A stretch of DNA of 19,509 nucleotides from a bacterium (GTDB taxonomy: Bacteria > UBA8248), in the NCBI GenBank assembly GCA_963692865.2, contig CAXXHI010000005.1, positions 1-19,509 of the forward strand, given 5' to 3'. Shown in pieces: positions 1-19,509 of this stretch. Positions within the stretch are counted from its first letter, which is position 1; each line of letters starts with the position of its first letter. The notes under the pieces were generated by a model, which saw nothing but the letters and a program-made list of their open reading frames with translations, searched no databases and was not told the DNA's origin. The position numbers and the translations under genes are program-made.

Positions 1-82
1 CATCCACGTCGCCCATCGACGGGAGGCGTATCGGCGGTGAGGGGGATTTCGAGCGCCCCGTTGCTCCATCGGGGCCGCATAC

Positions 83-534
83 GGGGTTGTTGAAAGAGTC
101 CCCCGAAACAGGAAAATAAATTTCTCAATCGACATACGCTCATGAAATGAATCCCCCTGAGGGTCATCGGCAAACCGATGAAAGAGCAAGAACCACTCCC
201 CCCTTGAGGGGGAGTCGGTGAACTAAGGACGAAGTCCGCAAGTGAACCGGTGGGGGGGTAATTCCAGAATTGGAAAAGCACCCCTGACAGGGTAAAGACA
301 ACCCCCCCTTGTCAGGGGGGGCAAGAAAAAGCAAAGCCCCTTCTACCCGGCGGGGGGACGTGCCACAAAAAAAGCTCCCCCCACCAGCGCGACTTCGGGC
401 TTGGCCCTCGTCTTGCTGACTCCCCCTCAAGGGGGGAGTGGTTGATTGGCGTTCTGCACGGGTGAGTGTTTTTCCTCCCTCCCCAGTCGGCTCCATTCTC
501 CGAACCATGAAATGAGGATTTTTTCAACGACCCC
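83..534. mobile_element. MITE-like non-coding cassette 1 (terminal inverted repeats enclosing nested palindromes)
   Basis: Left end GGGGTTGTTGAAAGAGTCC (83-101), right end GGATTTTTTCAACGACCCC (516-534). The same ends recur at 3509/3704 and 6666/7134. No transposase inside and no convincing target-site duplication. Confidence 0.6.
191..443. repeat. Long palindromic repeat, ACTCCCCCCTTGAGGGGGAG family, copy 1
   Basis: Perfect 26-bp inverted repeat AACCACTCCCCCCTTGAGGGGGAGTC (191-216) / GACTCCCCCTCAAGGGGGGAGTGGTT (418-443). Inner arms GGTGGGGGG / CCCCCCACC; central hairpin CCCCTGACA...TGTCAGGGG (281-318). Related copy at 18689-18859. Confidence 0.85.
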
Positions 535-608
535 CTATACGACCCCTGCGCCGGAGGCGCAATTCCTCATCTATTGGTTATGACGCCAGAATGACGCTAC
601 TCTCCGCC

Positions 609-1956
609 TTAGGCGGAGCCCCGAATCCACCGCGCGGACGCAGCGAGCCGCTCCTTCGCCCGGTTAATCTTTTCTGAATCTATGAGCAGCTCACCGCCCG
701 CCTTCACCTTCTCGCCGCCGATGAATACGGTGTCCACGTCCGAGCGCTCCGCGTAGAAGACGACGGCGCGGGCGGCGTCGCCTGCGGGCGTCACGGCGAG
801 GCCGTCTTTTCGGATCAGGATGAAGTCGGCCTGCTTGCCGGGCGTGACCGAGCCGATTCTCTCCGCCATGTCCAGCGCGTGCGCGTTGTTGATGGTGGCC
901 CACGCGAGGGCGTCGCGCGCCGAGAAGGAGAGAGCGGGCGCGCGGCAGGTGTTCTCGTCCAGGCGGCGGTTGTCGAAAATGCGCTGGACCTGCAAAGCGT
1001 GCCGCACCGCGTGGAGCATGTTCCCGCTTACGTAGGTTTCGAGGTCCACGCCGATGGACGGCCTGCCGCCGAGCGCGCTCACGCGCCCGCAGACGGCCTC
1101 GCCCCGGTTCGTCTGCATCTCGGCCGATGGGGTGGCCGTGATGGATGCGCCCGAGTCGATGATCACCCGGAGTTCCTCATCGTCCACGTAGTTGCAGTGC
1201 ACCAGGTTGTGGTCGGGGCCGAGAACGCCCTCTCTGGCCAGAGTGTGGTAGCCGCCCTGCACCTTCCTGCCCGCGTCGCCCCAGATGTGCGCGCTCGACA
1301 GCAGCCCGTATTCGCGCGCCAGACGCATGTCGTGGAGCGCTACTTCGAGGGGAGAATAGTCGGCGCCCAGAATGGCCATCGCCAGGGTGACGCGGGCCTC
1401 ATCGGAAGCCAGGCGGCCCGTCCGCAGCCGCCTGATCTCGCCTTCGGGATGCGGGATTTGCGAATAGTGAGGTTCGCCCTCCCTGGGCTTCGGCTTGGGC
1501 GTTCCGTGCCCGAAAAGGGCGCGGATGCCGGATTCCTCCAGGGCGTCTATCCCTGCGTTCGGTGTGCTCGGGCGTGGGGTTGTTGTGGCACCAGTCGAAC
1601 AGCGTCGTGGTTCCTGCGTCCATCTGCGCCCACGCGCCCACGAGGGTTGCGATATATATGTCCTCGGGCCGGTAGCGCGGGGCGAGCGTCTCGTGCGCGA
1701 TCTCGAAATAGCTGCGCCCGCCCCAGTCGCCGCCCAGGCCCCGAAGCGCGGTCTGCCAAGTGTGCATGTGGGCGTTGATGAGGCCGGGCAGGAGGATCAT
1801 GCCGCTGGCGTCGATGGTTTCGGCGTCCGGCGCGGAGAGGTTTTCTCCCACCTCGGCGATCAGCCCGTCCTCGATCAGGACGCCGCCACCCTCGATCTCC
1901 CCGACCTCGGGGTCCATCGAGACGATGCTTGCGTTTTTGATGAGGGTTTTCGCCAT
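609..1956 (-). CDS. Metal-dependent amidohydrolase (SsnA/TRZ-ATZ deaminase-like), interrupted by one +1 frameshift near 1558
   Basis: N-terminal TLIKNASIVSMDP...ILLPGLINAHMHTWQ (HxH), then AHIWG, LVHCN, IGVD and IGSVTPGKQADFILI. Removing one base from CAC ACC GAAC GCA joins ORFs 1399..1983 and 609..1379 as ...PEHTDAGIDALEESGIRALFGHGTPK...VTLAMAILG. ATG at 1956 chosen as start. Confidence 0.85.
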
Positions 1957-2045
1957 ATCAGCTTCCCGCTTAGAGGAACTCATCTGGCAAGGAGGGTTTT
2001 TTCATGAATCAATGTTTCCGGAGTCTACGACTTGCGTGTTATGGA

Positions 2046-2261
2046 TCAAACGGCCTTTAAGGAGCGCAGGGGCAGCGCCTCGGTCTCCAGCGTAGAGAGG
2101 TCGATACGCCGCGACGCATGGTCGATGTCGAAGCCGACCACGCCGCCATCGGCGGCGATGTCCACATTGAGTCCGTCTGAAACCTCGCGTGTCTCCGCTC
2201 CCGGTTCGGTTCTAAACTCAATATAAAGGCTGTCGGTTTCGGGATAATAATGAAGTTTCAT
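2046..2261 (-). CDS. DUF2283-domain small protein (putative antitoxin-type)
   Basis: MKLHYYPETDSLYIEF...ETREVSDGLNVDIAADGGVVGFDIDHAS fits the DUF2283 pattern. GAAGGA precedes the ATG at 2261. Confidence 0.8.
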   Translation of the reverse strand: MKLHYYPETDSLYIEFRTEPGAETREVSDGLNVDIAADGGVVGFDIDHASRRIDLSTLETEALPLRSLKAV

Positions 2262-2342
2262 GGTCCGTCCTTCGAACTGGCCCGTGTAATTCTCCATTTT
2301 GTAGCAGATAAAGGTTTCTATCGCTATAAGCGACGCTTGCCC

Positions 2343-2989
2343 TCAGCTTCCCGCCTCGGGGTATTCGTCCGGCCAGTCGGCGAGCAGGGCTTCGAGATAG
2401 GCCTTGAGGTCATCTGGATTTTTTTCGCGGATTTTGTTCCTGTCGATCTCCTCTTGCGCCTCGATGGGAATCGCCAGTGCGTCGTTGAACTTGTTCCTCA
2501 TGTTGAAATAGGTGATCACCATGGTGAGCTCCACGATCTCCGCGTCGGTGAAATGCCGCTTGACCTCTTGGAATATGTCGTCCCGCTCCCTGGCCGTGTT
2601 GAGCGTCACGTGCTCCGCCCAGAGCAGGACGGCGCGCTCCTTTTCGGTGAAGGGGCCGTAGTCGCCCTTGCCGATGGCGGTGATATCTTCTTCCGAGATT
2701 CCGACCGATTGACCAACCGGCGTGTTGTGTGCGCCAGTCAGTAGGCGCAGTCGTTGAGACGGCTGGTGTTGATGATGGCGAGTTCCTTCGTCTTCGTGTC
2801 GAGGGCCGAACCAAGGCCCTGGCGCAGGAGCGATGAGGTGAGTGGCAGCATGAACTTCGTGATGTAGGGCTGGTTCGCCATCACGCGCCAGGCGTTGGGG
2901 ATCCGGTTCAGCAGGACGCTTGCGTGGTCGAAGAGGTGGTTCACGACGGGGTCGTCGGCGCCTGATTCGAGCATGGGTACGCGGGACAC
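2343..2989 (-). CDS. AhpD/carboxymuconolactone decarboxylase-family protein, probable selenoprotein (CxxU), with a small indel just after the TGA
   Basis: AAGGAG RBS then GTG at 2989. Reads ...LDTKTKELAIINTSRLNDCAY-TGA(2740-2738), and after a frame correction continues HNTPVGQSVGISEEDITAI...FTEKERAVLLWAEHVT...VKRHFTDAEIVELTMVITYFNMRNKFNDAL, a typical CMD/AhpD C-terminal half. Confidence 0.8.
2704..2721 (-). promoter_or_regulatory. Candidate bacterial SECIS hairpin
   Basis: GCCGGUU-GGUC-AAUCGGU: 7-bp stem with two G-U pairs and a G-led tetraloop, starting 17 nt 3' of the UGA. Confidence 0.6.
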
Positions 2990-3201
2990 GGGGTCACTCC
3001 TTTCGGGGTTACGGGTTTCGGGGGAACGGCCCATTCTCCGATGAAACGCGGATTTTTGGAACCGCGGCGGGCTTCCAAGCCCCGGCTTGCGCCGCGATGC
3101 CGTTCTTTGGCGGGAGTTGTGCAGGGAGGAGGTTTGTTGAACCATATAATTCGTGAGCGCCTTTTGATTCTCACTGGTACGCAGCGCTGAAGGAGTGAAA
3201 G

Positions 3202-3384
3202 ATGTCCGATACGCTAATCGAGAGAAACCCGGATATCCTCGGCGGGACGCCGGTATTCGCAGGCGCCAGGGTTCCCGTGCGCACCCTGATGGAGCATCTC
3301 GAAGCGGGCGATAGGCTCGACGATTTTCTGGAAGATTTCCCGACGGTGTCGCGAGGGCAGGCGCTCGAAGCGCTCAAACGCTAA
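3202..3384 (+). CDS. DUF433-family antitoxin (VapB45-like), C-terminus probably clipped
   Basis: IERNPDILGGTPVFAGARVPV...LDDFLEDFPTVSRGQA is the DUF433 signature. AAGGAG RBS upstream. Confidence 0.85.
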   Translation: MSDTLIERNPDILGGTPVFAGARVPVRTLMEHLEAGDRLDDFLEDFPTVSRGQALEALKR

Positions 3385-3387
3385 TCC

Positions 3388-3519
3388 GACGCCTTCCTCA
3401 CGGTCGATCAGGGCCTCGAATACCAGCAGAACCTCTCTGAATTGACCATTCCCGTCATCATCATGGTTGCTCGCCGGAACCGGCTGCAGGAGTTACGGCC
3501 TCTCGTACCGGGTTGCTGA
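3388..3519 (+). pseudogene. C-terminal remnant of a DUF5615/VapC45-like PIN toxin
   Basis: Translates as DAFLTVDQGLEYQQNLSELTIPVIIMVARRNRLQELRPLVP(GC*). No start codon or N-terminal half; the 3' end is cut by the cassette starting at 3509. Confidence 0.7.
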
Positions 3520-3704
3520 AAAAGTCCTCTCTGCTTCATCCTGAGTAGCGGCGAAGCCGCGTATCGAAGGATTTCCTCTCACCCCGACGCGAGCGTTCGA
3601 CTCTCCCTCGCCCTTCGATACGCCGCCTTTGGCGGCTACTCAGGGTGAGGGGAGAGGCGTTGGCGGTTTGCGGGGGTCGCATGCGGGGGTTTTTCAACAG
3701 GTCC
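3509..3704. mobile_element. MITE-like non-coding cassette 2
   Basis: Ends CGGGTTGCTGAAAAAGTCC / TTTTTCAACAGGTCC. Contains the palindromic pair TCATCCTGAGTAGC...GTATCGAAGG (3536-3570) / CCTTCGATAC...GCTACTCAGGGTGA (3612-3648). Segment 3631-3700 matches 7061-7130 at 62/70 by manual alignment. Confidence 0.65.
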
Positions 3705-3726
3705 TCGTCGATCGGAATCGATCACC

Positions 3727-3871
3727 GCCGTCATTCCGGCGAATGCCGGAATCCAGGGTTTTCGTCTTTTTCTTGCTTTTCTTCCAGTTTCCTGACGACG
3801 AGTGGGGAATGGAACGCCGTAACGTGGCCGTCTCATCCGCTCTGGATTCCGGCATTCGCCGGAATGACGGC
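3727..3871. repeat. CGTC-tagged REP-like inverted doublet
   Basis: Perfect 30-bp inverted repeat GCCGTCATTCCGGCGAATGCCGGAATCCAG (3727-3756) / CTGGATTCCGGCATTCGCCGGAATGACGGC (3842-3871). Each arm is itself a hairpin (ATTCCGGC-GAAT-GCCGGAAT). Confidence 0.9.
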
Positions 3872-4011
3872 CAAAAACCGGATACCGGGCGGAGGCATCG
3901 GCGTCACTATCTACCACGTCCCGGCCTGAATCGGGCCCCGGCTTGCGCCGCAAATGGCCGGGTGGGAAGATGCGCCGGTTTTGAATTGACGCTCTGCTCA
4001 AGGTGAAACTC

Positions 4012-5124
4012 ATGAACATATTGAACGAGACGAGAAAGCCTATAGGCCTCGCGGTGGTGGGATGCGGGAAGATCGGGCGCATCCGCGCGGAGTTCGCGCG
4101 CCAGAACGCGGCAGTCGAGTGGATGGGGTTGTGCGACATCGACGAGAAGGCGGGCCGGAAGCTCGCCGAGGACGTTCAGGCGGATTTTTTCACGACCGAC
4201 TACCGCGAACTCCTGAAGCGAGACGAGGTGAACGCCACGGTTTTGGCCACGTATGCGAACGAGCGTCTGGAGCCCATCCTCATCGGCGTGGAGCGCGGCC
4301 ACCGGATGCTGATCGAAAAGCCCCTGGCGGTGGACGCAGGCGTATCCGAGAGGCTCGCGCACGCGATCGATGAGGCGGGCGTGGACGCCGTCCTGGGCTA
4401 TACGCAGCGGTTCCGCCGCCGCTTTCTGGTGGCGAAGGAGAAGATTCGCTCGGGCGAGTTGGGCGACGTCTCATCCGTAACGGGCCGCGCCTTCCTGAAC
4501 CGCATGAACCCGGTGGCGAACTCCACCAAGACGGAATTCCCGACGAAATTCACCCCCATGGTCATCTCCGGCACGCACAGCGTCGATCTGTGCTCCTGGC
4601 TTCTGGAGGGGCGCAGGCCCGTCGAGGTGTACGCGCGCTCGGTGGACAAGGCGATGGCGCCCTACCTCACGAAGGATTCCACCTTCGCCATCGTCACCTA
4701 CGAGGACGGGACGATATGGAGCATGAACGTGAGCTGGGCGCTGCCGAGCGTCTGGCCGGCGGAGGTCTATTCGCTCGAACTGGGTATCGTGGGCACGGGG
4801 GGCGTGCTCACGATAGACGACACGCACCGCGACATCGTGTTCGCCACGGCCGAGCCGCACGAATCCGCGCGCCTGAAGCAGGAGCGCAACGTGAGTTTCC
4901 TGACCAGCTACCCGCCGGGCGATCTTGTGTTCGAACAGCTCTGGGGCCCCATGCGCGAGGAGACGCGCTCGTGGTTCGACAGAATTTACCTGGGCGTCCC
5001 CACGCCGCACACCACGGCGCGCGAGGCGCACGAGAACCTCATGCTGTGCCTGGCGATGGACCATTCGGCAAAAACCGGCCAAGCGGTTCCGCTGCCGGTC
5101 AAGCCTGAGGATTTTGATTTGTAG
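4012..5124 (+). CDS. Gfo/Idh/MocA-family NAD(P)-dependent oxidoreductase, paralog 1
   Basis: AVVGCGKIG Rossmann motif, IEKPLA, GYTQRF, GTHSVD. ATG at 4012 follows AAGGTG (the ORF track starts at GTG 4003). Confidence 0.9.
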   Translation: MNILNETRKPIGLAVVGCGKIGRIRAEFARQNAAVEWMGLCDIDEKAGRKLAEDVQADFFTTDYRELLKRDEVNATVLATYANERLEPILIGVERGHRMLIEKPLAVDAGVSERLAHAIDEAGVDAVLGYTQRFRRRFLVAKEKIRSGELGDVSSVTGRAFLNRMNPVANSTKTEFPTKFTPMVISGTHSVDLCSWLLEGRRPVEVYARSVDKAMAPYLTKDSTFAIVTYEDGTIWSMNVSWALPSVWPAEVYSLELGIVGTGGVLTIDDTHRDIVFATAEPHESARLKQERNVSFLTSYPPGDLVFEQLWGPMREETRSWFDRIYLGVPTPHTTAREAHENLMLCLAMDHSAKTGQAVPLPVKPEDFDL

Positions 5125-5187
5125 GGGCCGCATACATGCGGCCCGACCGGTTCGTGGCATGCGGGTCGCATGTATGCGACCCCTACA
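5120..5187. repeat. GTAG-family REP doublet (REPIN-like), copy 1
   Basis: TGTAGGGGCCGCATACATGCGGCCCG ... CGGGTCGCATGTATGCGACCCCTACA. The TAG of GTAG is the stop codon of the upstream gene. Confidence 0.9.
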
Positions 5188-5281
5188 CAGGACATTTCGG
5201 AAATCCTTGATTCCGTCAAACCCTCTCGATTAGGTTGGTTCTGATGCCGGAGTGACGACAACCTTCGGTTCGGAGAGCTTC

Positions 5282-5364
5282 GTAGGGACGAAAGGGTTTG
5301 CTGTTCGTAGGGACAACCCCCTGTGGTTGTCCCTTCCCGGACAGGCACGGGGGCCTGTCCCTAC
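5282..5364. repeat. Second GTAG-family REP group (GTAGGGAC type)
   Basis: GTAGGGAC at 5282, GTAGGGACAACCCCCTGTGGTTGTCCC (5307-5333) and inverted GGACAGGCACGGGGGCCTGTCCCTAC (5339-5364). A degenerate relative lies at 13297-13343. Confidence 0.8.
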
Positions 5365-5545
5365 AGCGTAATTTCCTGTTTCTTGCGAAGGCGTAGTCCC
5401 TCCCATCGTTCGAAAATCTCTCTGCGCAAAGACGCGGCCAATGATGCGCCCATTCCCCGAAGCTGGTATGAAGGGGAATCCTAACGGCACCCGATGAGGC
5501 TCCGGCGCTTTCTTATGCGTCTCGATGATTTCACGGGAGAGGATG

Positions 5546-6676
5546 ATGGCGGTTTCGGGAGGCGAGAGGAATCCGATTGGCCTGGCCGTGGTCGGCTGCG
5601 GTCGCGTGGGCCGCATTCGTGCGCGCTGCGCCAGGGAGTACCCGGGCACGGAATGGCTAGGCTGCTGCGACATCGACGAGAAGAAGGGCAGGGCCATGGC
5701 CGGGGAGTTCGGGGCCGATTTCTTCACGACCGATTTCGCCGAACTCATCCGGCGCCCCGAGGTCAACGCCGTCGTCATCGCCACGGACGAGGAATGGCAC
5801 GCGGAGCCGCTTTGGGAGGCGATAGGGCGGGGCCACCGGATTCTGGTCGAAAAACCGCTGGCGACGAGCGTGGCGGAGTCGGCCAGAATCGTGGAGGCGG
5901 CGGAGGCGGCGGACGCCGAGTTGCTCGTGGGCTACACCCAGCGCTTCAGGAGGCGCTGGCTCACGGCGCGCGAGCACGTGCAATCGGGCGTTCTGGGCGA
6001 GATCACCTCCGCGACGACGCGCGCGCTGCTGAACCGCCAGGTCGGCATCACGCGGCTGTCGAAAAACGAGGACCGCTCCATGCTGACGCCGATGGTGATA
6101 TCCGGAACCCACGCGCTGGACGTGATGCTGTTCGTAATGGGGCCGGAGAAGAAGCCCGCCGAGGTCGTATCGCGCTCGATATCGCGCGTGATGACGGGCA
6201 TCGGCACGCAGGACGCCACCTTCAGCATCTTCACCTTCGAGGACGGCGCCATCTGGAGCATGGAGTGCAACTGGGGGATGCCCACCATCTGGCCCGCCTC
6301 GACCTACGGCGTCACCATCAGCGTGGTGGGGACCGAGGGCGCGCTCACCATCGACGACACCCATGCGGATTTCATCATGGCGTCCGAGAACCCGCTGGCC
6401 TCCCACCGGGGCGAGGAGCGCCACGTGCACCTGCTCGAAAGCTACCCGGCGGGGGACATGTCCAGGGGCCAGTTCTGGGGCCCCATGCGCGATGAGTCCA
6501 TCGCCTGGCTCTCGCACCTCTACACGGGCGTCGACATGCCCCACGCCACGGGGGCGGAGGGGCACCGGAACCTCATGCTCTGCATGGCGTGCGACCTGTC
6601 CGCCAAGCGGAAGCAGGCCGTGAAGCTGCCCATCGACCCCAAGGAGTTGGAAGCGGGCCTCAAGGGGGGTTGTTGA
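5546..6676 (+). CDS. Gfo/Idh/MocA-family NAD(P)-dependent oxidoreductase, paralog 2
   Basis: AVVGCGRVG, VEKPLA, GYTQRF, TPMVISGTHALD, LTIDDTH and WGPMR are shared with paralog 1. GGAGAGG precedes ATGs at 5543/5546. Confidence 0.9.
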   Translation: MAVSGGERNPIGLAVVGCGRVGRIRARCAREYPGTEWLGCCDIDEKKGRAMAGEFGADFFTTDFAELIRRPEVNAVVIATDEEWHAEPLWEAIGRGHRILVEKPLATSVAESARIVEAAEAADAELLVGYTQRFRRRWLTAREHVQSGVLGEITSATTRALLNRQVGITRLSKNEDRSMLTPMVISGTHALDVMLFVMGPEKKPAEVVSRSISRVMTGIGTQDATFSIFTFEDGAIWSMECNWGMPTIWPASTYGVTISVVGTEGALTIDDTHADFIMASENPLASHRGEERHVHLLESYPAGDMSRGQFWGPMRDESIAWLSHLYTGVDMPHATGAEGHRNLMLCMACDLSAKRKQAVKLPIDPKELEAGLKGGC

Positions 6677-7134
6677 AAAAGCTCTTGAGGTGGGGTTGAA
6701 CCACTCCTCCTCAAGGGGCTGTAAAAAAAATCCCTCAATGCGAGAAAACCACCGTTATTCTGGCGATCTGCGGGACGAAGGGGTGTTGGGTGTAGGGGTC
6801 GCATACATGCGACCCGGCCTTTTTTCGCCGCCCGACGTGGGCCGCATATATGCGGCCCCTACACTTGCCCGCAGACGGGGTTGCCTGTGCACAACCGGGC
6901 ACCATACCACCTCATCCTGAGTAGCGGCGAAGCCGCGTATCGAAGGTCAATCGCGACCAATGCGGGAGCGATTGTCGGCCAAAAAGGGGAGCGCTCCCCT
7001 CGACAGACTCGGGCAAGCCCTTCGATACAAACGCTCCTTTCTCAGTCGCGTTTGACCTTCGGCGGCTACTCAGGGTGAGGAAAGAGGCGTTGGCGGTTTG
7101 CGGGGGTTGCAGACGAGGTTTTTTCAACAACCCC
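6666..7134. mobile_element. MITE-like non-coding cassette 3
   Basis: Perfect 15-bp inverted ends GGGGTTGTTGAAAAA / TTTTTCAACAACCCC. Cargo: CTTGAGG...CCTCAAG hairpin (about 6684-6714), a GTAG REP doublet, and a TCATCCTGAGTAGC pair whose left arm (6912-6946) is identical to 3536-3570. Confidence 0.7.
6790..6864. repeat. GTAG-family REP doublet, copy 2
   Basis: GTGTAGGGGTCGCATACATGCGACCC ... GGGCCGCATATATGCGGCCCCTACAC. Confidence 0.9.
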
Positions 7135-7187
7135 TCCCCGGCCGGGTTTGGCCCCGAAGAACTTCACGCGGGGTTAAAAGCGAGAAA

Positions 7188-7538
7188 CTAGTCCATCGTC
7201 GCGGTCGGCGGGGGCCAGCCCTCCGATTTGTTCTTGAACGAGAGGTAGATGAATTCGGAATCGCCATCGTTCTTGAACTCGTGCTCGGTCCCCTCGGGGA
7301 TGTGGATGATGTCGCCCGCCGTGACGGTTTTCTCCTCATCGCCCACGCGGAACCAGGCGGCGCCCTCGACGACGTTGATGAGTTGTTCGCAGTCGTGCGT
7401 GTGCGGGCGGGCCAGCTTGCCCGGCTGGCTCACCGAGCGGTTGAGGGTTACGTGTTCGCCGATGATGATGCTGCCTTCGGAATCGGACGGCTTCGCCAGG
7501 TTCTTTCGCTTCATCTCGTCCCAACGGTAAAACGGCAT
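7188..7538 (-). CDS. Cupin-domain protein (cupin_2 type)
   Basis: PHTHDCEQ...VVEG and GDIIHIPEGTEH motifs (3-His/1-Glu metal site). AAAGGAG RBS. Confidence 0.9.
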   Translation of the reverse strand: MPFYRWDEMKRKNLAKPSDSEGSIIIGEHVTLNRSVSQPGKLARPHTHDCEQLINVVEGAAWFRVGDEEKTVTAGDIIHIPEGTEHEFKNDGDSEFIYLSFKNKSEGWPPPTATMD

Positions 7539-7557
7539 GTTGCGGCTCCTTTCAGGT

Positions 7558-7593
7558 AAAAAAAAGCAAAGGCCGCTCCGAAGAGTGGCCCTT
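7558..7593 (-). terminator. Intrinsic terminator-like hairpin in the cupin 5' leader
   Basis: AAGGGCCACUC-UUCG-GAGCGGCCUUU (cUUCGg tetraloop) followed by GC and 8 U, ending about 6 nt before the cupin RBS. Confidence 0.7.
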
Positions 7594-7630
7594 GAGCCGA
7601 CAGCACGCTATCGGCTAGTATATTATTCCC

Positions 7631-7659
7631 ATGCTAACACCGGAGCGGCGCACACGCAA
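7631..7659 (-). promoter_or_regulatory. Putative sigma70 promoter for the cupin leader
   Basis: TTGCGT-17 nt-TAGCAT with an extended -10 TG (TGtTAGCAT). Confidence 0.6.
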
Positions 7660-7807
7660 GCGAAAACCTCCTCAGAGCCGGATATCCAATCGCCGTCGCA
7701 ATCAATAAGACAGCCACCCAAGACAGCTACCGCAAGCGCTTTTCCGGCGAAGAACCCGCAACTTCACTCCAGAGCCGCGAGAACGCTCGCCGGACTCCCG
7801 AGATTCG

Positions 7808-7837
7808 TTGACAGCGAAACGCTCCCGTCTGTAAGAT
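7808..7837 (+). promoter_or_regulatory. Putative sigma70 promoter for the TRAP operon
   Basis: TTGACA-18 nt-TAAGAT, about 140 nt upstream of the ATG at 7977. Confidence 0.55.
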
Positions 7838-7976
7838 TCAGGCCCAAGCATACAGAAAAGAGCGCTCGTTGAGAACGCGGCGAGGCGGTTGGTTATCACT
7901 GGAATGCGTCTCGGCGAGCGAGAATTTTCGATTCATGTTGCCGGAGTATTACCTCACTTCATCAAGGAGAGTAAAA

Positions 7977-8960
7977 ATGAAGAGAATCGTCATGATGTTT
8001 GCAATTCTGGCCCTGACCCTGCCGTTTCTGACGGTGGGCGACGCCTACGCCGCGCCCGCGAAGCACGACGTCGCGGTCGGCAGCCTGGGCGGCACGATGG
8101 GCAGGCTGGGCGCGGGCCTCACGGAGATCGTCAACCGGAAGCAGAAAAAGGTCATCCTCAGCGTGGTTCCCGGCGGCGGCCGGGCGAACCCGGCGCGCGT
8201 GGGCGGCGGAGGCGCGGATTTCGGTTATACCTTCTCGAACTTCGCAGGCGCCGCGATGGCCGGCAGGACTCCCTTCAAGAAATCGTACAAGAACCTCCGC
8301 GGCATCGCCAGCTTCTGGCCTTCCTGCTACCACCAATACGCCGCCAAGGAACTTTACGACGGGGGCATCAAGACCTGGGGCGACATCATCAAGTCGAAAA
8401 CGGCGCAGAAGGTGGGTGTGGCCAAGAAGGGAACCAGCACGGAGTACGTGGGGAGCCTGATCGTCAAACACTACAAGACGAGCTACAAGCAACTCAGGGA
8501 GCGCGGCTACAAGCTCAACTTTGCGGGTGTGAACGGCATGTCGCGCGCGATAAAAGCGCGTCAGATCGATTACTATTTCCACAATTCGGGCGACCCCAAC
8601 GGCGCGGGCATCCAGGCGGCCCTGGGCCGTGACCTCGTGTTCCTCGACATGTCCGATGACGTGAAGAAGATGCTGGCGGGTAACGGTTTCACGCCCTGCC
8701 AGATTCCGGGCGGCATGTACAGGGGCAACCCCAAGCCCAAAGACTCGATGGGGCTCTTCGGCGTAATGCTCACCACGACCAAGATGAGCGCCGACGTCGT
8801 CTACTCGATTCTCAAAATCGCGAAAGACGAGAAAAAGTTCCTCTCGGGCGTCCACAAGATCTACAAAAGGTGGGACCCCAAGAAGGCGGGCATGCATCTC
8901 GGCGTGCCGCTGCATGAAGGCGCCAAGCGCTTCTACAAGGAGATCGGGGGCTCGATGTAA
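7977..8960 (+). CDS. TAXI-family TRAP transporter solute-binding protein
   Basis: AAGGAG RBS and Sec signal peptide MKRIVMMFAILALTLPFLTVGDAYA. Motifs GSLGGT, PGGGRAN, IPGGMY and C-terminal VPLHEGAKRFYKE; adjacent to a fused TRAP permease. Confidence 0.9.
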   Translation: MKRIVMMFAILALTLPFLTVGDAYAAPAKHDVAVGSLGGTMGRLGAGLTEIVNRKQKKVILSVVPGGGRANPARVGGGGADFGYTFSNFAGAAMAGRTPFKKSYKNLRGIASFWPSCYHQYAAKELYDGGIKTWGDIIKSKTAQKVGVAKKGTSTEYVGSLIVKHYKTSYKQLRERGYKLNFAGVNGMSRAIKARQIDYYFHNSGDPNGAGIQAALGRDLVFLDMSDDVKKMLAGNGFTPCQIPGGMYRGNPKPKDSMGLFGVMLTTTKMSADVVYSILKIAKDEKKFLSGVHKIYKRWDPKKAGMHLGVPLHEGAKRFYKEIGGSM

Positions 8961-8983
8961 CCGTACAGGGAAGAGGCGAGAGC

Positions 8984-10957
8984 GTGAGCGATATCAAGGA
9001 AAGAACCCCTCTGGACTGGCTCGTCCTGGCGATAGCCGTCGGCATGTCCTGGTTTCACATCCAGGTGGCCTACACGGGAGGGTATGAACCGCTTTCCCAG
9101 AGGGCGCTCTCGTACCTCTTCGGGATGACCCTGATATTCATCATCTACAGAAAGCCCGCGGGAGGCGGGTGGCGAGCCCTCGTATCGGTCGCCATCTGCC
9201 TCCTCGCGGTCGCCTCCATCTCCTACCCGATACTGCGCATCGACTATTACCTTGATCGCCTGCATTTCGTGGAACCGCTCGAAACCATGGATTTGATACT
9301 GGGTACGGTGGTTCTTGTACTCGCCTTCGAGGCGGCGCGCAGAACCATCAACCTCGCGCTTCCTCTGATATCGCTCTTCTTTATCGTCTATTCGTATTTC
9401 GGCCCCTGGTTCCCCGGGTTTCTCGCGCACAAGGGGGCGACCTACATGCACATCGTGGATCACCAGTACATGACCTACGATGGCATCTGGACGGCGCCCT
9501 TGAGCGTCTTTTCGGTCTACATCTTCCTGTTCATTCTGTTCGGCGCGTTTCTCGACCGCATGGGAGCCGCTGATTTCTACGTGAAACTCTCCATGGCGGC
9601 CGCGGGCAGGCTGCGCGGCGGACCTGCGAAGGCGGCCGTTTTCGCCAGCGCGATGACGGGCACGATCATGGGCAGCGCGAACGCGAACGTGGTCACCACG
9701 GGTTCGTTCACCATCCCGATGATGAAGCGCACGGGTTTCAAGCCCGAAATGGCGGCGGCCATCGAGACGGCCGCTTCAACAGGGGGGCAGATCATGCCGC
9801 CCATTATGGGGGCGTCCGCGTTCCTGATCGTGGAGTTCACCGGCATATCGTATTGGGAGATCGTGAAGGTATCGATTCTGCCCGCCGTTTTGTATTTCTT
9901 CTCCGTCTACGCGACCGTACATCTGGAGGCGAGAAAAGAGGGCCTGGTCGGTATGCCCAGAGAATTGATTCCCCCTCTGGGCCCCATCATGAAAGACGGG
10001 TGGTTCTATCTTCTGCCGCCCATCGTGATCCTGGGGATTCTCATGACGGGAAGACCCGTGCCCTACGCGGGACTCGCGGGCATTCTCTCCGTCGTGATCC
10101 TGGCGGGGCTCAAGGGCGCGCTCGTATTGCTGGAAAAAGCCAGGAGGGAGGGCACGAGCCTCCTGGAAGTGGCGAGCGAAATCGGCCGCGGCCTTTGGAA
10201 CATCGTCCTGGCGCTCGAGAAGGGCGCGATTCAATCGCTTTCCATCTGCGCGGCGGTGGGCGCGGTGGGCATCATCATGGGGGCGCTGTTCCAGACGGGC
10301 CTGGGCCTCAAGTTCTCCTCATTGGTTACGAATCTGGCGAACGACAGCCTGTTTCTCGGCATCCTCCTGGTGGGCATCGCTTCTTTCGTGCTCGGCATGG
10401 GCCTGCCGACGAGCGCGGCCTACATCGTCTTGTCCGTCATGGCCGTGCCCGCGCTTTTGGAGCTCGGAGAGCCGTTCAAGCTCTCGCTGCTCTCGGCCCA
10501 CCTCATCGTGTTCTGGTACAGCCTGGACAGTTGCTTCACGCCCCCTGTATGCGTCCCCGCCTATACGGCGGCGGGGATAGCGGACGCCAACCCGGCGAAG
10601 GCCGCCTGGGCGTCTTTCCGCACGGCGAAGGGCATGTACATCCTGCCGCTCATGTTCGCCTTCACGCCGATTCTGCTCATCCGCCAGCCCTGGCTCTCGC
10701 TGGAGACCTTCGCGGCGGGGCTTCTCGGCTTCCAGGCGCTGGCCGCCGCCATGGTCGGGTTCATGTATTTCCGCTTCTCGACCCCGATGCGCGGGCTTTT
10801 GTTCCTGGCGGCGGGGTTGTTGTTCTGGCCGGGCTACTGGAACCACCTGGCCGGCGCGATCATGCTGGGCGCGGTATTCATCCTGCAGAGAAGGCGCCTC
10901 GCCGAGGAGGGAGAACCCGCGCCCGCCCCGGTGGCCGGAGGCGCCGCTTCCGTATAG
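8984..10957 (+). CDS. TRAP transporter fused permease (4TM/12TM, DctQ-DctM fusion)
   Basis: Highly hydrophobic, with GGPAKAAV, ANVVTTGSFTIPMMKRTGF, ASTGGQIMPPIMGASAF, LGMGLPTSAAY and TPPVC. Confidence 0.93.
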   Translation: MSDIKERTPLDWLVLAIAVGMSWFHIQVAYTGGYEPLSQRALSYLFGMTLIFIIYRKPAGGGWRALVSVAICLLAVASISYPILRIDYYLDRLHFVEPLETMDLILGTVVLVLAFEAARRTINLALPLISLFFIVYSYFGPWFPGFLAHKGATYMHIVDHQYMTYDGIWTAPLSVFSVYIFLFILFGAFLDRMGAADFYVKLSMAAAGRLRGGPAKAAVFASAMTGTIMGSANANVVTTGSFTIPMMKRTGFKPEMAAAIETAASTGGQIMPPIMGASAFLIVEFTGISYWEIVKVSILPAVLYFFSVYATVHLEARKEGLVGMPRELIPPLGPIMKDGWFYLLPPIVILGILMTGRPVPYAGLAGILSVVILAGLKGALVLLEKARREGTSLLEVASEIGRGLWNIVLALEKGAIQSLSICAAVGAVGIIMGALFQTGLGLKFSSLVTNLANDSLFLGILLVGIASFVLGMGLPTSAAYIVLSVMAVPALLELGEPFKLSLLSAHLIVFWYSLDSCFTPPVCVPAYTAAGIADANPAKAAWASFRTAKGMYILPLMFAFTPILLIRQPWLSLETFAAGLLGFQALAAAMVGFMYFRFSTPMRGLLFLAAGLLFWPGYWNHLAGAIMLGAVFILQRRRLAEEGEPAPAPVAGGAASV

Positions 10958-11124
10958 AGGTGAGAAGGCAGCAGGTCTCCCTTTCGGCTGCGCGCTTCGC
11001 TTGAGTACAAGGCGGATATCGTTCACCATCTGATTTCACTTCCGCTCGCGCGGGGGCAGTCTCTTCCATCCGCCGACCGGGCGGACGCGCCGCCATTCCC
11101 GGCAGACCACAGGGAGGGTTCCTC

Positions 11125-12348
11125 ATGGAAGAAAAAGCGATCGACCGGATCGACGAATCCCGGGGGCCGCACTACGAGCCCTACGGCTGGCACCACTGGC
11201 CCGAGCATCCCTGGATGTCCTATCAGTTCAGGCGCGCCCTGGGCGAGACGCAGGAAGGCGGCGGCTCGGTGAGCGAGTGCTTCCAGGCGGCGAGCCGCAT
11301 GACGCCCGGCGACAACGAGAGCTGGCACGCCGAGTGGACGCGGGTAGGAGACCGGAACCGCGAGAGAGGGGATGCGGCCGCCGCCGCGGGGCGCATCCAG
11401 ACGGCGCGCAACTGCTGGCTGCGCGCGGCGGATTACTACAGGAGCGCCGAGTTCTGGCTCGCGTCCGACGACCCGCGCAGGCTCGAGACCTTCGAGAAGG
11501 TGGAGGCGTGCTCGAAGGCGTTTCTCGCCCATCTCACGCCGCCCGGCGAGGTGGTGCGCGTCCCTTACGAGAACGGCGCGCACCTGGACGCCTATTTCGC
11601 GCCCGCGCCTTTCCGCGCCGAGAGACAACCCGCCGTCATCAGCTTCGGCGGCCTGGACGCCTACAAGGACGAGATGTGGTTTATGGCGGGCCGGGGTTTT
11701 TTGCAGCGCGGCGTATCGGTCCTGATGATCGACGGCCCCGGCCAGGGCGGCACGCTGAGGCGGGGGGGCGTCACCAGCCGCCACGACTACGAGGTTCCCG
11801 TGGGCCGCTGCATCGACTATCTGGAGGGCAGGGGGGACGTGGACGCCTCTCGGGTCGCCGTCTGCGGCGGAGGCATCGGAGGCCATTTCGCCGCCCGGGC
11901 GGCGTGTTACGAGCACAGGCTCGCCGCCGCGCTCTCCCACACCGCCGGGTGGAGCCTGCATGACACATGGCGCGACGCGGGCGAGGAGCACCGCCTGGCC
12001 GATTCCATCAAGTGGGTATTCGGCGCGAAAAGCGTCAAGGAAGCCGTCGAGAAGCTCGCCCCCTATACGCTGGAAGGCCACATCGGGCGCATGAAGTGTC
12101 CCTACCTCATCGTCCACGGGGGCTACGACGTGCTCGGCGTGGCCCAGGCGCGCAGGGTCTATGATGCCGCCAAAGACGCCGGCGTGGACGTGACGCTCAG
12201 GCTCGTCGATCAAGAAGAGACCGGCGCCGACCACTGCCAGCACGACAACCCCACCATCGGCCAGGAGATTCTCGCCGACTGGCTGGCGGGGGTGTTCGAA
12301 ATCGACGAGCGCGAGTTGATGTCGAAGACCATAACGCCGATTCTCTGA
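11125..12348 (+). CDS. Alpha/beta-hydrolase-fold protein, 2,6-dihydroxypseudooxynicotine hydrolase/FrsA-like, with Gly at the nucleophile position
   Basis: WLRAADYYRSAEF, FGGLDAYKDE, DGPGQG, VAVCGGGIGGHFAARAA, HGGYD and GADHCQ. GGAGG RBS. Confidence 0.85.
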   Translation: MEEKAIDRIDESRGPHYEPYGWHHWPEHPWMSYQFRRALGETQEGGGSVSECFQAASRMTPGDNESWHAEWTRVGDRNRERGDAAAAAGRIQTARNCWLRAADYYRSAEFWLASDDPRRLETFEKVEACSKAFLAHLTPPGEVVRVPYENGAHLDAYFAPAPFRAERQPAVISFGGLDAYKDEMWFMAGRGFLQRGVSVLMIDGPGQGGTLRRGGVTSRHDYEVPVGRCIDYLEGRGDVDASRVAVCGGGIGGHFAARAACYEHRLAAALSHTAGWSLHDTWRDAGEEHRLADSIKWVFGAKSVKEAVEKLAPYTLEGHIGRMKCPYLIVHGGYDVLGVAQARRVYDAAKDAGVDVTLRLVDQEETGADHCQHDNPTIGQEILADWLAGVFEIDERELMSKTITPIL

Positions 12349-12396
12349 GTAGAGTCGTTAGATAGATTCGTTATTCACACCTGTAAGGAGGTTCAT

Positions 12397-13299
12397 GTGA
12401 GCATCACGCTGCTCGAGAATTTCAGGGCCGTTTTCTACACGCCGTTCTACGCCGCATCCGGTCTGGGGGCCTACGAGGAGGAGGGCGCCGACGTTCGCAT
12501 GGAAACCTCGCCCGACCCCGCCCGGAACGCGAGTCTGCTCGCCTCCGGCGAGGCGCAGGTGAGCTGGGGCGGCCCCATGCGCGTCCTGGTGGCTTATGAC
12601 AGGGACCCGGACTGCGGCCTCAAGGTGTTCTGCGAGGTCGTTCGCCGCGACCCGTTTTTTCTCATCGGGCGCGAGCCGAACCCGGCTTTCCGGATGAGCG
12701 ATCTGGCGGGCCCCAAAATCGCCACGGTGAGCGAGGTGCCCACCCCCTGGATGTGCCTGCAGCACGACCTGCGCCTGGCGGGGCTGGAGCCGGATGCGCT
12801 GAACAGAATCCCGTACCGGACGATGGGCGATAACGCCGACGCCCTGCGCGCGGGCGAGGTGGACGTCATTCAGGTGTTCCAGCCATTCGCGGAGGAATTG
12901 ATCCGGGAGGGCGCGGGCCACGCCTGGTATCAGGCGGCGGAGCGCGGCCTCACGACCTACACGGCGTTTTACGCGTCGGCCTCGTTCCTGCGGGAGAACC
13001 CCGAAGCCGCTCTCGGCATGACGCGCGCCATGCGTAAGACCGAACGCTGGCTCGCGGAGAACGACGCCGAAGCCGTCGCCCGGCTCGTTGCGCCCTGGTT
13101 CGAGGACATGGACTTCGATCTTCTGACGGCGGCGGTCGCGCGCTACAAGAGCCTCGGCCTGTGGAACGAAGAGCCGTACCTTGCGCGGGAGAGCTTCGAG
13201 TGGCTCCGGGCCGCGTGCCTGAGCGGGGGACTGATCTCCACGGGCGTCTCGTATGATGAGGCCGTGGACATGCGCTTCGTGGATGAGGCGTTGGCTTAG
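12397..13299 (+). CDS. SsuA/NMT1-THI5-like periplasmic-binding-fold protein without a signal peptide
   Basis: FYTPFYAA...GAYEEEG, ALRAGEVDVIQVFQPF and FLRENPE motifs. AAGGAGG RBS before GTG; no hydrophobic leader. Confidence 0.8.
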   Translation: MSITLLENFRAVFYTPFYAASGLGAYEEEGADVRMETSPDPARNASLLASGEAQVSWGGPMRVLVAYDRDPDCGLKVFCEVVRRDPFFLIGREPNPAFRMSDLAGPKIATVSEVPTPWMCLQHDLRLAGLEPDALNRIPYRTMGDNADALRAGEVDVIQVFQPFAEELIREGAGHAWYQAAERGLTTYTAFYASASFLRENPEAALGMTRAMRKTERWLAENDAEAVARLVAPWFEDMDFDLLTAAVARYKSLGLWNEEPYLARESFEWLRAACLSGGLISTGVSYDEAVDMRFVDEALA

Positions 13300-13385
13300 G
13301 GACGGGTCGCGGCCTCGGACAGGCCAAAGGGCCTGTCCGCTACGCACCCGCCAAACCGCGAAATCAGGACTTTTTCGACAACCCC
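13297..13385. repeat. Degenerate cassette remnant (REP-like hairpin plus a lone right terminal repeat)
   Basis: TAGGGAC...GGACAGGCCAAAGGGCCTGTCCGCTAC, then GGACTTTTTCGACAACCCC (13367-13385). No matching left end seen. Confidence 0.6.
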
Positions 13386-13458
13386 CTGCGCGGGGGTTTG
13401 AATTGTATTGTCCGGGTATGCGTTCTCGGATTTACGGGAATTTGCGGTGCGCCGCTTT

Positions 13459-14541
13459 TCAAGGTTCGAGAATGCGTATCTGCTCTCCGCCCAGGCCCAG
13501 GGCGACCTCATCGCCCACGGCGAAGGCTCGGCGGCCCGGGTGGTGGGTGTCGTCCACCAGCAGGGTGTCCTCGCCGACCGCGACGCTGTAGCGCAGGAGG
13601 TTGCCGAGGAACTCGCGGTGCCGCACCCGGCCCGTCAGGACGATTCCGGGAAGCGTCTCGCCCGGCGCTGCGACCGCCACGTCCTGCGGCCGGAACACGG
13701 CGGTCCGGTTTTCGCCTGCCGCAAGGGCTTCTCCCGCGAGCGGGAAGACGATGCCGCCGGCCGTGGCGAAGCGCGCCCCCTCCGTCCCCGTCTCGACCCG
13801 CCCGTCCATGAGGTTCGCCGTGCCCAGGAAGTGGGCGACGAAGCGGTTGACCGGCTCGTCGTAGAGTTCCATGGGCTGTCCCACCTGCTGGAGGACGCCG
13901 CCGTCGAGCACGGCGATGCGATCCGAGATGGTGTTGGCTTCCTCCTGGTCGTGGGTGACGAAGATGGTGGTGAGTTCCAGTTCGCGCTGTAAGTCCAGAA
14001 TCTCGCGGCGCATCTGCACGCGCAGGTTGGCGTCCAGGTTCGAGAGCGGCTCATCCAGCAGGAGCACGCGGGGTTCGACGACGATGGTGCGGGCCAGCGC
14101 GACACGCTGCTGCTGTCCGCCGGATAGCTGCGAGGGGCGCCGCTCGCCGAACTCCAGAAGCCCGACCATATCGAGTGCGGCGTCGACGCGCTTCGGAATC
14201 TCGGCGGCGGGCGTCTTGCGCTCCTCCAGGCCGAAGGCGACGTTTCTGCGCACCGTCATGTGCGGCCACAGCGCGTAGGACTGGAACACCATGCCGACGT
14301 TGCGCCGCCACGGCGGAAGCCGCGTCACGTCGTCCTCACCGATGAGGATGCGCCCCCTGGGCGTGGGGCCGAAACCCGCGACCGCGCGCAGCAGGGTCGA
14401 TTTGCCGGACCCCGAGGGGCCCAGGAAGGTGAACAACTCGCCCGGTTCGATGCGCAGGTTCACGTCCTTGAGCACGTCGGTTGCATCGTAGGCGAGGCTC
14501 AACTGTTCGATGACGACGCTTGCGGCTTGTAATGATGTCAT
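13459..14541 (-). CDS. ABC transporter ATP-binding subunit (PotA/FbpC-type, C-terminal TOBE domain)
   Basis: Walker A GPSGSGKST, LSGGQQQRVALAR, LLLDEPLSNLD and VTHDQEEA. True start at MTSLQ (14541), just downstream of the permease stop codon. Confidence 0.95.
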   Translation of the reverse strand: MTSLQAASVVIEQLSLAYDATDVLKDVNLRIEPGELFTFLGPSGSGKSTLLRAVAGFGPTPRGRILIGEDDVTRLPPWRRNVGMVFQSYALWPHMTVRRNVAFGLEERKTPAAEIPKRVDAALDMVGLLEFGERRPSQLSGGQQQRVALARTIVVEPRVLLLDEPLSNLDANLRVQMRREILDLQRELELTTIFVTHDQEEANTISDRIAVLDGGVLQQVGQPMELYDEPVNRFVAHFLGTANLMDGRVETGTEGARFATAGGIVFPLAGEALAAGENRTAVFRPQDVAVAAPGETLPGIVLTGRVRHREFLGNLLRYSVAVGEDTLLVDDTHHPGRRAFAVGDEVALGLGGEQIRILEP

Positions 14542-14543
14542 TC

Positions 14544-16259
14544 TCAGACTCCTGCGGCGATGGCCATGTCGGGCGTCTGGCGCGTCTCTTTGCGCTGGAT
14601 GAAGCGGTGCGAGACGTAGGTCGCGACCCCGACGATGACCACGGCGATGATGCCCAGCGCGGCGCCGGGGCCGCGGCCCGCCGCCGACTGCATGAACTCG
14701 TAGATGCCGAAAGCGAGCGGGGCGTCCGATTCCTGCGACACCAGCATGATGGTCGTGGACAACTCGACCGACGCGGTGGCGAAGCTGGTGACGAAACCGG
14801 CCACGATGCCGCCCGACATGAGCGGCACGACGATCCGGCGGATGGTGCGGCCCTTGGTGGCGCCCAGGTTCTCGGCGGCCTCTTCGAGCATGACGCTGAG
14901 CTGCTGCAACGCCGCGACGCAGGCGCGTAGCGCGTAGGGCAGGCGCCGGATGGCGAGGGCGACGACGATGATGACCCACCACGACGCCAGCGGCTTGTCG
15001 ATGATCGGCACGTTGAACGCGTAGAACGTGCGCAGATAGCCGATGCCGAGCACCACGCCGGGAATCGCCACCGCCCCCATCGCGGCGTAGTCCAGCCACT
15101 GCCGGGCGGCCAGATTCGTGCGCAGGACGATATAGGCGATGGCCGTGCCGAAGAGGACGTCGATCCCCGCGGCGAGGCCGGCGTATAGCAGCGTGTTCGT
15201 GATGAACTCCGATGATTCCGAGACCACCCGCATATAGTGCGCGTAAGTATAGGCGTCGGGCAGCACGCTGAACGACCAGACCGTGCCGAGAGAAAGAATG
15301 GCGAGGCCGAAGTGCGGCGAGAGCACCAAAAGCAGGATGAAGATGACGACGCCGTAGCAGACGGCCTTCTCCCAGGGCCGCAGGTCGCGCTTCATCAGCC
15401 CGCCGCCGCCCTTCTGGACGGTGGCGTAGTCCTTGCCCCGAAGCGCCAGGAACGAGATCCAGAGCGCCAGCAGGGAGAATATGACGAGGATGACCGAGAT
15501 CACGTAGCCCATCGGGTCCGATATGCCGATGGAAGCGATGCGGAGATACGCCTGGGGCGCCAGCATGTTGTTGATGTTGAGCAATAGCGGCGTGCCGATG
15601 TCGTCGAACACCTTGAGGAACACCAGGGACGCGCCCGCGACGTAGCCGGGCATGGCCAGCGGGAACACGATGCGCCGGAACAGGCGCACCCCGCTGGCGC
15701 CCAGGTTCTGTGCGGATTCCTCCATTGCCCGGTCGATGTTGTTGAGCGAGGCCGAAAGATTCATGAGGATGAACGGGAAATAGTGGATGCTCTCGACCAG
15801 GATGACGCCGTTCAGCCCTTCCATGAAGGGGATGGTGAAGCCGAACCACTCATCCAGCAGCAGGTTGACCGAGCCGTTCTCGCCGAGCAGCAGGAGCATC
15901 GCCACGGCGCCGACGAAGGGCGGCATGATGAGCGGGAGCACGCCGAGGGTCTGGATGAGGATGGCGCCGCCGAAATTGAAGCGGGTCGTGAAATAGGAGA
16001 GCGGCAGCGCGAAGCACGACGCCAGCACCACCGACATCAAGGCGACGTAGATCGAGTTGAGGGCGGATTCCTGAAACAGGTTGTTGCGGAAGAAGTCGAC
16101 GAAGTTGATGAGCGTCAGCGCGCCCGTGTTCGGGTCCTGGAAGGCGACGTATATCACGTTCACGACGGGCACGACCAGGAAGGCGAGCAGGAACAGACCG
16201 ACGATGAGGCCCACCGCCGCCGGCCCCCACTGGCCGCGCGCCATCGCTTCCAGAGACAT
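14544..16259 (-). CDS. ABC transporter permease with two fused TM domains (FbpB/AfuB-type)
   Basis: Two EAA loops (MEESAQNLGAS, LEEAAENLGAT), PLIMPPFVGA and many hydrophobic helices. Confidence 0.93.
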   Translation of the reverse strand: MSLEAMARGQWGPAAVGLIVGLFLLAFLVVPVVNVIYVAFQDPNTGALTLINFVDFFRNNLFQESALNSIYVALMSVVLASCFALPLSYFTTRFNFGGAILIQTLGVLPLIMPPFVGAVAMLLLLGENGSVNLLLDEWFGFTIPFMEGLNGVILVESIHYFPFILMNLSASLNNIDRAMEESAQNLGASGVRLFRRIVFPLAMPGYVAGASLVFLKVFDDIGTPLLLNINNMLAPQAYLRIASIGISDPMGYVISVILVIFSLLALWISFLALRGKDYATVQKGGGGLMKRDLRPWEKAVCYGVVIFILLLVLSPHFGLAILSLGTVWSFSVLPDAYTYAHYMRVVSESSEFITNTLLYAGLAAGIDVLFGTAIAYIVLRTNLAARQWLDYAAMGAVAIPGVVLGIGYLRTFYAFNVPIIDKPLASWWVIIVVALAIRRLPYALRACVAALQQLSVMLEEAAENLGATKGRTIRRIVVPLMSGGIVAGFVTSFATASVELSTTIMLVSQESDAPLAFGIYEFMQSAAGRGPGAALGIIAVVIVGVATYVSHRFIQRKETRQTPDMAIAAGV

Positions 16260-16289
16260 TCTTCCCCCTTCTCCGCGCCGGCCCGAAGG

Positions 16290-17639
16290 CTAGAGCATGG
16301 ACGCCGCCTTCACGGCCAGCGCCTTCGCCCTGGCGTAGTTGGCCTTGACCTGCGCGTCCCATTCACGTTCGATCTCGGCCTGGCGGCCCGTCACCTTCGT
16401 GGTCGCCTTCTTGCGCTTTTTCTTGAAGATCGCGTTGAATTCCTTCTTGCTCGCCTGGGCGGCGGTGATGGGCACCTTGGCGACGAGCGCCTTCGCCTCG
16501 TCGATCAGCTTCCTGGCCGCGGCGTTCTTCTTGCCGCCCATTTGCGCCTCGGCGGTCTGGATGGCCTTGGTCGCCGCGCGCAGATCGCTCAGGCGGTAGG
16601 TGACCATCACGTCGAACAGCGAGTTGATGACGTTGTAGCGGCCCTTCGAAAGTTGCAAGTCGAACTTGACCGCCGCGCCGATGGACTTGTCCTTGAACGG
16701 GTTCGGGAAGTCGGCGGGCGCCTTGGCGTAGGTCGCCGGGTTGACGGGCAGGCGCCTGATTTTCGGGTTGAGCAGCACTTCCTGGCCCGGGGGCGAGAGC
16801 AGGAACTCGATGAACGCCGCCGCGGCCTTGGGATGCGGCGCGTTCTTGACGATGGCGATGTTCGCGGGCACCAGCGTCGTCACCGGCGGGTAGATGAACT
16901 TCACGGGGAAGCCCGAAGCCTCCGACGAGAGGCCGAAGAAGTCGATCACGATGCCCAGGCCGAACTGGCCGGAGTTCACGCCGTCGGGCACGCCGAAGCT
17001 GCGCTCGGTGACTGTCTTGAAGTTCCCTGCGATGGCCTTCCACTCGGCCCAGCCCTTCTCCCAGCCCTTGCCCTGCAGGAGGGTCTCGACGGTGAGGTGG
17101 GTGGTGCCCGAGCGCGAGGGCGCGCTCATGCCGACGTGGCCGTGGTAGACGGGCTTGGCCAGATCGGCCCAGGTCCCGGGCGCGGGCAGCTTCTTGGCCT
17201 TGAGGTAGCGGGTGTTCCACATGATGCCGTAGCCCGAGGCCGCGAACCCCTTGTAGTAGCCCTCGGGGTCGTTGATCGGGAAAGCGCCCACCTTCTTGGG
17301 AATGCCCTTGATCTTGACCTTGTATTTCTGGAGCAGGTTGTCGCCCTTCAGCACCTCGAAGGCGTCGGGCGCGGATGCCCAGAACATGTCGGAGCGGTTG
17401 TTGGAGGCGGTTTCTTGTAAGTACTTGATGCCGGCGGTGGTCTTTTTCTTGAGCATCTCGACCTTGACGCCGGGGTGTTTCTTCTCGAAAGCCTTCTTGA
17501 CGGTGGTCGTCGTGTCCGGCGGGTAGGACGTGACGATGACGAGCTTCTTCTCGAGCGCGCCCGCGCCGAGGGGCGCCGCCAGGACGGCCAGCGCCAAGCC
17601 GAACGCGATGGTCCAGAGAGTCGTTCTCTTGATTGTCAT
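16290..17639 (-). CDS. ABC transporter substrate-binding protein, PgtC/AfuA-like
   Basis: Signal peptide ending in AGA, WASAPDAF, MSAPSRSGTTHLTVETLLQGKGWEKGW, FIEFLLSPPGQ and a long helical C-terminal extension. GAGGAGG RBS. Confidence 0.88.
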   Translation of the reverse strand: MTIKRTTLWTIAFGLALAVLAAPLGAGALEKKLVIVTSYPPDTTTTVKKAFEKKHPGVKVEMLKKKTTAGIKYLQETASNNRSDMFWASAPDAFEVLKGDNLLQKYKVKIKGIPKKVGAFPINDPEGYYKGFAASGYGIMWNTRYLKAKKLPAPGTWADLAKPVYHGHVGMSAPSRSGTTHLTVETLLQGKGWEKGWAEWKAIAGNFKTVTERSFGVPDGVNSGQFGLGIVIDFFGLSSEASGFPVKFIYPPVTTLVPANIAIVKNAPHPKAAAAFIEFLLSPPGQEVLLNPKIRRLPVNPATYAKAPADFPNPFKDKSIGAAVKFDLQLSKGRYNVINSLFDVMVTYRLSDLRAATKAIQTAEAQMGGKKNAAARKLIDEAKALVAKVPITAAQASKKEFNAIFKKKRKKATTKVTGRQAEIEREWDAQVKANYARAKALAVKAASML

Positions 17640-17728
17640 AGGATTATCCTCCTCATTTTCCCCAAAGGGGGTCTTGTGCGGGGTTGTCTGTGAAATTCTA
17701 TTAAGTGAGACCTATTTCGGATGGCGCG

Positions 17729-17737
17729 AGTATACCA
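17729..17737 (-). promoter_or_regulatory. Putative extended -10 promoter for the ABC operon
   Basis: TGGTATACT (TGn-TATACT) about 90 nt upstream of the start; no good -35 box. Confidence 0.4.
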
Positions 17738-17787
17738 CAAAACGCCAAAAAAAGCGGCGGAAGCTATCCGTGCGGAGCGCCCTCGCG

Positions 17788-18387
17788 CTATCGCTTGTTC
17801 AACTCCACGTCGATGGTGATGCGCACCTCGTCGCCCACGACGAGCCCGCCCGCTTCGAGCAGGCGGTTGTACTTCACCCCGAAATCCTTGCGGTTGATCC
17901 GCGTGGCGGCGCTGGCGCCCATCTTCACGGTTCCGCGCCGCGTTTCGACCTCCCCGCTGATGTCGGCCACCTTGAGGACCACTTCTCGCGTGACGCCGCG
18001 GATGGTCAGATCCCCGACGAGGTCGAGGCCCTCCGCGCCCGCATTCTTCACGGATTTCGACTTGAACGTGATGGAGGGATGCTTCTCGACGAGCAGGAAG
18101 TCGTCGTTCCGGAGATGGTTGTCGCGCCGCGCGTTGCGCGTGTTGATCGAGTCGGCGTCGATGACGATGTCCGCAGCCGAGGCGCCGGGGTTCTTCCTGT
18201 CGTAGCGGACCGTGCCCGACACTTTTTGGAATTCCCCCCGCACCCAGGTGACGCCCAGGTGGCGCACCTTGAAGCTTACTGTCGTGTGGGCGGCGTCGAT
18301 TCTCCAGTCGGCGGCGTTCGAGAGGGCGGGCGCCGTCAGCCATGCCGCCGCTAACAGCATCACGGCAAACTTCGCAAATCGGTTCAT
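17788..18387 (-). CDS. yceI: YceI-family polyisoprenoid-binding periplasmic protein
   Basis: Signal peptide, then WRIDAAHTTVSFKVRHLG, SINTRNARRDNHLRNDDF, GDLTIRGVTREV and INRKDFG. Confidence 0.93.
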   Translation of the reverse strand: MNRFAKFAVMLLAAAWLTAPALSNAADWRIDAAHTTVSFKVRHLGVTWVRGEFQKVSGTVRYDRKNPGASAADIVIDADSINTRNARRDNHLRNDDFLLVEKHPSITFKSKSVKNAGAEGLDLVGDLTIRGVTREVVLKVADISGEVETRRGTVKMGASAATRINRKDFGVKYNRLLEAGGLVVGDEVRITIDVELNKR

Positions 18388-18536
18388 GAGTTCGTTCCTC
18401 TGTATGAATGGGTATTGGCGGCGGAAACGCGCCCGATTCTAGGCGTGACGGAACAAATGCGCAATGACGGGGCATGGATTTTTCAATCGACATACGCTTA
18501 TGAAACCATCCCCCCTTGGTCGGGATGTCAATGTTC

Positions 18537-18612
18537 GTGTAGGGGTCGCATATCATGCGACCCGCATTGTAAAGACGAAAAGGCCGGGCCGCATGATATG
18601 CGGCCCCTACAC
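18537..18612. repeat. GTAG-family REP doublet, copy 3
   Basis: GTGTAGGGGTCGCATATCATGCGACCCG ... CGGGCCGCATGATATGCGGCCCCTACAC. Confidence 0.9.
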
Positions 18613-18688
18613 CTCCCGTGTTGACTTCGCCAGTCTTGAAGTTTATTCCCCCCTCGCGGGCAATGCCGATTAACGCGCAATATGGAAA

Positions 18689-18924
18689 CACTCCCCCCCT
18701 TGAGGATCGGGCTTCCCGAGGGAAAGCCCGACGAAGAGGCCGAGCGGTTTGTGCGAAGGCCGATTCGGTGGGGGGAGCTTTATTCTGTGGCGTGTCCCCC
18801 CACTAGTTCGCTTTCGGGCTTACGCCCTCACCTCGTCGCCTCCCCCTCAAGGGGGAGTGAATCTTTTCTCTCGTCTGTTATTTACATACGCCGAATCACG
18901 CGAATCGACTTTTTCAACAGACCC
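18689..18924. repeat. ACTCCCCCCTTGAGG-family palindrome, copy 2, followed by a lone right terminal repeat
   Basis: CACTCCCCCCCTTGAGG (18689) ... GGTGGGGGGA / TCCCCCCAC ... TTCGGGCTT ... CTCCCCCTCAAGGGGGAGTG (to 18859), same layout as 191-443. GACTTTTTCAACAGACCC at 18907-18924. Confidence 0.75.
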
Positions 18925-18940
18925 AATATGTAATTTTTTG

Positions 18941-19315
18941 TTACGCGTCGCCATACCTTTCCGGGGACTCTTCCTCCTCCGACTTTTGGCCCTCCAGATA
19001 CTTTCCGTATGCATCGTGCGCCGTCTCGGCGCAGAGGTCGGGCCCGCGCTTGTAGGCCGCCCTCGATATGAGGTGCGCGGCGACGGGCGCGGTCAGGAAC
19101 AGGAAGAAAACGGCCAGAAGCGCCTGCGTCGTGACGGCGGCGCTCTGGAAGATGAGGAGCGCGCCCAGGAGGATGCCGCCCATGCCGAAGGTCGTCGCCT
19201 TGGTGGCCGCGTGCATGCGGCAGTAGACGTCGGGCAGGCGCACGAGGCCGATGCTCGCGACCAGCATGAAGAACGAGCCCCCCAGCAGCAGGACGGCGGC
19301 GAGTGCGTCACTCAA
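18941..19315 (-). CDS. mnhG: Multicomponent Na+/H+ antiporter subunit G
   Basis: SIGLVRLPDVYCRMHAATKATTFG and FLFLTAPVAAHLISRAAY. TTG start overlaps the end of mnhF. Confidence 0.93.
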   Translation of the reverse strand: MSDALAAVLLLGGSFFMLVASIGLVRLPDVYCRMHAATKATTFGMGGILLGALLIFQSAAVTTQALLAVFFLFLTAPVAAHLISRAAYKRGPDLCAETAHDAYGKYLEGQKSEEEESPERYGDA

Positions 19316-19509
19316 TGATCTTCCCCCTCTCGAGGAACTTCGCGTACACCGTCGTGCCCACGAAGCTCAGGATGGCCAGGGCGAGCACGGCGATGATGAA
19401 CAGCTTGTTGTGCGTCTGGACGGCGAAGAGCGCGATGACGCCGAGCACGTTCGTGGCGAGGTGTCCGCCGCCACCACGCGGTCCGAGGTCGTGGGTCCCT
19501 TCGCGAGGC
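19308..19509 (-). CDS. mnhF: Multicomponent Na+/H+ antiporter subunit F, 5'-truncated by the window edge, with a 1-nt deletion at about 19460
   Basis: LAKGPTTSDRVVAAD; restoring one C (GAC ACC CTC) gives TLATNVLGVIALFAV...LALAILSFVGTTVYAKFLERGKIIE*. Not in the ORF track. Confidence 0.85.
   Translation of the reverse strand, partial: PREGTHDLGPRGGGGHLATNVLGVIALFAVQTHNKLFIIAVLALAILSFVGTTVYAKFLERGKIIE

Follow-up and report, generated by a model that had tools for sequence, protein, structure and literature searches.

An AhpD-like gene of the UBA8248 lineage, very probably decoded with selenocysteine at an in-frame UGA and broken by a two-base insertion in one contig

The DNA analysed here (a stretch of 19,509 nucleotides from a bacterium of the UBA8248 lineage, referred to below as the window) contains an AhpD-like reading frame that is interrupted by TGA at the place where the second cysteine of a CxxC motif would be expected, and that changes frame shortly after it. 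The question raised by this locus is whether the TGA ends the gene or encodes selenocysteine, and how the change of frame is then to be explained. A previous sequence-only reading had predicted a selenocysteine-dependent redox enzyme. Conservation of the UGA, the existence of cysteine counterparts, a covarying hairpin and the selenocysteine machinery of the genome all supported that prediction, and the locus is very probably a genuine selenocysteine-decoded AhpD-like gene of which the window holds a copy broken by a 2-nt insertion.

The family itself is already catalogued; what is new is an additional member and a copy of it that is broken by two bases. AhpD-like CxxU selenoproteins, which the sequence-only reading had described as reported from marine metagenomes, have been known since 2005 (Zhang, Fomenko & Gladyshev; PMC1088965; PMC2398784). 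They were first reported from the Sargasso Sea metagenome, as 27 sequences assigned to COG2128 with SECIS elements whose small apical loop contains a G (PMC1088965). 'AhpD-like 1' was among the commonest families of the GOS data, where it comprised 299 selenoproteins besides 902 Cys homologues (PMC2398784). The 2026 database BSepDB lists 'Nitrospinota'/UBA8248 metagenome-assembled genomes (MAGs) with 48-54 selenoprotein genes, which places them among the richest bacteria, and assigns 54 such genes to the MAG FO_M_Nitrospinota_01 (PMC13326102).

The interrupted frame and its intact counterpart

On the minus strand, the GTG at 2989..2987 opens a frame that was translated as VSRVPMLESG...TSRLNDCAY and then reaches TGA at 2740..2738, as the sequence-only reading had stated. 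That reading also claimed that CMD-like (carboxymuconolactone-decarboxylase-like) sequence continued for more than 120 codons past the TGA. The continuation is present (TGAHNTPVGQSVGISEED..., 133 residues, ending at the stop 2345..2343), but it lies only in the -1 frame, a possibility that the reading's own caveat had allowed; the recognisable downstream sequence in this frame begins TGAHNTPVGQSVGISEEDITAIGKGDYGPFTEKER.... When the frame of the window was itself translated past the TGA at 2740..2738, it gave basic, low-complexity junk and three further TGAs. Even if the UGA were decoded as selenocysteine, translation of the window allele would stop 44 codons beyond it. As sequenced, this copy could therefore yield only a truncated product of approximately 127 residues, and production of the full protein would be impossible. 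The features of the locus are listed in Table 1.

Table 1. Positions of the features discussed in the text, numbered from the first nucleotide of the window.
Feature	Position	Strand	Remarks
Predicted AhpD-like (CMD-fold) CxxU selenoprotein gene, frameshifted here	2343..2989	-	Intact form has 214 codons plus stop
AGGAG ribosome-binding site	2997..3001	-	7 nt upstream of the GTG start 2989..2987
TGC, Cys81, first residue of the CxxU redox motif	2747..2749	-	TGC in 20/20 orthologues
TGA, predicted selenocysteine codon U84, column of the second Cys of CxxC	2738..2740	-	TGA in 20/20 orthologues
CACACA with the additional CA dinucleotide responsible for the frameshift	2726..2731	-	Relatives have CACA
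SECIS-like hairpin, 7-bp stem GCCGGUU/AAUCGGU, GGUC apical loop	2704..2721	-	Covariation, RNAalifold, depressed synonymous variation
True stop codon TGA of the downstream frame	2343..2345	-	Translation of the window and of the intact C1 copy
Small DUF2283 gene, located between the AhpD-like and amidohydrolase genes	2046..2297	-	PF10049 at 4.7e-15
Amidohydrolase gene (NF006056/PRK08204 subfamily), immediately downstream	609..1983	-	Frameshifted, one extra base (T) near 1559

The window constitutes the whole of contig C6 in a genome of eight contigs. All seven of the small contigs were colinear with stretches of the 3.94-Mb contig C1 and were 96-99% identical to them; C6 matched C1:3659831-3680834, and the window was 97-98% identical to this main chromosome contig. 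The small contigs are strain-variant contigs and not paralogous duplications, and the 6.69% 'contamination' of the genome is due to these strain-variant copies of C1.

The copy of the gene on C1 was 97% identical to that in the window, with a 2-nt gap that fell exactly between the TGA and the hairpin, such that C1 reads GCG CAC AAC ACG where the window has GCGCACACAACACG. The C1 copy (protein P0005) is a single frame of 214 codons with one internal TGA and the motif C81-A-Y-U84-L-A-H-N-T-P-V-G-Q-S. The sequence-only reading had noticed an indel at this point and calculated that removal of AC would restore U-L-A-H-N-T in a protein of 214 aa. This is exactly what the intact C1 copy encodes, and the motif was the same in 19/19 orthologues from other species.

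Family searches with the whole intact protein gave a match to PF02627 above the cut-off (36.6 bits against 23, E 4.6e-9). The N-terminal half alone fell below the same cut-off, at 19.7 bits, and the C-terminal half alone had no Pfam match and was recognised by the NCBIfam model NF053654, 'YciW-related (seleno)protein', at 7e-16. This equivalog model was also the nearest to the whole protein, which scored 74.7 bits (E 7.5e-21) and so lay below its cut-off of 310. Against TIGR01926 (peroxidase-related enzyme), the model used for 'AhpD-like protein' in a 2026 review, the whole protein scored 53.0 bits and was again below the cut-off (81.8). The best solved relatives in a PDB search were the CMD/AhpD proteins 2ijc, 2o4d and 7xw1 (E approximately 4e-13 to 5e-13), and the AhpD structure 6k40 matched at 1.2e-7.

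Evidence that the TGA encodes selenocysteine

A full-length orthologue (match over residues 1-214) with exactly one TGA was present in 21 of the 22 other genomes of the genus, at 77-93% identity; in the one other genome (G009) only paralogues were found. Twenty orthologues were extracted, namely the C1 copy and those of 19 other species, and in every one the TGA was located at codon 84 within the motif CAYULAHN and the start codon was GTG. Three full-length Cys homologues (P0039, P0041 and P0042), with lengths of 225-234 aa, had C-x-Y-C-Y-A-H-N-T in the corresponding columns and identical xxHN spacing. A wider scan of species-representative genomes gave 68 loci, a set that favours the motif because NDCAYCLA was among the peptide patterns used as seeds; TGA followed by xxHN was found in 31 of these loci, and TGC or TGT in the same column in the other 37. 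The TGA loci came from MAGs labelled Nitrospinota, Nitrospinae or Nitrospinaceae or lacking a taxon label, together with one from Tectomicrobia. The TGC/TGT loci, from Gemmatimonadetes, Proteobacteria, Bacteroidota and other groups, had CAYCLAAH-type spacing; in the more distant Cys homologues the motif was CAYCLAAHT. The two comparisons that the sequence-only reading had proposed thus had clear outcomes: TGA and Cys codons occupy one column, and the orthologues have the form CxxU-xx-HN, a spacing that some Cys homologues share.

The same arrangement recurs within the genome. NF053654 matched at 17 places, of which 12 contained exactly one TGA and one contained two, and the TGAs of these paralogues occupied the CxxU position. 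Twelve predicted selenocysteine-containing AhpD-like paralogues are encoded on C1, and nine C1 paralogues share C-x-x-U-x-x-H-N-[TVA]. A paralogue with the motif UxxU passed TIGR01926 at 89.5 bits (cut-off 81.8).

The hairpin proposed by the sequence-only reading, GCCGGUU-GGUC-AAUCGGU, is present as written and is made up of GCCGGTT (2721..2715), GGTC (2714..2711) and AATCGGT (2710..2704). It begins at the 17th nucleotide after the TGA in the window, that is, after a spacer of 16 nt, and the corresponding spacer is 14 nt in the intact copies. When the nine paralogues were aligned without gaps from the UGA, columns 18-35 contained the 7-bp stem and its loop in all nine, the loop being GGUC except in one paralogue, which has GGCC. 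In these paralogues 85.7% of the cells of the stem were paired, compared to 66.1 ± 3.8% in shuffled alignments, and none of 500 shuffles reached the observed value; sliding the pairing partners by 1-3 columns gave 27-48%. Compensatory changes on both sides were seen in five of the seven pairs, a number reached by 11 of the 500 shuffles, and RNAalifold returned the same helix from the paralogue alignment alone. Located just 3' of the UGA and with a small apical loop containing G, the predicted hairpin agrees with the description of bacterial SECIS elements.

Codon usage was consistent with constraint on this region at the RNA level. Among the 20 orthologues the synonymous codon entropy was 0.21 over codons 85-95, compared to 0.52 over the 178 remaining degenerate codons. 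Synonymous variation along the gene was at its minimum within codons 78-95, and the sliding windows with the lowest values were those of codons 78-92. The sequence-only reading had regarded GTT GGT CAA within the hairpin as atypical and as a sign of selection on RNA structure. These are indeed minority codons, making up 18%, 13% and 27% of the Val, Gly and Gln codons, respectively, in 922 long ORFs (GC3 0.72), yet they were fixed in 20/20, 20/20 and 19/20 orthologues. Folding of single sequences did not favour the hairpin in the SECIS region (z-scores: intact copy -0.32, window 0.00). The minimum free energy structure was another hairpin, which paired nt 2-9 with nt 17-24 and included the UGA, and which was not predicted across the paralogues. 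Comparison with Rfam gave no matching model, only sub-threshold chance matches to CRISPR-DR23 and snoR28.

The same genome encodes the machinery for selenocysteine insertion, for which the sequence-only reading had recommended a search. The selA gene (567 bits) and the adjoining selB gene (392 bits) were both detected above their family cut-offs, as were selD (334.6 bits), which itself has an in-frame TGA, and tRNA-Sec (76.7 bits). Five lines of evidence, from the machinery, the orthologues, the Cys counterparts, the paralogues and the hairpin, therefore agree in pointing to TGA84 as a selenocysteine codon. The public sequencing runs listed included no RNA run, and none of them contained at least half of the sequence words of the window.

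The sequence-only reading had also suggested that such a gene would be invisible to standard gene callers, and the databases bear this out. The nearest database proteins to the orthologues were 19 clusters of C-terminal fragments of 120-122 aa, 56% of the protein, which stand in place of the 214-aa product; some of these clusters are labelled 'Nitrospinae bacterium'.

Such annotation is what would be expected if the TGA were a true stop, with two separate small genes or a gene that is dead throughout the genus, and no selenocysteine. This explanation is nevertheless very unlikely, since protein conservation is unbroken across the TGA in 21 of the 22 genomes of the genus, the TGA aligns with the catalytic Cys of homologues, and the covarying hairpin lies at a fixed distance from it in nine paralogues in a genome with the complete selenocysteine machinery. 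Furthermore, a stop at this point would split the CMD fold into halves that fail the Pfam cut-off that the whole protein passes. Another candidate considered was an ordinary AhpD/CMD gene with Cys, in which a TGY codon had lost one base and the TGA was a frameshift accident. In the classical CMD/AhpD motif three residues separate the His from the second Cys, a spacing that is seen in the more distant CAYCLAAHT homologues and that one added base would restore. The sequence-only reading had kept this as its second option, with C-A-Y-C-T-G-A-H-N-T as the product. This candidate was rejected and is scarcely credible: T-G-A-H follows the motif in none of the relatives, the indel relative to the 97% identical C1 copy is of 2 nt and not 1 nt, TGA followed by two residues and HN was found in 20/20 orthologues and 31/68 wider loci, and the xxHN spacing also occurs with Cys. 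Decoding of TGA84 as selenocysteine is thus the reading retained in what follows.

The neighbouring genes and the origin of the insertion

The gene order at the locus is a divergent GFO/IDH/MocA oxidoreductase gene, the AhpD-like gene, an optional DUF2283 gene and the amidohydrolase gene. The amidohydrolase is intact on C1, where it encodes 457 aa and was assigned to the NF006056/PRK08204 subfamily at 507 bits (cut-off 391). In the window it is split into ORFs 1399..1983 and 609..1379; it was in one piece in 12/12 orthologous loci that have it. The amidohydrolase gene follows the AhpD-like gene in 18/20 and 12/13 orthologous loci, in seven of them 6 nt after the stop, and the presence of the DUF2283 gene varies (8/20 and 5/13 orthologous loci). 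No adjacent amidohydrolase was found at any of the 55 paralogue and Cys-homologue loci (L095-L149). The sequence-only reading had placed the gene on the same strand as an amidohydrolase in a catabolic neighbourhood. The adjacency proved to be conserved in the orthologues of one genus but was absent beside the paralogues and Cys homologues, and the pairing may be taken as a lineage-specific hint and not as a family-wide functional link. No ahpC gene was present among the ten neighbouring ORFs scanned in the window.

The extra CA was unique to the window copy. It was absent from C1, from 20/20 orthologues (C1 included) and from 13/13 orthologous loci (L082-L094; the two sets overlap). The spanning contigs of 4/4 public runs, which represent other strains and of which none was at least 99% alike to the window, likewise had 2 nt left out at 2726.

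Substitutions on the branch leading to the window were counted with other species as outgroups. The AhpD-like gene had four synonymous and no non-synonymous changes, with one ambiguous change. The amidohydrolase gene had nine synonymous and three non-synonymous changes, one of the latter merely converting TGA to TAA at the stop. For both broken genes together there were 13 synonymous and 2-3 non-synonymous changes, a pattern of ordinary purifying selection without relaxed constraint on this branch. Both frameshifts, if real, would therefore be very recent.

To weigh assembly error against real mutation, indels and gene breaks were also compared between the small contigs and C1. A crude count gave 33 breaks in the small contigs and one in C1, and was discarded as an artefact of indel clusters within approximately 20 codons of gene ends. 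A gene-by-gene break test gave 39/175 and 32/175 and was confounded by fragments of broken genes. A stricter test gave eight breaks in C1 and eight in the small contigs, where one of the C1 cases was this selenocysteine gene itself, misclassified because its TGA was counted as a stop. Of the indels between the small contigs and C1 with a length that is not a multiple of three, 157/207 fell outside gene-like ORFs, and within the window 11-12 of 14 indels lay outside genes. Since indels avoid genes, the assembly looks clean, a result that favours real frameshifts.

On balance, we consider that the insertion is somewhat more likely to be an error of the assembly consensus than a real, very recent frameshift. 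The rival to this part of the explanation, and to this part only, is that both insertions, the 2-nt one here and the 1-nt one in the amidohydrolase gene, are real, so that a minor strain has very recently lost a two-gene module and the window holds a young selenoprotein pseudogene. That is a possibility to be taken seriously, although it is not the one preferred. In its favour, the indels of the strain contigs mostly avoid genes, the strict count of gene breaks is symmetric between C1 and the small contigs (with the one misclassified C1 case), and each of the insertions duplicates 1-2 nt in tandem, a common type of spontaneous mutation. A distance of 1.2 kb separates the two breaks, which fall in genes of the same orientation and conserved adjacency, and two frameshifts in such neighbours would fit the loss of a functional module. 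Set against these points, constraint on the window branch is not relaxed, the start codon, ribosome-binding site, UGA, hairpin and stop are all intact, two independent frameshifts would both have to be very recent, and the allele was found in none of the public runs examined, all of them of other strains. It could also be asked whether programmed frameshifting copes with the change of frame in the window, or whether this change has some other regulatory role, since it falls between a recoded UGA and a hairpin, where ribosomes pause. We attach almost no weight to this idea: CACACA is unique to the window contig and the relatives need no frameshift, a +1/-2 shift at CACACA follows no slippery-site logic, and the neighbouring gene has an unrelated frameshift as well. 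An assembly consensus error remains the account of the insertion towards which we lean.

Predicted function and relationship to known systems

The protein is predicted from its sequence to be an AhpD-like (carboxymuconolactone-decarboxylase fold) thiol/selenol oxidoreductase with selenocysteine as the second residue of C-x-x-C. In bacterial selenocysteine insertion, SelB loaded with GTP and Sec-tRNA(Sec) attaches to the apical region of the hairpin when the ribosome arrives at the UGA. In the intact gene, as a ribosome reached UGA84, SelB with Sec-tRNA(Sec) would be recruited by the 7-bp, GGUC-looped hairpin that begins 14 nt downstream, inside the coding sequence for T-P-V-G-Q-S. Translation would then continue past UGA84 to give C81-A-Y-U84-L-A-H87-N-T.

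In AhpD-type proteins the attacking nucleophile is the second residue of the CxxC pair, and this is therefore the position at which selenium pays. By analogy with AhpD chemistry, U84 would be the attacking nucleophile and C81 would resolve the selenenyl-sulfide (Se-S bond), with H87 and E69, the latter twelve residues before C81, likely to act as a proton relay. The substrate is likely to be a peroxiredoxin-type or small-molecule oxidant.

Compared to the known AhpD-like CxxU family, the gene shares the CMD/AhpD fold, selenocysteine as the second residue of CxxC, widespread Cys homologues and a hairpin with a G-containing loop 3' of the UGA. It differs in that its subfamily lies below the TIGR01926 and NF053654 cut-offs and has U-x-x-H-N spacing, in that a single genome carries nine paralogues of the subtype and 12 predicted selenocysteine-containing AhpD-like genes, and in that the window copy lacks an uninterrupted frame.

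The AhpD (alkylhydroperoxidase D) of M. tuberculosis, the characterised prototype, belongs to the same PF02627 fold family and likewise has a CxxC-type redox pair and a nearby His. Its first Cys is also preceded by a Glu at a distance of 12 residues, in the relation that E69 has to C81 here. In the window gene, however, selenocysteine would replace the second Cys, the spacing to the His is shorter by one residue (U-x-x-H compared to C-x-x-x-H), and an adjoining ahpC is lacking among the ten neighbouring ORFs. Judged by this spacing, CxxU-xx-H and not CxxC-xxx-H, the gene would not be classed as AhpD proper. The PA0269-type CMD proteins (2ijc, 2o4d and 7xw1) resemble it at E 4e-13 over residues 45-171, a stretch that includes the CAYC motif column; these proteins have Cys and not selenocysteine, CxxCxxxH spacing and a length of 145-165 aa, and they lack the C-terminal 40 residues.

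As regards the selenoprotein-rich Nitrospinota/UBA8248 MAGs listed in BSepDB, orthologues and paralogues of the window gene were found in MAGs labelled Nitrospinota, Nitrospinae and Nitrospinaceae, and FO_M_Nitrospinota_01, one of the MAGs listed there, holds a paralogue with 48% identity. A much more far-reaching interpretation can be built on these observations, and we think it improbable. It would hold that in this lineage, which is found in sponge metagenome data, the AhpD-like fold has undergone a radiation to at least 12 selenocysteine paralogues, each with a co-evolving SECIS hairpin and one of them a conserved U-x-x-U double-selenocysteine form, and that the orthologue group forms a fixed two-gene module with the PRK08204-type amidohydrolase. 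The selenol enzymes would act on small molecules, for example in reductive dehalogenation, and not on peroxiredoxins, and the window would record the loss of the module at the level of a strain. The CMD-fold debrominase Bmp8 was a weak PDB match (E 2e-5). Among the best matches listed in a literature search, no publication joined selenoproteins, Nitrospinota and sponge.

The locus provides a worked example of a selenoprotein gene that is truncated in public gene calls. It also carries a caution, since small strain-variant contigs of MAGs can contain unique frameshifts that mimic or hide recoding events. The nine paralogues provide unusually good covariation support for a SECIS hairpin within a coding region. 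For the biology of the family, the gene would add one more member to the known AhpD-like selenoproteins, in a lineage already noted for large selenoproteomes.

Strain-variant contigs and the window

All seven small contigs of the genome (C2-C8, 17-50 kb) were colinear with parts of the 3.94-Mb main chromosome contig, C1, to which they were 96-99% identical. These are strain-variant contigs that were binned together with the main genome, and they probably explain the contamination figure of 6.69%. Genes were duplicated through the small contigs; for example, tRNA-Sec was found on both C1 and C4.

The amidohydrolase reading frame was broken in the window, but whole on C1 and in every one of the 12 orthologous loci carrying this gene. 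It was the second frameshifted gene there, lying downstream of the frameshifted selenoprotein gene. Six small indels relative to C1 were clustered in a region whose sequence had inverted-repeat character (GCCGCATG.TATGCGGC); a hairpin or terminator that varies between strains probably lies here, between genes.

Coordinates of features in the window and on the main chromosome contig (C1) of the same genome (G000)
Feature	Location	Strand	Remark
Amidohydrolase gene, frameshifted	window 609-1983, break near 1559	-	one extra base
Alternative 8-bp hairpin	window 2716-2739	-	pairs UGA region (GACUGGCG) with CGCCGGUU
Indel cluster relative to C1	window 18554-18596		six small indels within 43 nt
selD	G000:C1:65915-66877	-	one in-frame TGA
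AhpD-like paralogue with two in-frame TGAs	G000:C1:249195-249785 = locus L069:196-786	+	U-x-x-U motif

Predicted Sec-containing AhpD-like genes and their hairpins

In this one genome, twelve AhpD-like genes on C1 had a predicted Sec in the CxxC motif, and nine of them belonged to the C-x-x-U-x-x-H-N subtype. Each of these nine paralogues had its own hairpin at an equal distance. Among the paralogues the closing pair of the SECIS stem alternated between U-A and C-G, and the residue after Gly alternated with that pair between Gln (CAA) and Arg (CGA).

An alternative hairpin at the UGA, mutually exclusive with the SECIS stem, was the minimum free energy structure in the orthologue group of the window gene; it was absent from the RNAalifold prediction across the paralogues.

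Variation at the redox positions

Five homologues (P0006, P0009, P0011, P0015 and P0020; 337-365 aa) had an additional N-terminal partial copy of the domain. Since both redox residues were gone from these proteins, leaving the motif A-x-Y-S-L-A-H, they are presumably non-redox relatives. The in-frame TGA in selD indicated that the selenophosphate synthetase of this genome is likewise probably a selenoprotein.

In the U-x-x-U paralogue the TGAs were three codons apart, reading G-G-U-Y-G-U-A-M-N-H, and both were retained in 14 other genomes of the same genus (full-length orthologues, 74-93% identical). This paralogue passed the TIGR01926 profile for peroxidase-related enzymes (89.5 bits; cut-off 81.8). 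The AhpD-like proteins listed in a 2026 review were of the single-Sec CxxU form only; the U-x-x-U paralogue is possibly an undescribed double-Sec variant.
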